Shown here in pieces: positions 1 to 64,000 of a stretch of 64,000 nt of DNA. The stretch spans positions 448,001 to 512,000 of the forward strand of contig CBDFIJ010000004.1 in assembly GCA_965248055.1 (NCBI GenBank), read 5' to 3'. The first letter of the stretch is position 1, and the number at the start of each line of letters is the position of its first letter. Source of the stretch: Candidatus Multivoradales bacterium. GTDB taxonomy: Bacteria; Acidobacteriota; Thermoanaerobaculia; Multivoradales; JAHEKO01. The position numbers were made by a program, and so were the translations under genes. A model generated the notes under the pieces. The model saw only the letters and a program-made list of their open reading frames with translations. It ran no database searches and had not been told where the DNA came from.

Positions 1-2
1 GG

Positions 3-773
3 GTGAGAAAAACTACAGTGAGCATTGATCGTGGAGCCACAAGTACGCTGGCATTATTTGATATCGACGGTACACTCACACAGACAACAGATATCGACGC
101 GAGTTGCTTCGCAAATGCGGCTAAGGGTCTGTTCCCGGATATCAAGTTCAGTAACGATTGGACAACCTATTCGGAAGTAACTGACGCGGGGATCGCCGCA
201 GAAGTGTTTCGACAGCGCCTAGGGCGAAACCCAACCGTCCGTGAATTGGGCAAATTTGAAGATCGCTTCGTCAAATGCTTGGAGGCTTGGATTGTAAAAC
301 GGCCACAAGTTTGCCAAGCCGTTGCTGGCGCGGTTGCATTGATCGACACACTCAAGGAATCGGACCTACCGATCGCCATTGGGACCGGCGGCTGGCTACG
401 AAGTGCTCGACTAAAATTGAGTACCGCTGGCATTCCGTGCGACGACATTCCGCTATCCACCTCGACGGACTCCCCAGTAAGAACCGAGATCATGTCGCTC
501 GCGGTCCAGCGGGCGGCAAACCGGACATCGTTTGACCGAGTGATACTCATCGGCGATGGATTGTGGGATCTCAATACCGCGAACAGCCTAGGCTACGGCT
601 TCATCGGAATCGACACAGAGCATGACGGCGTTCTGCGCAACGCCGGCGTAGAGGTCGTCTTTACTGACTTTCGAGATACACCTCGGTTCTTGAGAGCTCT
701 GTCTCAGCCGTTTTTAACTTACGCAGTTTCCGCTGTCTCAAGTATGCCGTGGTGGGGCCTTCTTAGAGTTTAA
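3..773 (+). CDS. HAD-superfamily hydrolase/phosphatase
   Basis: Motif I LFDIDGTL and motif IV IGDGLWD. Start lies at the window edge and is uncertain; 3' end overlaps the convergent gene by 11 nt. Confidence 0.85.
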   Translation: MRKTTVSIDRGATSTLALFDIDGTLTQTTDIDASCFANAAKGLFPDIKFSNDWTTYSEVTDAGIAAEVFRQRLGRNPTVRELGKFEDRFVKCLEAWIVKRPQVCQAVAGAVALIDTLKESDLPIAIGTGGWLRSARLKLSTAGIPCDDIPLSTSTDSPVRTEIMSLAVQRAANRTSFDRVILIGDGLWDLNTANSLGYGFIGIDTEHDGVLRNAGVEVVFTDFRDTPRFLRALSQPFLTYAVSAVSSMPWWGLLRV

Positions 774-2109
774 TCTGATACTTCTCGATCTTGGAACTCA
801 GGGTCTTGACGTCGACTCCTAGGATACGAGCTGCGGGTGCTTTCTTCCCCTTGGTGTGGCCCAGAATTCTCTCAATGTGAATCTTCTCGACGTCGGACAT
901 CGACGGCGGACTCCCCTCGCTCCAGTCGCTGCCGCCGGGACTTGCCGGTGAAGCGGGTTCGTCGGTCTGAGCTGGCCCAAGAAATTTCGGTGGCAAGTCA
1001 TCAACCATGATCTCTTGGCCAGGTGCCATCAAACATAGTCCTTCGATGGTGTTGGCCAGTTCTCGGACATTCCCAGGCCATGAATACGCGCACAATGCGC
1101 AAAGCCCAGCGGAAGACAAGGTGCGACCGGCGCCACCGTGGCGCGCCAGGAAGCTGTTGATCAGGGCCTTCAGATCTTCTTGCCGTTCGCGGATCGGCGG
1201 AATGGTCAGGGTGATGACCGCCAATCGAAACAGTAGGTCTTCGCGAAATCGCCTATCCTTAACTTCTTCATCCAACGACTTGTTGGTGGCGGCAACGAAT
1301 CGTACATTCACCCGCTCGGTCTTGGTTCCACCCACGCGGCGAAATTCTCCGGTGTCGAGTACGGTCAGCAGCTTGGCCTGCATCGCACTGCCCATGTCGC
1401 CGATTTCGTCGAGAAACAAGGTGCCACCGTCGGCGATCTCAAGCAGTCCATTCTTGCGCACCACGGCCCCGGTAAAGGCACCTTTTTCATGGCCGAAGAG
1501 CTCGCTCTCCAAGAGCGTCTCTTGCAAAGCACTGCAGTTGACCACTACAAAAGGTTGCTCTCGGCGAATACTCGAATCGTGAATCGCGCGTGCAAAAATG
1601 CTTTTGCCGACTCCGGTCTCGCCATTGAGCATCACCGACGCCGAGGACGAGGCAATGCGGGAGATTTTGCTCAACAGCTCCTGAATCGCTGGACTCTCTG
1701 CAATCAATCCGTTGCCGTCTCGACCGACAGTGGTAAACGGCTGCACCTCGGTTCCGTTGGCCCCGTCCCTAGCACTCTGCAGTACATCTGGAGAAAGGGG
1801 GCGGGTCACCGCACCCAATAGAGCGGTATCTTCCAAACCGTTCGGATCTCCCTCGCCGACCACCACCACTTCTTCCCCGCCCGCTGTGCCTCGTAGGACC
1901 CGCACCGAGCCGGTCCCGCCGTCGGCCTTGAAATCAGACACCAGGATCTGGAAATCGTGTTCCGCCAGCTGCTTGGCTAAATCAGTGGCGGCCTGAACGC
2001 TAACCATCACTCCGTCGGCACCGATCGGGCGATCCACCAGCCGACGCCGACCAGTCGAGCCAACTACGGTGACATGCAAAGAATGCTGAGATTGCTTATC
2101 TTCTTCCAT
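763..2109 (-). CDS. Sigma54-dependent transcriptional activator (AAA+ domain plus Fis-type HTH), atypical N-terminus
   Basis: Walker A GETGVGKS, ESELFGHEKGAFTGA, Walker B LFLDEIG, WPGNVREL, C-terminal AARILGV HTH. Confidence 0.95.
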   Translation of the reverse strand: MEEDKQSQHSLHVTVVGSTGRRRLVDRPIGADGVMVSVQAATDLAKQLAEHDFQILVSDFKADGGTGSVRVLRGTAGGEEVVVVGEGDPNGLEDTALLGAVTRPLSPDVLQSARDGANGTEVQPFTTVGRDGNGLIAESPAIQELLSKISRIASSSASVMLNGETGVGKSIFARAIHDSSIRREQPFVVVNCSALQETLLESELFGHEKGAFTGAVVRKNGLLEIADGGTLFLDEIGDMGSAMQAKLLTVLDTGEFRRVGGTKTERVNVRFVAATNKSLDEEVKDRRFREDLLFRLAVITLTIPPIRERQEDLKALINSFLARHGGAGRTLSSAGLCALCAYSWPGNVRELANTIEGLCLMAPGQEIMVDDLPPKFLGPAQTDEPASPASPGGSDWSEGSPPSMSDVEKIHIERILGHTKGKKAPAARILGVDVKTLSSKIEKYQIKL

Positions 2110-2211
2110 AGCGCTGACCTATTATAGGGTTATCTGGGTTCAGGTTCGTTGACCGAATCACCACCGGCAACGCCTAGCGTCCATAGAACCAAACCCAAGC
2201 AAAGTCTTTCA

Positions 2212-4155
2212 ATGCGTACTCCGTTCCAACCCTCGCTGCTGACCAAGATCGTTCTGGCGCTGCTTGCCGTGGGTCTGGTTCCCTTGGCCTGGATTACGGT
2301 GTCGTTGATCAACATCAACAGCAAAGCGATGAATAACCAAGTCCTGAGTTCGCATCTGGTCGCGGCGCAAAGTATCGCCCGCCGACTTGACGCGGAAGTC
2401 GAGCGATACCGAGTTTTGGCATCGGTTGTTGTGGATCACCCTCTAGTGACACAAATCGACGTCTACACGGCTGAGATCCTAACCGGTCTGCTGGTGGAGG
2501 ATTCCTCCATTGTCGCCCTCCGACTCTTGGACCCAGACAACAAACTGGTGGTCGCGGCAACCCAACCAGGGCAAGGAGAAATCGGTTCGTACTTTCCGGT
2601 GAGCCCGGAATCGGTCGCTTGGACGAACTTCGATGACAAGGACTGGTTGGCGATTGTCGTGACATCGCAAAGTGGTACGAAAATTCAGGTGGTCGCCGAC
2701 ACCGATGGTTTCGTTCAGGCGCTCGACCCCGCCGCACTGGGCGACCAAGCCAATGTCTCGATCATTGACCGGCGTGGAACCACCATCGTCGGCAAGAATT
2801 TCTTTGACGGAACCGCTCCGGGAGCGCTTGCTGAAGCAGCTTCTTCCTCCCGTCTATCGGGAGCTGGTGAATTCAAAAATCACAACCAGAGTTCAGTACT
2901 GGCCGCCTACGAATCGATGCGTAGTGCTCCGTGGTTAGTGATATCCAGTCAACCGGTCGCAGTGGCACGCTTGATTTCGCGCCAGATGTGGCAACGCGCG
3001 TGGCTCTTCGGTGGTGCCGCGCTATTGCTGGTGGCCGGAATCTCGGCACTTGCCTATCAACGCTTGGTGCGTCCGATACGCGTGCTGTCTCAACTGCAAG
3101 CACAGATTGCCGGACTCAAGGTTCTGGGTTCGGGCGATGAACTGAACAGTTTGCGCGAGTCGGTCGACAGTTTGCGTGACCGCGCCCGCAATCAACAGGA
3201 GCTCAGTGAAGTTTTTGTTGGCCGCTATCAAGTGATCGAGGTGATTGGTCGAGGCGCAGCCGGCTGGGTGTTTCGTGGCTGGGATCCGGTGCTCAAGCGG
3301 CCGGTGGCGCTCAAGACCGTTCATTTCAACCGAGGCAACCAGGGCTCCACCGAGCGCCTGCTGGCTGAAGCAATTACCGTGGCTCGGTTCAACCATCCCA
3401 ATATTGTGGCGCTTTTTGATGTCATCCACGGCGATGACACCGTTTTCTTGGCAATGGAGCACATTGAAGGAGTGACTGGCTCGGAGATACTCGGGACAAA
3501 GCAACGAAAGCTCAAAGCGCCGGAGATTGTGGCCATTGCAACAGCCGTTGCCGGCGCCCTTTCCGCCGCTCACCGTGAGGGAGTCATCCATCGAGATATC
3601 AAACCCGGTAATCTGCTGTTTGGTTTTGACGATTCGATCAAAGTTACCGACTTTGGCATCGCCACTGCAAAGAGCGTCAAGGAAGGTGCCGCGGTCTACG
3701 GAACCCCAGGCTATGTCGCGCCAGAAATCATTCGAGCCGAGACCGCAGGGCCAGCCTCGGATTTGTTCTCATTTGGAGTACTTCTCTATCTAGCGGCGAC
3801 TGGGGAGAAACCTTTTAGCGGCACTACCGTAGATGAAATATTGCACAACACTCTGGCCGGAGAGGTCATTCCTCCCAAGCTACTCAGTCCGATCCCCGCA
3901 GCCTTGAGCCAAATTATTGAATGTCTTCTAGAAAAAGATACAATTCGTCGATATCAATCCGCTGACCAAGTTGCCAAGGATCTGCGGGATTTGGAGGAGG
4001 CAACAGGGATCGAGTGGGACCTATCCAAGCAACTGGATAGCAAGAGTTTTTCCGATGCGCGTGCTTATTCAAACGATCCTGTTGTTTCAAACGACCCTGC
4101 AGGTTCTCGGCCTGTTGAGCGCCCCGATCTTGGCTCAGGCGGTAGAGAGTCCTAA
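2212..4155 (+). CDS. Membrane Ser/Thr protein kinase with periplasmic Cache-like sensor and HAMP-like linker
   Basis: Two TM segments flanking a ~250-aa periplasmic region ending in PWLVISSQP. Kinase motifs GRGAAG, VALK, HRDIKPGN, DFG, GTPGYVAPE. ATG 2212 chosen over TTG 2149. Confidence 0.9.
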   Translation: MRTPFQPSLLTKIVLALLAVGLVPLAWITVSLININSKAMNNQVLSSHLVAAQSIARRLDAEVERYRVLASVVVDHPLVTQIDVYTAEILTGLLVEDSSIVALRLLDPDNKLVVAATQPGQGEIGSYFPVSPESVAWTNFDDKDWLAIVVTSQSGTKIQVVADTDGFVQALDPAALGDQANVSIIDRRGTTIVGKNFFDGTAPGALAEAASSSRLSGAGEFKNHNQSSVLAAYESMRSAPWLVISSQPVAVARLISRQMWQRAWLFGGAALLLVAGISALAYQRLVRPIRVLSQLQAQIAGLKVLGSGDELNSLRESVDSLRDRARNQQELSEVFVGRYQVIEVIGRGAAGWVFRGWDPVLKRPVALKTVHFNRGNQGSTERLLAEAITVARFNHPNIVALFDVIHGDDTVFLAMEHIEGVTGSEILGTKQRKLKAPEIVAIATAVAGALSAAHREGVIHRDIKPGNLLFGFDDSIKVTDFGIATAKSVKEGAAVYGTPGYVAPEIIRAETAGPASDLFSFGVLLYLAATGEKPFSGTTVDEILHNTLAGEVIPPKLLSPIPAALSQIIECLLEKDTIRRYQSADQVAKDLRDLEEATGIEWDLSKQLDSKSFSDARAYSNDPVVSNDPAGSRPVERPDLGSGGRES

Positions 4156-5446
4156 CTGTGCTCCTTCCCAACACTTCGTCGCACCCGGCGCGCCGTTGCA
4201 ATTTGACGTCGGAGAGGGGCGACTTCTTTCCGCTTGGCAGGGCGAAGTGCTCCACGCCAGCAACAGCGATCTGATTGCTCCGCAGGATGGCATCTCATTT
4301 CTCGCCGTCGCGAGTGTTGATCGAGACGGTATTCGCTCCGAAGTTTGCTGGCATCAAATCATCGTCGATACCCAACCACCCGAAGTGACCGCCGTATTTG
4401 ATCCGCTGTCGGTACAAGACAACCAAGGAAAATCCTGGCTAAAACCGGGCGCCGAGTTGGTGGTCCATACCGCCGATCTGGTGAGCGGAGATCCGCATGT
4501 TCAATTGCTTTCTGGGGGAACCGTTCTCGCTGAAGGCACAACTACGCTGCGCCGTACGCTCCCTGCAACCGGCAAGATGGACTTGGAACTAGTGGCTCAC
4601 GATCGGGTAGGAAACCAAGCCCGATTGCGATTGGATCCAGTGGAAATCGACGCTATCCAACCGACCTTGTCCTGGGCCTGGAATGGATATTCCGAGCAAC
4701 GACCCGAGGGGTGGGTGGTCGGACCAAACACCACTCTCAACCTCGTTGCCAACGACGATCAAAGTGGATTGCGAGATCGCGACACGGCACCCGAAGATCC
4801 ACCCTGGTCTTTCACCGATGGACCCGCAGAACAATCGTTCGCAATCACTCGCATGGACCGCGTGGACAACCAGGCGACGCTTGAGACCGGCCCGATCTTG
4901 GTTGACCGTATCCCGCCAAGGGTCTCCAGCACCATTTTGGGCGATTGGGTTGCAGGCGAGGACGGCGATCGGTTTTATGCTGAACCCGTGTCGATCGAGG
5001 TCGCAGCAATCGACAACCTTTCAGGAACGGTATCGGTGCAATTTCTTGACGACGACGGCTCCTGGAAAACGGTGGTGGACTTGGTGGAAGGCGTCAACCA
5101 GTCAGCGCAGATCCAAGCGCGCGATGCTGCGGGCAATCAATCGAGTCATCGGGTCCGCTGGCGCACCGATCGCACTCCTCCTGAGTTGAACATGCTGTGC
5201 AACGAACAGCTGGTCAGTGTGGAAGCAAGGATCGTCACCGGATCGGCTTGCCAGGTTGGGGTGACCGACCCCGGAGGGGTGGGAGTGGAGCGTTGGTCAT
5301 GGTCTCGCACCGGGATCAACGTCCCCCACACCGAGCCACGCATACGTCTTCCCAATCGGGGCAGATTCCACATCGTGGCCAACGCGGTGGATCGCCTAGG
5401 CAACCAGACGGTCAAGGATTGGATCTTGATCGTGGAGGCGCCATGA
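4055..5446 (+). CDS. Secreted protein with tandem Ig-like repeats (D..PP / D..SG / D..GN units)
   Basis: Signal peptide from ATG 4055 (MRVLIQ...PILAQA). Repeats DTQPP/DRIPP/DRTPP, DLVSG/DDQSG/DNLSG, DRVGN/DAAGN/DRLGN. Confidence 0.75.
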   Translation: MRVLIQTILLFQTTLQVLGLLSAPILAQAVESPNCAPSQHFVAPGAPLQFDVGEGRLLSAWQGEVLHASNSDLIAPQDGISFLAVASVDRDGIRSEVCWHQIIVDTQPPEVTAVFDPLSVQDNQGKSWLKPGAELVVHTADLVSGDPHVQLLSGGTVLAEGTTTLRRTLPATGKMDLELVAHDRVGNQARLRLDPVEIDAIQPTLSWAWNGYSEQRPEGWVVGPNTTLNLVANDDQSGLRDRDTAPEDPPWSFTDGPAEQSFAITRMDRVDNQATLETGPILVDRIPPRVSSTILGDWVAGEDGDRFYAEPVSIEVAAIDNLSGTVSVQFLDDDGSWKTVVDLVEGVNQSAQIQARDAAGNQSSHRVRWRTDRTPPELNMLCNEQLVSVEARIVTGSACQVGVTDPGGVGVERWSWSRTGINVPHTEPRIRLPNRGRFHIVANAVDRLGNQTVKDWILIVEAP

Positions 5447-6837
5447 ATCGGCTTCTCGGCTATGCACTAGTCGCGTTCCTGGCACCGCAACTGTTGTTCG
5501 GCCAACCCTCGGACGGACCCCGTACCGGGGACATCACCGGTTGGCACGTGGTGCGCCCAGGAGACACGCTGCAAAAAATCACTGAGGAGTACTTGGGGAC
5601 ACCTCATTTATGGACAGAAAATTTCCGATTGAATCCAGATGTTAAGAACGCCCATTTGTTGCGCATCGGTCAGCGGTTGCGGGTTATCTTGCATCGCGAA
5701 TTGCCACCCCGAACCGCACAGTTGACCCGGGTACACAATCAAGTCGAAGAGTTGCCGGTCCCCAACCCTTGGCAACCGGCTCAAATCGGAGACTTACTGA
5801 AAGAAGAGGATGGAGTCCGGACTCTGGGCAACGGTTCAGCCGAATTGGAATTTGACGACGGCGTCCGGGTGACTCTGAATGAAAACTCCCTGGTCTATCT
5901 GCGACGTATCGATCAAACGTTGCGTACCGGCAAACGGGAATCGATCGAAATCGTTCACGGCCAAGCGGACCTAGCAGCGGTCGCCCAAAATCGATCTGAC
6001 CTGAGTGAAATTGAGATCGTGATGGGGGATGCTGTGAATCGACCACGGCCGGACGACTTGGGCCGCGCGGAGACGCGAGCCCGCTTGGAAGACTCTGGAG
6101 CTGCGCTGATGGTCTACTCTGGGACCGGGGAACTGACCAGTGGAGACCAAGTAATCGAAGTGCCAGCTGGGCTCGGGACGCGGGTTTCAGAAGACGGTTC
6201 GGTGGCGGCACCCACCGAGCTACTGGCAGCACCCTCCCAGCAGAATCCAGCCTCTGGGTCGGTGTTGCCCTATGCCAACCCAGAATTTCATTGGGATTCG
6301 GTCGCCGATGCCGATCACTACCTGTTGGAAATCTGCGCAGACTCCGATTGTGGCACCATCATGACGGTTGCCGAATCTGACCAGACGACCACCGAACTTC
6401 AAGTTCCCACAGGGACTTGGCACTGGCGTGTGCGGGCCATCGATTCAAACGGGCTGGATGGCTTCGCCACTTCGACCCGCAGCCTAGAAATCACTGACGC
6501 TCGACCGGACCGGGTCGCCCCGGCAATTGCCGTCGTCGCCGGTGGCGCCAACGAATCGGCGGACACGCTGCGAGTCGTCAGTGGCGAATCCTTCACGTTG
6601 AGTGCTATCGATGATGTCTCAGGGTTGCAAAATATTCACTATCGATGGAATGAATCCGAGTGGCGATCCATCAGCCCACAGGCCGTCGCCGTGACCGAGA
6701 TCAAACCGCCCGGCCTTGGACAGCACCGCTTGGAGATCGAGGCACAAGATATTCGCGGTAGAAGCAGTCACACCGAGGTTACGGTTTCGGTAGTCGCCGA
6801 ACGCCCGTCCCCCCCAGTCTTTATCTCTGACAGCTAG
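5443..6837 (+). CDS. Secreted LysM + FecR + FN3/Ig-like domain protein
   Basis: ATGA overlap with the upstream stop, GGAGG RBS, signal peptide. LysM HVVRPGDTL...IGQRL; FecR GDLL..EDGVRT...AELEFDDG..V.L.ENS; FN3-like WHWRVRAID. Confidence 0.85.
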   Translation: MNRLLGYALVAFLAPQLLFGQPSDGPRTGDITGWHVVRPGDTLQKITEEYLGTPHLWTENFRLNPDVKNAHLLRIGQRLRVILHRELPPRTAQLTRVHNQVEELPVPNPWQPAQIGDLLKEEDGVRTLGNGSAELEFDDGVRVTLNENSLVYLRRIDQTLRTGKRESIEIVHGQADLAAVAQNRSDLSEIEIVMGDAVNRPRPDDLGRAETRARLEDSGAALMVYSGTGELTSGDQVIEVPAGLGTRVSEDGSVAAPTELLAAPSQQNPASGSVLPYANPEFHWDSVADADHYLLEICADSDCGTIMTVAESDQTTTELQVPTGTWHWRVRAIDSNGLDGFATSTRSLEITDARPDRVAPAIAVVAGGANESADTLRVVSGESFTLSAIDDVSGLQNIHYRWNESEWRSISPQAVAVTEIKPPGLGQHRLEIEAQDIRGRSSHTEVTVSVVAERPSPPVFISDS

Positions 6838-6843
6838 AGTCTT

Positions 6844-6890
6844 TCGAACCCGGAATCGAAAACCAGGATCGAAAACGGTTCGATACCAGC
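6844..6890. repeat. Degenerate tandem repeat of ~11-13-nt TCGA-led units between convergent genes
   Basis: tcgaacccggaa / tcgaaaaccagga / tcgaaaacggt / tcgataccagc. Confidence 0.55.
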
Positions 6891-6906
6891 GTTCACCAGT
6901 GCTTGG

Positions 6907-7617
6907 CTAGAGAGCGACGCGGGCTGCTACCAGTCGCGAGAACTGTTGCGCCAAAGCTGGGGCTGGGCCGTCATCGTGCTTGAGAAAAGCGTAGAGCTGG
7001 CTGGCCCCTGTCCCAGCGGCCAAAGTCGCCCAGCGCTCCAGCTCACGGTCATCGTAGCCAGTGGCCCGCAGGCGAAAATAGGCGAAATCTGCGGTAGTCG
7101 GGATGGTGTCCCATTGGGTGTTGCCATAGTCGGCTATGCATAACGCCGCTCCCACCCGCTCCAGGGCGTCATAAGTCGCCTTCTGAAGCCAATCCTGATG
7201 GCGAAACTCGAAAGCGCAGTGGGTATCGGCGGGTAAGTCGTCGAGAAAGGTGGTCAACCGGGCCAGGTCAAATCCGAAGTTGGGGGGCAGTTGGAACAGG
7301 ATCGGGCCGAGGTGCAGCCCCAACGATTTCGAACTGCTGATCAGAAACTCCGCCTCCTCTCGGCAATTCTTGAGCTTCTTGAAGTGGGTGATCTTGCGGC
7401 TCGCCTTCAGGGCAAATTCGAACCCTGTGCCAACCTGGGAGCTCCATTTTTCCAGCAGCTCCGGATTGGGCATCCGGTAGAAGGTGTTGTTGATTTCAAC
7501 CGCTGGAAGATGCTCGGCGTAATGAGCCAGCATACGGTTCGGCGCCAGTTTTTCGGGATAAAAGCCGCCCTTCCACTGCTTGTAGGAAAAACCACTGGTA
7601 CCGACGGAAAGCTTCAT
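6907..7617 (-). CDS. DUF72 (YecE-like) family protein
   Basis: VGTSGFSY..W.G.FYP, VEINNTFY, KASRKITH, LFQLPP, FEFRH. Confidence 0.92.
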   Translation of the reverse strand: MKLSVGTSGFSYKQWKGGFYPEKLAPNRMLAHYAEHLPAVEINNTFYRMPNPELLEKWSSQVGTGFEFALKASRKITHFKKLKNCREEAEFLISSSKSLGLHLGPILFQLPPNFGFDLARLTTFLDDLPADTHCAFEFRHQDWLQKATYDALERVGAALCIADYGNTQWDTIPTTADFAYFRLRATGYDDRELERWATLAAGTGASQLYAFLKHDDGPAPALAQQFSRLVAARVAL

Positions 7618-7660
7618 TTTGATCTACCTCAAGTTCTTGGCTCGTCGACTCTCTTGCCCG

Positions 7661-8443
7661 TCACTCACTTTCCGCCGAGCCAGAACCGCCGACCCGCGGA
7701 CCGTACAGCCTCAGAGTGTTGTCCAGCAGGACCTCACGCACACGCTCAATCGGCAGATCTTTGATCTCCGCGATTACCACCAACGAGATCTTGACGCTGG
7801 CCGGTTCATTGCGCTGTTCGGGATCCACTCCAAGAACCGGGCTGTCGGTCTCCAACAACAGATTCTCCAGCGGCACCCGTTGTACCAGCTTTTGTTTTTG
7901 TCGAGAACGCACGATTGACGGCGGCACCGAGAAAAAGTATCCCGCCTCCACCGCCGGATCCGCCTTGGCCGCGCGACCATCGAACGCATGAAGTTGTACC
8001 TGGGTGGCTCCCCATTCGATCAGGCACTCGACGGTTGGCGCGGCGGCCGCTCGTGAGTGAACATTGACCGGCACCTCGAGATCCTTCGCCAGATCGACAA
8101 AACGGCGGAATATCTGCCGTTGTAGCTCCCTATCTTCCGGGTCCTGCACCTTCCAATAATCGAGCCCGACCTCGCCCACCGCGACCCAGCGCTCGGCACA
8201 GCCGCGCATCCACTCTTCTAGCTCGATCGCTTGCGCTTCATCCAGATAAGTAGGGAACAAACCGGCAGCGGGAAAGATCCAATCGGAGTATTGGTCCGCC
8301 AGAGCGAGATTGACCTTGGCGTCCTCCAGCGTTTCGCCGACCGCAATCACCGCCTTAACGCCAGCGTCGACCCCCCGTTCAACAACCTGTGCCAGGTCGT
8401 CAGAGAAACCAGCGTCGGATAAATGGGCGTGGGTGTCGATCAT
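7661..8443 (-). CDS. tatD: TatD family deoxyribonuclease
   Basis: IDTHAH, VGEVGLDY, VHSR, LLETDSP, RNEP. Confidence 0.92.
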   Translation of the reverse strand: MIDTHAHLSDAGFSDDLAQVVERGVDAGVKAVIAVGETLEDAKVNLALADQYSDWIFPAAGLFPTYLDEAQAIELEEWMRGCAERWVAVGEVGLDYWKVQDPEDRELQRQIFRRFVDLAKDLEVPVNVHSRAAAAPTVECLIEWGATQVQLHAFDGRAAKADPAVEAGYFFSVPPSIVRSRQKQKLVQRVPLENLLLETDSPVLGVDPEQRNEPASVKISLVVIAEIKDLPIERVREVLLDNTLRLYGPRVGGSGSAESE

Positions 8444-8486
8444 CGTCCTAGCCTATTCCACCTCGGAGGCGCCAAAGGCCCCAAAA

Positions 8487-9221
8487 TTAGTTCATTTGGA
8501 AGTTGATGGTAAAGATGAAGTAGACAGCAACTGGCTTTCCGTTGCGCAAGGCTGGCTCGTAACGCCAGGTCTTGACGGTGTCTACCGCCGACTGGTCGAG
8601 ACCAAAAGGCAGGCCTTTGAGCACTTTGACATCCCGAACATTGCCTTCTTCGTCAACCACCGTCTCCAGGATTACCACCCCTTCAACGCCGGCCCGCCGA
8701 GCATCCTCAGTAAACCGAGGCTGTGGCCTGAATATGCCGACGGGAGCGCTCACCCCACCGCCAACCGAAACCGCGCCCTGTCGGCTGTAACCCGGAGGGG
8801 CATCGGGAATGCCGAACGCGGCGTCTACGTCAGCCAACACGTCCTCGGTATCCACTTCGACTTCCAGTTCAGTAATCGGTTCGGGATCATCCGGCGTCGG
8901 ATCGGGAATCGGAATCACCCTCTTCCGTTCGCTTCGCTTGGGTTTGGTCTGGGTTTGCGCCGGTGGCGGCGGATTAAACCGCACCGGTTGCACCACCATG
9001 TGAATCCGTTCGGGGCCGGGACTCACAGGGATCGGTTTCTTCGCCGGCAAGACAACAAAGAACAGGAGGGCATGAAACACCACCGCTGCGGCCGCTCCCC
9101 ACCACAGAGGACGGTTCGACTCCGGTTGATCCAAAATAAACTGCGGCAGTCCGCCACCCGCGTGGATCTTGGTGTCTGCCTCACCCATCAGGCGTCCGGC
9201 GAGTGATTTACTTTCAAACAT
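8487..9221 (-). CDS. TonB-family energy transducer
   Basis: TM helix with His (VVFHALL), Pro-rich linker, TonB_C-like P.F...ARRAGVEG.V...VDEEG.V; WRYEPA..NGKPV. Confidence 0.88.
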   Translation of the reverse strand: MFESKSLAGRLMGEADTKIHAGGGLPQFILDQPESNRPLWWGAAAAVVFHALLFFVVLPAKKPIPVSPGPERIHMVVQPVRFNPPPPAQTQTKPKRSERKRVIPIPDPTPDDPEPITELEVEVDTEDVLADVDAAFGIPDAPPGYSRQGAVSVGGGVSAPVGIFRPQPRFTEDARRAGVEGVVILETVVDEEGNVRDVKVLKGLPFGLDQSAVDTVKTWRYEPALRNGKPVAVYFIFTINFQMN

Positions 9222-9333
9222 GGTTAATGTGTGCCGCTTATTGTCTCAAATCGTGGAGAGCTCAGCCGAGCAACTCTGCTTCAAATACGGCGAACTCGGG
9301 GCACAAGGTTGCATGCTTGTTAGGATCCGATCC

Positions 9334-10278
9334 ATGAATAGAGCTTTGGGAGTGAAATTCGTTACTGGAAGTGTGCTGGTGCTCGCCCTCGCAACCTGGG
9401 CCATTGCAATCCTGATACCCGATTGGGCGGTTTCGAGCGAATCTCCCGATCAGGATTCCAGCGGCGAGAATACTGACGCAGAGGATTCGCAGCCGCAAGA
9501 GTTGGCGGCACTGCAATCCACTTTGTGGTCCGAAGTTCCGCAATCAGCCAACGTCGTCCCGGGTGGCGTCTATCGTTGGCCCGGAGGCGACGCGACCCTG
9601 TGCGGTACTAACGATCAATCCTGGAGTCCGGTGGACGGTAGCTGCTGGTATCCGGTGGATCTGCTCACTGACCAGAAGACTCTAACTATCTGGCAACAGG
9701 ACTCTAGCGGTCGATCAGAGCTTGTGCTTGAGATCTTGGACTACCCCTATCCAGTGCAGCACTTGACGATCCAAGACGACAGCAAGGTCAACTTGAGCGA
9801 CCAGGACGCGGCTCGCGCCAACCGTGAGAGTGCTCGCATTGGTCAACTGTGGTCGCTGCGCAGTCCGCGCCACTTCTCCCTACCCCTAGCAAGACCGTTG
9901 GCGACGCTGCCGGAAGGCGGGCGTTTCGGCTCCCGTCGATTCATCAACGGACAACCCAAGAACCCGCATTCTGGCTCCGACTACGCCGCCACCACCGGAA
10001 CCCCCATCTTGGCGGTTGACGCCGGCACCGTGGTTTTGGCTGAAGACCACTTCTTTGCTGGCAACAGCGTCTTTATCGATCACGGCGACGGTTTGATTTC
10101 GATGTCCTTTCACATGAATCGGATCCAGGTGAGCCGGGGAGATATTGTCGAGCAGGGTCAAGCGATTGGCACCGTGGGCGCTACCGGTCGCGTCACCGGG
10201 CCGCATCTGCATTTCGGCCTGCGCTGGCGCAGCAAACGGATCGATCCCGAGGCTTTGTTCGGTCGCACTGCCGACTAA
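9334..10278 (+). CDS. M23 family metallopeptidase
   Basis: HSGSD (HxxxD), GNSVFIDHG, TGRVTGPHLH; N-terminal TM/signal. Start uncertain. Confidence 0.9.
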   Translation: MNRALGVKFVTGSVLVLALATWAIAILIPDWAVSSESPDQDSSGENTDAEDSQPQELAALQSTLWSEVPQSANVVPGGVYRWPGGDATLCGTNDQSWSPVDGSCWYPVDLLTDQKTLTIWQQDSSGRSELVLEILDYPYPVQHLTIQDDSKVNLSDQDAARANRESARIGQLWSLRSPRHFSLPLARPLATLPEGGRFGSRRFINGQPKNPHSGSDYAATTGTPILAVDAGTVVLAEDHFFAGNSVFIDHGDGLISMSFHMNRIQVSRGDIVEQGQAIGTVGATGRVTGPHLHFGLRWRSKRIDPEALFGRTAD

Positions 10279-10301
10279 GGGCGACTAGGGGGCAGTACCA
10301 A

Positions 10302-12587
10302 TTAGGGGACAGTGCTAGCAAGGGCGTCGTCCGGATCGCCGCTTTGATCGACGACCAGCCGGCTGGCGACGCGCAGTGAAAAATCGGTCCACGATCCCGA
10401 TTGCAGCAACCAGTCAGGGAGTTCAGGAGCCACTCCCGGCAAACCATAGGTCAATTCATAGGCGGTTACCGCGGGAACTTGCGGGCCTTCAAACCACAAT
10501 CGAAACCGCTCGGTTTCTCCGGGGCCCAGAACCATCACCGCGGGCACTCTCCCGTCGGCGATCGCCTGTTGCTCGAAACCAAGCCACTGCACCTGCAACA
10601 ACCCTGGACCCTCGGTCATCAACCACAACTGGGCGCCGTTGCGGGCGAGCCTGACTTCAATATCGACCCACTGCCCACTCTGGTCGTGACCTTCTCCGAT
10701 GACAACTACAGTGGGTGGGTTGGCGTCGTTGATCCACGGCGCGGTAGTGACCCAAGGATCCCCAGGACCATAGGAGGGGTAGTGAATCCCCAAATCGCCG
10801 ATATCTTCAATTTCGCTTTGACGCCGCCAATCGGTTCCCAGTTGTGCCTCTAGCCACGGATCCAATGTCTCAGCGCGGCTGACCCACAGCGGGCCTTGGT
10901 CCGGATGCATCAGATAGGCCAGTCGAACCGGTCGCGGAGTCGCCGAAGTGGCTCCCGCCGAGGCACCTGCGACCACTAAGCAGGCCAGACCAGCCACCCC
11001 GGCTGCGATCCGCCAACGGGACGAACCGCGGCCGATCTGAGCCAAAATCGGCAGCAAAGCCAGCATTCCGACCCCGACCAAAGCGGCGACCACCCAAGCC
11101 CGATGCGGAGTCAGTCCCAGCAGTGCCTCGCGGGCCAGCGGTGCATAGAGCAGGGGCACCGGTACCGCCGCCAAAGCAAACCAAATCCACCGCCGCTGCG
11201 GGTCACGAACCGCAATCCAGGCGGCAATCGAAACCGCGAGCAGAGGCCAAACGAACAGGTAGGCGCCTCCGGCGAAGCCAAAGATGGCAAATCCGCTGAC
11301 CAGAGCGAGCACAATCAAACTGGCGCCAATCGCTCTACGGCTATCGCCGATCCAGCCCGCCAAGTGCCAACCCACGGCCAGTGCGCAGAGCAGCCATCCG
11401 GCGATCAAGAAACTCTGCCGATAGGGGGCGCTGTTGGGGGCTTCAACTAGAGCTGGGAACAACCGCACCAAGGCCATCCAACTGAGACCGACCACCACCA
11501 CCATCGCTCCCCACGCTCCCAGCGCAAACATCGAACTCGACCACAAGTTCTGCCGATAGCGAACCAGCCACAATAGTGCCAGCAGCAGTCCAGCGACCAG
11601 GGCCATTTGGTCGATCCAGCGTGGGTAGGCCACAAACTGGGAACCCAGAAGATTGAAGTAGGTGGCCTCCCCAGAGTGGTCCTGCCATTCGCTGTCATGC
11701 AGTGCTCGCAGCATACCCAGAATCGAGTCCCCCATCGACTGCAAACTGCGTTGATCTAAGTTCTCCGGGGTATCCAGTTGCGAGTGATAGGCCGGATGAG
11801 AGCCGATCATCGCGAAATTAAGACCCTGAATGCCGCGTTCACGAAAAATCGAATAGTCGGTATCGTTCGGCATCCGTCGATACACCGCAGTGGAAAACGA
11901 GTTGGCGAACGGCCTTGGCACCGCTCGACCGAAAAACTCCACCCACGGCCCAGCGCCCGCGCCAGTCTCAAACATCCACGGAACGCCCGAGTTACCACGC
12001 GCTTCGAAGTTCAAAACCAGACCGATCTCTTCAATCCACCGGTGCTGCTCAGCAAAACCTTGAGCCCCCAACAGTCCGGCCTCTTCGCCATCGCTGAACA
12101 AGATGCGAACATCGCGTTGTCCAGCCTCTCCGTCCGAAGCCCGGAGTGCCTCCAGAATCGCTGCCACCGGGGTGGCGGCGTCGCCAGCCCCCGGTCCGGT
12201 CGGCACCGAATCGTAGTGCGAGGCCACCAGGACCGCCGGCCCAGGTGCGGTGCCGGGGCGGTGCGCCAACACGTTCTGCAAGCGGGCATAACGAAGCAAC
12301 GTGCCGCGGCGGCGACGGGTCCAAGTGTTTTGTACCTCCGTCTCCCACCCCAGTCTTTCCAACTCGACGACTAGGTATTCCCGAGCTTCGCGATGCGCAC
12401 CGGTTCCGACCGGTCGCGAAGACGAGGCCAAAGCGCGCACATGGGCCATCGCCCGTGCCGACGAGAACTCGCTCTCGGGAGTATCGGCCGGTCGCGAAGC
12501 CGCGGGATGCGCCGCCCAGATCGCGGCCACCGCGAGCAAAGCTACAAAGGTGAAGCCTAGCCAGGCCTGTACTCGATCACTGAGCAT
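10302..12587 (-). CDS. Multi-pass membrane M28 family aminopeptidase (ERMP1-like architecture)
   Basis: SHYDSV, GAGDA, DGEEAGLLGA, NFEARG, PNDTDY, YHS..D, followed by ~8 TM helices. Confidence 0.9.
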   Translation of the reverse strand: MLSDRVQAWLGFTFVALLAVAAIWAAHPAASRPADTPESEFSSARAMAHVRALASSSRPVGTGAHREAREYLVVELERLGWETEVQNTWTRRRRGTLLRYARLQNVLAHRPGTAPGPAVLVASHYDSVPTGPGAGDAATPVAAILEALRASDGEAGQRDVRILFSDGEEAGLLGAQGFAEQHRWIEEIGLVLNFEARGNSGVPWMFETGAGAGPWVEFFGRAVPRPFANSFSTAVYRRMPNDTDYSIFRERGIQGLNFAMIGSHPAYHSQLDTPENLDQRSLQSMGDSILGMLRALHDSEWQDHSGEATYFNLLGSQFVAYPRWIDQMALVAGLLLALLWLVRYRQNLWSSSMFALGAWGAMVVVVGLSWMALVRLFPALVEAPNSAPYRQSFLIAGWLLCALAVGWHLAGWIGDSRRAIGASLIVLALVSGFAIFGFAGGAYLFVWPLLAVSIAAWIAVRDPQRRWIWFALAAVPVPLLYAPLAREALLGLTPHRAWVVAALVGVGMLALLPILAQIGRGSSRWRIAAGVAGLACLVVAGASAGATSATPRPVRLAYLMHPDQGPLWVSRAETLDPWLEAQLGTDWRRQSEIEDIGDLGIHYPSYGPGDPWVTTAPWINDANPPTVVVIGEGHDQSGQWVDIEVRLARNGAQLWLMTEGPGLLQVQWLGFEQQAIADGRVPAVMVLGPGETERFRLWFEGPQVPAVTAYELTYGLPGVAPELPDWLLQSGSWTDFSLRVASRLVVDQSGDPDDALASTVP

Positions 12588-12592
12588 GACGC

Positions 12593-13612
12593 CTAGCGCG
12601 CGTCCTGTTCGACTTGCCGGATTGCCTCGACCACTTGGCTGTGTAGCCGCCCATGGGTGGCGAGCACGCCTCGGTTGTCATCCAACGTAGAGCCGCGGGA
12701 AAAATCCAGAGGCTTGCCGTCGATATCGGTCACCGTACCGCCGGCAGCCTCCACCACTGCGACCCCAGCCACGTGATCCCAAACCTTCTCTTGGTAGCCC
12801 GGCGTTGATTGCGGGCGCAAATAAATTTCCGCGCCGCCGGTGGCGACATAGCCGTATTTGGCCTGAGAATCGACACGCACGGTTTTCGCGATCCCCAACG
12901 CCTCTCGCACCCCACGAACCACCACCGGATCGCCATGACTTGATTCGACACTGGCGAGAATGCGTAGTTCTGCTGACCGCGACGACGCCGATACCGCAAT
13001 CGGTTCCGGCGCTACCGCAGTCTCCCGCCAACTGCCTTTTCCCTGCTGGCCAAAGAAGACCGCAGCACCCCCGGGCCAAGCTGGGCATCCCAAAACCCCG
13101 GCCACCGGCTGGCCGGCGTACAACAGACCCACCGCAACCGCGTATTGGTCGCCGCGCAGGTACCCCTTGGTGCCATCAATCGGATCGACTACCCAGGTGA
13201 TCGAACCAGATCCGCCCCGGTTGTCCAGCAGGTCCAGAATTTCCTCAGCTTTCAGTGTTTCGCCGCTGCCGACCGCATCCATTGCTTCAGAAAACCGCCG
13301 CTCCACAGCCGGCACCAGTTCGCCATGTTCCCCATCGCGCAGCGCCGAACCGGCCTCCTCAGCGATCAACCGATCTTCGGGAAACTCGCGGCGTAGATGC
13401 CAGGTGATGATCGCCTGCGAAACATAGTCGGCGACCGTCACCGGCTCGCGCCCTACTTTGTGGGCTAAATCTTGCTGCGAAAAACTGGCCCGAATCCGGT
13501 TGCAAATATCTCCCGCTGCCCGCGCCGCCCTGCGGGCGACCACCAGCCGCACCGCCAGCTCTTGGCTCAACGCAAAATCCTGATTCAAATTCATTTCGAT
13601 CTCCGATTCCAC
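12593..13612 (-). CDS. 3'(2'),5'-bisphosphate nucleotidase, HAL2/SAL1-type (inositol monophosphatase superfamily)
   Basis: PVTVADY, AEE, WVVDPIDGTKG, DSQAKY, EKVWDHVAG...EAAGG.VTD. Confidence 0.88.
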   Translation of the reverse strand: MESEIEMNLNQDFALSQELAVRLVVARRAARAAGDICNRIRASFSQQDLAHKVGREPVTVADYVSQAIITWHLRREFPEDRLIAEEAGSALRDGEHGELVPAVERRFSEAMDAVGSGETLKAEEILDLLDNRGGSGSITWVVDPIDGTKGYLRGDQYAVAVGLLYAGQPVAGVLGCPAWPGGAAVFFGQQGKGSWRETAVAPEPIAVSASSRSAELRILASVESSHGDPVVVRGVREALGIAKTVRVDSQAKYGYVATGGAEIYLRPQSTPGYQEKVWDHVAGVAVVEAAGGTVTDIDGKPLDFSRGSTLDDNRGVLATHGRLHSQVVEAIRQVEQDAR

Positions 13613-13613
13613 A

Positions 13614-14339
13614 CTAGGCTCCTCCCATCAACCGCCGCCAGTCTTGCAGTGACTCGACGCGCATGTATACATTGCTATCTCGTTCTTCTCCCAAGGTCGA
13701 TGTTCTCGTCGGCCCATAATCGTGCCCCGGATAGAGCACCGTATCGGACGGTAACTTTGCCAGTCTCTGGGTTAAGGATCGATACATCTCGTCTGCGTCG
13801 CCTCCGGGTAGGTCGACCCGCCCGCAACCTTGGACAAAGAGGGTATCTCCAGCGATCAGTTTGCCATCGACCAAAAAACACTGGCTGCCGGGAGTGTGCC
13901 CTGGGGTGTGGACGAATTCGACTTCCACTTCTCCAACCTGGGTACGATCTCCACCGTCCACGATTCGCAAATCGGAATCTGAGACCCCAGTGACAACTTT
14001 CACCCCCTCCGCCTCGTGGCGGTTGACGTAGATCGGCATCGGTGCCAACTCCAACAGGGTGGACAATCCGTCGACCTGCATGCCGAACAGATCGCCGCCG
14101 ACATGATCTGGGTGATAGTGGGTGACCAAAGCGCCCACCACTTCAACCTCATCCTCAGCCGCGACCTGCAACAAACTGGCTACGTCCCAGGCGGGATCGA
14201 CGATCAAAGCCTGGCGCGCCGTAGGATCGCCAACCAGGTACATGAAGTTGCGCATCTGACCCGCCACCGCGTGAGATTGGGCGACTTCTTCGCCTGCTAA
14301 CAGCTGTCGAAAGTAGATTGCTTGATCGTTGTCCATCAA
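13614..14339 (-). CDS. MBL-fold metallo-hydrolase (glyoxalase II-like)
   Basis: THYHPDH, HTPGHTPG, GDTLF..GCGR, YPGHDY. Confidence 0.92.
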   Translation of the reverse strand: MMDNDQAIYFRQLLAGEEVAQSHAVAGQMRNFMYLVGDPTARQALIVDPAWDVASLLQVAAEDEVEVVGALVTHYHPDHVGGDLFGMQVDGLSTLLELAPMPIYVNRHEAEGVKVVTGVSDSDLRIVDGGDRTQVGEVEVEFVHTPGHTPGSQCFLVDGKLIAGDTLFVQGCGRVDLPGGDADEMYRSLTQRLAKLPSDTVLYPGHDYGPTRTSTLGEERDSNVYMRVESLQDWRRLMGGA

Positions 14340-14483
14340 TAGGGCTCCGCTGGGGCAAGGTCGTCAGTCTCGCAGGTTTCGTCTCCCTCAGGAAACGTTT
14401 CCAAGCCACAGTCTACTGTGCGCAGTCACACTGCTATTCATCGGCAAGATTCGGCATAATGCGCCAACCACCAAGGAGTCACC

Positions 14484-15146
14484 ATGCCACAACGCCCCCT
14501 CTTCAAACGCACCGCCTTTTCCCTCGGCCTACTGCTTATCAGCGGACTGGTTGTGATTGCTTCGCCAGCCAACGCGGGGGGCAACATCCGCGGCGGAGTC
14601 GCCCAGGTCGACCCCGGACTCGGTGCTGACATCACCGTCGACGATATCTTCTTCGACGCAGATCTTGACTCAGGGTCAGGCCTGGCCGTTGGACTGGAGA
14701 TGGAAGGGAGGCGTTTGGGTTTTGGCCTTGAAGTAACCCGTAGCGACCACGACATCGGCGCCGCAGCTTCGGTGGCAGGTCAAACCTTGGATTTCGGCAC
14801 CATTACCACGGCTGAGATTTACACGGTGCTGTTGGCGATTCGCTATCGTGTGAACCCAGAAAGCAGCACAGTGTTGTCGGTTGCCGCCCTGGGCGGTGGA
14901 ATCGGCTACATCGACTTTGAACTTCCCGATGGCGACACCACTGACGGTGGAGCCCCAGCCTACGGACTCGAACTAGCGCTGGACTGGGACTTTGGCCAGC
15001 CGTCAGGACTCTTTGCCCGGGTCGGTTATCGACAAATGGAAGCCGATGTCGACTTCGAAGACATCGCCCCGGAACTAGCGGACACCCCGTTTGAACCATC
15101 CATTGGCTTCGCCCAAATTGGTTACCGATTCGGCGGGCGCCGCTAG
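14484..15146 (+). CDS. Outer-membrane beta-barrel protein (OmpW/OmpA-like)
   Basis: Signal peptide (PANA), amphipathic beta strands, C-terminal IGYRF motif. Confidence 0.7.
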   Translation: MPQRPLFKRTAFSLGLLLISGLVVIASPANAGGNIRGGVAQVDPGLGADITVDDIFFDADLDSGSGLAVGLEMEGRRLGFGLEVTRSDHDIGAAASVAGQTLDFGTITTAEIYTVLLAIRYRVNPESSTVLSVAALGGGIGYIDFELPDGDTTDGGAPAYGLELALDWDFGQPSGLFARVGYRQMEADVDFEDIAPELADTPFEPSIGFAQIGYRFGGRR

Positions 15147-16900
15147 CCACCCAATTGCTTCAAGAGCTTCTCCATCTCCGAACGTAAACGCTCATCGACC
15201 ACTCCTGCCGCCAGTTCATCGCGCAGAATCTGTCGCGCATCGGAAACTTGCCGAGCGTTGGCCAAGTCCACCGCTCGATTCATCGCGTCCCACTGGCGGC
15301 GATCCGTGATCTGTGTTTGCAACTGATCCCGAGAGCGCTCAAAGCGCTCGACTACACTGAGATCGGTAATCTGCGCGAGACCGTCGTCGTATGCCTGAAC
15401 CGCGGCCACGTAGTCGTCGGCTTCCATCGCCGTATTGACCCTAGCGATCACCTGGTTCTCAAGCAGGTTATTGGTCAGTTCGTCGGCGTCCTCCGGATCA
15501 AAGGGGCGCACGTACTTCTCCACCACTTCGGCAGCAATCGAGTATTCATCTCGCCGCATGTGACCGACCGCCAAGTTGTGCGCCAAGTAGACGTGCTCAC
15601 CACCCAAGACTCGTACCGCTTCGGCCATCACCGCCAAGTCATCATCGGTGCTAGGAATCTGCGGTAACGATCGAACGATACGTTGATAGGCGGCTTCGGG
15701 ACGTGCTCCTTTTTCCAAGGCTTGAAGCGCCGCGGCACGGACTTCTTGATCCGAAGCACCGCCGTCGGCCAGAAAACTTGCATAGCGAAGCCAATCTTCA
15801 CCGGTCACACCTGGGGCTTCAATCGCTTGACGGAATAGCTTCTCAGCACCCTCGCGATCGCCACCCTTGACGCGCAATTCGGCTAGTAAGGCGGTTGCCC
15901 GGCCGGCGTACTGCGAATCGTCCAAGAGCGGTGTTAGGTGGTTTTCTACCAACGCCAGTGATGGCGGCCGATGGGTCACCACCAAGTATTCGGCCAGTCC
16001 GTACAAGACCTCAGAACGGCTTAGGCTGCGCTCCGTAATATCTCCTACGGAAAGCTCTCCGACTTCCAATGGAAAATAGGGCATCGATGGACCGGATATA
16101 TAGTTGCGCAGTTCATTGTTGAACTGATCCAGATTCCATCCATAAACCTCGCGAATCGCCAGTTCCGCGCTCTGTCCTTGCTTCATTTTGTTAAACACCT
16201 GGGCTGCCGATTCCGGGACCGGGCCACCAGTCATCAAGAAATGGGCAGCCAACCATGCTTGGGCCTTAAAAAGGCCCAAGGTCCTACCCTGATCGAGAAC
16301 CGCACTGTCCTGACCAACCTGGAAAAACTGTCCCCACGGCAACCAACTGTTTTGCCGCATGGTGACGACATACTTTGCCCGGGGCAGGCCGACCGCGGCC
16401 ACCGCGCCCTTCTTGTCGCGAAAGCCTGCATAGAAGCTGGAGATACCTGCGCGCGCCCAATAGGGCAGATAGTGCATCTTCGCCGACACGTAGTTGCGCA
16501 CGTATGCCTCGTAGGCCAACACCCGCACGTCATCGCCAATATTCGCATTGAGAGAAAGCCACAAGCGGTCTTCGGTGTTAAAAGCCTCCCAAGCCATAAC
16601 CACAGAGTTGGTTTGAGGAGGCTCACGAAGATACGGCTTCATGGAGCGTTGGCTCTTAAAGACGAAGACTCGAACTGGTTTTGCGGCAAGACCCACCCGA
16701 CCATCCTTGGTGACGAAACTGTGCAATCGACCAAAGCTCTCCACCAACGACCGGGTGCGCCCCTGGGGGGCATTGCTGAAGAACTGGAAATGCTCGGTCT
16801 CATAGGCCATCCACCGGTCCTTCTCCGGGGGCTGTGCAACCGCGGTGGAGAGTGCCATGCCGGCACTCACCAAGCCAATCCACAAGGTGCGTAATTTCAT
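15143..16900 (-). CDS. Secreted DUF1570/peptidase MA-like domain plus TPR-like helical protein (metal motif degenerate)
   Basis: GGAGG RBS before ATG 16900, signal peptide, W...ETEHF.FFSN, LPYW...G...FY, AQAWLAAHFL, helical C-terminus. Confidence 0.65.
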   Translation of the reverse strand: MKLRTLWIGLVSAGMALSTAVAQPPEKDRWMAYETEHFQFFSNAPQGRTRSLVESFGRLHSFVTKDGRVGLAAKPVRVFVFKSQRSMKPYLREPPQTNSVVMAWEAFNTEDRLWLSLNANIGDDVRVLAYEAYVRNYVSAKMHYLPYWARAGISSFYAGFRDKKGAVAAVGLPRAKYVVTMRQNSWLPWGQFFQVGQDSAVLDQGRTLGLFKAQAWLAAHFLMTGGPVPESAAQVFNKMKQGQSAELAIREVYGWNLDQFNNELRNYISGPSMPYFPLEVGELSVGDITERSLSRSEVLYGLAEYLVVTHRPPSLALVENHLTPLLDDSQYAGRATALLAELRVKGGDREGAEKLFRQAIEAPGVTGEDWLRYASFLADGGASDQEVRAAALQALEKGARPEAAYQRIVRSLPQIPSTDDDLAVMAEAVRVLGGEHVYLAHNLAVGHMRRDEYSIAAEVVEKYVRPFDPEDADELTNNLLENQVIARVNTAMEADDYVAAVQAYDDGLAQITDLSVVERFERSRDQLQTQITDRRQWDAMNRAVDLANARQVSDARQILRDELAAGVVDERLRSEMEKLLKQLGG

Positions 16901-17084
16901 CCTTAACCTCCATCGGTACCCTCGCCATCGACTGATCACCCGGCAACTCGTCCTAACCGCAACGCTGCTATGGTAACAGGCATCCGAGATCAAGATGATC
17001 GACAAACCGTTGAGATGACCCAAATCGACATCAGGTCACCGATACTAACTAGCAGATGACGATGGATTACCGCAGGCCCTCCCC

Positions 17085-17816
17085 GTGAATGCCAAACTGA
17101 AAATCTTGCTGTTGCAGGCTCGTGCCGCGGATGACCCGGCACGGTTGGAAGAAATCGACTCGTTCGCGCAGCATGCCCAAGTCCCAGCGGAGGCCATCAG
17201 TGCGCATAACTTGCTCGATGGCCCCCCGAATCGCAGCCTGGTGGACCGTTTCGACCTGATCTTTATCGGCGGTAGCGGTGAGTACTACGTCAGCCACCAA
17301 GACCTACCGCAGCAGGATCTGTTCTTTGGCGAACTGCGCGAGTGGGTCGCGGTCAAGAAACCGATCTTCGCCTCCTGTTTTGGCTTTCAGTGCTTAGTTG
17401 AGGCGCTAGGCGGTTCGATCATTTTTGATCCCGACTCGATGGAAGTCGGCACCTGTGAACTGGCTCTCACCGAAGCCGGTGGTAAAGACGAACTGTTTCA
17501 AGCTCTACCCGCTCGTTTTCTCGCCCAGCTCGGGCACAAGGATCGAGCCGACCGGCTGCCAGCGGGGATGCTCAACTTGGCTTCCAGCCCCCTCAGCCCA
17601 CTGCAAGCGTTTCGTGTCCAAGACGCACCCATTTGGGCCACCCAGTTTCATCCGGAACTGGATTGGCGCTCCAATCGAGACCGTTTCATTCGCTACCTGG
17701 ATGGTTACGCCGCCCACATGTCCGAAAGCGAGCAGCAGGAACTTCTAGACGGCTATCACGACAGCCCAGAGTCCAACCAGTTGTTGGTGCGTTATCTGCA
17801 CCTGGTATTTGGCTAA
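17085..17816 (+). CDS. Class I glutamine amidotransferase
   Basis: IGGSG, nucleophile SCFGFQ, QFHPE. Confidence 0.9.
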   Translation: MNAKLKILLLQARAADDPARLEEIDSFAQHAQVPAEAISAHNLLDGPPNRSLVDRFDLIFIGGSGEYYVSHQDLPQQDLFFGELREWVAVKKPIFASCFGFQCLVEALGGSIIFDPDSMEVGTCELALTEAGGKDELFQALPARFLAQLGHKDRADRLPAGMLNLASSPLSPLQAFRVQDAPIWATQFHPELDWRSNRDRFIRYLDGYAAHMSESEQQELLDGYHDSPESNQLLVRYLHLVFG

Positions 17817-17863
17817 GGGGTTCTCACGCTGGCTGGAAAGTGGGGCTAGTGGCGGCCGAAACT

Positions 17864-20278
17864 CTATTCAGCCACCAGTCCCCGAGCCGCCTCGACGATC
17901 AGCTGACTAGACGGCAAGAAATCGGCTTCCAGGGGCGGTGAATAGGGAACCGGGGTGTCAGGCGCAGTGACCCGACGAATCGGCGCGTCAAGGTCATAGA
18001 AGGATTGCTCTATGACCCGCGCAGCGATTTCTCCGGCCACGCCGCCGCGCCCAGTGTCTTCATGCACCACCAGCAGTCGGTGGGTGCGCGCCAGAGAAGC
18101 CAGGACGGTTGCTTCATCCAGCGGCCATAGAGTTCTCAAATCGACCACTTCCGCCTCGATACCGTCTTGCTCAGACAGTCGTTGCGCGGCGTGCAGACTG
18201 CGCCAAACCATGGCCCCATAGCTAACGATGGTGAGATCGCTTCCAGATCGTCGAACCGACGCTTTGCCGATCGGCGTTTGCCAGTCGGCACCCGCTGGCA
18301 CTTCCTCTCGTACATCTTTGCTGAAAAATCCGTACAGACCCTTGGATTCCAGATAGAGCACCGGGTTGGGGTCGCGAATCGCCGCCAGCATCAAGCCCTT
18401 GGCGTCGCGCGGAGTCGACGGCGCGACGATCTTCCATCCTGGGGCGCGCAGGAACCACATTTCTGGGCATTGGCTGTGAAACGGACCACCGCCGAGTAGC
18501 TTGTCTTCACCCGCTGTGGCCGCGCCGTAGGGCAGCCGTACCACCATCGGTACCGGCTTTCCCCAGCGCCAGTAAAGCTTGGCGGCGTTGTTGACCAAGG
18601 CGTTGAATCCTGGGGCGAGAAAGTCCGCAAATTGCATCTCGGCCACCGGTCGCAACCCAGAGATCGCCGCTCCGACCGCGCAGCCGACGATCGCTGACTC
18701 TGCCAAAGGTGTGTTGACACAGCGCTCAGCCCCAAAACGTTTGGCGAGCCCACGGGTGACGCCAAAAGCGCCGCCGTATCTACCGCCGACGTCTTCTCCC
18801 AGCACCACAACCCGCGAATCTGCCTCCATCGCATCCGCCAAAGCCGAACGCACCGCCTCGTCGTAGGCCATCGACTTGCCCCCAGTCGGCGAGCCAAGCG
18901 GAAGATCGGGGCTAGCCGAAGGGGCGAACTCTCGTCCCAGGTAGTCCGCCGGAGTCGGCCATGCAGCGTTGGCAGTCGCTTCTATTGCGCTGGCGACCTG
19001 GTCGTTAGCCTGCTGGTAGATCTCGTCCTTGGCCGTGTCGTTCAACAGTCCTAGGTCGCGCAACCGCCGTTCATAGAGGGCCAGGGGATCCAAGGCTTCC
19101 CAGGCTTGCCGTTCGGCCCGATCTTCATAGCCATCAACCCCTATTTCAGGGTTGCCGTGGAAACGGTCATCGTCGTGGTGGGCGTGCCCCGGCCTGCGAT
19201 AGGTCACCAGTTCGATCAGGCTGGGGCCGTCTCCCGCTCGCGCTCGCTCAGCAGACCAAGACACCGCGGCGGCGATCTCGTCGGGATCGTTGCCAAAAAC
19301 CGTCATTCCGGGAATGCCGTAGCCAGCCGCGCGCAAGGCAAATCGATCGGCAGCGGTCTGCTCTCCGACATGGGTGCCCAGGGCCCACTGATTGTTTTCA
19401 ATCACAAAGACCGCGGGCAACTTGCGGACTCCGGCGAAATTGACCGCCTCATGCCACTCCCCGAGGCTCGACCCACCGTCACCAATAAAGCTGACGCAAA
19501 CCCGAGGCTGTTGCAGGTACTGAGCGGCAAAGGCCAGGCCGATGGAAGTCTGAGTGGCAATCGCCAAGGGCGCAGCGGGCGGCAAGATTCCCCAGTCCAA
19601 ATCACCGATGTGCAAATCACGCCCGTTCATCGGCGTGCCCACTTTGCCCGCTTGCACCCGGGCAACCACCTCGGCATCCGGGCGAAACATCAGCGCCGCG
19701 CCCAGATCGCGAATCAACGGACAAATCACGTCGCCTTGATATTCAAACCCAGGCTGATAACTGGGAGGACGCCTTAACCGGAGTGCGGCCCCGACAATCG
19801 CCTCTTGGCCGGTGGACTGAAATCCTTTTTGCGGCGAAGGGTGATCCTGCCACTTCACTTTCCTGTCATCGAACGCCTTTTTGAGCGCTCGATCCAGGCT
19901 TCGGGTCAACACCATTCGCTGATACATCAGTTGCCGTTCTTGGTCAGTGATCGACTGCCGTAACCGACGACGGGCAAAGAAACCACGGATCGAAACCGTC
20001 AATCGGGACTGGTATTGTTGACAAGGATCAGCGGTCGAGGCGCCCAAAGTAGCGTTCACCCCAGCGCTTGAGCAATCCTCCGCGACCGACGAAAGCAAGG
20101 TGCCCTCAAGTTCATCTGCGGCCATAGAGTCGGTAACGCGGCCAATCAACCAAGGTGCTTCGAGAGCCAGGAACCTGCGAGCCTCGTCAGCCAAAGCTGG
20201 CACGACAACGGAGCCAGCGAGATCAGTGGTGCGGTTGCTGTCGTGAGACGAGTCGGTGGTGGTTTGATCCTCAGACAT
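17864..20278 (-). CDS. Fused 2-oxoacid dehydrogenase E1 alpha/beta with N-terminal extension
   Basis: TPP motif FIGDGG...ENNQW, YRRPGHAHHD; beta part GEDVG, NTPLAE, EMQFADF, HSQCPE, VDLRTLWPLD. Confidence 0.93.
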   Translation of the reverse strand: MSEDQTTTDSSHDSNRTTDLAGSVVVPALADEARRFLALEAPWLIGRVTDSMAADELEGTLLSSVAEDCSSAGVNATLGASTADPCQQYQSRLTVSIRGFFARRRLRQSITDQERQLMYQRMVLTRSLDRALKKAFDDRKVKWQDHPSPQKGFQSTGQEAIVGAALRLRRPPSYQPGFEYQGDVICPLIRDLGAALMFRPDAEVVARVQAGKVGTPMNGRDLHIGDLDWGILPPAAPLAIATQTSIGLAFAAQYLQQPRVCVSFIGDGGSSLGEWHEAVNFAGVRKLPAVFVIENNQWALGTHVGEQTAADRFALRAAGYGIPGMTVFGNDPDEIAAAVSWSAERARAGDGPSLIELVTYRRPGHAHHDDDRFHGNPEIGVDGYEDRAERQAWEALDPLALYERRLRDLGLLNDTAKDEIYQQANDQVASAIEATANAAWPTPADYLGREFAPSASPDLPLGSPTGGKSMAYDEAVRSALADAMEADSRVVVLGEDVGGRYGGAFGVTRGLAKRFGAERCVNTPLAESAIVGCAVGAAISGLRPVAEMQFADFLAPGFNALVNNAAKLYWRWGKPVPMVVRLPYGAATAGEDKLLGGGPFHSQCPEMWFLRAPGWKIVAPSTPRDAKGLMLAAIRDPNPVLYLESKGLYGFFSKDVREEVPAGADWQTPIGKASVRRSGSDLTIVSYGAMVWRSLHAAQRLSEQDGIEAEVVDLRTLWPLDEATVLASLARTHRLLVVHEDTGRGGVAGEIAARVIEQSFYDLDAPIRRVTAPDTPVPYSPPLEADFLPSSQLIVEAARGLVAE

Positions 20279-20315
20279 GCGCCGCCGCAGTATATCCAGA
20301 TGTCACGAGGAATCC

Positions 20316-20340
20316 GGAACCCGCAGAGCTGCCATGCGTT
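20316..20340 (+). promoter_or_regulatory. Putative ECF sigma promoter GGAAC-N16-CGTT
   Basis: GGAAC (20316-20320), 16-nt spacer, CGTT (20337-20340), immediately upstream of the ECF sigma gene. Confidence 0.65.
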
Positions 20341-20347
20341 ATAGAGA

Positions 20348-20998
20348 ATGAAGGGTCGAAACCTGATGACCAATGACCTACCGTTCAATCGTCAAACAAG
20401 GACTCAACAGCCAGTCTCCATGATTTCCACCACCACTCTAGACGTCGCTTCCGACGGTCAACTTCTAGATCGATCGCGCTCCGGAGACGGAGAAGCCTTT
20501 CGCGTCTTGGTAGAGCGTCACCAGGGACAACTGGTGGGTTATTTAACCCGCATGGTCGGCTGCCATTCTCAAGCTCAAGACTTTGCCCAGGAAGCTTTCT
20601 TGCGCATCTACTCGCGCGCCCACAAGTATCAAGAACAAGGTCAGTTTCAGTCTTATTTGTATCGCACCGCCATCAACTTGGTGCGTTCAGCGGTGCGTAA
20701 ATCCAAGACTCGGGAAGCGGTCGCGACCTTGATGCCCGCCGCTCCGGAAAGTACCGCGGCCGAGCAGCACCAACGGGTGCAACGCCAAGAATTGCGCGAG
20801 GAAATCCGACAAGCGGTGGCCAAACTACCGCTCAAGTTTCGTGAGCCCTTGGTCTTGTACGAAATGGAAGAATGGCCTTACCAACAAATCGCAGAGCACC
20901 TCGGGTGCCGTACCGGCACCGTTAAATCGAGAATCCATCGAGCACGTTCGATGGTCCGTCATTCGATGACGGATTACGTGAACGGAGAAACGTCATGA
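20348..20998 (+). CDS. RNA polymerase ECF sigma-70 factor
   Basis: Region 2 AQDFAQEAFLR...FQSYLYRTAIN; region 4 LP...REPLVL...Y.QIAE.LG...GTVKSRIHRAR. Alternative ATGs downstream (e.g. 20420). Confidence 0.93.
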   Translation: MKGRNLMTNDLPFNRQTRTQQPVSMISTTTLDVASDGQLLDRSRSGDGEAFRVLVERHQGQLVGYLTRMVGCHSQAQDFAQEAFLRIYSRAHKYQEQGQFQSYLYRTAINLVRSAVRKSKTREAVATLMPAAPESTAAEQHQRVQRQELREEIRQAVAKLPLKFREPLVLYEMEEWPYQQIAEHLGCRTGTVKSRIHRARSMVRHSMTDYVNGETS

Positions 20999-21429
20999 GT
21001 CAACGCACCGAATCGCAATGGGACGAAGAAATTCGCGCGGCTATCCGTGAGCCGATCGCCGACCTGGGTTCGAATTTCACCCGCTCCGTGATGAACCGAG
21101 TCGGCGACGGTCCGGCAGCCACAGCCTGGTGGTCTTACGGCCCTTTGGTGGGTGCTGCGGCGGCTATGGCCGTAGCGATCGCCCTGTTTCTAGTTCCGCG
21201 TACAGATTCCACAATACAAACTTCTGCGGCGGAGCAAATTCAGAGCTTGGTGCAAGAACAGCAGGCGCTCCAGCGAGAACTGCGGGACCTGCGTCATTTG
21301 CGCGCCAGTGCCGCTCCGGTCGTCTATTTGGGCGGCGACGAGAGTGTCGAATTCGTCTACGCCCTCGATAACCCGCGGACCGGCTACGGCTCAACCCGTA
21401 CTGCTGACTATCGGCCAACTCGAAACTAG
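20995..21429 (+). CDS. Putative single-pass anti-sigma factor
   Basis: ATGA-coupled to the sigma gene, FTRSVM motif, one TM helix, short coiled-coil periplasmic tail. Confidence 0.7.
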   Translation: MSQRTESQWDEEIRAAIREPIADLGSNFTRSVMNRVGDGPAATAWWSYGPLVGAAAAMAVAIALFLVPRTDSTIQTSAAEQIQSLVQEQQALQRELRDLRHLRASAAPVVYLGGDESVEFVYALDNPRTGYGSTRTADYRPTRN

Positions 21430-21470
21430 ATCTAAACACCCTCGAGCACCCCTGTTAGGAGATATGCACC

Positions 21471-22232
21471 ATGAAAACCTTTCTTTTCACTCTCTCAGCC
21501 CTACTTGCCGTGGCGAGCGCGGCGCAAGCCCAGCCGAAGGCCGCTCCGGAACACAAAGTTATCCGTGAAATTATCATCGCTGACGGTGAGGGGCCCCACC
21601 TACTCACTGTGCAAAGGGGCTTTCTCGGGGTCTCGATGTCCGACCTGACCTCTGACCTCCTAGAGCACTTTGAGGTCGACGCTGATGCTGGGGTGATGAT
21701 CTCTTCGCTGGTCGAAGACGGACCGGCAGAACGCGCAGGAATCCAAGTTGGCGACATCCTGGTTGAGATCGACGGTGAGTCAATCGGCAGCCAGGGTCAA
21801 GTAGCGCTCCACGTCGGCCGCATGGACCCGGGCTCGGAAATCCAAGTTGCCGTGGTCCGCGATCGTCAACCCTTGACCTTGACGGTTGAGGTAGGAGAGC
21901 GGGAGCGCGGTCAAGTTCCCGTCAACTGGTTCTCTAACGTCGATATCGATATTGGCGAAGTCCCCCAGCCTGGCCATGTCTATCGCTACAAATTCAGCAC
22001 GGGTCCTGGCGAAGAGGATGAGATTGTCCTCAATGGCGCACCCTTGATGGAAGTGATCGAGCAGATGCGCGAGCGGGTCGAGGCACCTGAGTTCCAGGAG
22101 CGCATCGAATTCTTTCGCTCCCACAACACCGAGCTTGAGAGCCGATTGCAAGAGATGGAGCAACGGCTAGCAGATATGGGCGTTCGATTGGCCGAAGCTC
22201 TCAGTAAACTGACGGAAGAAAACGACCAGTAG
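21471..22232 (+). CDS. Periplasmic PDZ-domain protein with C-terminal coiled coil
   Basis: AGGAG RBS, signal peptide, RGFLGV...GV.I..L..DGPAERAGIQVGDIL..IDG. Confidence 0.88.
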   Translation: MKTFLFTLSALLAVASAAQAQPKAAPEHKVIREIIIADGEGPHLLTVQRGFLGVSMSDLTSDLLEHFEVDADAGVMISSLVEDGPAERAGIQVGDILVEIDGESIGSQGQVALHVGRMDPGSEIQVAVVRDRQPLTLTVEVGERERGQVPVNWFSNVDIDIGEVPQPGHVYRYKFSTGPGEEDEIVLNGAPLMEVIEQMRERVEAPEFQERIEFFRSHNTELESRLQEMEQRLADMGVRLAEALSKLTEENDQ

Positions 22233-22263
22233 ATCGTCGTCACAGCGGCCCGTTTTCCTAAGC

Positions 22264-22320
22264 ACGGCCTTCGGGACTCCTGTTCGCCTAAGCGAACGGG
22301 GCCTCGCAGGCCGTTTTCTT
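22264..22320 (+). terminator. Long imperfect hairpin with T tract (terminator or REP-like)
   Basis: acggcct...aggccgt outer stem, tgttcgc-ctaa-gcgaacg inner stem, followed by tttctt. Confidence 0.6.
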
Positions 22321-22393
22321 ATGGTCAACCGGTTCCCTCAACCTAGAAGCTGACTTCGCTTCGATAGACTGGCTCTCTCTCCAATCAAGAGCT

Positions 22394-23080
22394 ATGCCTC
22401 TTGAAGCCATGCATCCCGCCGCGCCAGCCAATCCCTCAATCACCGCAGTAATCCCTGCCTGTGGTTGGTCGACCCGCATGGAGCCCAGGTCGAGACCAGG
22501 GTCGGAGTCGGGGCTAGGATCTAAGACAGGGTCGAAGCTGTTGCTGCCTTTCGCTGAGTCCACGGTGCTGGGCGCTACCTGCGACGCACTGATTCGAGGC
22601 GGCACTAGCGAGATCGTGGTCGTAGTCCGCGATGACGATGCCCCCCTGCGTTCGTGGATCGAACAGCACGGCTTATCCAGCGTCATCAATCCGCAGCCGA
22701 TCCGGGGAATGCTCTCCTCGATCCAGGCGGGCCTGGAGTCACTCAACGAAGCCACATCATCGGGCGATTCGAAGGTCGACATTCTGGTGACTCCGGGTGA
22801 TCTTCCCCTGCTGGGCGCAAGCAGCGTCCGCGCGGTGTTGAAATGTTCCCTAGACAACCCAGATCTACTGATCGTCCCCACCCACGGCGGACGCCGCGGC
22901 CATCCGCTGTTGATCCCCAGTAGACGGATCGCGGAGGTCTTTCAGCTTGATCTCAAGGTCGGATTGCGTCAGCTACTCCAGCGAGATCCCGACCGCGTTC
23001 GCGAAGTAGCGGTAGATACTCCAGGAATCTACTTGGACATCGACACCGTTCAGGATTACCGAAAGTTGCTGGCAATGTGA
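22394..23080 (+). CDS. Nucleotidyltransferase, MocA-like (molybdenum cofactor cytidylyltransferase family)
   Basis: IPACGWSTRM...KLLLPF, GMLSSIQAG, PGDLP, RGHPLL, DIDT.QDY. Confidence 0.85.
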   Translation: MPLEAMHPAAPANPSITAVIPACGWSTRMEPRSRPGSESGLGSKTGSKLLLPFAESTVLGATCDALIRGGTSEIVVVVRDDDAPLRSWIEQHGLSSVINPQPIRGMLSSIQAGLESLNEATSSGDSKVDILVTPGDLPLLGASSVRAVLKCSLDNPDLLIVPTHGGRRGHPLLIPSRRIAEVFQLDLKVGLRQLLQRDPDRVREVAVDTPGIYLDIDTVQDYRKLLAM

Positions 23081-23132
23081 CACCAAGAACGATCAAGGGC
23101 ATCGAATCGATTGCCCATCTAGGGGGCGCAGC

Positions 23133-23933
23133 TTATTTCACGCCACGCGCTGGCAGGTTCTTGGCCACCACCGCACCGACCAGAATTGAGTAGCCAAGCA
23201 TGTACAACCAGAGCAACAGGATCAGCCATCCCGCGACGAAGCCGTAAAACAGGGTGTATCGAGCGTAGGTCGCCAAGTAGACGCGAAATCCAGCCGAGGC
23301 CACCCACCAGATGGCCGAGGAAGCTAGGGCACCCGCAGCCAGCCGGCGCAACGAGGGCCGAGTCAGGTGATTGGGCATCACCGCATAAACGGCGAACAAC
23401 ACCACCGAGAGACTGACGTAGAGCAAGGTCGAATGGCCACTACCCCACAGAACATTGAGCACCTGAATACGGGTCGAAGCGACAGCAAACAAAGAGGCCC
23501 ACACCGCAACCGCCAATCCGATCGCCAAGACAAAAGCCATCGCCACCAGCCGTCGATGCCACCAGCGCCGTGCTTCCGGAACGCCGAAGATCCGATTGAG
23601 CCCCTCGGTCAGGGTGACCAACAAATTGGAACCCGACCATAGGAACAGAAAAACTGCCGCCACCAGCAACTCGGGATGGACCGAACTGACCACCTCTTCG
23701 ACATAGCGCGACATGTACTCAGCGGTTTCCCGGGGCACCACGCTCAATAATTGGTCCAAAGCCCAAGAGGAGATCGTCTCTCTGCCAAACAGGCCCGCCA
23801 GGGAAAACAGCACCAGCAAAAAGGGAAATAGCGAGATCAGCAGGAAATAGGCGATCTTGGCCGCCTCGTCAGAAAGGCGTTGATGGTAGATCTCGCGAAT
23901 CAACCCCTCAACCCATCGGGCGAATGCTTTCAA
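23133..23933 (-). CDS. YihY/BrkB family membrane protein
   Basis: AAKIAYF.L.SLFP, LNRIFG, Y..MPN, YG...G..ILLLWLY. Confidence 0.9.
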   Translation of the reverse strand: MKAFARWVEGLIREIYHQRLSDEAAKIAYFLLISLFPFLLVLFSLAGLFGRETISSWALDQLLSVVPRETAEYMSRYVEEVVSSVHPELLVAAVFLFLWSGSNLLVTLTEGLNRIFGVPEARRWWHRRLVAMAFVLAIGLAVAVWASLFAVASTRIQVLNVLWGSGHSTLLYVSLSVVLFAVYAVMPNHLTRPSLRRLAAGALASSAIWWVASAGFRVYLATYARYTLFYGFVAGWLILLLWLYMLGYSILVGAVVAKNLPARGVK

Positions 23934-24036
23934 CGGCGTTCCCCCTCAACCATCGTGTGCCGCGCCAGCATTGGGGGAGTATAGGGCGAGGCGCACCTTG
24001 ACTGTCGATCACGGTAGGATTCGCGTCGGAGGAACG

Positions 24037-25245
24037 ATGAAGATCCACGCATTTCACGGGCAGAGATTCGCCCAGAAACACGGCGACCCAGGCGATTGGG
24101 CAGCTCCACCCTTTGATCAGATCAGCGCAGCCCTGGGTGCGCGACTACGCCAAGATCCAAACCACTTCGCTCACTTAACCCGACCGGATCCGACCGCAGA
24201 GGATTCACATGGTCTGTCGCAAACAACGCTTCAAGGCTGGGTCGAACAGGGGCACGTAATTTCTGAAACCAGCCCCTGCCTGTACCTCTACGAAACCGAA
24301 CTCCGCGGTGGCGGATCTCGACTCGGCCTGTGTGCTTTGGCAGAGGTTGGTCACGGAGATATTCGGCCCCACGAGCAGACGGTCGACAAGACGGTCGAAG
24401 AACGATTGGCCCTACTGCGCAGAGTTGCCACCGATCTGGAACCGGTCTTTCTGTTGGTCGACGATGGTGGGCGCCTCAACCGACTGCTGGCTTCCGAGTC
24501 TTCAGAGCGCGCGGTCCGTACTGAGGATGCCGACGGCAACCTTCACTCGATCCAGCCGATTGGCAGTCGCATCGATGACTACAAGGATGCCCTGGAGGGC
24601 ATAGACGGGCTAATCGCCGATGGACATCACCGGACGCGGGTCGCTACACTGCACGCACAACAAACCGGTGCGCTGGGCAGCAGTGCTGCAGGATGCAAGT
24701 TGGTCATCATCGTCAGCTTGGCTTCACCAGGACTGACCATCGACCCGATTCATCGCGCATGGATAGACCCTATCGAACTGGAATTGATGGAGCGATTTGT
24801 GGTCACCCGTGCTACCGCCATCAGTCCCAATGCTGCCGAGTTTTGCCAGCAGGTAGCGGGCGGCTCTGGGCCGACCGTCGGCGTTTGGCAAAGGTCCCGC
24901 ACCCCCGAAATCTGGACCCTGGACGCAGAGGCGATTCGCGCCGAATCTGCCTCCCCGGTGCCCGATCTCCCGGTGGCCCTATTTCACGCCGCCTTCCCCG
25001 CTCTCGGCTGGGATCCAACTTCGGCAACCGACGGCACCATCACATATCGATCCAACCCCAAACGATTAGCGCAAGAAATGGACGCCGGTGCGTTCGCAGC
25101 CTCGCTCTGGCTGCCCCCAATGTCGGCCGAAGCTTTCTGTAAGGCCTTGGAAGTGGTCCAGGTGCTACCGCCCAAGTCGACCCGATTTCTGCCCAAATTG
25201 GTCTCTGGAATGGTCTGGAGCCCGCACCATCAGGACATTTTGTAG
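24037..25245 (+). CDS. DUF1015 family protein
   Basis: GGAGG RBS, APPFD.I, IRPHEQT, LIADGHHR, LPPKSTRF.PKL.SG. Confidence 0.88.
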   Translation: MKIHAFHGQRFAQKHGDPGDWAAPPFDQISAALGARLRQDPNHFAHLTRPDPTAEDSHGLSQTTLQGWVEQGHVISETSPCLYLYETELRGGGSRLGLCALAEVGHGDIRPHEQTVDKTVEERLALLRRVATDLEPVFLLVDDGGRLNRLLASESSERAVRTEDADGNLHSIQPIGSRIDDYKDALEGIDGLIADGHHRTRVATLHAQQTGALGSSAAGCKLVIIVSLASPGLTIDPIHRAWIDPIELELMERFVVTRATAISPNAAEFCQQVAGGSGPTVGVWQRSRTPEIWTLDAEAIRAESASPVPDLPVALFHAAFPALGWDPTSATDGTITYRSNPKRLAQEMDAGAFAASLWLPPMSAEAFCKALEVVQVLPPKSTRFLPKLVSGMVWSPHHQDIL

Positions 25246-25250
25246 CGCCG

Positions 25251-25655
25251 ATGCCCGCCTATCAGGACCAGCAGGGACGCCCGGTGGTCGAGTTTCGCGG
25301 CGATCTCGAAGTCTCTCCATTCTCGGTCTTTCGCGCCCTGCGGGATGGTACTGAGCTGTTGCTGGTAGACGTTCGTGAGAATCCGCAAGCCTTGACACTG
25401 AGCGGCTCGATGCGCATGCCGGATCCGGCTTGGGCCCCCGAAAGCGAGTCTCCACGGGTGATCTTGTTTGACGATGACGGTTCAGCGGCGTTGACCGAAG
25501 TCTCCCGGCTACATCGGGCAGGTTATGAGACCGTGCGTGCCTTATTCGGTGGTTTGGAGCTCTACGCATTCGCCCTCGACCCACAAGTGGTAGGAGAACA
25601 AACCTATCTGATCCAGATCGAAGACTTGTCGACCAACCCGCCAGCAGACGCCTAG
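25251..25655 (+). CDS. Rhodanese-like domain protein (no active-site Cys)
   Basis: LLVDVRE, L.RAGY..V.AL.GG; loop reads LFDDDG. Confidence 0.75.
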   Translation: MPAYQDQQGRPVVEFRGDLEVSPFSVFRALRDGTELLLVDVRENPQALTLSGSMRMPDPAWAPESESPRVILFDDDGSAALTEVSRLHRAGYETVRALFGGLELYAFALDPQVVGEQTYLIQIEDLSTNPPADA

Positions 25656-25740
25656 TCGCTTTTTTTCGGAAACCGGTTGTGCGGCGAATTGCTTCAGAAA
25701 GTGGCTTCCGCGGAACCCGTCGTGAAAGGGCAGTCAGCTC

Positions 25741-26787
25741 TTAGCCGACCACTCCGTCCGCTCCCACGGTCCAGGTTTCTCCCGAGTAGACCAAGTCCTC
25801 CAAGGTACCTGCGCCCAGGCGCTCGGTTTCGTGGGACATTTGGTCGACTACCGCTTCTTCATAGACTGGAGTATCGACCGCGCGAAAGACACCAATCGGA
25901 GTCGGGAAGTCAGGGGGCAGCATCTGCGCCATCATGAAGGCCAGGGCGGGATTGGCTCGGTCTTGATCCCAAACCAAACAGTCCTCAGGGCCCACCGCGC
26001 CGCCAAATTCAATCACCTCAAGATCGTGCCCCGAAAGCCGGATGCCTCGATCTTGGTTCTCACCAAACACCAACGGCTCTCCGTGCTTAAGTTCCAAAGT
26101 GTTAGCGGTCTTTTCTTCCTTGTCGGTCATGTAGCTAAAGGCGTTGTCATTGAAAATGTTGCAGTTCTGGTAGATCTCGATAAACGCAGTGCCCTTGTGT
26201 GCTGCCGCCTGCTGCAACACCGATTTCAAGTGTGGTTGGAATATATCCACCGCGCGGGCGACGAAAGTCGCCCCCGCACCGATCGCCAGAGACAACGGAT
26301 TGAAAGGGTTATCAACCGATCCAACCGGGCTCGACTTGGTGCGCTTGCCAACCTCAGAGGTCGGCGAAAATTGGCCCTTGGTCAAACCGTAGATGCGGTT
26401 GTTGAACAACAGCACTTTGAGACCGATATTGCGGCGCAACATGTGGATCAGGTGATTGCCACCAATCGACATCGCGTCACCGTCACCGGTAGCGACCCAA
26501 ACTTCTAGGTCCGGTCGAGCCAATTTGAGTCCCGACGCCACCGCCGGCGCTCGCCCATGGATCGAGTGAAAACCGTACGTGTTCATGTAGTAGGGGAAAC
26601 GACTGGAACAGCCGATGCCCGAAACCACCACGAAGTTTTCTTTCGGGATCCCCAGTTGCGGAAAGACCTGTTGCACTGCGCTCAAGATCGCGTAGTCACC
26701 ACAACCAGGGCACCAACGCACTTCTTGGTCGGACTTGAAATCCTTGGCTTTGAGTTGCGGAGTTTCTTGCTCAGCACTAGTGGACAT
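25741..26787 (-). CDS. korB: 2-oxoacid:ferredoxin oxidoreductase beta subunit
   Basis: WCPGCGD, SGIGCSSR, HGRA, GDGD, NNRIYGLTKGQ. Confidence 0.93.
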   Translation of the reverse strand: MSTSAEQETPQLKAKDFKSDQEVRWCPGCGDYAILSAVQQVFPQLGIPKENFVVVSGIGCSSRFPYYMNTYGFHSIHGRAPAVASGLKLARPDLEVWVATGDGDAMSIGGNHLIHMLRRNIGLKVLLFNNRIYGLTKGQFSPTSEVGKRTKSSPVGSVDNPFNPLSLAIGAGATFVARAVDIFQPHLKSVLQQAAAHKGTAFIEIYQNCNIFNDNAFSYMTDKEEKTANTLELKHGEPLVFGENQDRGIRLSGHDLEVIEFGGAVGPEDCLVWDQDRANPALAFMMAQMLPPDFPTPIGVFRAVDTPVYEEAVVDQMSHETERLGAGTLEDLVYSGETWTVGADGVVG

Positions 26788-28654
26788 GAACGGTCTCTCC
26801 AATGATCTCAAGGACCTTGTTGACAATCTCACTGCGGAAGAAAGGCTTCCCCTGGACCTTAGGGAAGGAAATTACCGGTTTCAGATAGGTCGCCTTCAAG
26901 AGTAGCGATAACTGCCCCATGTTGATCTCCGGCACAATCACCTTGGGATAGCGCTCAAGGATTTCGCCGAGATTTCTGGGGAATGGATTAAGGTGGCGTA
27001 AGTGTGCCCGCGCCACCGGCACGCCGTCACTGACCAATTGGTTAGTCGCCCCGGTGATCGCACCCAACGTCGACCCCCAACCGAGGATCAAAACCTCGCT
27101 CTCTGGGTCGCCGTGGACTTCCAACTCCGGAATATCGTTGGCGATCCGCGCCACCTTTTCCGCCCGCAGATCGGTCATCCGCTGATGATTATCTGGGTCG
27201 TAGGAAACGTTGCCGGTCCCGTCTTGCTTCTCAAGACCGCCGATGCGGTGCTCCAGTCCCGGAGTCCCCGGAATCGCCCAGGGTCGAGCCAGTGTCTCTT
27301 CATCGCGACGGTAGGCCATAAAGTCGTCCGTGGTTTCCGCAAAGTCCGGTGAAAATCGTGGCAAGCTGTCGAGATCGGGCAAGCGCCAGGGTTCAGAACC
27401 GTTGGCCAAGTAACCATCCGACATCAACATCACCGGCACTCGATAGCGCACGGCGATGCGGCAAGCCTCAATCGCCGCGTCAAAACAATCCCCCGGTGTC
27501 GAGGCCGAGACAATCGGCATCGGAGACTCTCCATTGCGGCCAAACATCGCCTGCAAAAGGTCACCCTGCTCTGTGGAGGTCGGCATTCCGGTCGAAGGGC
27601 CGGCACGTTGGACGTCCACCACCACCAACGGTAGCTCGGTCATGATCGCCAAGTTGATCGCTTCGGATTTGAGAGCCAAGCCAGGACCACTGGTGGTAGT
27701 CACCGCCAGTGCTCCACCGAAAGCGGCACCGATCGAAGAACAAACGGCGGCGATCTCATCCTCCGCTTGAAACGTCGTCACCCGATGATTCTTGTAGGCG
27801 GCTAGCTGGTGCAAAATGTCGCTCGCCGGAGTAATCGGATAGGAACCCAAAAACACCGGGAGGTCGGACAACTGACCCGCAGCGGCCAGGCCTATTGACA
27901 GAGCTTGGTTGCCCATTACATTGCGATAGGTCCCCGGTTCCAGCTTGGCTGGAAGCACTTCATAGCGGACCTGAAAGACGCCGGTAATATCGCAGAAGTT
28001 CCACCCGGCTTTCAGCGCTTTGATGTTGGCCTCAGCAATCTCCGGCTTGCGTGCGAACTTCTTGGTCGCCCACTCGATTGAGTTCTCCAGCGTCCGATTG
28101 AACATCCAATAGACCATGCCCAGAGCAAAGAAATTCTTGCAGCGGTCTTGACTCTTTAGGTCCAGGCCGGAGTCCTCAAGAGTGCGCCGAGTCATGGTCG
28201 TGATATCAGCGGTGTACACCCGATAGCCGTCCACCGAACCGTCTTCCAGCGGATCACTCTCGTAACCCGCTTTCTTCAAGTTGCGATCAGAAAACTCGTC
28301 AGTGTTGGCGATCAAAATACCGTTCTGCTTAAGGTCGGCCAGGCTCTTCTTGAGTGCCGCCGGATTCATCGCCACTAATACGTCGGGGGCATCTCCAGGG
28401 GTGTGAATGTCGAATTCGGCGATCCGCACTTGAAACGCGGAGACTCCCGCCAAGGTCCCCTGTGGGGCCCGAATCTCCGCCGGAAACTCCGGAAGAGTGG
28501 CCAAGTCATTGCCGACGATGGCAGAAGTTCGGGTGAACTGGTTGCCGGTCAACTGCATCCCATCGCCGGAGTCTCCGGCGAAGCGAATGACTACATCTTT
28601 AACGTTCTCAGTCGGGCTTTGATTCGTCACCGACTCAGGTTCACCTACGGTCAT
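26777..28654 (-). CDS. korA: 2-oxoacid:acceptor oxidoreductase alpha subunit (gamma-alpha fusion)
   Basis: FAGDSGDGMQ, PAEIRAP, YPITPAS, QAEDEIAA, TSGPG, QRAGPSTG. Confidence 0.93.
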   Translation of the reverse strand: MTVGEPESVTNQSPTENVKDVVIRFAGDSGDGMQLTGNQFTRTSAIVGNDLATLPEFPAEIRAPQGTLAGVSAFQVRIAEFDIHTPGDAPDVLVAMNPAALKKSLADLKQNGILIANTDEFSDRNLKKAGYESDPLEDGSVDGYRVYTADITTMTRRTLEDSGLDLKSQDRCKNFFALGMVYWMFNRTLENSIEWATKKFARKPEIAEANIKALKAGWNFCDITGVFQVRYEVLPAKLEPGTYRNVMGNQALSIGLAAAGQLSDLPVFLGSYPITPASDILHQLAAYKNHRVTTFQAEDEIAAVCSSIGAAFGGALAVTTTSGPGLALKSEAINLAIMTELPLVVVDVQRAGPSTGMPTSTEQGDLLQAMFGRNGESPMPIVSASTPGDCFDAAIEACRIAVRYRVPVMLMSDGYLANGSEPWRLPDLDSLPRFSPDFAETTDDFMAYRRDEETLARPWAIPGTPGLEHRIGGLEKQDGTGNVSYDPDNHQRMTDLRAEKVARIANDIPELEVHGDPESEVLILGWGSTLGAITGATNQLVSDGVPVARAHLRHLNPFPRNLGEILERYPKVIVPEINMGQLSLLLKATYLKPVISFPKVQGKPFFRSEIVNKVLEIIGETVHVH

Positions 28655-28792
28655 GTTCGGTCAGCTCCTCAGGACAATGCGCTCATTGGATTCTTGTGTG
28701 GTTCGACTCTAGCGCAACCTCCATATGAGTTGTTTACTCTAGCAGTGCCCACCGTCGATGCAAGGTCAGATCTCTGGCCAAACAGTTGGCCG

Positions 28793-28824
28793 AAAAAAAG
28801 CGAGGGGCCGAAGCCCCTCGCTTT
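28793..28824 (-). terminator. Rho-independent terminator of the outer-membrane barrel gene
   Basis: Minus strand AAAGCGAGGGGC-TTCG-GCCCCTCGC-TTTTTTT. Confidence 0.9.
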
Positions 28825-28846
28825 GCAATTGATCTTTGAACTCGAG

Positions 28847-30421
28847 CTAGAAGTCGTACTTTAGACCGACACCGAGTATCAGCGGATCTACTCCCAGCTC
28901 AATATCGTCGTCTTCAAACTCTGCCTGCATCCAGCGCACACCTACATGGAAACCCCACTGAGGGCTGTTAGCAAACGGAATATCGAACCCTGTGAACAGG
29001 CCGACACCAAATTCGTTTCCACCCTCAATCGTCCCACTCAAGTCTTGGTCAGAAAAGAAACCGTCATGTAGGTTAAAGACACCGACAAACGGTTCTACAA
29101 ACCAATCAACTTTCGCTTCTGGTGTGAGATGAAATGTGGGGCCCAGGGTCAAGGCAAGAACCGACAGAGAATCGTCGTCCAGTGCCCAGACGGTGTTGGT
29201 ATCGAGCATTATTTCCGCATCGATTGCACCCACGATGGCGTTTCCGGCAATCCCGACACGGTCATTAACGTGATACTCCAAGCCAGCACCAACCCCCACA
29301 CCGCTGCTGGTATCCAGCGACACGCGGTTGACGTTTCCAGGTGTGGATAGATCAAAGGATTCACGGTTCGCCTGAGGACTGATCGATGCCAAGTAGGGGC
29401 GGAAAGTCCAACGCGCCTTGGCCTCAAAAGAAGCCTCGCAAGTAGCACTTTTGCCACTGTCATTGGTCGCTTCGCCCGCCGCCAAATACATACCTGGCGT
29501 CTTGACCTTCATCGGGCTGGTCGCGACAACTGACCCTGATGTCTCATGACTAACGTCCGTGATCGATAGGTTCTTATAACCATCGATGGAAACCTCAAAC
29601 TCCTCGCGGGTCCAGACCTCTGCCGGAGCGGTAATCTCACAGTAGGGGCAGCGTTCGAGGTCAACGGTCTTCTCACAAGAGTCCGTCTCGCCGGGCTCGG
29701 TCCGGGGCTCGCTAGCACCGACGTAAGCAAGGTTGGCGCACACCTTGGGGATGATGAACGTGTGCTGCGTGATGGTACGAGTACCGACGTTCTCCGCAGT
29801 CACGGAGAATGTGCGATCGATCATGGTGGCGTCTTCATAATCGCCTTCCCAGGCGGTAGCACCGGTAAACAACTCAGAACCGTCCATCGCAACCACCGCC
29901 AAATCGCTACTGCCGCTGGCATCGACGCTCAAGATCAAAGTCTCGCAATTGCCGTCAACCGCCAACTCACAAACCGCTTCAGCCGGAGGAGTCTCCACCA
30001 CTTCGTCGACCACTACGATGTAAGCGTCGTAGATCTCTTTACCCTGGTAGCACAACGGGCCACCGGAGATCGCCCGCTGGCGGCCTTGGTAGACCATCCA
30101 GTCAAGGACGTCACCACTGGCGACCTGTCCCTGGTGGACCTCTCCTGCCGCGATCGCTGCCATCAGATCCGCCGTCAGATGCGATAGACCGCGCTCAGCC
30201 ATGATCTCTTCCAGCTCCGCACTGCGTTCAGCAAGAACCGCAGCGAGTTCTTCAGGGTTATCCACCCCACCGCGATGAAACGCATTGCGACCGCCCATAC
30301 GACGAATCAGACTGGAGCCTGAAAAATCCTCGCACTCCTGCGCTACAGTGACCGTTGGCATCCAGATGGACGCAATCGCAACCGCGCAAACTACAAACCA
30401 AACGCGCTTGTTCCAACTCAT
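28847..30421 (-). CDS. Secreted protein: Cys-containing passenger plus C-terminal OmpW-like beta-barrel
   Basis: GGAGG RBS before ATG 30421, signal peptide, Cys-containing beta-rich middle, barrel strands ending in LGVGLKYDF. Confidence 0.75.
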   Translation of the reverse strand: MSWNKRVWFVVCAVAIASIWMPTVTVAQECEDFSGSSLIRRMGGRNAFHRGGVDNPEELAAVLAERSAELEEIMAERGLSHLTADLMAAIAAGEVHQGQVASGDVLDWMVYQGRQRAISGGPLCYQGKEIYDAYIVVVDEVVETPPAEAVCELAVDGNCETLILSVDASGSSDLAVVAMDGSELFTGATAWEGDYEDATMIDRTFSVTAENVGTRTITQHTFIIPKVCANLAYVGASEPRTEPGETDSCEKTVDLERCPYCEITAPAEVWTREEFEVSIDGYKNLSITDVSHETSGSVVATSPMKVKTPGMYLAAGEATNDSGKSATCEASFEAKARWTFRPYLASISPQANRESFDLSTPGNVNRVSLDTSSGVGVGAGLEYHVNDRVGIAGNAIVGAIDAEIMLDTNTVWALDDDSLSVLALTLGPTFHLTPEAKVDWFVEPFVGVFNLHDGFFSDQDLSGTIEGGNEFGVGLFTGFDIPFANSPQWGFHVGVRWMQAEFEDDDIELGVDPLILGVGLKYDF

Positions 30422-30555
30422 AACCCAATCCTCCGTGGTCATCTTTGTTTCAGTTGACCGTTGTTGCATAACTTCCCTCGCTGCTTCTGACCGTTGGCGA
30501 CGGCCGTAAACCTGAGAAAACGCTTAGACTTGCCGCTAAGTGCCACCGTCCAGAG

Positions 30556-30572
30556 AGCATATTGTATGCCAA
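30556..30572 (-). promoter_or_regulatory. Putative sigma54 (-24/-12) promoter
   Basis: Minus strand TTGGCATACAATATGCT has exact GG-N10-GC spacing, ~135 nt upstream of the start. Confidence 0.55.
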
Positions 30573-30710
30573 CGTCAGCAAAATGTGTGTGACCAGGGCC
30601 TCCATTTTCGAGATTTCCAGTCCCAACGGCAGGACTTGTAGAGGACCGCTCGCGCAGCAGCACGTTTGGGCCTCCAGATACGCGCTAGACTGCAGCCAAG
30701 GGAACGAACT

Positions 30711-31004
30711 GTGGAACAACAAAACGGGATTCAACTCACCCAGCAAGCCATCGATCAAGCTCGGGAGCTAAATAATTCCGGTAATTTTATCCGAGTGGCG
30801 TTTGCCGGTGGCTGCGGTGCATTTGGCCATCGCATCTCGCAGACCAGGCGTTCCTATCCTGGAGATGAAGTCGGCTATGCCAGCAGCCAGATCTCGGTTC
30901 TCTTAGACCGCCGCGCGGCCAGCGAACTGGCAGGCAGTACCCTCGACTATGAGCCCGAAGAAGGATTTGTTCTTGACCACCCGCTCACCGGGCGCACCTG
31001 TTAG
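30711..31004 (+). CDS. HesB/IscA-like (A-type carrier fold) small protein
   Basis: IQLTQQAI, IRVAFAGGCG, DEV, VLLD...LAGSTLDY...GFVLDHP; GTG start after AAGGGA. Confidence 0.65.
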   Translation: MEQQNGIQLTQQAIDQARELNNSGNFIRVAFAGGCGAFGHRISQTRRSYPGDEVGYASSQISVLLDRRAASELAGSTLDYEPEEGFVLDHPLTGRTC

Positions 31005-31121
31005 GCGACCCAAATATAGCGTGCAACACATTGCCCCGCCTTTGCGTAGTGAGAACAAGGCGGAGCCAGACAACGCTGAATACCCGATAGCCCGCTAGCC
31101 AGACAATTCAAAAGAAAGTCG

Positions 31122-33080
31122 ATGCCCGAACTCAGCTCCGTCGTATCCCCTCCCCCAGGCAACAAACGCCAGGGCTGGGTCGGCGCGTTCGCCATCATTG
31201 CTCTGTTCGCAGCGCTGATCTGGTTGGGATGGAGCGGTTTTACCGCCCTCATCGCGATCCCGGCGAAGCTGGCAACCTTCGGACTCGCGGCAACCGTTTT
31301 TGCTGCCATCACGATCGCCGGGTTTCGCCGATTTATTTACCGCATCGGGCGGCGTTTGATGGTCTCCTATTTTCTGGTTGGCATCGTTCCGATTCCTTTG
31401 CTGGCCTTGCTCTTGCTGTTGGGCGCCTACCAACTCAATGGTTTTTTTGTCGGACATCTCTACCGCGACGCTCTGCGGGCAACCCACGAGCAACTGCAGC
31501 GTGAGGCAGAAACCGCAATCGATGGCGGCAAGGTCTCCAAGTCTGTAGCGGCTGCGGTTTATCGCAATAGCGTCAGGGTTTCTGGGAGTTCGGAACTACC
31601 TCGCAAGTGGCCCGCATGGATCGCAGAGAAGGGAAATATCCCTTTCGTCACTGCCTCCGATCTCGGTCCGACGATTGCGGCACTGTCGGGAGACAAGGAT
31701 CACGGGGCGATCGCGGTGTGGGCTGGAAATCTGCCCAAGGAGTTGTCCACTCGCAGTGGGGTCTGGATTTCCTTGCTCCGCAGCGACCAAGCTGCCACTG
31801 AAAACAGCGGACGCACGGTCCTGACCATCGGCAGCTACTCCTTTCCACTGCGCACTTCCGGGTACCAGAAATTCCATCAAACACGCCAAGACTTCTTCAA
31901 TTCGGGTGCCGAAGATAGCCCCGGAATCCTGCGCCGCCCCTTCTTGTGGTGGGGTGAACTCGGCGGACCGCTCTACGACCTCGCCTCCGGGGATCAGGTT
32001 TCCGATCAAGTGGCAGCCGGACTCAACGCCAATCTGAAAACCAGTTTCGAACGTTTCTTTTCCTCATCCGCAGAGATCGATACAACCGCATGGCTGGAAC
32101 TTACCGCTGCGCTAGTCGTCGGTTCCGCGGTTTATGCAATCGCGGTATTTATCGCCGGCACGTTGGTGTTTGGAGTCTCGCGCGCGGTGAACCGACTGAG
32201 CCACGCCACCAACGCTCTACGCCAAGGCGACTTCTCGGCGCGCATTCCGGTGCGGCGCAAAGATCAAATCGGTGACCTGCAGCGTTCCTTCAATGCCATG
32301 GCGGCCGATCTGGAAAACTTGGTGGCAACTGCGGCACAAAAAGAGGCCCTCGACAGCGAGTTGGAGGTAGCGCGCGATCTGCAGCAGAGCCTGCTACCAG
32401 CCTCGCTACCCAGCGGTGATCAAGTCGAATTCTCGACTTTGTTCGAACCCAGCGCGGCGATCGGCGGAGATTTTTTTGACGTCGTTCGACTAGACGAAAC
32501 CCGGCTGGCAGTGGTGGTGGCCGACGTCGCCGGTCACGGCCTGCCGACTGGACTTCGCATGGCGATGTTCAAAGCCGCGCTGGAGATCCTGATCGCTGAC
32601 CGCAAGCCAATCGAGACCATCCTGACTAGGTTGTCGTCGATGATCCGGGGTGCCAGCGGGCGCAGGTATTTCGTCACCGCGGCCATTTCGATCATTGATC
32701 TAAAGAAAGAAACCCTTTCGGTGACCAACGCTGGTCACCCACCGGTCTACCGAAAGCGTGGCGATCAGGTGACCGAAGTGCTGATCCCCGGAACCGCACT
32801 GGGCACCTTGGACGACAACTACGGACGTAAAGACGTCGGTCTTGCACCCGGGGACTTTGTGGTTTGGATGTCGGATGGGCTGATCGAGGCCACCGGACCG
32901 AGCGGAGACGTCTTCGGTTATGACCGAATCATGGAAGCCTTGGCCAAACCGGCGGAGACCGCTGCGATGGTGCAAAGCAACCTGTTGTCAACGCTTCGCG
33001 ACTTCACCCAAGACGACCCTGCCGAAGACGATCGCACCCTGGTGGTGATGCGCTACCGGACCACTACCACCGTCGTCTAA
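31122..33080 (+). CDS. Membrane PP2C/SpoIIE (RsbU-like) phosphatase with HAMP domain
   Basis: HAMP DQIGDL...FN.M; ARDLQQSLLP, IGGDFFD, ADVAGHG, NAGHPP, SDGLIE, DDRT. Confidence 0.93.
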   Translation: MPELSSVVSPPPGNKRQGWVGAFAIIALFAALIWLGWSGFTALIAIPAKLATFGLAATVFAAITIAGFRRFIYRIGRRLMVSYFLVGIVPIPLLALLLLLGAYQLNGFFVGHLYRDALRATHEQLQREAETAIDGGKVSKSVAAAVYRNSVRVSGSSELPRKWPAWIAEKGNIPFVTASDLGPTIAALSGDKDHGAIAVWAGNLPKELSTRSGVWISLLRSDQAATENSGRTVLTIGSYSFPLRTSGYQKFHQTRQDFFNSGAEDSPGILRRPFLWWGELGGPLYDLASGDQVSDQVAAGLNANLKTSFERFFSSSAEIDTTAWLELTAALVVGSAVYAIAVFIAGTLVFGVSRAVNRLSHATNALRQGDFSARIPVRRKDQIGDLQRSFNAMAADLENLVATAAQKEALDSELEVARDLQQSLLPASLPSGDQVEFSTLFEPSAAIGGDFFDVVRLDETRLAVVVADVAGHGLPTGLRMAMFKAALEILIADRKPIETILTRLSSMIRGASGRRYFVTAAISIIDLKKETLSVTNAGHPPVYRKRGDQVTEVLIPGTALGTLDDNYGRKDVGLAPGDFVVWMSDGLIEATGPSGDVFGYDRIMEALAKPAETAAMVQSNLLSTLRDFTQDDPAEDDRTLVVMRYRTTTTVV

Positions 33081-33094
33081 ACAGTATCGAGCCG

Positions 33095-33152
33095 CCCCAG
33101 GTCTGGATGCCCCATATCTGGAGGCCCAGACCTAGAAACCCAAAATCAGAAA
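33095..33152. repeat. Four degenerate 14-15-nt tandem units between convergent genes
   Basis: ccccaggtctggatg / ccccatatctggagg / cccagacctagaaa / cccaaaatcagaaa. Confidence 0.6.
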
Positions 33153-33153
33153 A

Positions 33154-33873
33154 CTAAGAGGGTTCTGGGTCGATTTCGAGATAAGAACGGATGCGCTCGA
33201 TGTAATCCCTGGTCTCGCGATACGGCGGTACCCCCTGATACCGATCCACCGTCGCTTCCCCGGCGTTGTAAGCAGCCAAGATCAGGTCGAGAGAACCACT
33301 GAATCGATCTTTGAGCCAGGCGATATAACGAACACCGGTTTCGATATTGGTTTCCGGGTCAAACAGGGCACTAGGCTTGGCGCCAAAACGAATCCCGGTC
33401 GCTGGCATTACCTGCATCAATCCCCTCGCCCCCTTCGGCGAGACCACCTGCGAGCGAAACGAAGACTCGACGCGCGCCATCGCCGCGATCAACTGTGGGT
33501 TGAGACCGTGACGAGCCGCCGCCTGCAACATCAAATCGCCAAACGGCACGTCGGGGGCAGTATCTTCTAGCCTGTGCTCAAGGCGGAAGCTGCCTCCCTT
33601 CCCAGGCTCCACCAGTTCGACAATCGGTTCTAGCTCGTCTTCAACAATACGCTCGACGCGAGTCAGCGACAGGTAGAGCGTGCCGCCCGAGGTCAAGCTG
33701 ACGCGCACTCTGCTGCCGATCACTTCAAATTCAGAGATCTTGAGGAATCCGCCACCCTCCAACACCAAGATCTCTGCCGACACGGGCAGCGCCGAGAGCG
33801 CCAGCGCCAAGCCAATCGCCATCGCCGCAGCAAACTTGATCCTGGCGAAACCAGCTTCAGGGAAATCAGTCAT
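33154..33873 (-). CDS. Lytic transglycosylase (SLT domain)
   Basis: VESSF, SPKGARGLMQVMP, AAYNAG, PPYRET. Confidence 0.93.
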   Translation of the reverse strand: MTDFPEAGFARIKFAAAMAIGLALALSALPVSAEILVLEGGGFLKISEFEVIGSRVRVSLTSGGTLYLSLTRVERIVEDELEPIVELVEPGKGGSFRLEHRLEDTAPDVPFGDLMLQAAARHGLNPQLIAAMARVESSFRSQVVSPKGARGLMQVMPATGIRFGAKPSALFDPETNIETGVRYIAWLKDRFSGSLDLILAAYNAGEATVDRYQGVPPYRETRDYIERIRSYLEIDPEPS

Positions 33874-34778
33874 GACTGTTCGGCTCGAGGATGGTGCAAG
33901 TCATAGAGGTCGCGGAGACGGCGTTGGTGGATGTGGGTGTAGATCTGGGTGGTCGAGATATCTGCGTGGCCCAACATCATCTGCACCGCTCGCAAGTCCG
34001 CGCCGTGCTCCAGCAGGTGGGTGGCAAAGCTATGGCGCAACAAATGGGGGTACACTTCGGGCACCCCAACCTTTTTGCCATAGCGTTTGAGGTTCTTCCA
34101 AAACCCCTGGCGGGTCAAGGAAGTGCCCAATCGGTTGAGAAAAACACACTCGGTGCGGGTTCTGATTAAGTCTGGCCGCACCTGATCGGTGTAACGTCGC
34201 AGCCAAGACTCAGCACGGTCGCCCACCGGGACCACCCTTTCCTTGGACCCCTTTCCGTAGGCGAGCAAAAACCCTGCATCGAGCCTCAGTTGAGCCAATT
34301 CCAGATCCACCAACTCGGAGACCCGTAGACCGCTGGCGTAGAGCAGTTCGATCATCGCCCGATCGCGGATACCCAAGGGTTTAGTGGTATCTGGAGCCGA
34401 TAGCAACTGCTCAACTTCCTGTTCTGAGAGCACCTTAGGCAAATGACGCCAGAGTCTCGCAGGAGAGAGATCGCGAGTCGGTTGATCTTGCCGCTCCCCC
34501 AGCTCAATCAAGTGGGCAAAAAAACCACGGATCACACTCAGGGCCCGGTTCACAGTACGGGGCGACAAGTTACGACGGCGCTGCGAACGAAAATAGTCGG
34601 AGAGCTCAGCGGCGGTCGCGCGGTGCAACTCCACTTGGCGCTGGTGCAGCCAACTGCCAATCGCGACTAGGTCACGGCGGTAGGCATCTACCGTTCTCTC
34701 GCTCAGACCGCGCTCCAGCAATAGTGATTCAAGATAGCGGTCCACCGGGCGGCGCCATTCTTGTCGACCTTCGGTCAT
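33870..34778 (-). CDS. xerD: Tyrosine recombinase XerD
   Basis: [59 protein letters not shown]. Confidence 0.93.
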
Positions 34779-34791
34779 ACTGGATCCGCGA

Positions 34792-36036
34792 CTAGGAGGT
34801 GGATGGGCTGCCCTGGTGAGCTCGGCACAGAGCCATGATCTGATCGTCCTCCAATACCTTGCTGGAGGCCTTGGCCACCTGGAAGATGGCATTGACCAAT
34901 TCTTCTGCCGGTTCAATACCGCGATCGGACAGCCAACAGACAACATTAGACTCGCCGCTCATCGGTCCAACATCCACTGCTTGCCGGCGCCCAACATAGC
35001 TGGCTGGGACCCCGGAATAGACCAGATCGGCGAGCCACTCGTCGCCTTTGGCGCGCGCTTTGACGATCGCCGCCGCGTGTACCCCAGTCGCGGTGCGAAA
35101 GGCGTCTCGACCGATCACCGGGTAGTTGTCCTGTAGCGGTACCTGGGTGGTCTCGGCGACCAACTCACAATAGTCCGGCAGTGCTGACAAGTCATTGTCG
35201 ATCCAGCCGAGCAATTTCATATTGACCATCACCAAATCAATCGGCGTATTGCCACTGCGCTCGCCAATGCCCAGCGCGGTGCCGTGAATGCGGTCGGCTC
35301 CGGCTTCCACTGCAGCCAAGGTATTGATAACCGACATGCCGCGATCTTTGTGCCCGTGCCAATCGACCGCCACCTCTTCGCCGGTCGCGTCCACGACCTG
35401 GCGAATAAACCGCACCACGCTGGCGGCTCCGTCAGGGGTGGCGTGGCCCACCGTGTCGGAAATGCAAACTCTCCGAGCTCCAGCCTCGACCGCAGCGGTA
35501 TAGAGCTGTTTCAGATCTTCAGGAGCCGCTCGGGTGGTGTCTTCGGTGACATACATCACCGGCAGCCCTTCGCTGACCGCGTATTCCACCGCCTCCGCAC
35601 TCAACCGCAGCAGGCGTGCCAAATCCCAACCCTCGGTGTACTGGCGAACCGGGCTGGAGCCGATAAAACAGGCGACTTCAATCTGGATTCCTGATTTCTG
35701 GGAAATCTCGACAATCGGCTCGATGTCCTGGCGCATCGTGCGAGCGGCACAGTTGGCACTCAACTGCAGCCCTTGCTCGGCGATCTCCTGGGCCAAGCGC
35801 AGCACGTCGGAGACCACGTGAGGACCCGCTCCTGGCAGGCCTATATCTGCGGCGTCCATCCCTAACTCTTCCATGTAGTGCAACATCCGCAGCTTGTCGT
35901 CGATCGATGGAACGGTGACCGATGGAGATTGCAGCCCATCGCGCAAGGTCTCGTCGTTGAGTTCGACCCGACCGCGTGCCGGTTGCGGCACTCGGTCCGC
36001 CGTGTTCCAGTCGTAGATTAGCTCCGCCTCACGCAT
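34792..36036 (-). CDS. LeuA-family (DRE-TIM) acetyl-CoA:2-oxoacid synthase lacking the C-terminal regulatory domain
   Basis: DETLRDGLQ, EDTTRA, SDTVG, HGHKD, GIGERSGN, GVHAAA. Confidence 0.85.
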   Translation of the reverse strand: MREAELIYDWNTADRVPQPARGRVELNDETLRDGLQSPSVTVPSIDDKLRMLHYMEELGMDAADIGLPGAGPHVVSDVLRLAQEIAEQGLQLSANCAARTMRQDIEPIVEISQKSGIQIEVACFIGSSPVRQYTEGWDLARLLRLSAEAVEYAVSEGLPVMYVTEDTTRAAPEDLKQLYTAAVEAGARRVCISDTVGHATPDGAASVVRFIRQVVDATGEEVAVDWHGHKDRGMSVINTLAAVEAGADRIHGTALGIGERSGNTPIDLVMVNMKLLGWIDNDLSALPDYCELVAETTQVPLQDNYPVIGRDAFRTATGVHAAAIVKARAKGDEWLADLVYSGVPASYVGRRQAVDVGPMSGESNVVCWLSDRGIEPAEELVNAIFQVAKASSKVLEDDQIMALCRAHQGSPSTS

Positions 36037-36217
36037 ACAACCACCAATTATAAGCCTGCGCATCAACATCTTGGCTCGTATTGCCAAATACGGTGTGACA
36101 GACATCCGGTGGGTCAGTTTTCCAATGGACTACAATCCAGACCAGCTTTTCAACGGGCCGTTGGTGGCCCCAAAATAGCGAGCCACTGCTCGAACGCGAA
36201 GGAACCAAGGAGGAACA

Positions 36218-38002
36218 ATGCGCAGAACATGGACTACCCTACTGACTGCCGGGCTATTCGTCATAGCTCCAGTCGTCGTGGCCAATCCAGCCGAGGCCCA
36301 GGCGCCCCTACAAGTCGGCACCATTGAATCGATCTCAATTCAATCGGAAAGCCTAGATCGATCTGGAGCCCGGCGAACCGCCGACGGCTGGACCTTAGAA
36401 ATCCACCATCCAGGGGCGACCTACGTCGCTCTTCATTTCTCGAAATTTGACCTTCCATCAGGTGAGCGCGTCACCATTTCAGATTCCCAGGGTGGGCAGT
36501 CATACGTCTTGTCTGGTAAGGGAAAAATGGAAGCGGGGACCTTCTGGTCTCAGCACATCAAAGGCGAGCGTGCGATGATCAACTTCACCACCCGTCGCGC
36601 ATTGGCTAACGGCTTCGAGATCGACAAATACGGAGCCGGGAATGTGAACATTGGCTTCACTCCCGAAGCAATTTGCGGTGCAGACGACAAGGACAACGCG
36701 GTTTGCTTCGAAAATTCCCATCCGGTTGAGTACGACAAGGGCCGTGCAGTTGCCCGGTTACTCATCAGCGGGTCAAGCCTGTGTACCGGCTGGCTTGCCT
36801 CAGCCGACAACCATCTAGTTACCAACGAGCACTGCATTACCACCGCAACCGCAGCGCTCAACACCGATTACGAATTCATGGCAGAAGCAGCCAACTGCGG
36901 TGACAGCAACTGCCAGCTTTGCCACGCCGGGACCGTATTCAGTGGGGCCACCTTTATTCAGGACAATGCAGCACTCGACTACGCATTGGTACAAATCAAT
37001 AGCGCCAATCCTGCAGCAACCTATGGTTATTTGGAGATCGATGACCGTGCGGCAACAATCGGCGAGCAGATCTATATCCCGCAGTACCCAGGAGGTCGCG
37101 CCAAGGAGCTGGGTATCGTCAGTAGTGATCCAGGTAACGTGAGCGGAGTCTGTGAAGTCGATGGATTCTCCGCCGGTTGTAGCAGCAGCGCCTACCAGGA
37201 CGTTGGCTATCAATGCGATACCGAAGGTGGATCCTCCGGTTCTCCGGTCTTGGCTAGCAGTTCACATAAGGTCATTGCCTTGCATCACTGCGCCAACTGC
37301 CCTAACCGGGGCGTTCCCATCACCCTGGTGTGCGACGAAATTTGCGACATCATCCAGCCAGCTTGTGCGGTAGACGCAGATTGCAATGACGGCAATAGCT
37401 GCACCGATGATATTTGCCTAGCCGGCTCTTGCACCAACGATCCGATTCCCAATTGTTGTGGTGACGGCACCTGTGATTTGGGTGAAGACTGCAATAGCTG
37501 TGCTGCGGATTGCGTCTCAGGAACTTCTTCGGGGGCCACTTGTGGCAACGGACTCTGTGAAGCAGCGGACGGTGAGAACTGCCTCACCTGCGCCACAGAC
37601 TGCAACGGCAAGCAAAATGGCAAACCCTCCAATCGTTTCTGCTGCGGCGACGGTGGTGGAGAAAACCCAGTCGGCTGTGGTGATTCCCGCTGCAACACCG
37701 GCGGCTTCAATTGCACCACCACTCCGGCTTCCGGGGGTGCATTCTGTTGCGGAGACAACCTTTGCGACAGTGGCGAAAGCTGCGCCAATTGTCGCCTAGA
37801 CTGCGACCAAGGTTTCGAGGCTTGCAGCAATGGTTCGGATGACGATTGCGACGGCCTGATCGACTGCAACGACCCAGACTGCACTAACGATGCTGCCTGT
37901 CAGGGTGGCACCGGCGGCCAAAAGGGTGACCCTTGCACCTCCAACGCTCAATGTGACTCCGGTAAGTGCCGTGGTCCAGCGGGCAACATGAGGTGTAAGT
38001 AG
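36218..38002 (+). CDS. Secreted trypsin-like serine protease with N-terminal prodomain and Cys-rich C-terminal repeats
   Basis: AAGGAGG RBS, signal peptide, catalytic TNEHC / LDYAL / GGSSGSP, CGDG.C...E.C..C..DC and DDDCDGLIDC.D.DC repeats. Confidence 0.9.
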   Translation: MRRTWTTLLTAGLFVIAPVVVANPAEAQAPLQVGTIESISIQSESLDRSGARRTADGWTLEIHHPGATYVALHFSKFDLPSGERVTISDSQGGQSYVLSGKGKMEAGTFWSQHIKGERAMINFTTRRALANGFEIDKYGAGNVNIGFTPEAICGADDKDNAVCFENSHPVEYDKGRAVARLLISGSSLCTGWLASADNHLVTNEHCITTATAALNTDYEFMAEAANCGDSNCQLCHAGTVFSGATFIQDNAALDYALVQINSANPAATYGYLEIDDRAATIGEQIYIPQYPGGRAKELGIVSSDPGNVSGVCEVDGFSAGCSSSAYQDVGYQCDTEGGSSGSPVLASSSHKVIALHHCANCPNRGVPITLVCDEICDIIQPACAVDADCNDGNSCTDDICLAGSCTNDPIPNCCGDGTCDLGEDCNSCAADCVSGTSSGATCGNGLCEAADGENCLTCATDCNGKQNGKPSNRFCCGDGGGENPVGCGDSRCNTGGFNCTTTPASGGAFCCGDNLCDSGESCANCRLDCDQGFEACSNGSDDDCDGLIDCNDPDCTNDAACQGGTGGQKGDPCTSNAQCDSGKCRGPAGNMRCK

Positions 38003-38025
38003 GCTGCACTTCTCAGCTCACGTCC

Positions 38026-38062
38026 AAGGCCGGTGGGGTTTCTCACCGGCCTTTCTCGTTTT
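38026..38062 (+). terminator. Rho-independent terminator
   Basis: AAGGCCGGTG...CACCGGCCTT followed by TCTCGTTTT. Confidence 0.8.
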
Positions 38063-38080
38063 GTGGAATCCGCGGGGGTT

Positions 38081-38215
38081 TACGGGCCGGTTGCACTACC
38101 GGCCCGTAGTGCATTCACTCAGGCACCCCGACCCAAGGGCAGCGAGTAGTCCTTCCCTGATAGTTCGCTTTGGGACCCTCTCTTGAAAAACCGTGAGTGG
38201 ACTAGGAAGGGTCGG
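38081..38215. ncRNA. Candidate structured RNA/DNA element of unknown class
   Basis: Multiple overlapping complementary segments (see findings); no known family recognised. Confidence 0.35.
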
Positions 38216-38225
38216 TATGAACGTG

Positions 38226-39305
38226 TCAGCCAGCCACAGCTTCGGCAATCAGAGAACCGAAACCCTCGGTGCTCATATCGCCACCAAGATCAGCCGTACA
38301 CCTGCGATCCCGTACCGCTTGGGACACCGCATCCTCCACCGCTTGTCCGGCCTGACGATGGCCTAAGTGGTCAAGCATCAACCCCACGGTGACGATTGCC
38401 GCGGCTGGGTTCGCCTTGCCAGTGCCCGCGTACTTGGGGGCCGATCCATGCACCGGTTCAAACATCGAAGTTTGTCCTGGGTGCAGATTGGCCGAAGCGG
38501 CGAGACCCAAGCCGCCCTGGAGCGCCGCTCCGAGGTCGGTGATGATGTCGCCAAACATATTGTTGGTGACGATCACCTCAAACTGCTCTGGCTTGCGCAC
38601 CATCTGCATCACCAGGGCATCGACGTACATGTGCGAGGCCTCGATCTGAGGATAGCGCTCCTGCATTTCAGCAAAACAACGTTGCCACAGGTCATGGCCG
38701 TAGCGCATGACGTTGGACTTGTCCGCCATCAGCACCTTGGAGTGACCGTGGCTGACCGCGTACTCAAAGGCGGCAATCAAGATGCGATCGACCCCTTTGC
38801 GAGTGTGGATTTCCTCCTGCACCGCCACTTCATCCAAATGACCCCGCTTGAATTGGCCGCCGATGCCAACGTACGCGCCCTCGGTGTTCTCCCGCAGAAT
38901 CACCATCTCGATGTCTTCCGGGGTCTTGTCCTTGAGCGGACACAGTCGTGGGTCGTAGACCCGAATCGGCCGCAGGTTGATGTAGAGATCGAGGCCAAAA
39001 CGAATGCCGAGCAAGATGTCGGCAGCGTGCTTCATGTCCGGCACTCGCGGATCGCCGAAAGCGCCGATGAAAACCGCAGCATACTCATCGCGGAACCGAT
39101 CCAACATCCCCTCAGGCAAGGTCTCGCCGGTATCTAGGTAGCGATCAGCGTCCCAGGGAAAGCTCTCGGTTTCAATCGGTAGGTCAAACCGCTGCACAGC
39201 AGCGTCGAGAACGCGCATCGCTTCGACGGTAACGTCTTTGCCAATTCCGTCTCCCGGAATGACCGCGATGCGCTGAAGGTTGCTTTCGTCTTGCTCCTGA
39301 GTCAT
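38226..39305 (-). CDS. leuB: Beta-decarboxylating dehydrogenase (3-isopropylmalate/isocitrate/tartrate family)
   Basis: IPGDGIG, NLRP, RENTEG.Y, DKSNV, NMFGDII.D, FEPVHGSAP; exact substrate uncertain. Confidence 0.8.
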   Translation of the reverse strand: MTQEQDESNLQRIAVIPGDGIGKDVTVEAMRVLDAAVQRFDLPIETESFPWDADRYLDTGETLPEGMLDRFRDEYAAVFIGAFGDPRVPDMKHAADILLGIRFGLDLYINLRPIRVYDPRLCPLKDKTPEDIEMVILRENTEGAYVGIGGQFKRGHLDEVAVQEEIHTRKGVDRILIAAFEYAVSHGHSKVLMADKSNVMRYGHDLWQRCFAEMQERYPQIEASHMYVDALVMQMVRKPEQFEVIVTNNMFGDIITDLGAALQGGLGLAASANLHPGQTSMFEPVHGSAPKYAGTGKANPAAAIVTVGLMLDHLGHRQAGQAVEDAVSQAVRDRRCTADLGGDMSTEGFGSLIAEAVAG

Positions 39306-39391
39306 TGAGCGATGGTAGCACGCGACCAGACGCTCAAAACACCGCCCAAACCGGCTCTACCGGCGGTCGCTATGGGGTAGCTATAGGGTAG

Positions 39392-40579
39392 TTAACCGCC
39401 AGCTACAAGCCGACAAAGATGCCCGGTAATAATCGCCAGATAGTTACCCATCGCGTAACCCAGCAGCGCCATCAAAATCGACGCAGGGACCAAGGTTTCC
39501 CGATGGTGAGCCGCAACAACCGGCGCCGAAGCGGCACCGCCAACATTTGCTGCTGAAGCGATCGCAGCACTGTGCACGTCGACTTTGAGAAAATAGGCAC
39601 CGGCCAGACAAAACATCCCGTGAACTACAATCCAGATCGCCGCTCCCAGCAGGAACCAGGGGGCTTCAGCAAGCCCTTCCAGCGACGCTGAGGCTCCCAT
39701 ACGAGCGACGAAAACGTACAACACCGCCATCGCCAGATTGTGCGACGAGGGAATGTTCTTGGCCGCAGTCAGCGAAAGCAAAATGCCCATAGTGGTGACC
39801 AGCAACACCACCCAAGTTGCGGTCGAGATCACCACTTCTCCACCGAGTGACACCAAGGGTAAGTGCGGAGCAAGGGCGATCGCCGCCCAAGTGCATCCGA
39901 GTGATAAGGCGAACAGAACTAGGAAGTTGTAAAAAGAGGCAGGGACCTCCTCTTTGACCTCAGCAGCCGCGGCCGCGTCCATGCGCGCCAAGCGACCCTC
40001 ATCGACCCCAGTCCAACGGTTGAAACGGGCGGCGAAATTCTTCGACATCAACAGCAGCGGCAACCAAACGATGTAGATCGCCGAGTCTGCCAAGACCGCC
40101 AATCCGAACTGATCCGGGGGCGTTTCCAACGCTGCCGCGGCCGCTGCCAAGTTTCCCGTCCCGCCAATCCAACTACCCGCCAGAGCACCAAAACCTCTCC
40201 AGGCCTCCGGAGAGAGATGGGAATGGACAACCCAGTAGCCGATCGGGGCGCCGAGCACGATCCCAGCAGTACCCAACAACATCACCCCGACTCCACGCCC
40301 CATCACCCGCAACGCCGCCTGCACGTCCACCGACAGCAACAGCAACACGATGATCATCGGCAAACCAATCTGCCGCAAACTGTCATAAGCCGGAGAAGAC
40401 CCGGGAAGAACCCCGACATTGCGCAACACCAGCGGAATCGCATAAGTCCAGATAAGCGGAATCAGATACTTAAAAAGACGCCAGCCAGTAACCCGCTCCA
40501 GCCAAAAGAAAAAGGCAGGAACCCCGGCTAGCACTGCGAGCACACCGGCGGTTGATTGGATCATTGAGGATTCAGTCAT
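39392..40579 (-). CDS. DUF819 family membrane protein
   Basis: ~11 TM helices, GSWIGGTGN, SAANVGGAASAP. Confidence 0.85.
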   Translation of the reverse strand: MTESSMIQSTAGVLAVLAGVPAFFFWLERVTGWRLFKYLIPLIWTYAIPLVLRNVGVLPGSSPAYDSLRQIGLPMIIVLLLLSVDVQAALRVMGRGVGVMLLGTAGIVLGAPIGYWVVHSHLSPEAWRGFGALAGSWIGGTGNLAAAAAALETPPDQFGLAVLADSAIYIVWLPLLLMSKNFAARFNRWTGVDEGRLARMDAAAAAEVKEEVPASFYNFLVLFALSLGCTWAAIALAPHLPLVSLGGEVVISTATWVVLLVTTMGILLSLTAAKNIPSSHNLAMAVLYVFVARMGASASLEGLAEAPWFLLGAAIWIVVHGMFCLAGAYFLKVDVHSAAIASAANVGGAASAPVVAAHHRETLVPASILMALLGYAMGNYLAIITGHLCRLVAGG

Positions 40580-40621
40580 GGCCGGAACCTATCAAATGAG
40601 TACGCGCAGACGAGCCACAGC

Positions 40622-41344
40622 CTAGCTGGCTGGGACCAAGGGCTCGGCTTGTCGCTCACCGACCAATTCAAATTCGAACGGCAATCGTTCACACAGGAAG
40701 GCGCTGTGGACGGTCAAACCAAACGAGGCGCTACCGAGGACACTTTCGATCAGTTCGGAGTCCAGTACGTCGACGGCAACCGGAACGGCTTCAGCGTCAG
40801 GTTGTACTGCACTGATCTGTTGCAGTCCCTCTGCAGTCACCATATAGCCGAGTGCCCTCTTGCGAAAGAAACTGACTGTTTGATGCCAATTACCCAGCCC
40901 GCCGGAGGAGCGGCAACCCAATTTGGTGCGAACAACCAGTTCGGCCCCGGAGCGAATTCGCCATTCGCCTTGCGCTTCCGGCAGGACCGGAGACGCAGGG
41001 AACTCCAATTTGGCCGCTTCTGCGGGGATGCTCGCCACCCAGCGCATCGCCGGGCGCAGCCAAGTCGGGACCCAAATCGCCCGGAACAAGACCGCCGGAT
41101 TGCCGTTTTCATCGCGAACATAGAGACGCAGATTGGCCTGGGTGTGAGATACCGGAAACCAGGGCATCGAAACCGCCCGCAAGCCCCGCTGACGAAACAG
41201 CAGCGCCGAAGCAAAGTGATGCGACCGACTGTCGATGTTGACGACGTCCAAAGTCAGCCCTTCAGGAAGGCTCTCTTCGGTCTCAGCGGTAGGAATCGCC
41301 CAGTTGACATACAAGCAGTCGTGAACAACGGAACTGAGCTTCAT
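40622..41344 (-). CDS. DUF2071 (YqjF-like) family protein
   Basis: LYVNWAIP...LPEGL.LD, QANLRLYV. Confidence 0.7.
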   Translation of the reverse strand: MKLSSVVHDCLYVNWAIPTAETEESLPEGLTLDVVNIDSRSHHFASALLFRQRGLRAVSMPWFPVSHTQANLRLYVRDENGNPAVLFRAIWVPTWLRPAMRWVASIPAEAAKLEFPASPVLPEAQGEWRIRSGAELVVRTKLGCRSSGGLGNWHQTVSFFRKRALGYMVTAEGLQQISAVQPDAEAVPVAVDVLDSELIESVLGSASFGLTVHSAFLCERLPFEFELVGERQAEPLVPAS

Positions 41345-41364
41345 AGCGAAATGGTAATCGCCGA

Positions 41365-42405
41365 CTAGGGAGATCCTGAGTCAGCCGCCAACCCCTGTGG
41401 TGAGACCCGCCAGCTAGCCTGGTGATCAAAATCCGCCAGTAGGCGCTGCTTCAAGGTCGTTTCGGCGAAGCTATTAACAAAAGCGTTGCGCGCGATGCGA
41501 ACCAGATCAGATTCTGAGTAACCGAACTCGCTTTGCAACACCTCAAACTCGCCCAGAAGAGTGGTATTGAAAAGTGGTGGATCGTCCGAGTTCACCGTCA
41601 CCGGAACACCAGCTTGATCCAGCCGAGCGAATGGGTGGGAAGAAAAGTCCTCGACCGCGTGCAATTGAACATTAGAGCTTGGACAAACCTCCAAGACCAC
41701 ACCGCTGCTGGCCAAATCGCTGACCAAGGTCGGTGAGTCAATGGCTCGAATTCCGTGCCCAATGCGCTCGGCGTGAGCGTACTCAAGAGCTGCCTCAATC
41801 GATTCAGGACCAGCGTGTTCTCCGGCGTGCGCGGTACGGGCAAGACCTCGACGCTCGGCTTCCAAAAAGTGATCGGCAAAGGGTTTGGTCGGGTGATCTT
41901 CAAAGCCAGAAAGGCCGAGTGCGGCAACCACCCCTTGATCTCGCCCTTTCAGCGCCCACTCCAGGGTCGCATCGGCCATCTCGGGAACGTTGCGCACGAC
42001 ATCGAAGATAAACCTCAGTTCAAGCCCCTGTTGCCGCGCGAATTCAACTCCCTGGCCCAGTGCCTCCATCACTGCCGAAGGATCGCGTCCATTCAGGATA
42101 TGGGTACCAATGGTGAAGTGTGCTTCGCTGTAGACAATGCCCTGCCGTATTTGCTCGCGAGCAAAGTCGCGCGTGATGAGTAAGAAGTCCTCGGGATCCC
42201 GTAGACACCGGGAGCAGGTTAAGTAGATCTCGACGAAGTGCTCAAAGTCGCGAAAATGAAACCAATCGCGTAGACCCTCGATATCAGAGGCCGGAAGCTC
42301 AATCTGATGTCGTTGAGCCAGTTGCAACAGAGTTTGAGGCGAGATCGCCCCTTCCAGGTGAACATGCAGTTCAGCCTTTGGCAAGCCAGCCAGGAGATCG
42401 GACAA
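41365..42405 (-). CDS. add: Adenosine deaminase
   Basis: LPKAELHVHLEG, HAGE, RIGHG, EVCPSSN, NSDDP. Confidence 0.92.
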   Translation of the reverse strand: MSDLLAGLPKAELHVHLEGAISPQTLLQLAQRHQIELPASDIEGLRDWFHFRDFEHFVEIYLTCSRCLRDPEDFLLITRDFAREQIRQGIVYSEAHFTIGTHILNGRDPSAVMEALGQGVEFARQQGLELRFIFDVVRNVPEMADATLEWALKGRDQGVVAALGLSGFEDHPTKPFADHFLEAERRGLARTAHAGEHAGPESIEAALEYAHAERIGHGIRAIDSPTLVSDLASSGVVLEVCPSSNVQLHAVEDFSSHPFARLDQAGVPVTVNSDDPPLFNTTLLGEFEVLQSEFGYSESDLVRIARNAFVNSFAETTLKQRLLADFDHQASWRVSPQGLAADSGSP

Positions 42406-42408
42406 AAT

Positions 42409-42894
42409 CTAATTTCCCTTACTCGCCAATTCGTCGAGCACGTAATCGGGAACCAGTCCATCCATCTTGCCACCCAGGAAATAAACCTCCTTGACCAACC
42501 GACTCGAAAGGTAGCTGAACTCTTCGCTCGGGGTCATGAAGAAGGTCTCGATCTCTCGATTCAAACGGCGGTTCATCAGGGCCATTTGTAGCTCGTACTC
42601 AAAATCGGTAATCGCTCGTAAACCTCGAATCACGATTTGCGCCTTCTTCTTCGAGACAAAATCGACCAGGAGGCCGGAAAACGACTCGGCACGGCAGCCC
42701 GGTAAGTCGTCCGTCAGTCGTTGCAACATGGCCACCCTCTCGGCGACCGAAAACAGAGCCTTCTTTTCTTGGTTCTCCAGCACGCCGATAATCAGCTCAT
42801 CAAACAGCGGAGCTGCGCGGTGGATCAAATCCAAATGTCCGTTGTGTACCGGGTCGAAGGAACCCGGGTACACGGCGATGCGTTTTTCACTCAT
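42409..42894 (-). CDS. coaD: Phosphopantetheine adenylyltransferase
   Basis: YPGSFDPVHNGH, RGLRAITDFEYE, LSSRLVKE. Confidence 0.97.
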   Translation of the reverse strand: MSEKRIAVYPGSFDPVHNGHLDLIHRAAPLFDELIIGVLENQEKKALFSVAERVAMLQRLTDDLPGCRAESFSGLLVDFVSKKKAQIVIRGLRAITDFEYELQMALMNRRLNREIETFFMTPSEEFSYLSSRLVKEVYFLGGKMDGLVPDYVLDELASKGN

Positions 42895-42924
42895 GATTCA
42901 GCTTTATTGCGTGCTCCGAATGGA

Positions 42925-45033
42925 TCAACCAACCGGTAGAGAAAGTACCACTCGATTGAAAGACCAGTCGGTCAAGCGGATGATGACAAATTCTGCGCTT
43001 TCCCCCAAGTCTACGATCAACTGCTCGCTGCGTTCGTCCACCGCGCCGTCGGCAACTTTGGCTGCCTCCCAGGCTTCCCCGTCGCGACTAATTTCGATAC
43101 TACGCAACGCGCTACTGGCGTCTTTGATCTCGACCTCAAGTTGGCCTTCTCGCCGAGAAATCTCACCAAGCTCCGGTGGCGTCTGATCCAAGATCACCAG
43201 CGGGCTAATGCGACTGCGCTCCAGCTTCTCCTCGGAGGAGTTGCTGGCACTGTCGTCCGCGGTCACCCGGAAGCGGTAGGGGCCGTCGGGCAACACCGTC
43301 GCGTCGATGGTCAAGAACGTCGCGTCGAGATCTTCAGCCATGATCATCCAGTCGCCCGCTTCCGGTTGTATCTCGACCCGGTACGCCAACGGGTCTTTGT
43401 TGTCATCCTCGGCCTTCCAGCGCAGAGTACGGGCACCTGCCTTCCACAACTTCTTGGTCCGTTGTCCGTCTTTTTCGGTCACCGGCTGCAAGGTGGTGAA
43501 TATCCCGTCCTGGGTCGGCCGGGTCGGTTCAAACACCTGCTGTCCAGGATTGAACGATGCATCAACCAAGACCTCACCAGCCGCCAAGACCTCCAGCTCG
43601 GTAATCCGGGGCGCAACGTTGGCTTGTCGATATGCCAGTTCAACGCGATGGACCTTAGCGTTGTCGTGCAAGCGGGCGCGCCATTGGAGAAACCGCCCAG
43701 CATCCATTTCGGTGAAATCAACCGAGTTACCCATGCGCCATGCACTCCAACTTGGCCAGCCATCGTCCGGGGTGCCGGTCTGGCCGCTGCGCACCGAAAA
43801 CTCCACCTCTCCTTCGCCGGACCAAGTCAGCGCTCCGACCCGACTGTTGAGTTCGGCGTCGAAAACAGCACTCTCAAAAGTTCCCTGCTGTGCGCGCCGA
43901 TCGCCTACCGTCATCACCGCACCACCATTGCTGGAAACGATCGCCAAGTGGTCCGCAGCCGGGATCAGAGATACCGCCTGCTTGTCCTCAAGATCGTGCT
44001 CCAGAAATCGAGCTCCAGATTCATCGATGCGATAGACCTTGCCGTCTTGACCGGTGGCGACCCAGAGCTGGCCAGAAAAAACCGCCAAGTCGTAGGCAGT
44101 CTCGCCACCCCAAGCATCGAATTTCTCGACCACGCCCCCGGCGCAGGCGAAACGTACAATCGCGGTCTGTGCCGCCGAGCCATTGCCGTTGGCCGCCACT
44201 GCGGATACCGTCACAGTGGCCTCCTCTGAAGAAGAGGTGGCGTCAACCGTTTGCTTGGCCGCAGCAACCCAACTGGCTTGGGAACTCACGGTTGCGGCAT
44301 AGCAAGTGCCAGATCCGTCTGAGGTTAGAGCCGTTACTTCGGGAGCGTCGCTAACGTACAAAACCTGCGCCCGACCCTCGACAATCCGCACCACCTTGCC
44401 AGCGCCTTCGGTGCCCGCCAACAGGCTGCCGTCCGCCAACGAATGGAGCGAACGGACGTGGGTGTCGATCTCACCAACTAGGTCTTCAACCAAGCCGTCC
44501 TTGTGCACCTTGAGCACCCTTCCCTGAGCGCCGGTAGCGACATAAACACCATCCTCGAATGGTTCCAGAGCCCAGACATAGAGATCGTCAGTCTCATGCA
44601 CTGCGTAGCTGACCCACTCCGGGTCTTGCCACCGATAGAGGTGTCCCGAGGGAGATCCCGCGGCCCAAATGGTTCCATCCTTGGCTACTGCCACCGCAAA
44701 GACGTGCTCTTCGGCAAGCGCGGGCAGCGCCTGGGTATCGCCGTCTTTGTCCACCACCACAACCACCCCTTCCGACCCAGTTCCCAGAACCCAACCGTTC
44801 TCAGTCTTAGCAGCGGAGTAGACGTAGGGTTGTTCAACCGCAGCCACCGCGGTCAGTTCCGAGCCCAGGGTCAGTTCATCCCACTCCCCAACCGACACCG
44901 CGTTGGCAGTGCCCTGGGCAAAGGCCGCCTTGGAATCGGTGCGAAAAAAACGAACTTCAGCGGCCGACGAAACGGTCGGCTCCAAGGCGAACAAAATCAG
45001 CACGGCAACCCACCGCGTAGCACTCCAAGTCAT
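42925..45033 (-). CDS. Secreted beta-propeller plus Ig/FN3-like protein
   Basis: Signal peptide, repeated (V/Y)(L/A)(G/A)TG..G.V blades, C-terminal LRWKAED / LPDGPYRFRVTA. Confidence 0.75.
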   Translation of the reverse strand: MTWSATRWVAVLILFALEPTVSSAAEVRFFRTDSKAAFAQGTANAVSVGEWDELTLGSELTAVAAVEQPYVYSAAKTENGWVLGTGSEGVVVVVDKDGDTQALPALAEEHVFAVAVAKDGTIWAAGSPSGHLYRWQDPEWVSYAVHETDDLYVWALEPFEDGVYVATGAQGRVLKVHKDGLVEDLVGEIDTHVRSLHSLADGSLLAGTEGAGKVVRIVEGRAQVLYVSDAPEVTALTSDGSGTCYAATVSSQASWVAAAKQTVDATSSSEEATVTVSAVAANGNGSAAQTAIVRFACAGGVVEKFDAWGGETAYDLAVFSGQLWVATGQDGKVYRIDESGARFLEHDLEDKQAVSLIPAADHLAIVSSNGGAVMTVGDRRAQQGTFESAVFDAELNSRVGALTWSGEGEVEFSVRSGQTGTPDDGWPSWSAWRMGNSVDFTEMDAGRFLQWRARLHDNAKVHRVELAYRQANVAPRITELEVLAAGEVLVDASFNPGQQVFEPTRPTQDGIFTTLQPVTEKDGQRTKKLWKAGARTLRWKAEDDNKDPLAYRVEIQPEAGDWMIMAEDLDATFLTIDATVLPDGPYRFRVTADDSASNSSEEKLERSRISPLVILDQTPPELGEISRREGQLEVEIKDASSALRSIEISRDGEAWEAAKVADGAVDERSEQLIVDLGESAEFVIIRLTDWSFNRVVLSLPVG

Positions 45034-46868
45034 CGTGTACTCCCGTTATCCGCTACCACTTCAAGATCGATTCTGACCACTCCGTTGAGCGGCTGATCGA
45101 AGTTCTCTTCCAACAGCGACTCGATGCGCCACGGCACCGGCTTGGTGGTGCGCCCAGAGTGCAAGACCTCGGCGACCGAAGCCGGCAGTCCCGGCAATGC
45201 GACACCACCCACCGACAGTCCCCGGGTAGCTCGCAGGCCGGAAACCGCAAACGTGCGCGACGAGCGTAGATTGCGCAACAGGCGCAGAGCTTGTTCAAAC
45301 GTCTGTGGCGTCGCCCCAGTTACTGACCACTCGGCGAAATCGATCTCCCGCCCGTTGCCGATCAGCAAATGATAGGAACCTGGGCCAACGTCCCTCGGTA
45401 GCTGAATGGTAAAAGGTAGCTCACGGTCCTGCTGTCGATAGCCGCGCAGCCGCATCCGACCCGTAATTGACTCCCCCGCATGGACGGTCGAGCGATCCAC
45501 CGAGGCTTCGACCACCTCCAAACTCATCGGCCTGGGGTGCTGGGTAACCTCAAGCTCGATCGCTTTGACCTCGACATCGGCCCACGGGTTGTTGTGCAAC
45601 AGGTCGACGTACTGAATCAATTGCAACGCGCCCTGTAGTCCAGCCGAGGCGCCGTCGTAGGTAGAGTCCAATACCAAGTCGCCGTAGCCCCCCAAGTCAA
45701 ACCGGGCGACTAAGTCCAATCCGTAGGTACCCGCCTGATGGCCGGACGCGCCGATGGTCTCAAACACTCCAAGTCCCACCAACAAGGGCAACATCTCCGG
45801 GATCCGCGCCATGCGCATCGAATACGTCTCTAGACCCGAATCTGGATCCGAGTCTGGGTCCGCCAAGGACCGGTGCCGGATCGACACCGGAATCATTGCT
45901 GCCAGCTCGCCAATCTGCCCACCAACCCCAGTCGAGCGATCAGAATCAAACCGTCCAACCGGTTCGCCAAAATTACTGACCTTGAACGAGCTCATACGAC
46001 TCGAAACAACGGTGACGATTTCTGCCGGAGCCATCGGCAGATCGGTGGGACCGTTGGCCAAGAAAGGATGACCAAACGCGAGCACCCGATCACCCTCAAC
46101 CTCGGTCACGGTTCCGGTCACCGACAGCTTCCAATCGCCGTCGACCAAGATCCCGGCGACCGCTGAACCGGGAGTCAAGGGGCGATCAACCTGGGCGCCG
46201 GGCGCCGGAGCTAGATCGGCGACCGGACCGGCAAACCAACTGCGGGCCAAACTCGACATTCCAGAGGCGGCAAGTTGCAGAGAAACCTGACCCGGCTGAA
46301 CCTGGCCCGGGTCAACCACTGTCGGCGTCAAGCGGCTCGCCCATTGGCGTAGGCGGTCCTCTGGATTGCTAAGGTCAAAGACTCCATCCCAAGCTACCAT
46401 CGGACGGCGTGAAGCCTCGGAGTTGGGAGCCAGAAGTTGCTGGCGCATACTCCCGATCGGCGTAATGCCACCGATCGCTTCGTGAGCGAACGGCCAAGCG
46501 AACGCCACCGCGCCGATCAGCTCCCCGTCGACGTATACCGGACTACCACTCATGCCGGCGATCACTCCAGTTTTTTCCAGACCAGCACCAGACAGCTTGG
46601 CCAAGATGTAGTCGTCACCGACTGTAACCCCCGCCATGTTGCCGAGTATCTCCACTTCGAAACGCTCCGGTTCCTGACCGCGAAACACGGACAGACCGTA
46701 GCCGAGAACCGGCTCTACCTCGACCGGCCGACTAAGTTCTAGCGACTCGCCTGTTGACTCTTGGGCGGCCAATTGCGATCCGATCAGGGAGACAACTGCG
46801 GCTAGCGCCAGCATAAAGTGCGTGCACAATCCTTTGTGCATTCCGTTTGAGTTCAAGTACCACCGCAT
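45030..46868 (-). CDS. SpoIVB-type (S55) serine peptidase domain protein
   Basis: GYGLSVF.G..PERF.VEILG, GVIAGMSGSPVY, AFGHPF. True start probably 46814-46841. Confidence 0.88.
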   Translation of the reverse strand: MRWYLNSNGMHKGLCTHFMLALAAVVSLIGSQLAAQESTGESLELSRPVEVEPVLGYGLSVFRGQEPERFEVEILGNMAGVTVGDDYILAKLSGAGLEKTGVIAGMSGSPVYVDGELIGAVAFAWPFAHEAIGGITPIGSMRQQLLAPNSEASRRPMVAWDGVFDLSNPEDRLRQWASRLTPTVVDPGQVQPGQVSLQLAASGMSSLARSWFAGPVADLAPAPGAQVDRPLTPGSAVAGILVDGDWKLSVTGTVTEVEGDRVLAFGHPFLANGPTDLPMAPAEIVTVVSSRMSSFKVSNFGEPVGRFDSDRSTGVGGQIGELAAMIPVSIRHRSLADPDSDPDSGLETYSMRMARIPEMLPLLVGLGVFETIGASGHQAGTYGLDLVARFDLGGYGDLVLDSTYDGASAGLQGALQLIQYVDLLHNNPWADVEVKAIELEVTQHPRPMSLEVVEASVDRSTVHAGESITGRMRLRGYRQQDRELPFTIQLPRDVGPGSYHLLIGNGREIDFAEWSVTGATPQTFEQALRLLRNLRSSRTFAVSGLRATRGLSVGGVALPGLPASVAEVLHSGRTTKPVPWRIESLLEENFDQPLNGVVRIDLEVVADNGSTR

Positions 46869-46874
46869 CCTTGT

Positions 46875-47618
46875 CTATTCATCCGCAGAGTTTTCCACAA
46901 AGCCTGTGGATAGCCTGCCGAGTGCCGACAGTATGTCTTGCTCGCTCAGGGCGCCAGGTCTGACGATTGAAACCCGCTCGCCGGAGACCCGCACTAGGGT
47001 AGAAGGCGGACCACCAGTGAGCTCACCGACGTCAACCAACAGCCCTTCGACTCCGGAACCCTCGAACAGTTCGAACAGCGAACTCGGGGCGACCGCCGGA
47101 GGTTGACCGGCTCGGTTGGCTGAAGTCGCGGTCAGCGGTCCGGTCTCTTCTAACAACTCCAGCAATGGCGTGTAGGCTGGCACGCGAACCGCCAAGGTAT
47201 GACCTTCGCTGCCGCCAGCGGCGACCGGATGCTCGGTATCCAATATCAGGGATAACGGTGCTGGCCATAAATTCGTTAACGCTCTTTCCAGTCCGCGATG
47301 CAGGACCACTCCTTTCGGAAGCTGATAGACCGATGCAGCGACCACCGGTAGTCCCTTGGTCGAAGGTCGGCCCTTGAGCGCAAATACGTTGGCCACCGCT
47401 TCAAGGTTCCCTGGGGCCACGCCAAGTCCGTAGCTCGACTCGGTGGGAATAACGAGCACTCCCCCTCGCGCGAGCAGGTCCTGGATCCGCTCTATGTCGT
47501 CGTCTAGCCGCCAGCGCTGGAGACTTTCGTGCTCCAGGCGCTTGAGTTCGAGGCACTGAGCCACAAGGTCCGGATCATCGAGGGCACTCCCTTCGAGGCC
47601 GATACGTTCGGCGCTCAC
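46875..47618 (-). CDS. L-threonylcarbamoyladenylate synthase (Sua5/TsaC/YrdC)
   Basis: PTESSYGLG, LKGRP..K, WPAPLS, AVRVP, ATSAN, PSTLV, RPGA. Confidence 0.9.
   Translation of the reverse strand: MSAERIGLEGSALDDPDLVAQCLELKRLEHESLQRWRLDDDIERIQDLLARGGVLVIPTESSYGLGVAPGNLEAVANVFALKGRPSTKGLPVVAASVYQLPKGVVLHRGLERALTNLWPAPLSLILDTEHPVAAGGSEGHTLAVRVPAYTPLLELLEETGPLTATSANRAGQPPAVAPSSLFELFEGSGVEGLLVDVGELTGGPPSTLVRVSGERVSIVRPGALSEQDILSALGRLSTGFVENSADE
46891..46913. promoter_or_regulatory. Inverted pair of DnaA-box-like 9-mers
   Basis: TTTTCCACA (46891-46899, matches TTWTNCACA) and TGTGGATAG (46905-46913, 1 mismatch). Confidence 0.4.
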
Positions 47619-49321
47619 TGAGCCGCCTGTCGCAAGAGATCAGCAGCATGGGATCGCGAAATTTCGGTGACGTCGCGACCGGCGAGCATCCGAGCGATCT
47701 CTTCGACTCGCTGCTCAGACGATAAGTTGGTCACCTGAATCGTCGTTCGTTGGCCGCTGGATTTCTCAACCAACAGGTGAGCATGTCCAGCGCTCGCCAC
47801 TTGCGGCAAATGGGTTACCGCCAAGATCTGGCCACTCTCAGCGAGACGACGTAACTTGATTCCCAGAGCTTCGGCCTGAGCTCCACCGACCCCGGCGTCA
47901 ACTTCGTCAAAAACCAGAACCACCGGATCCGAGCAACCCCCCGGTTGTGCCACCAACTGCAGCGCCAGATAGATCCGAGACAACTCACCACCGGAAGCGA
48001 TTTTGGCGAGCGGCCCAGGAGGCTCGCCGGGGTTCGCCGAGAGCATCAAGATCACCCGATCGGTACCCTCCCGCGTCACCGCCAGTTGACCGTCAGCTAG
48101 GTCGACCAGCCCATCGGTGCGCGGCTCGAGGGCGACCGAGAGCTGCGCGTCGGCCATCGCCAGGTCGACCAGTTCCGTTTGCACCGCACCGGCCAACCCA
48201 GCGCCAGCCTTCTGGCGAGCGGCGCTCAGTCGCGACGCGGTAACTCGATACTCCCCCACAAGCTGGCCACGCTGTTTTTCCAATTGCTCGCGACTCTCCG
48301 AGCCACCCAGAATCATCTCCAGTTCTGCCGCGGCACGCCTTCCAGTCTCTATCACTTGGTCGCTACCGGAACCGTACTTGGCAAACAGCCGTTCCAGGTC
48401 CGCCAGCCGAGTTTCGACACGGTCCAGTTCGCCAGGATCTGACTCGATGACGGTCAGTTGTTCAGCCGCCGCCCGACCGACCTCTTCGACCCGGACTCGA
48501 GCGTCTTCCAGGTCTTCTATCCAAGCATTGACCGCTGGAACCAGATCGGCAATGCCTCCAAGGTCTCCGCGCGCAGCAGCAATCCGCGCACCGGCGGCAT
48601 GATCGGACTCGTAGAGACCCTCGGCGGCGTTCGCCAGCGCGTTGCGAATGCGGTCCTGATGACGCAACACTTCACGCCGCTCTTGCAGGGCCCTCTCTTC
48701 TCCCGCTGCGATCGCCGCCGACTCGATCTCGCGCACTTGAAAGCGCAACAGGTCGATGCGCTCCAAGCGTGACCTTTCGTCCGCCAGCAAACTCTGCAAC
48801 TTGCGGTCGCAGTCTTGGAATCTTTGAAAGGCATTCCGGGTGGCCTCGGCGATCTTTGCCAGCTTGGCCCCGCCAAAGGAATCAACCCAGTGGCGCTGCA
48901 TCTCGGATTCAGCCAGCTCCAACTCTTCCCGTTGGGTGTGCACCCGAATCATCAGCGGCGCGATCTGACTTAACAGCCGCAGAGTCACCGCGATGTCGTT
49001 GATATAGACCCGATTACGCCCCTCGCGACTGACTTCACGCCGCACCACTGTCTCGTCGGTAATCTCGATTCCACTATCCAGCAGCAGGGCTGCAAACTGC
49101 GGACTACTTGGAGTATCGAAAATTCCGCTGACCGTCATCGACGGCGCCCCAGTGCGAATCATGTCGCTGGTCGCTCGAGCTCCCGAAAGGACCATCAGCG
49201 AGTCGACGACGATCGACTTGCCAGCACCGGTCTCTCCGGTGACCACGCTCAGCCCCTGAGCCAAGGAAATCTCGACCGACTCGATGAGCGCCAAGTTACG
49301 AACCTGCAGTTCTCTCAACAT
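47615..49321 (-). CDS. recN: DNA repair protein RecN
   Basis: TGETGAGKS, NPGE...L.KIASGGELSR, FDEVDAGVGG, THLPQVA, EEIARML. Confidence 0.96.
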   Translation of the reverse strand: MLRELQVRNLALIESVEISLAQGLSVVTGETGAGKSIVVDSLMVLSGARATSDMIRTGAPSMTVSGIFDTPSSPQFAALLLDSGIEITDETVVRREVSREGRNRVYINDIAVTLRLLSQIAPLMIRVHTQREELELAESEMQRHWVDSFGGAKLAKIAEATRNAFQRFQDCDRKLQSLLADERSRLERIDLLRFQVREIESAAIAAGEERALQERREVLRHQDRIRNALANAAEGLYESDHAAGARIAAARGDLGGIADLVPAVNAWIEDLEDARVRVEEVGRAAAEQLTVIESDPGELDRVETRLADLERLFAKYGSGSDQVIETGRRAAAELEMILGGSESREQLEKQRGQLVGEYRVTASRLSAARQKAGAGLAGAVQTELVDLAMADAQLSVALEPRTDGLVDLADGQLAVTREGTDRVILMLSANPGEPPGPLAKIASGGELSRIYLALQLVAQPGGCSDPVVLVFDEVDAGVGGAQAEALGIKLRRLAESGQILAVTHLPQVASAGHAHLLVEKSSGQRTTIQVTNLSSEQRVEEIARMLAGRDVTEISRSHAADLLRQAAQ

Positions 49322-49363
49322 CAGTCAGGATCGTCGTGCAATTTCTTGGCCCGAGAAAAGAAT

Positions 49364-50323
49364 CTAGAAGTCACCGGTGATCGTCGCCCGAGCGCGACCG
49401 CTTCTCTCGGACTGGTAGAGCGCCTCGTCGGCGGCGGCGTAGAGGCCTTCGGCTTGCCCTTGCCCAGCAGCCACTACTGCACCACCGATCGAACACTGGG
49501 CGGTCACCGTTCCCTTCGGACTCTCCACCTTGACTGCGGCAACTTGTTCACGCACCCGCTCGGCCACCAATTCAAGATCTTCGACCGAAGCCTCCGGGAT
49601 CAAGATCGCAAACTCATCACCGCCGATTCTGGCCAGTGTCTGTTCTCCGCGGTTGATCTCTTGCAAGCCCGCAGCAACTCCTTTCAGCACTTGGTCGGCG
49701 ATCGGATGCCCGTAGTGATCATTGATCTGTTTGGACTGGTCAACATCGATGATCATCAACCCAAGGGAACGCTCGCGGCGACCTGCGCGGGCAAACTCTC
49801 GGTCCAATTCCTCTTCAAAGCGCCTGCGGTTGGCCACTCCGGTGAGCGGATCGGTCACTGCCAACGAGTACATCATCTGGTGATAGGAACCCTCAACATC
49901 TGCCTCAACGATGAGCTTCAGATGGACACTCCCTACTTGGAGGCGATCCTCCGAAGATAACCATTCAGGGGCTTTCAGCCCCTCGCCGTTGAGGTAGGTG
50001 CCGTTGGTCGAGCCCAGGTCTTGAACTTGATAGGTGCCATCATTGCGTTCAGTCCGGGCAGGTCTACGAGACACCGCCGAGGCCCCGGTGATCGGCACGT
50101 CAGACAACGGCAACCGACCGATGTCAACACCGCCAGTGCGCCGTAAACGCCAATGCTCGCCCACCTCATTGGCGTCTGGATGACCTAGGAGCACTAACGC
50201 CGCCTGTTGAATCTCCAATTGATCGGGTTGCATCACCGACATCTCTTGGGTCATCTGCCCAGACTGGTGGACCCTGGTTTCGGTCCTATCGGACTTTGGT
50301 TGATCTTCAGAGTGATCAGTCAT
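49364..50323 (-). CDS. FHA + GGDEF domain protein (possibly degenerate diguanylate cyclase)
   Basis: FHA IGR...SRR...DLGSTNGTYLNG; DPLTG..NRR, RIGGDEF, ADEALY. Confidence 0.85.
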   Translation of the reverse strand: MTDHSEDQPKSDRTETRVHQSGQMTQEMSVMQPDQLEIQQAALVLLGHPDANEVGEHWRLRRTGGVDIGRLPLSDVPITGASAVSRRPARTERNDGTYQVQDLGSTNGTYLNGEGLKAPEWLSSEDRLQVGSVHLKLIVEADVEGSYHQMMYSLAVTDPLTGVANRRRFEEELDREFARAGRRERSLGLMIIDVDQSKQINDHYGHPIADQVLKGVAAGLQEINRGEQTLARIGGDEFAILIPEASVEDLELVAERVREQVAAVKVESPKGTVTAQCSIGGAVVAAGQGQAEGLYAAADEALYQSERSGRARATITGDF

Positions 50324-50350
50324 CGATGATGCCTAAAGCGAAGTCAAGTG

Positions 50351-51247
50351 CTATCTCAGACCCAGCAAGGCCTTGGTGACGTGCCCCGCCACTTCCGGAT
50401 TCTCCCTCATTCTGCGCAGAGAATAGGCGTACCAGTCAACCCCATAGGGAACGTAGACCCGCAAACGATGGCGCTGCAGCAAGATCGAACGTAACTCTTC
50501 GTCGACTCCCAGCAGCATCTGGAACTCATAGCGATCGCGAGGAGTCTGATGACGATCCAAAAGTGCAGTGGCACCGGCGGCAAGAAACTCATCGTGGGTA
50601 GCAATGCCGGTATAGACACCGTCTCTCAACAGCTTGTCCAAAGCGGCCAAATACGCTTGCTGCACCGTGTTGTAGCCCTTCCACGCGGTCTCCCGAGGCT
50701 CGACATAGATTCCCTTGCAGATGCGAATGTTGGCGTTTTCGCTCGGCAACCCAGTGATGTCGTCGAGCGTGCGCCGCATGTAGGCCTGAAGCACAGTACC
50801 AACATTGGGGTATCGGTCGTGCAACCGCCGGTAGAGATCCAAGGTGGCGTCGGTACAGCTGCGATCTTCCATGTCGATGCGTAGGAAGTTCCCATGTCTA
50901 GCCGCAGCATCGCCAATCTGGAGCAAATTATCCCAGCACAACTGGTGGTCAATCTTCAGTCCCAACATGGTCAACTTGACCGATACGTTAGCGTCTAAAC
51001 CCCGATCGGCAATGGCATCGAACAACTCGACGTACTCGTCCACCGCCGCTTGCGCTTTGGCCGGATCTTGAACCTCCTCGCCAAGCACGTCGAGGGTCGC
51101 CATCGCTCCTTGTTGGTTGAGCCTCCGCACGGTTTCCAGTGCGGTAGTGCGGGTCTCGCCGGCGAAATAGCGGCCGGCCACCTTGCGAACAAGGCTCCGC
51201 GGCACGCCGGGGAGCAGTGTGACGATCAGACGATTAAGCCAGGACAA
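50351..51247 (-). CDS. Monofunctional proline dehydrogenase
   Basis: SVKLTMLG, RIDMED, LQAY, RICKG.Y.E, IATHD, EFQML.G, RVYVPYG, Y.LRR..E. Confidence 0.93.
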   Translation of the reverse strand: MSWLNRLIVTLLPGVPRSLVRKVAGRYFAGETRTTALETVRRLNQQGAMATLDVLGEEVQDPAKAQAAVDEYVELFDAIADRGLDANVSVKLTMLGLKIDHQLCWDNLLQIGDAAARHGNFLRIDMEDRSCTDATLDLYRRLHDRYPNVGTVLQAYMRRTLDDITGLPSENANIRICKGIYVEPRETAWKGYNTVQQAYLAALDKLLRDGVYTGIATHDEFLAAGATALLDRHQTPRDRYEFQMLLGVDEELRSILLQRHRLRVYVPYGVDWYAYSLRRMRENPEVAGHVTKALLGLR

Positions 51248-51271
51248 AGTTGGGTTCGAGCCGCTCAGGTT

Positions 51272-52636
51272 CTAGGCCGGAGACGGGCCTCCGTTCGAGG
51301 ATCCATTGCTGCCGTTGCCACTACCGTTGGCGGTCTCGCCATCACTGACCCAGCGCACCGAACGCGAACAGGGGCAGACCCCACCCACACGACGCAAGGA
51401 AGGCATCGCGTAGGCGGCTTGTTTGATCTCTAACTCACCATCAGCCACCTGATGCAACAGGCCGACGTAGAACTTGAAGTCTGAACCCGCCCGATAAGAA
51501 TCGGGCAGATGGTGCGACAGGTGCGCTACATAGTCTTCTGCTTGGGTGAATTTCTCGCCGTCGAATCCGACCATCTGAAAAGCCGGAACTCCTCGGCGGC
51601 GGAAAAACTCCTTTGCCGGCAGCCGCATCAGATCCTCCGGAGCGATCCCTTGAACCACTTCGCCCTCTTCGGTTACCCGACGCACTAGGTCCTCGGCCTC
51701 GGTCGCTGTCAGACTCTTGACCCGAGCCCGGACGAAGCGGACGTTTATGTCCTGCACTACCTTGCCGACTTCCTGGTAGTACTGCTCTTGAGCCTCACCA
51801 TTTTTCATCGGTTTGAGGCCGTACCGGACATTGGTGCCACCACCGCGTTCGTCGCCGAACATCTCCAAACCTCGGGGCAACCACTTGTTGACCACTTGCT
51901 GCATGTCCTGCATGGTGATGAATGGCGAGCCGTCGCCGGCTTGCTCTGCCCAACGGCGCATCGGCACTACTCCGGTGGCCAGATGAAACGCTTCTTCGCG
52001 CAGCATCTGCGGCATGCTCTCGGCCATCGGCTTGTAGGCACTGACCTTTTGCATCGCCAACTGATACTTACCGACACGGTCAATCAAACAACAGAAGGTG
52101 ATGTTGTCGACGAAGGAATCGAAGTCGACGTTGAAGGCACCGAGTACGTGGGATCCGGTCTTCATCGACAGGATCTCTTCCACCATGTCTTCACCCTTGA
52201 CGCCACCCACTTCGTCCCAGGTGTCTTCCAGCAGCAGATGCAGCATTTGGTAACCGTGTCGTAGCTCCTCAGCCATCATCCGCAGAACCCAAAACTGATC
52301 CTGCTCGTTTTGAGCTCGGGCAAGGGTCAATTGGTGTTGCTGAATCGAACCAAATTCGGTCGATGCCTGAGCTCGGATTGCTCCCAGTAGATGGTGCGCT
52401 TGCTCAGGATCCAACTCCTCGGCGGTCATCGCCTTAGGTTGGCCCATCTTCACTCCGCATTCCACTTCGTCGCACATGCCCATCTCCCGATAGGCGCACA
52501 ACTCAAAGGTGGGATCCTTGGGGAAAAAGCGATCCCAGTTTTCAATCAGCAGGTCATAGTCCGGCAAATAAGTTCGCCGCCATTTCTCCACCGCTGAATG
52601 GAACTTGGGCGCAATCGTGGTAATTCGACTATTCAT
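51272..52636 (-). CDS. Ferritin-like diiron protein, BoxB/PaaA (aryl-CoA epoxidase) homolog
   Basis: QASTE, AEELRH, IDRVGKYQL, REEAFH, RLP..EF.RR.G correspond to recalled BoxB motifs (QGDTE, VEEGRH, TDRDGKFQL, TEEAHH). Confidence 0.8.
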   Translation of the reverse strand: MNSRITTIAPKFHSAVEKWRRTYLPDYDLLIENWDRFFPKDPTFELCAYREMGMCDEVECGVKMGQPKAMTAEELDPEQAHHLLGAIRAQASTEFGSIQQHQLTLARAQNEQDQFWVLRMMAEELRHGYQMLHLLLEDTWDEVGGVKGEDMVEEILSMKTGSHVLGAFNVDFDSFVDNITFCCLIDRVGKYQLAMQKVSAYKPMAESMPQMLREEAFHLATGVVPMRRWAEQAGDGSPFITMQDMQQVVNKWLPRGLEMFGDERGGGTNVRYGLKPMKNGEAQEQYYQEVGKVVQDINVRFVRARVKSLTATEAEDLVRRVTEEGEVVQGIAPEDLMRLPAKEFFRRRGVPAFQMVGFDGEKFTQAEDYVAHLSHHLPDSYRAGSDFKFYVGLLHQVADGELEIKQAAYAMPSLRRVGGVCPCSRSVRWVSDGETANGSGNGSNGSSNGGPSPA

Positions 52637-53097
52637 GCTTGATCCCCCTCACCAAGATCTCGCACCAGGGTCCGCACGCTGCCCGCAGAGAAGCCCAAGG
52701 CGGCAAAAAACTGGGCGATGCCCTCTTGTTTCTCGATATCCACCAAAGTCTTCACCGACCGCGCGCCGCGCTGCTGAAAATGGTTCAGCATGCGCTCGAC
52801 CAGCCGCCGGCCCACCGAACGCCCCCGCACCTCGGGATCAACTCCTAAGACTTCGATCCATCCGGTGGGTTCCTCAAAACCAAATTCGCCCGAACGAACC
52901 TCGCCAAACATAAAACCCACAACACGACCGCCGTCTTGCGCCACTACCGAAGCATCCGGATCGCGACGCGAGTAGTAGCTCAGCCGGGTCTCCCAGACTT
53001 CGGGTTGATACTTACCACTAATTTTCTCGTCGAGCGCTGCGATACCCCCGAGATGGGTATCATCAAGCGCCACTACTTGGATGTCATGATCTGCCAT
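52633..53097 (-). CDS. GNAT family N-acetyltransferase
   Basis: VVGFM.GEV..GEFG, GWIEVLGVDP..RGRSVG, FF..LGF; 4-nt overlap with the diiron gene. Confidence 0.9.
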   Translation of the reverse strand: MADHDIQVVALDDTHLGGIAALDEKISGKYQPEVWETRLSYYSRRDPDASVVAQDGGRVVGFMFGEVRSGEFGFEEPTGWIEVLGVDPEVRGRSVGRRLVERMLNHFQQRGARSVKTLVDIEKQEGIAQFFAALGFSAGSVRTLVRDLGEGDQA

Positions 53098-53230
53098 GTT
53101 TTAGCTCCTCGCCATGGTGTACTCGCCCAGATATATTTTTCTTGCCGATAGCTGTACCACCACCGCAACGTGCCCAGTCTACCAAGCAATACCCACACCG
53201 GCAGGACCCGCTCGGAAGCACCCAAAGTAG

Positions 53231-54178
53231 CTAAGCGACGTGCTCGTGGGCGTGGTAGCTAGAGCGCACCAAGGCTCCAGACTCACAGTGGGTAAAGCCC
53301 CGTTGTAGAGCGTACGAGCGGTAAGCGGCAAACTGCTCCGGAGTGACCCAACGATCCACCGGCAAGTGCTTCCGAGTTGGTTGGAGATATTGACCGATGG
53401 TCAAAATCTCGACTCCAGCGTTGCGGATATCGGTGATGGTTCCACGGATTTCGCTCTCGCTCTCACCGATCCCAGCCATGATGCCAGTCTTGACGCGACC
53501 GGGACCTCGCAGTCCTCGATATCGACCATCGGCAACCCGTTCTGCCGCTTCAGCGAGCAGCTCTAAAGATCTACGATACCTGCTTCCCGGGCGTGCTTCA
53601 CGGTAGAGCCTGGGAACCGTTTCCATGTTGTGCGAGAACACTTCAGGCTCGGCATCAAGAACAAAATCTAGAGCGTCGGGAACTCCGCGGAAATCCGGGG
53701 TCAAGACTTCCACCACTGTCTCGGAACACCGCTGATGAATCGCTCGAATGACCTCTGCAAAATGCCGAGCACCGCCATCTGGCAAATCGTCCCGGTCCAC
53801 CGAGGTGATCACCGCGTGCTGCAGACCCATGGCTTCGACTGCTTGCGCCACGTGCTCCGGTTCCTGAGCGTCCACCCCCGGATTGGGCCTGCCAGAGGTG
53901 ACGGCGCAAAACCCACACCGACGGGTACAGATGTCACCCAAGATCATCATGGTCGCTGTGCCGTGTTCACCCCAGCACTCATAAATGTTGGGGCATTTCG
54001 CTTCTTCGCAAACGGTGTTCAGATTCAGTCGTGAGACCAAATTGCGAACCTCGTGGTAACGCGCCGGGGTGCGCAAGCGAATACGCAACCAATCCGGACG
54101 GCCACCGGCAGATGGTGGAGCTTGGCTTTCGCCCGAGGCAGGAGACGCACCGCCAATTTGAACTAGATCGTGTGACAT
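53231..54178 (-). CDS. lipA: Lipoyl synthase
   Basis: CEEAKCPNIYEC, CTRRCGFC, TSVDRDDL, HNMETV, GQYLQP, VRSSYHA. Confidence 0.97.
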   Translation of the reverse strand: MSHDLVQIGGASPASGESQAPPSAGGRPDWLRIRLRTPARYHEVRNLVSRLNLNTVCEEAKCPNIYECWGEHGTATMMILGDICTRRCGFCAVTSGRPNPGVDAQEPEHVAQAVEAMGLQHAVITSVDRDDLPDGGARHFAEVIRAIHQRCSETVVEVLTPDFRGVPDALDFVLDAEPEVFSHNMETVPRLYREARPGSRYRRSLELLAEAAERVADGRYRGLRGPGRVKTGIMAGIGESESEIRGTITDIRNAGVEILTIGQYLQPTRKHLPVDRWVTPEQFAAYRSYALQRGFTHCESGALVRSSYHAHEHVA

Positions 54179-54312
54179 CAATTTCTCGCGGTTACCCTTT
54201 CAGCCCATTTTCTGGACGAGCTTCATTCTACCTAGGTTGCTCTGACAATTTCCCGGGATACGGAGCATCCGAGAGCGACCAATCCGAGCTTTCGGCAAAC
54301 CGGTAAACTAGC

Positions 54313-56010
54313 TTGATGCGCGGCTTCCGGTTCCCAACCCCGCTGCCCCAACTGCGCCACTGCGCCCCGGGTCGGTTTCCCCTGGTGATCGGCGTCGCTC
54401 TGAGTGTCCTGGTGCTAACTAGCTGCGAAACAGCGAAACCCATGAAGGTGGCCCAGTCGAAAACGGCGACTACGGTGGAGTCCACTCGACCCATCTCGCC
54501 CCCTGCCCAGGAGGCGAGACCATCGACCCAAGTTGCGAACCCTGGATCCCAGCACAGTTCGGTCGCAGTTTCGGTTGCGGTGCCGGAGGCCCTGATCGCC
54601 ACCGCCTCGGACTGGTACGGGCTCTACATACAAGACACCAAAGTCGGGTTCCTGCATCGGCAGCGTGGGCCGGTGCAAACAGCCTCGGGCGAGTCGACCA
54701 TCGAACTGCGTGAGGATTTCGAAATCCACGCTCTGGTCCTGGGCGGTGAACGCTCAACCAAAATCAGCGAATATCAGCAATTCTTGGCCCAACCCCCGCA
54801 CCTGCTGCACTCTGCAACCTCAGAAACCATCCAGGGTGATGACCGAAGACTGATTCGCGTTGTGCGCACTCAAGACGGCTATGACGCCGAGATCTGCGAG
54901 GCCGACGGTTGTCGCTCGCATGCGCCAGGTATCGATCGCTATACCCTTTCCGACGCGCTGGCCGCCGAAATTTGGATTCGCTCCCATCCCCAGGAAGGCA
55001 CCTCGATCGGCACTGACTCTCTGCTTCTCGGAGATCTCAAACGTAGTCGGGACCAGGTCACTCTGTCGGCCTATCGCTCGACCTTCCTTGACGGACTTCA
55101 GGTCGACTACGCAGAAATTCAGTTTGAAGATCAAGCCAGCGGTATCTCTGGAACCATGCGCATGACGCCTGAAGGCCGCCTACTTGCGGGCACTCTCGCC
55201 GGTGCCTTTGATATCCAATTGGAATCGGAACAGGCCGCCCGCACCTTGGAGGACACCACTGACTTATTCTTGGCGCAAGCAGTACGCGTGGACCAACCGC
55301 TGGGAGAGCTAGAGGAAATTACGGCGATGACTCTGGCGCTGGAGTTCCAGGAGGGTGTCGTTCTTCCATCTAGTCAATACCAATCGTGGTCGTGCACTGA
55401 TCAGGCTTGCCAGTTGCGATTGGGAGCAACCACATCGGCGGGTGCCGAGGATCCTGATTCCCCAGGCAGCCAGACCAGAGACAGTCAGTCCAAAGACGGT
55501 GACTCCAGAGATAGTGAGATCCAAGAAGCTCTGGAAGCGACGGTCAGCCTGCCAACCCAGATTCCAGCAATTCGGGACCTGGCCAAGCGTGCAGTCTCTG
55601 CCGACCTCAGCCAGCGTCAGCAGGTCGAGGAGCTGGTTCACTTTGTCTCCGACTACATCGAAGACTCCTACTTTGCCGAACCGCTTTCGGTGACTGATCT
55701 GATCGACGACCCTCGTGGTGATTGCACCGAGCATTCGATGTTGTTCATCACCCTGGCGCGTTCGCTCGGCATTCCGGCGCGAGAGGTCACCGGGCTGCTC
55801 TACACCGGTGACCTGAGCCAGTCTTTCGGCGGTCATGCCTGGGCCGAAGTTTTCGTTGACCATGCGTGGTTGGAGGTAGACCCAACCTGGGATGAGATTC
55901 CGCCCAACGCCGGACATATCCGTCTCGGCCATCGCTTGGGAGACACCGTGGCACTGCAAGCCGCTCTGGCGGGCGCTACGTTGCGGCTAGTCGAAGTGGA
56001 GCGTCGATAG
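54313..56010 (+). CDS. Transglutaminase-like (Cys-His-Asp) lipoprotein
   Basis: Lipobox LTSC, GDCTEH, GIPAR, HAWAEV, DPTW; start uncertain. Confidence 0.85.
   Translation: MMRGFRFPTPLPQLRHCAPGRFPLVIGVALSVLVLTSCETAKPMKVAQSKTATTVESTRPISPPAQEARPSTQVANPGSQHSSVAVSVAVPEALIATASDWYGLYIQDTKVGFLHRQRGPVQTASGESTIELREDFEIHALVLGGERSTKISEYQQFLAQPPHLLHSATSETIQGDDRRLIRVVRTQDGYDAEICEADGCRSHAPGIDRYTLSDALAAEIWIRSHPQEGTSIGTDSLLLGDLKRSRDQVTLSAYRSTFLDGLQVDYAEIQFEDQASGISGTMRMTPEGRLLAGTLAGAFDIQLESEQAARTLEDTTDLFLAQAVRVDQPLGELEEITAMTLALEFQEGVVLPSSQYQSWSCTDQACQLRLGATTSAGAEDPDSPGSQTRDSQSKDGDSRDSEIQEALEATVSLPTQIPAIRDLAKRAVSADLSQRQQVEELVHFVSDYIEDSYFAEPLSVTDLIDDPRGDCTEHSMLFITLARSLGIPAREVTGLLYTGDLSQSFGGHAWAEVFVDHAWLEVDPTWDEIPPNAGHIRLGHRLGDTVALQAALAGATLRLVEVERR
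55467..55526 (+). repeat. Four degenerate in-frame 15-nt tandem units
   Basis: cagccagaccagaga / cagtcagtccaaaga / cggtgactccagaga / tagtgagatccaaga. Confidence 0.65.
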
Positions 56011-56084
56011 CGTTGGGATATCCCGGAGTCCGGGAGAAGGGTTCCACTGCTCGATACCTCGGTGGTTGCACGGTCGCACCTCCA

Positions 56085-56819
56085 CTAAGGAGAGACAGCC
56101 GGCGAACGGAGATCGCCTGCGGCCAGCTTGCGCCCCAGCACCCGTTCAAAGTGGCCAACCAAACAATCAGCCACCTCTGGCAGCGACGGAGCTGTACCCA
56201 GCTCCTGCGCGATAGACGTCATCTGCACGCCCTGCAGTCCGCAGGCAACGATGCCCTGAAAATAAGACAGATCGGTGCTGACGTTGAGCGCGAATCCATG
56301 GGTGGTAATCCAGCGGCTCAAATGAACCCCAATGGAAGCAATCTTGCGTGCGCCAACCCAAACACCAATCTCAGCTTGCTGGTGGCGAGCGTGAGCCTCA
56401 ATACCAAAGTCGCCAAGCATTGCTACCAACATCTCTTGCAAGCGATCAACGTACTGGCGAATATCGCGCTCGGCCCCCAGATCGAGAATCGGATAACCAA
56501 CCAGCTGTCCCGGTCCGTGGTAGGTAACTTGCCCACCGCGGTCGGTTTCATAAACCTCAACTCCGCGACTGGCGAGCCACTCTTTAGGCATCACGATGTC
56601 GTCCTGCGAGGCGCTGCGGCCCAGAGTGTAGACGTGCGAATGCTCCAGCATCACCAAGGCTTCAGGGCCCCCTTGGCGTAGTTGCTCGCGCAACTTTTCT
56701 TGCAAGGTAAGACCCGCGGCGTAGGAAATCAGACCGAGCCACTGCCAGGCGGTGCTGGTAGTTTTTTCCAACCCGGGCGAGCGACTAGAGATAGGGATCG
56801 AGCTCGTTCCAGCTTTCAT
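56085..56819 (-). CDS. lipB: Octanoyltransferase LipB
   Basis: LEH..VYTLGR, RGGQVTYHGPGQLVGYP, KIASIG, HGFALN, ACG; start may be TTG 56771. Confidence 0.95.
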   Translation of the reverse strand: MKAGTSSIPISSRSPGLEKTTSTAWQWLGLISYAAGLTLQEKLREQLRQGGPEALVMLEHSHVYTLGRSASQDDIVMPKEWLASRGVEVYETDRGGQVTYHGPGQLVGYPILDLGAERDIRQYVDRLQEMLVAMLGDFGIEAHARHQQAEIGVWVGARKIASIGVHLSRWITTHGFALNVSTDLSYFQGIVACGLQGVQMTSIAQELGTAPSLPEVADCLVGHFERVLGRKLAAGDLRSPAVSP

Positions 56820-58425
56820 TCGCCAGTGTGTGGCGGATGTCGTTCATAAAGTGGTCGGCATCTGCGCCATCGACCAGACGATGGTCATAGGTGATCGCCA
56901 TGTAACACATGGTTTTGATCGCGATGGTGTCATTGCCCTCACTGTCCGTGACCACCACCGGCCGCTTCTCAATCGCCCCCAATCCCAAAATCGCCACCTG
57001 TGGTTGATTGATAATCGGGGTGCCAAACAGACTGCCGTAGACGCCGGGATTGGTAACGGTAAACGTTCCACCCTGGATGTCGTCCGGCGACAGTTTCTTG
57101 GAACGTGCTTGGGCCGCCAGGTCGTTGGCCTGTTTTGCCAAGCCCAAGAGCGATAACTGATCAGCGTTCTTGATCACCGGGACGATTAAGCCCCAATCCA
57201 ACGCCACCGCCATACCCAAATTAATGTCGCGCTTGAATACGATGTTGGTTCCGTCAATCGAGGCGTTGAGCTTACGGTGGCTCTTGAGAGCATTGGCAAT
57301 CGCCCGAAAGATAAACGGCATGTAGCTCAGCTTGGTGTCCTGAGCTGCCTCAAACTTCTCCTTGGCTTGCTTGCGAATGCGCGCCACCCGAGACATGTCG
57401 ACGTGAAACAGGGTCGTCACGTGCGCCGCAGTCGATTTGGAGTAGGACATGTGCGCCGCGGTGATCTGTCGAATTCTCGACATTGGCTCAATCTCGACGT
57501 TGTCGTTGGGACCATACGGCGCGACGTAGAAGTCGCCACTCGAGCGGGTAGTTGGTGGGGGCACTGCCCGTTTGGCCGGGAGTCCGACCTTAGCCGGGGC
57601 TTGCTCAACCACCGACTGAGCGGCTGGAGCAGGGGAAACCACCACTTGCGCCGCTTGCGCCGGAGCTGGCTGGGTCGTCGTCGGAACTGCTGGCGTTGGG
57701 GTCGCCTGGGTTGGAGCGGGGCTGGTTGGGGCAACCGGGTCAGGTACTGGAGCAGAGCTGGGCAACGGAGCGGGTGCTACCGGCTGAATAATCTGATCCG
57801 CCGCCGCACTCACCCCAGAAACTTCTGCGGGTGAAGGTGTGGGAAGTACAACCGCCGCTTCTCCACTCTTCGCAATGTAGCGCTCGACGTCTGCTTTGGT
57901 CACCCGGCCATGGATCCCAGTGCCGGGGATTGCGCTGATGTCCAGTCCGTGTTGTTCGGCCATCTTGCGCACCACCGGTGACGAGTGGGTACGTACCCGC
58001 TCCACCTCACGCGCAGACTCGGGAGCGGAAGGGGCAGTCCCTTGCGTAGCTACAGGCGCAACCGCCATGGGTTCGACAGCCACTGGTTGCACTACCACAG
58101 GTTGTCCGATCATTGGGTCAGCCACCACAGCTTCCGCGACCGGCTCAACCGCAACCACTGGTGCGGTGGGAGCGGTCGCCTGCTCACCGGCTTCGCCGAT
58201 TAGAGCCACCACTTCATCTACCGGCACCGTCGTGCCTTCCGGGTAGCGAATCTCCAACAACACGCCGTCTCCAGGACTGGGAATTTCCGCATCCACTTTG
58301 TCGGTCGATATTTCAAACAGCGGTTGATCGCGCTCGACCCGCTCACCAACTTGGGCCATCCAGCGGGTAATCGTGCCCTCAGCTACCGACTCCCCCATTT
58401 GGGGCATCACCACTTCCGTCGCCAT
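56785..58425 (-). CDS. 2-oxoacid dehydrogenase E2 dihydrolipoamide acyltransferase
   Basis: Lipoyl domain STDKVD, PSBD SPVVRK...GTG..GRVTK.D, catalytic YDHRLVDG, Pro/Ala/Val-rich linkers. Confidence 0.95.
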   Translation of the reverse strand: MATEVVMPQMGESVAEGTITRWMAQVGERVERDQPLFEISTDKVDAEIPSPGDGVLLEIRYPEGTTVPVDEVVALIGEAGEQATAPTAPVVAVEPVAEAVVADPMIGQPVVVQPVAVEPMAVAPVATQGTAPSAPESAREVERVRTHSSPVVRKMAEQHGLDISAIPGTGIHGRVTKADVERYIAKSGEAAVVLPTPSPAEVSGVSAAADQIIQPVAPAPLPSSAPVPDPVAPTSPAPTQATPTPAVPTTTQPAPAQAAQVVVSPAPAAQSVVEQAPAKVGLPAKRAVPPPTTRSSGDFYVAPYGPNDNVEIEPMSRIRQITAAHMSYSKSTAAHVTTLFHVDMSRVARIRKQAKEKFEAAQDTKLSYMPFIFRAIANALKSHRKLNASIDGTNIVFKRDINLGMAVALDWGLIVPVIKNADQLSLLGLAKQANDLAAQARSKKLSPDDIQGGTFTVTNPGVYGSLFGTPIINQPQVAILGLGAIEKRPVVVTDSEGNDTIAIKTMCYMAITYDHRLVDGADADHFMNDIRHTLANESWNELDPYL

Positions 58426-58553
58426 GTTCTTCTCCAAAATTGCCGTATTTAGATCCACCCAACGACCTGTTGGGTGGCCAAGCAGGGCAATAGGCTAGCA
58501 CGCTCTCGCCCGACGAAAACGCTTTGGTTGAACGTCAGGGACTCGCCGCGACG

Positions 58554-59267
58554 CTAGCTTCGCTGGGTCGCCGAGTGGGGTTTGGAAGGCTCGCGTCCCG
58601 CCCCTTGCATCGTCACCACTTTCTTGTCGGCGCTCGGCTTTTCGGCGTTCGCTGTGCTTTGAGCCTGGGCGTCACTGCGCCCGCCGGCAATCGTTCTCTG
58701 CGCCGATTCTGATGCAGGAGTCGCGACAGCCTTCTTCGGTTGTTCAACGACAACCTGCTCCTTGACCGCGATTCGAGCAATCTCGCCCTCGATCTGGGCT
58801 CCTTTGGCGATTGAAATTGAATCCCGGTAGAGCAACCGTCCGGCACCCTTGGCACTGGGACCGACCTCGATCTCTTGGGCCTCAAGCACTCCGTTGAACT
58901 CACCATCGACATGAATCTTGCCGCGTGCACTCACTTTTCCACCGCCGAATTTGCCGGTGATGGTGACGTCTGAACCGGCAACAATGTCACCGCCTTTGAG
59001 TTCACCCTGAATACTGACACTTCCTTCTTTGGTGGTGATTCCACCCTTACACACACCCTTGATGACGATGTTGGAGTCGGTCTCTGAAGTGATATTACCT
59101 TCTACCTCACCACTCAATTCCATATCGCAATCGACTTGCACATCACCGGCCATGCGACTGCCTTTGAGAATGCGATTCACGGTCCGTTGGCCAGTCGTAC
59201 TCTTGGGAGCTGGAACGGGGCCTGAAACAACTGGTTCGTGTTGCGGTGAATCCTGTCTGTTGAACAT
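58554..59267 (-). CDS. Bactofilin (polymer-forming cytoskeletal protein)
   Basis: GGAGG RBS, MFN start, beta-helix repeats G.V.G.I ... SIAKGAQIEGEI. Confidence 0.85.
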   Translation of the reverse strand: MFNRQDSPQHEPVVSGPVPAPKSTTGQRTVNRILKGSRMAGDVQVDCDMELSGEVEGNITSETDSNIVIKGVCKGGITTKEGSVSIQGELKGGDIVAGSDVTITGKFGGGKVSARGKIHVDGEFNGVLEAQEIEVGPSAKGAGRLLYRDSISIAKGAQIEGEIARIAVKEQVVVEQPKKAVATPASESAQRTIAGGRSDAQAQSTANAEKPSADKKVVTMQGAGREPSKPHSATQRS

Positions 59268-59498
59268 TTTGACCTCCAGATTTTGGCGCGGTTTGAGCCC
59301 GACGAGGCGCCCGCAATGGATCTCGCACCCTAGATCAAATCTAGCCCGGTGGCAATTGGATAGATCACGAACCAGCAAAGAGTGCGAACTGAGCCTCTAT
59401 TAGTGAAAAAATAGGGTCATTTCGTATTTCTGCAGCCAGCCTCAAACTCATGCCTCTTGGAGCATTGGAGTGATTCCACTCAATCTGAAATTCACTTC

Positions 59499-60191
59499 CT
59501 AGCGTTGAACAATCGCCGGTGGGCAAGCCGTGGTGTTCAGCGCATCCATCCACCCACGCCCGGCCAACACCACACTCCGATTGGTAAACCCGTGCCAGTA
59601 GGCAGTGACACTGACCGCAGTAGCAACCAGAAAGGGCAGGTTAAGCCCGAACTCGGGAGTCATCTTGATCGACGCCTGAACATCATTCACGCTGGGCAGC
59701 AATCCCCGGGTCGGATGGTGGGTGTGCACCCAAGCTGCGGCTCCCGGCGGTGGATCCCAGAGGTGAACATGTGGCCCTTTATGGCGACGCCCCGAACTCC
59801 AATCCGGATGATCCGTTCCGTCGTGAACCATCACCGTCGAAGAACTTCCGCCCACATAGCCAGCGGCTTCCAAAGTAGCACTCGGGCTCCCATCAGTAGC
59901 GTGCGAAGCCCGAACAATGCAAGCGATCCTCTGTGAAGTCTGATCGAAGAGCCCTTTCAGCACCGCGTTGGCTGCTCGCGAACTGAGCCTTCGACCTCCC
60001 AGGCCGTCGGCTTGAAACTGAGCGATATCAAACGAAGCTCGTGGCGGTTCGACGACTTTGACAGAGGGAGATGATTCCGACACTGCCTGCCGAACCACCG
60101 CCGCGGGCACCAAACTTCGCAACGGAACCTCATCAATGGCGGCAAGAGAAAGCAGTGTACTGGTCAAAAGCCCGATGAGGGATTTGGTCAT
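59499..60191 (-). CDS. Secreted hypothetical protein with JAB/MPN-like metal motif
   Basis: Signal-peptide-like N-terminus; WVHTHHPTRGLLPSVND. Confidence 0.55.
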   Translation of the reverse strand: MTKSLIGLLTSTLLSLAAIDEVPLRSLVPAAVVRQAVSESSPSVKVVEPPRASFDIAQFQADGLGGRRLSSRAANAVLKGLFDQTSQRIACIVRASHATDGSPSATLEAAGYVGGSSSTVMVHDGTDHPDWSSGRRHKGPHVHLWDPPPGAAAWVHTHHPTRGLLPSVNDVQASIKMTPEFGLNLPFLVATAVSVTAYWHGFTNRSVVLAGRGWMDALNTTACPPAIVQR

Positions 60192-60303
60192 TTGCCTCGC
60201 GCCCTAGAGACTTCGGCGGCGCTGCTACCCGTCCTCTAGAACTACTCTTGACTACGCCACGAGCGTCGCGAATGTTTTCGAGTTTTGCAAATATCTCCAT
60301 TAG

Positions 60304-60316
60304 AATCAATAAGTTA
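60304..60316 (+). promoter_or_regulatory. IHF consensus site
   Basis: AATCAATAAGTTA matches WATCAANNNNTTR in an AT-rich divergent intergenic region. Confidence 0.45.
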
Positions 60317-60561
60317 CAAACGCTAATGCGCCTATCGAAACGCTAGCGATACCCGATCCAATCTACGGAAATGGTCGACAAGGGTGCGATCTACCGCGTT
60401 TCGGATTCCTCCCATGGTCCCGTGATCAAGATCAAGCGAGCCACCCTGAGTCGCCACTCGATCCCCGCGGGCCATTCTGTTCGCCAGCTAGATCTCGGAC
60501 GTCGCCACAGAATGCCGCATTAGGACTTCTGCAATACCTCTGCGGCTGTTATGTTGCGCCG

Positions 60562-61494
60562 ATGTCACCACTAGCCTGGAGGACCAGCCTACGAACCGCT
60601 GTCGTGGCGATGGTTTGCCTAGCATGCTTTGGCTGCACACCTACCCTTGAGTTCGTCGGGGTTCGACTGTTCTATGACCGAGCGCCTGAAGTCGAACGGA
60701 TCGACGACATCGCCTATCGACCAGAAAGTGACCATCCCAAGCATCGCCTGGACTTATTCAAACCGAATGGGACCGACTGGCCGACACTGGTCTTTGTCCA
60801 CGGTGGGGGTTGGACCGGCGGAGATAAGGGTCTGGTTGTCAGTGGGGCTGATGTCTACGCCAACATTGGCCGTTTCTATGCCGCTCGTGGGTTTGGCGTC
60901 GCTTTGGTTAACTATCGACTACAGCCCGAGGTCACATGGCGCGAGCAAGTCGATGACGTCGCCACCGCGGTGCAATGGCTAAACACCCATCTAGCTGAAT
61001 ATGGCGGCAACCGTAACGCGCTGTTTCTCTCCGGACACTCCGCTGGGGCGCAACTGGTGGCACGGGTCGCGGTCGACGATCAACTCACTGCTCCCTTTGC
61101 TTCGGCAATCTGTGGCGTGATTCCCGTCAGCGGAGCCGGCTACGACTTGGCAGACCAGCGCACCTACCAGTTGGACGCTGAACCCGACTACTACGAACAA
61201 CGATTCCGCGCCGACGATCCCACCGACAACTGGCTGAGGGAAGCCAGCACCACCCCGTGGGTGGACGAAGACGACCCACCTTTCCTACTTCTCTATTCGT
61301 TACGCGAATGGAAAGCCTTGGGTCATCAAAACCATCTGCTCGGAGACGCGATCAAAGCGGTAGGAGGTCGGGCGAGCGTGGTACCCATCCAAGGGCAGAA
61401 TCATGGGCGGATGCTTCTAGCGATGACCCGACAGCGCACTCCAGTCTCCGATCAAGTCTTAGAATTTTTGCGAGCTACCAACTGCCCGCGTTAG
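60562..61494 (+). CDS. Alpha/beta hydrolase (HSL-like esterase), probable lipoprotein
   Basis: HGGGW, NYRL.P, GHSAG, lipobox-like LACFGC. Confidence 0.9.
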   Translation: MSPLAWRTSLRTAVVAMVCLACFGCTPTLEFVGVRLFYDRAPEVERIDDIAYRPESDHPKHRLDLFKPNGTDWPTLVFVHGGGWTGGDKGLVVSGADVYANIGRFYAARGFGVALVNYRLQPEVTWREQVDDVATAVQWLNTHLAEYGGNRNALFLSGHSAGAQLVARVAVDDQLTAPFASAICGVIPVSGAGYDLADQRTYQLDAEPDYYEQRFRADDPTDNWLREASTTPWVDEDDPPFLLLYSLREWKALGHQNHLLGDAIKAVGGRASVVPIQGQNHGRMLLAMTRQRTPVSDQVLEFLRATNCPR

Positions 61495-61612
61495 CGACTA
61501 GCAGCCCACGCTTGCAATCGCGCGGCTTGGTTTCACCCAACGCAAGCCGACGCCTTTGGGGCCCCGGCGTATTGTTGGTTTTTCGACCAGTGCTCGTCTG
61601 ACCCAGGATCTG

Positions 61613-61808
61613 AACTCTACGGGCTCTGGAGAGTGCGCTCTATGAGCGCCGCCCAGAGCCTGGCAGGCTCCTGACCATTCTGATCGCGGCAGCCAGTACG
61701 CTGCGTCTGACTATCGCATGAAACTAGAAGATTCCCGCATTACGGTGAGTATGAGCCGCAAGGGCAACTGCTGGGACAACGCGCCGATGGAGAACTTCTT
61801 TGGCAGCT
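61613..61808 (+). pseudogene. IS3-family transposase OrfB fragment
   Basis: ALESALYERRP..G / frameshift / HSDRGSQY...SMSRKGNCWDNAPMENFFGS. Confidence 0.85.
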
Positions 61809-62694
61809 TCCCCGCTTCGGCTATCGTCGTTTGCACGCGCTTCTGGTTAGGGAAGACTTTCATGTCAATCACAAGCGGATCCACCGAATATATCGCGAAG
61901 AGCAATTGATGCTTGGTCGTCGCAAACGCAAGAAAGTGGCAGTGTGTTCACGCCGCTGCCGCAAGGATCCCAGTGCTGCGAACCATCGATAGTCGGCGGA
62001 CTATGTATCCGATAGCTTGTCGTCGGGTCGCAAGTTTAGGACCTTGAATCCAGTAGATGACTATGAGCGGACATGCTTGGCGATTGAAGTCGACACGTCG
62101 ATTTCGACCAACCGCGTTACCAGAGTCCTAGCAGCCTGCTGAAAAAGTCGCAGATTTGGCGGTTTGAGGATCAATCTTGCACGACCGTCGGCGTAAGTCC
62201 TTTGTTTTGGTCTTCTGAACGAGCCATCTCAGGTTTTTCGGCACCCTCAAAATCGGTTTTCAGCAGGCTCCTAGATCGAGTGATCGAGCTACGGGGCGCT
62301 TAGCCGAAGAACATCGTCTTTGATAACCGGCCAGCGCCAAGAGCCAAGAAGGTTGACAAGTGGGCCTACCGGAACGGGATTGAGCTGGACTTTATGCGCC
62401 CTGGTAAGCCCGTGGATAACTGCATTGTAGAGAGCTTCAACGGCAAGTTTCGAGGCGAGTGCCTGAATATGCATTGGTTTGCCTGGCTCGCCGAAGCAAG
62501 GAGTCTTATCGAGGATTGGAGGATCGATTTCAACCAACAAAGACCTCACGGTTCGCTGGGATATACACCCCAAGTGAGTATGCCGCGCAGCAGGCGCTAC
62601 GGTCGACTACGTCGACCTTCGCACCCGTTGTCAAACGATCATGAAACCGGACGGATACTCTCATTATGATTGCGCGGACAAAGGGGGCAGGTCA
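61808..62694 (+). mobile_element. Decayed IS3-family (IS407-group-like) element, right part
   Basis: PRFGYRRL...NHKR..RIYREE, TAG at 61990 at the conserved Trp, VDDY.R.CLAIEV, RPGKP.DN..ESFNGKFR.ECLN, RPHGSLG; right end GGGGCAGGTCA at 62694. Confidence 0.85.
62132..62270. mobile_element. 139-bp MITE with 14-bp terminal inverted repeats and CTAG target duplication
   Basis: CTAG|CAGCCTGCTGAAAA ... TTTTCAGCAGGCTC|CTAG (13/14 match); removing it restores the RVLDRVIELRG frame. Confidence 0.88.
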
Positions 62695-63999
62695 TCAAAC
62701 GGACAGCTCCTGCGGCTTGTCTGGTGGAGGGCCGTAGTGAAGGTTGACCAGCGGTGCGGGTTGGTCACCGAAGGCAATTCCCATGTCCGCTAAGAACGCA
62801 AACGGCGGCACTCCACCGATGAGAACGAATACATAATCGTTAGCCAGTTCGACTCGGTCGCCTTCGGAGACTTCAAGGACCACACGATCGGTTTGAATCT
62901 CAATCACATGCGAACTGAAGATTACTTGTACGCTGCCTTTCGTCATCGCCTTTTCAATCCGTTCTTGGTTCTTTTTCTTGATCCGAAAAAAGTTCGATTT
63001 GCGATAGGACAGTGTTACTTCATTGCTGGAAATCCGGGCCAACCCCAGCGCCGCCTCAATAGCGCTATCTCCGCCACCTACGACCAGGACTTTCTCGCCG
63101 CAATAGGAAGCGGCATCGATCAACCGATACATGACCTTCTCTTGCTCTTCTCCTGGCACGCCCAACATGCGCGGCGTACCTCGGCGCCCCAAACACAGCA
63201 GTAAGGTCTTGGTGAGGAAGTCACCATGGCCACTTCCCACCAGAAATCCACCGGCCTTTGAAACAACGCTGCGCAACTCACTTTCAAACGCGATCTCAAG
63301 TCCACTATTGTCGACCAGGTCGGTGAACAAACTCAAGAGATGTTCCTTGCTGTACTCGGCTCTTGACAACTCTACTGAGGGACCCACTTTGACCGGTTGA
63401 GTTAAAACCATCTTGCGACGTGGGTAGTGCAGCAGCGTACCTCCAATACTTGCTTCTCGCTCGAGAAGCCGAAAGCGTAGTCCCAGCGTCTGAGCTTCAA
63501 GTGCGGCGCTCAAACCTGCGGGCCCGGCACCCACGACGACCAAGTCCAACTCGCTAGCTCCGTCAAGTCTTGTATCGAGAGTCCGAGCGATAGCCTGAAC
63601 TGCGTCGCGCCCTTGTTCGCAGGCGTTCTTTACTAGAGCCAAACCACCGAGTTCACCAGCAATATAGATCCCAGGAACAGTTGTCTGATACTGAACATCA
63701 AGCCGTGGAATATCGTCGCGCCCTATTAGGTCTCCTAAGCCCACTTCGATGGCGCCCACCGGGCAGGCCGTCTCGCAGTGGCCGTGACCAACGCAACGCA
63801 ACCCGTTGATAACGACCGCCGTCCCTCCAACGACCCCGAGAGGATCGCCTTCCGGACAAGCTTCAATGCACGCGGCACAACCAATGCAAAGATTGGCGTC
63901 GATGTAGGGGTACTGGGCCGTGGGTTGATCGATTCCCAACAACAACGCCTCGGCTTTCCGTTTTCGGTCGTGGTGACGCCGTCGTCGAAACCGAACCGC
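62695..63999 (-). CDS. 2[4Fe-4S] ferredoxin fused to thioredoxin-reductase-like FAD/NAD(P)H oxidoreductase (5' partial)
   Basis: CIGCAACIEACP, CVGHGHCETACP, VGAGPAG, GRRGTPR, VGGGDSA.E; frame is open to the window edge. Confidence 0.88.
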   Translation of the reverse strand, partial: AVRFRRRRHHDRKRKAEALLLGIDQPTAQYPYIDANLCIGCAACIEACPEGDPLGVVGGTAVVINGLRCVGHGHCETACPVGAIEVGLGDLIGRDDIPRLDVQYQTTVPGIYIAGELGGLALVKNACEQGRDAVQAIARTLDTRLDGASELDLVVVGAGPAGLSAALEAQTLGLRFRLLEREASIGGTLLHYPRRKMVLTQPVKVGPSVELSRAEYSKEHLLSLFTDLVDNSGLEIAFESELRSVVSKAGGFLVGSGHGDFLTKTLLLCLGRRGTPRMLGVPGEEQEKVMYRLIDAASYCGEKVLVVGGGDSAIEAALGLARISSNEVTLSYRKSNFFRIKKKNQERIEKAMTKGSVQVIFSSHVIEIQTDRVVLEVSEGDRVELANDYVFVLIGGVPPFAFLADMGIAFGDQPAPLVNLHYGPPPDKPQELSV

Positions 64000-64000
64000 G

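Follow-up and report, generated by a model that had tools for sequence, protein, structure and literature searches.

The window analysed here, a stretch of 64,000 nucleotides from a Candidatus Multivoradales genome, encodes a diiron protein that is best read as a member of a new BoxB lineage and not as canonical BoxB, and that probably acts as the oxygenase in a Box-type pathway which is non-canonical and has its genes dispersed. Its gene lies in a cluster whose order (Table 1) was confirmed by open reading frames and profile matches as given in an earlier sequence-only reading, with the exception of the inserted gene, which lies on the plus strand, so that the cluster does not run entirely on the minus strand as had been stated. 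The genes for the diiron protein and a GNAT acetyltransferase overlap by 4 nt (ATGA), as that reading had noted, and a proline dehydrogenase (ProDH) gene lies 24 nt from the diiron gene. Promoter and terminator scans gave results at chance level.

Table 1. Genes of the cluster (window positions) and candidate partner genes elsewhere in the same genome
Feature	Position	Strand	Evidence and context
E2 2-oxoacid dehydrogenase	58425-56785	-	PF00198, PF00364, PF02817; ATG at 58425
Octanoyltransferase LipB	56819-56085	-	TIGR00214 above cut-off
Inserted transglutaminase-like gene	54313-56010	+	PF01841, ORF
Lipoyl synthase LipA	54181-53231	-	TIGR00510 above cut-off
GNAT acetyltransferase, 154 aa	53097-52633	-	PF00583
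BoxB-lineage diiron protein, 454 aa	52636-51272	-	PF05138 above cut-off
Monofunctional proline dehydrogenase (ProDH)	51247-50351	-	PF01619
BoxC-like single-domain crotonase	C4:1076142-1076930		Adjoins thiolase and two further crotonases
BoxD	C4:1244086-1245633		NF008868, 603 bits vs cut-off 444

The diiron protein scores below the cut-offs of both the BoxB profile (TIGR03225, 57.1 bits vs 499.1) and the PaaA profile (TIGR02156, 33.8 bits vs 280). In a quick tree, it forms a branch of its own that is not nested within canonical BoxB. An AU test on 24 rows rejected a grouping that sets the protein and BoxB off from the other groups (p-AU 7e-8) and did not reject a placement as sister to BoxB alone (p 0.35). 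Of 300 Acidobacteriota genomes sampled, 31 contain this divergent BoxB-type lineage or one of two related lineages. Within the order concerned, eight sampled genomes carry the present form and five carry canonical BoxB and BoxC instead. A single PF05138 gene is present in the genome under study (97.7% complete) and, scoring above or near the cut-off, in each of the 30 related genomes tested, apart from one weak second match among them. In a search for fused forms, 7532 candidates included one long protein, which has unrelated repeat domains and is weak evidence for fusion.

In its fold, the structural model of the protein (pLDDT 91.8) resembles BoxB most (Z 33.0, rmsd 2.5, 344 residues aligned), ahead of PaaA (Z 23.1). 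All six iron ligands of BoxB (E120, E150, H153, D211, E240, and H243) are kept in the alignment, as E94, E124, H127, D186, E215, and H218, and these include the two ExxH motifs recognized earlier (E124-H127 and E215-H218). Sequence alignment also shows that five of the seven second-shell residues named in PMC5489048 are retained (BoxB numbering: Gln116, which binds the substrate in BoxB (PMC5489048), Thr119, Ser123, Phe193, and Phe206). In the benzoyl pocket, Phe203 of BoxB is replaced by Asn178 and Thr210 by Ile185 (sequence alignment only), and the pocket therefore differs from that of BoxB; the Asn occurs in 119 of 120 close homologues. Altered pocket and tree position support the earlier proposal of a divergent BoxB-like aryl-CoA diiron oxygenase. 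The extra cysteines to which the same reading had drawn attention are also present (C47/C55/C60 and C421-P-C423), with two more at positions 182 and 183. C47, C55, C182, C421, and C423 are found in 120/120 close homologues and C60 in 115/120. The invariant pairs may constitute a metal site.

Conservation of the neighbourhood was assessed separately for close loci, a second clade, and a sister group. The tight coupling of the diiron gene with the GNAT gene holds in 69/70 close and 34/35 second-clade loci with room. Among close loci with room, ProDH adjoins in 73/76, and lipA (30/45), lipB (14/45), and E2 (6/45) follow at lower frequencies; none of the 47 second-clade loci and none of the nine sister-group loci has ProDH, lipA, or E2. 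ProDH is thus a neighbour within one lineage and outside the conserved unit, the position of lipA and lipB beside the diiron gene is lineage synteny, and E2 is unlinked to the diiron gene. In addition, a P5C dehydrogenase above the cut-off, the ordinary partner of ProDH, is encoded elsewhere in the genome. It had been proposed that the substrate may be formed by the E1/E2 complex encoded alongside; in a variant of this scheme, electrons would come from proline dehydrogenase. The proximity of ProDH as well as the lack of a detectable aryl-CoA source in many genomes would fit it. We regard it as extremely unlikely given the low E2 count, these absences in the second clade and sister group, and the ordinary P5C dehydrogenase, and a functional link of the diiron gene to E2, lipoate, or ProDH was rejected on synteny.

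The nearest paralogues of the conserved partner, the GNAT, are located in benzoyl-CoA reductase (BCR) clusters, and bcr-, had-, or oah-like genes occur at 18 of 22 paralogue loci. By this paralogue context, the protein most likely resembles BadL in being a small-molecule N-acetyltransferase that acts on aminobenzoates, and it might acetylate these analogues for signalling or to divert them. A haloarchaeal GNAT beside PaaA-type genes was rejected as an orthologue, as it reaches 16-20 bits against the profile of this GNAT family, the same as generic GNATs. BadL homologues acetylate aminobenzoates according to PMC6191541, and the diiron protein could be imagined as a hydroxylase or N-oxygenase that acts in sequence with the GNAT on an amino- or acetamidobenzoyl compound in tailoring or biosynthesis, with no ring cleavage. 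The almost invariant Asn in place of Phe203 would agree with this, and so would the genes found upstream on the same strand in the second clade, encoding a chorismate-binding enzyme (7/47 loci) or a member of the class IV aminotransferase family (8/47). However, the sister group has kept the Asn although no such GNAT is nearby in 9/9 loci, the neighbours that recur at the 80 close loci do not include pab-like genes, and the tight link to a putative ring-opening crotonase and a dehydrogenase favours ring cleavage, making this function distinctly unlikely.

Within the window, none of the 16 proteins scanned is a BoxA, BoxC, or Paa subunit, as had been observed before, and a search of the whole genome also yielded no match above cut-off for BoxA, BoxC, or PaaB. 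Still, the earlier description of the diiron gene as an orphan does not hold at the genome level, since a BoxD above cut-off and a single-domain BoxC-like crotonase beside a thiolase are encoded elsewhere (Table 1). This crotonase is present in 31/31 Acidobacteriota genomes with divergent BoxB-type genes, which are kin and not independent, and 79 of the 80 genomes encoding it have a BoxB- or PaaA-type gene. In other genomes, it adjoins short BoxB-type genes and also an aldehyde dehydrogenase. The motifs AGANIxML and KxxFCxxxNET are common to the crotonase and the first domain of BoxC, and in sequence matches generic crotonases score above BoxC. Two-domain BoxC was found in none of 30 related divergent-type genomes and remained below the cut-off in the genome under study, vs 50/50 genomes with canonical BoxB. 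As the crotonase also occurs in 32/51 genomes with a BoxC of their own, and in 16/17 with PaaA-type genes, it may catalyse a step other than that of BoxC. Its assignment to an anaerobic pathway was rejected, as it is present in only 25 of 38 Oah genomes, and crotonases of Thermus and haloarchaea (36-41%) were dismissed as orthologues because they are without the BoxC-type motifs. BoxD or an alternative dehydrogenase, never both together, is encoded in 28/31 divergent-type genomes, and the alternative enzyme occurs in 0/25 control genomes. A benzoate-CoA ligase family gene above the cut-off is present in 5/8, 2/9, and 8/14 genomes of the three divergent groups; the one in this genome lies among genes for a flavin monooxygenase, OYE, and an acyl-CoA dehydrogenase and may serve a different substrate.

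From the observed fold, iron ligands, tree position, gene linkage, and co-occurrence, we infer a pathway in which the single-chain diiron centre would bind an aryl-CoA, as BoxB does, and use O2 and two electrons to form the ring epoxide of benzoyl-CoA or of an amino- or hydroxy-substituted benzoyl-CoA. The epoxide would probably be opened by the single-domain crotonase and the resulting aldehyde probably oxidized by BoxD. In favour of this reading, the genome also encodes BCR-like subunits, Had, and Oah, and five haem-copper oxidase-family genes.

Alternatively, the protein may be a single-chain phenylacetyl-CoA 1,2-epoxidase replacing PaaABCE, with the crotonase and the dehydrogenase in place of PaaZ. 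None of the 17 genomes with PaaA-type genes, 16 of which have the crotonase, has a PaaZ match, the crotonase adjoins a PaaG-like gene at some loci, and 8/9 sister-group genomes encode the latter, but it is found in 0/8 genomes with the present BoxB form. The altered pocket could suit another acyl group, and PMC4453571 argues that strains without paaABCD have an unidentified phenylacetyl-CoA epoxidase. On the other hand, the pocket is BoxB-like and not PaaA-like, the sole PaaK-like gene (220 vs cut-off 646) lies among UbiD/UbiX genes, and phenylacetyl-CoA is not a substrate of A. evansii BoxB according to PMC4498308. Moreover, the PaaA-type proteins of Acidobacteriota share 53-63% identity with proteins encoded on plasmids, where the adjoining genes belong to the benzoate-CoA ligase family or are CoA-transferase and UbiD genes; they may thus be benzoyl-CoA enzymes too. 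Phenylacetyl-CoA is therefore an unlikely substrate. It is very unlikely that the protein mainly removes or senses O2 and thereby protects or controls an O2-sensitive benzoyl-CoA reductase. The genome does encode BCR-like subunits, Had, and Oah, BCR clusters are where the GNAT family is at home, and the extra cysteines could sense the redox state; yet Oah occurs in only four of the eight genomes with this BoxB form, all of which have the crotonase, and the aryl-CoA pocket is conserved.

For the oxygenase of a Box-type pathway, electrons would have to come from a source other than BoxA, possibly via the Cys-bound metal site. BoxA was found in 0/80 genomes tested, and its absence is not diagnostic because it is also missing from all 50 of these that encode canonical BoxB and BoxC. 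The best BoxA match in the genome under study is NqrF and was rejected as BoxA, in line with the earlier view of a diiron protein without a known reductase. A ferredoxin-flavoprotein gene in the window (62695-63945) was likewise discarded as the reductase, with a match in only 2/7 close and 3/25 control genomes. A rather doubtful but more far-reaching idea is that of a self-wired, BoxA-independent aryl-CoA epoxidase, in which two Cys pairs (the CPC at the C-terminus and, close to the start, C47/C55 or a CxC) would form a rubredoxin-like or Fe-S site feeding the diiron centre, and which would open the ring of an amino- or acetamidobenzoyl-CoA that the GNAT prepares or controls. If true, this epoxidase and the one-domain BoxC, together with one or the other of two dehydrogenases that can stand in for each other, would make up an undescribed aerobic ring-cleavage route distributed across uncultured Acidobacteriota and a minimum of one further lineage.

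A literature search, with most subscription journals outside its reach, found no description of boxB together with benzoyl-CoA in Acidobacteria, none of benzoyl-CoA together with aromatics in Thermoanaerobaculia, nothing on Cys111 of BoxC, and nothing relevant on GK1992. Divergent BoxB-type lineages would escape marker screens for boxABC. BoxB and PaaABCE are the only characterized aryl-CoA ring epoxidases in the literature cited. The divergent lineages would offer a third enzyme type and a candidate minimal BoxC, and would allow a direct search for the reductase that supplies BoxB where BoxA is missing.

Among known systems, the best PDB sequence match of the diiron protein is SSO1313 of Sulfolobus solfataricus (PDB 4MUD, E 5e-15, core Z 23.3), a PaaA/BoxB-like protein from structural genomics which, unlike the present one, consists of only a 235 aa core; the title of 4MUD names no function. 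BadL of Rhodopseudomonas palustris and its homologues amb3392 and gmet_2096 are aminobenzoate N-acetyltransferases, as reported in PMC6191541, and share with the present enzyme the GNAT domain (PF00583); the likeness is otherwise one of context, through the BCR clusters of its nearest paralogues, whereas the present enzyme is coupled to an oxygenase and not to a reductase or a BadM regulator. PaaA of the phenylacetyl-CoA 1,2-epoxidase PaaABCE (PDB 3PVR, 4IIT) shares PF05138 and the diiron core but differs in pocket residues and falls on a separate branch, and this genome has neither PaaB nor a second PF05138 gene that could correspond to PaaC. The crotonase has one domain (263 aa), 31-34% identity to BoxC, and 94 bits vs a cut-off of 712; it nevertheless matches the first BoxC domain (E 1e-26), described in PMC4498308 as holding the only active centre, including the above motifs and both Glu. 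Finally, BoxB from Azoarcus/Aromatoleum evansii (PDB 3PM5, 3PER, 3PF7, 3Q1G), a 2,3-epoxidase acting on benzoyl-CoA, is 22% identical to the diiron protein, whose Cys pairs and tail (385-434) do not align with it, and the diiron protein further differs in its coupling to a GNAT and in the absence of two-domain BoxC from this genome and 30/30 related ones; what both have in common is the single-chain diiron fold with its six ligands and the five second-shell residues.

The sequence-only reading had E2, lipB, lipA, GNAT, the diiron gene and proline dehydrogenase (ProDH) in this order on the minus strand, which stood, the diiron gene encoding a 454-aa PF05138 protein; the inserted gene, also assigned to that strand, lies on the plus strand, and its transglutaminase-like product looks secreted. 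The overlap of the GNAT and diiron genes was confirmed (shared letters ATGA). ProDH is monofunctional and is matched by an ordinary P5C dehydrogenase encoded elsewhere in the genome. The ferredoxin-flavoprotein fusion gene in the window is patchy among relatives.

Coordinates of the features discussed (G000, own genome; C4, its contig; L numbers, individual loci)
Feature	Location	Strand	Remark
Transglutaminase-like inserted gene	window 54313-56010	+	between lipB and lipA
4Fe-4S ferredoxin domain fused to YpdA/TrxR-like flavoprotein	window 62695-63945	-	
Crotonase, thiolase, two further crotonases	G000:C4:1076142-1079842 (L124:8143-11843)		first gene, one-domain crotonase
Benzoate-CoA ligase family gene and facing gene cluster	G000:C4:1493888-1502217 (L203:7889-16218)		
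BCR-like cluster, Had, Oah, TetR regulator, divergent hemerythrin gene	G000:C4:2658133-2665185 (L126:1133-8185)		
Short BoxB-like gene (~390 aa) operon	L107:7071-16927, also L108, L109, L113, L115		
PaaABCD-type clusters	L269 (NZ_CP085331.1), L271 (NZ_CP007056.1), L270 (NZ_AP024272.1)		haloarchaeal and Thermus plasmids

Records of close relatives carry the labels Thermoanaerobaculia or Acidobacteriota. Among the best 80 of 165 close loci, GNAT is present in 69 of the 70 with upstream room and ProDH in 73 of the 76 with downstream room, and those with 9 kb upstream (n = 45) contain lipA (30), lipB (14) and E2 (6). The second clade (~56% identity, 47 metagenome loci) has GNAT in 34 of 35 loci with room, and ProDH, lipA and E2 in none of the 47 (27 with 1 kb downstream). 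Since only GNAT is kept across both sets, the conserved unit is GNAT plus the diiron gene; the suggested coupling of these two genes is thereby borne out, and the proposed association with E1/E2, lipoate and proline metabolism is not. Second-clade loci (L214-L217, L220, L234, L242, L244, L246) instead have chorismate-binding, aminotransferase class IV and FrsA-like esterase genes upstream of the pair and a short phosphorylase gene downstream. None of the window's neighbour genes occurs in the nine loci of the sister group (41-45% identity).

The AlphaFold model of the diiron protein (mean pLDDT 91.8; low confidence at 414-421 and beyond 435) has its closest structural match in BoxB (Z 33.0; 344 residues aligned at rmsd 2.5), ahead of SSO1313 (Z 23.3) and PaaA (Z 23.1). 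Mapped by alignment onto A. evansii BoxB, with residue roles taken from PMC5489048, all six iron ligands and Gln116, Thr119, Ser123, Phe193 and Phe206 are retained. Two positions differ: Asn stands in place of Phe203, as it does in 119 of 120 close homologues, and Ile in place of Thr210. The TIGR03225 (BoxB) score is 57 bits against a cut-off of 499. In a quick tree (81 rows) and a second tree (77 rows after removal of four long branches), the protein and its sister group form one branch outside canonical BoxB, short BoxB-like and PaaA-type proteins, the last represented by Acidobacteriota, with E. coli PaaA left out. An AU test on 24 chosen rows rejected grouping with canonical BoxB alone (p-AU 7e-8), in line with the divergence from BoxB proposed earlier; placement as sister to BoxB, as against sister to BoxB plus the short group, was not rejected (p 0.35).

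Every one of the 120 close homologues has C47, C55, C421 and C423, and 115 of them have C60. Of 39 second-clade rows, 37 show CxC at the first Cys position and 28 show CPC; those without CxC or CPC are short, cut or frameshifted. In the sister group, C47, C55 and C60 are absent (9/9), and the matches stop near residue 395, ahead of the tail. Because the cysteines are gained and lost together and a ligand swap is seen, the alignments suggest that the two Cys pairs form one putative four-Cys metal site.

The genome (97.7% complete) encodes one PF05138 protein, and the genome-wide profile search that the sequence-only reading had called for found no PaaB and neither BoxA nor BoxC above the cut-off; BoxD scored above it. 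A candidate for the BoxC step came from short BoxB-like genes of other Acidobacteriota, whose operons contain two crotonases, an aldehyde dehydrogenase, a rhodanese, a 4-hydroxybenzoyl-CoA reductase-like trio, an amidohydrolase and, in some, CoA-transferases. The own-genome orthologue of the operon crotonase (69-71% identity) has one domain and shares AGANIxML, KxxFC, whose Cys we take to be catalytic in BoxC, and NET with the first BoxC domain; the neighbouring crotonases of its cluster lack these motifs. The distribution of this crotonase was followed across 300 sampled genomes (unpublished G023 left out). It accompanies the divergent gene in all 31 genomes that have one, and it is encoded by 32 of the 51 genomes carrying canonical BoxB, by 16 of the 17 carrying PaaA-type genes, a group partly found by inspecting crotonase-bearing genomes, and by 1 of the other 201, which were screened with the diiron protein, just 8 of them also with PF05138. 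Thus, 79 of the 80 Acidobacteriota genomes encoding it have a BoxB- or PaaA-type gene, and the single Gemmatimonadota-labelled genome with the diiron gene also encodes it. Two-domain BoxC is found in 50 of 50 canonical versus 0 of 30 divergent genomes, the latter having one PF05138 gene each except for one weak extra match. Within the order, eight genomes have this diiron form, and five have BoxB plus BoxC and neither the one-domain crotonase nor GNAT. These genomes are related and not independent; therefore, the co-occurrence counts are no statistical test. The 31 divergent genomes comprise six with BoxD-type, 22 with an alternative dehydrogenase, three with neither and none with both; the alternative enzyme is absent from 25 genomes without a diiron match. 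BoxA was found in none of 80 genomes searched (30 divergent, and 50 from Acidobacteriota that carry both canonical BoxB and canonical BoxC).

We consider, with moderate confidence, an O2-dependent epoxidation pathway the most likely mechanism. By analogy to the Box pathway, with roles as outlined in PMC4498308, the diiron protein would epoxidize benzoyl-CoA or a substituted benzoyl-CoA, the one-domain crotonase would open the ring hydrolytically, BoxD would oxidize the product, and the thiolase cluster would perform the subsequent beta-oxidation. The changed pocket, the occurrence of the one-domain crotonase also beside intact BoxC, and the patchy benzoate ligase (5/8, 2/9 and 8/14 genomes of the three divergent groups) count against it. 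Phenylacetyl-CoA is a much less probable substrate. In its favour, the crotonase co-occurs with PaaA-type genes, and PMC4453571 argues for an as yet unassigned epoxidase in strains lacking paaABCD. Against it, the PaaG-like gene is present in none of the eight genomes with this form, no PaaK reached the cut-off, and some of the related PaaA-type plasmid clusters carry a benzoate-CoA ligase family gene, others a CoA-transferase together with UbiD genes. These PaaABCD-type clusters may themselves encode benzoyl-CoA rather than phenylacetyl-CoA epoxidases; in the haloarchaeal ones, GNAT and 2Fe-2S ferredoxin genes adjoin paaA.

Besides the proposed epoxidation genes, the genome encodes Had and Oah above the cut-off and BCR-like subunits below every bcr/bzd cut-off, possibly a divergent reductase type. 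UbiD/UbiX and a benzoate-CoA ligase family gene are present too, along with a 4-hydroxybenzoyl-CoA reductase-like trio and five genes of the haem-copper oxidase family; the organism looks like one that handles benzoyl-CoA both with and without O2. The ligase gene faces a split flavin monooxygenase/OYE pair and genes for an acyl-CoA dehydrogenase, a crotonase, a RidA-like protein and an SDR, an arrangement resembling anthraniloyl-CoA clusters; the cluster adjoins an integron integrase.

GNAT matches away from any diiron gene number 33 in 301 genomes, 20 of them within 8 kb of oah. Of these loci, 22 were retrieved, and in 18 of them bcr-, had- or oah-like genes lie within 1.5 kb. GNAT and these paralogues have a GEVRxxEFG-type motif and the acetyl-CoA loop in common. 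BadL acetylates aminobenzoates (PMC6191541), and the paralogues share its genomic context, on which the likeness rests; GNAT probably acetylates aminobenzoates, as a signal or for diverting analogues.

No description of this diiron lineage appeared in the literature searched; the main texts of PMC13186573 and PMC10803450 do not mention Acidobacteria, and their supplements may list such genes. Among known systems, PhgA is named as a p-hydroxybenzoyl-CoA 1-hydroxylase in PMC11848710. The diiron protein probably works like BoxB, yet stands outside BoxB by score, clade and the absence of two-domain BoxC.
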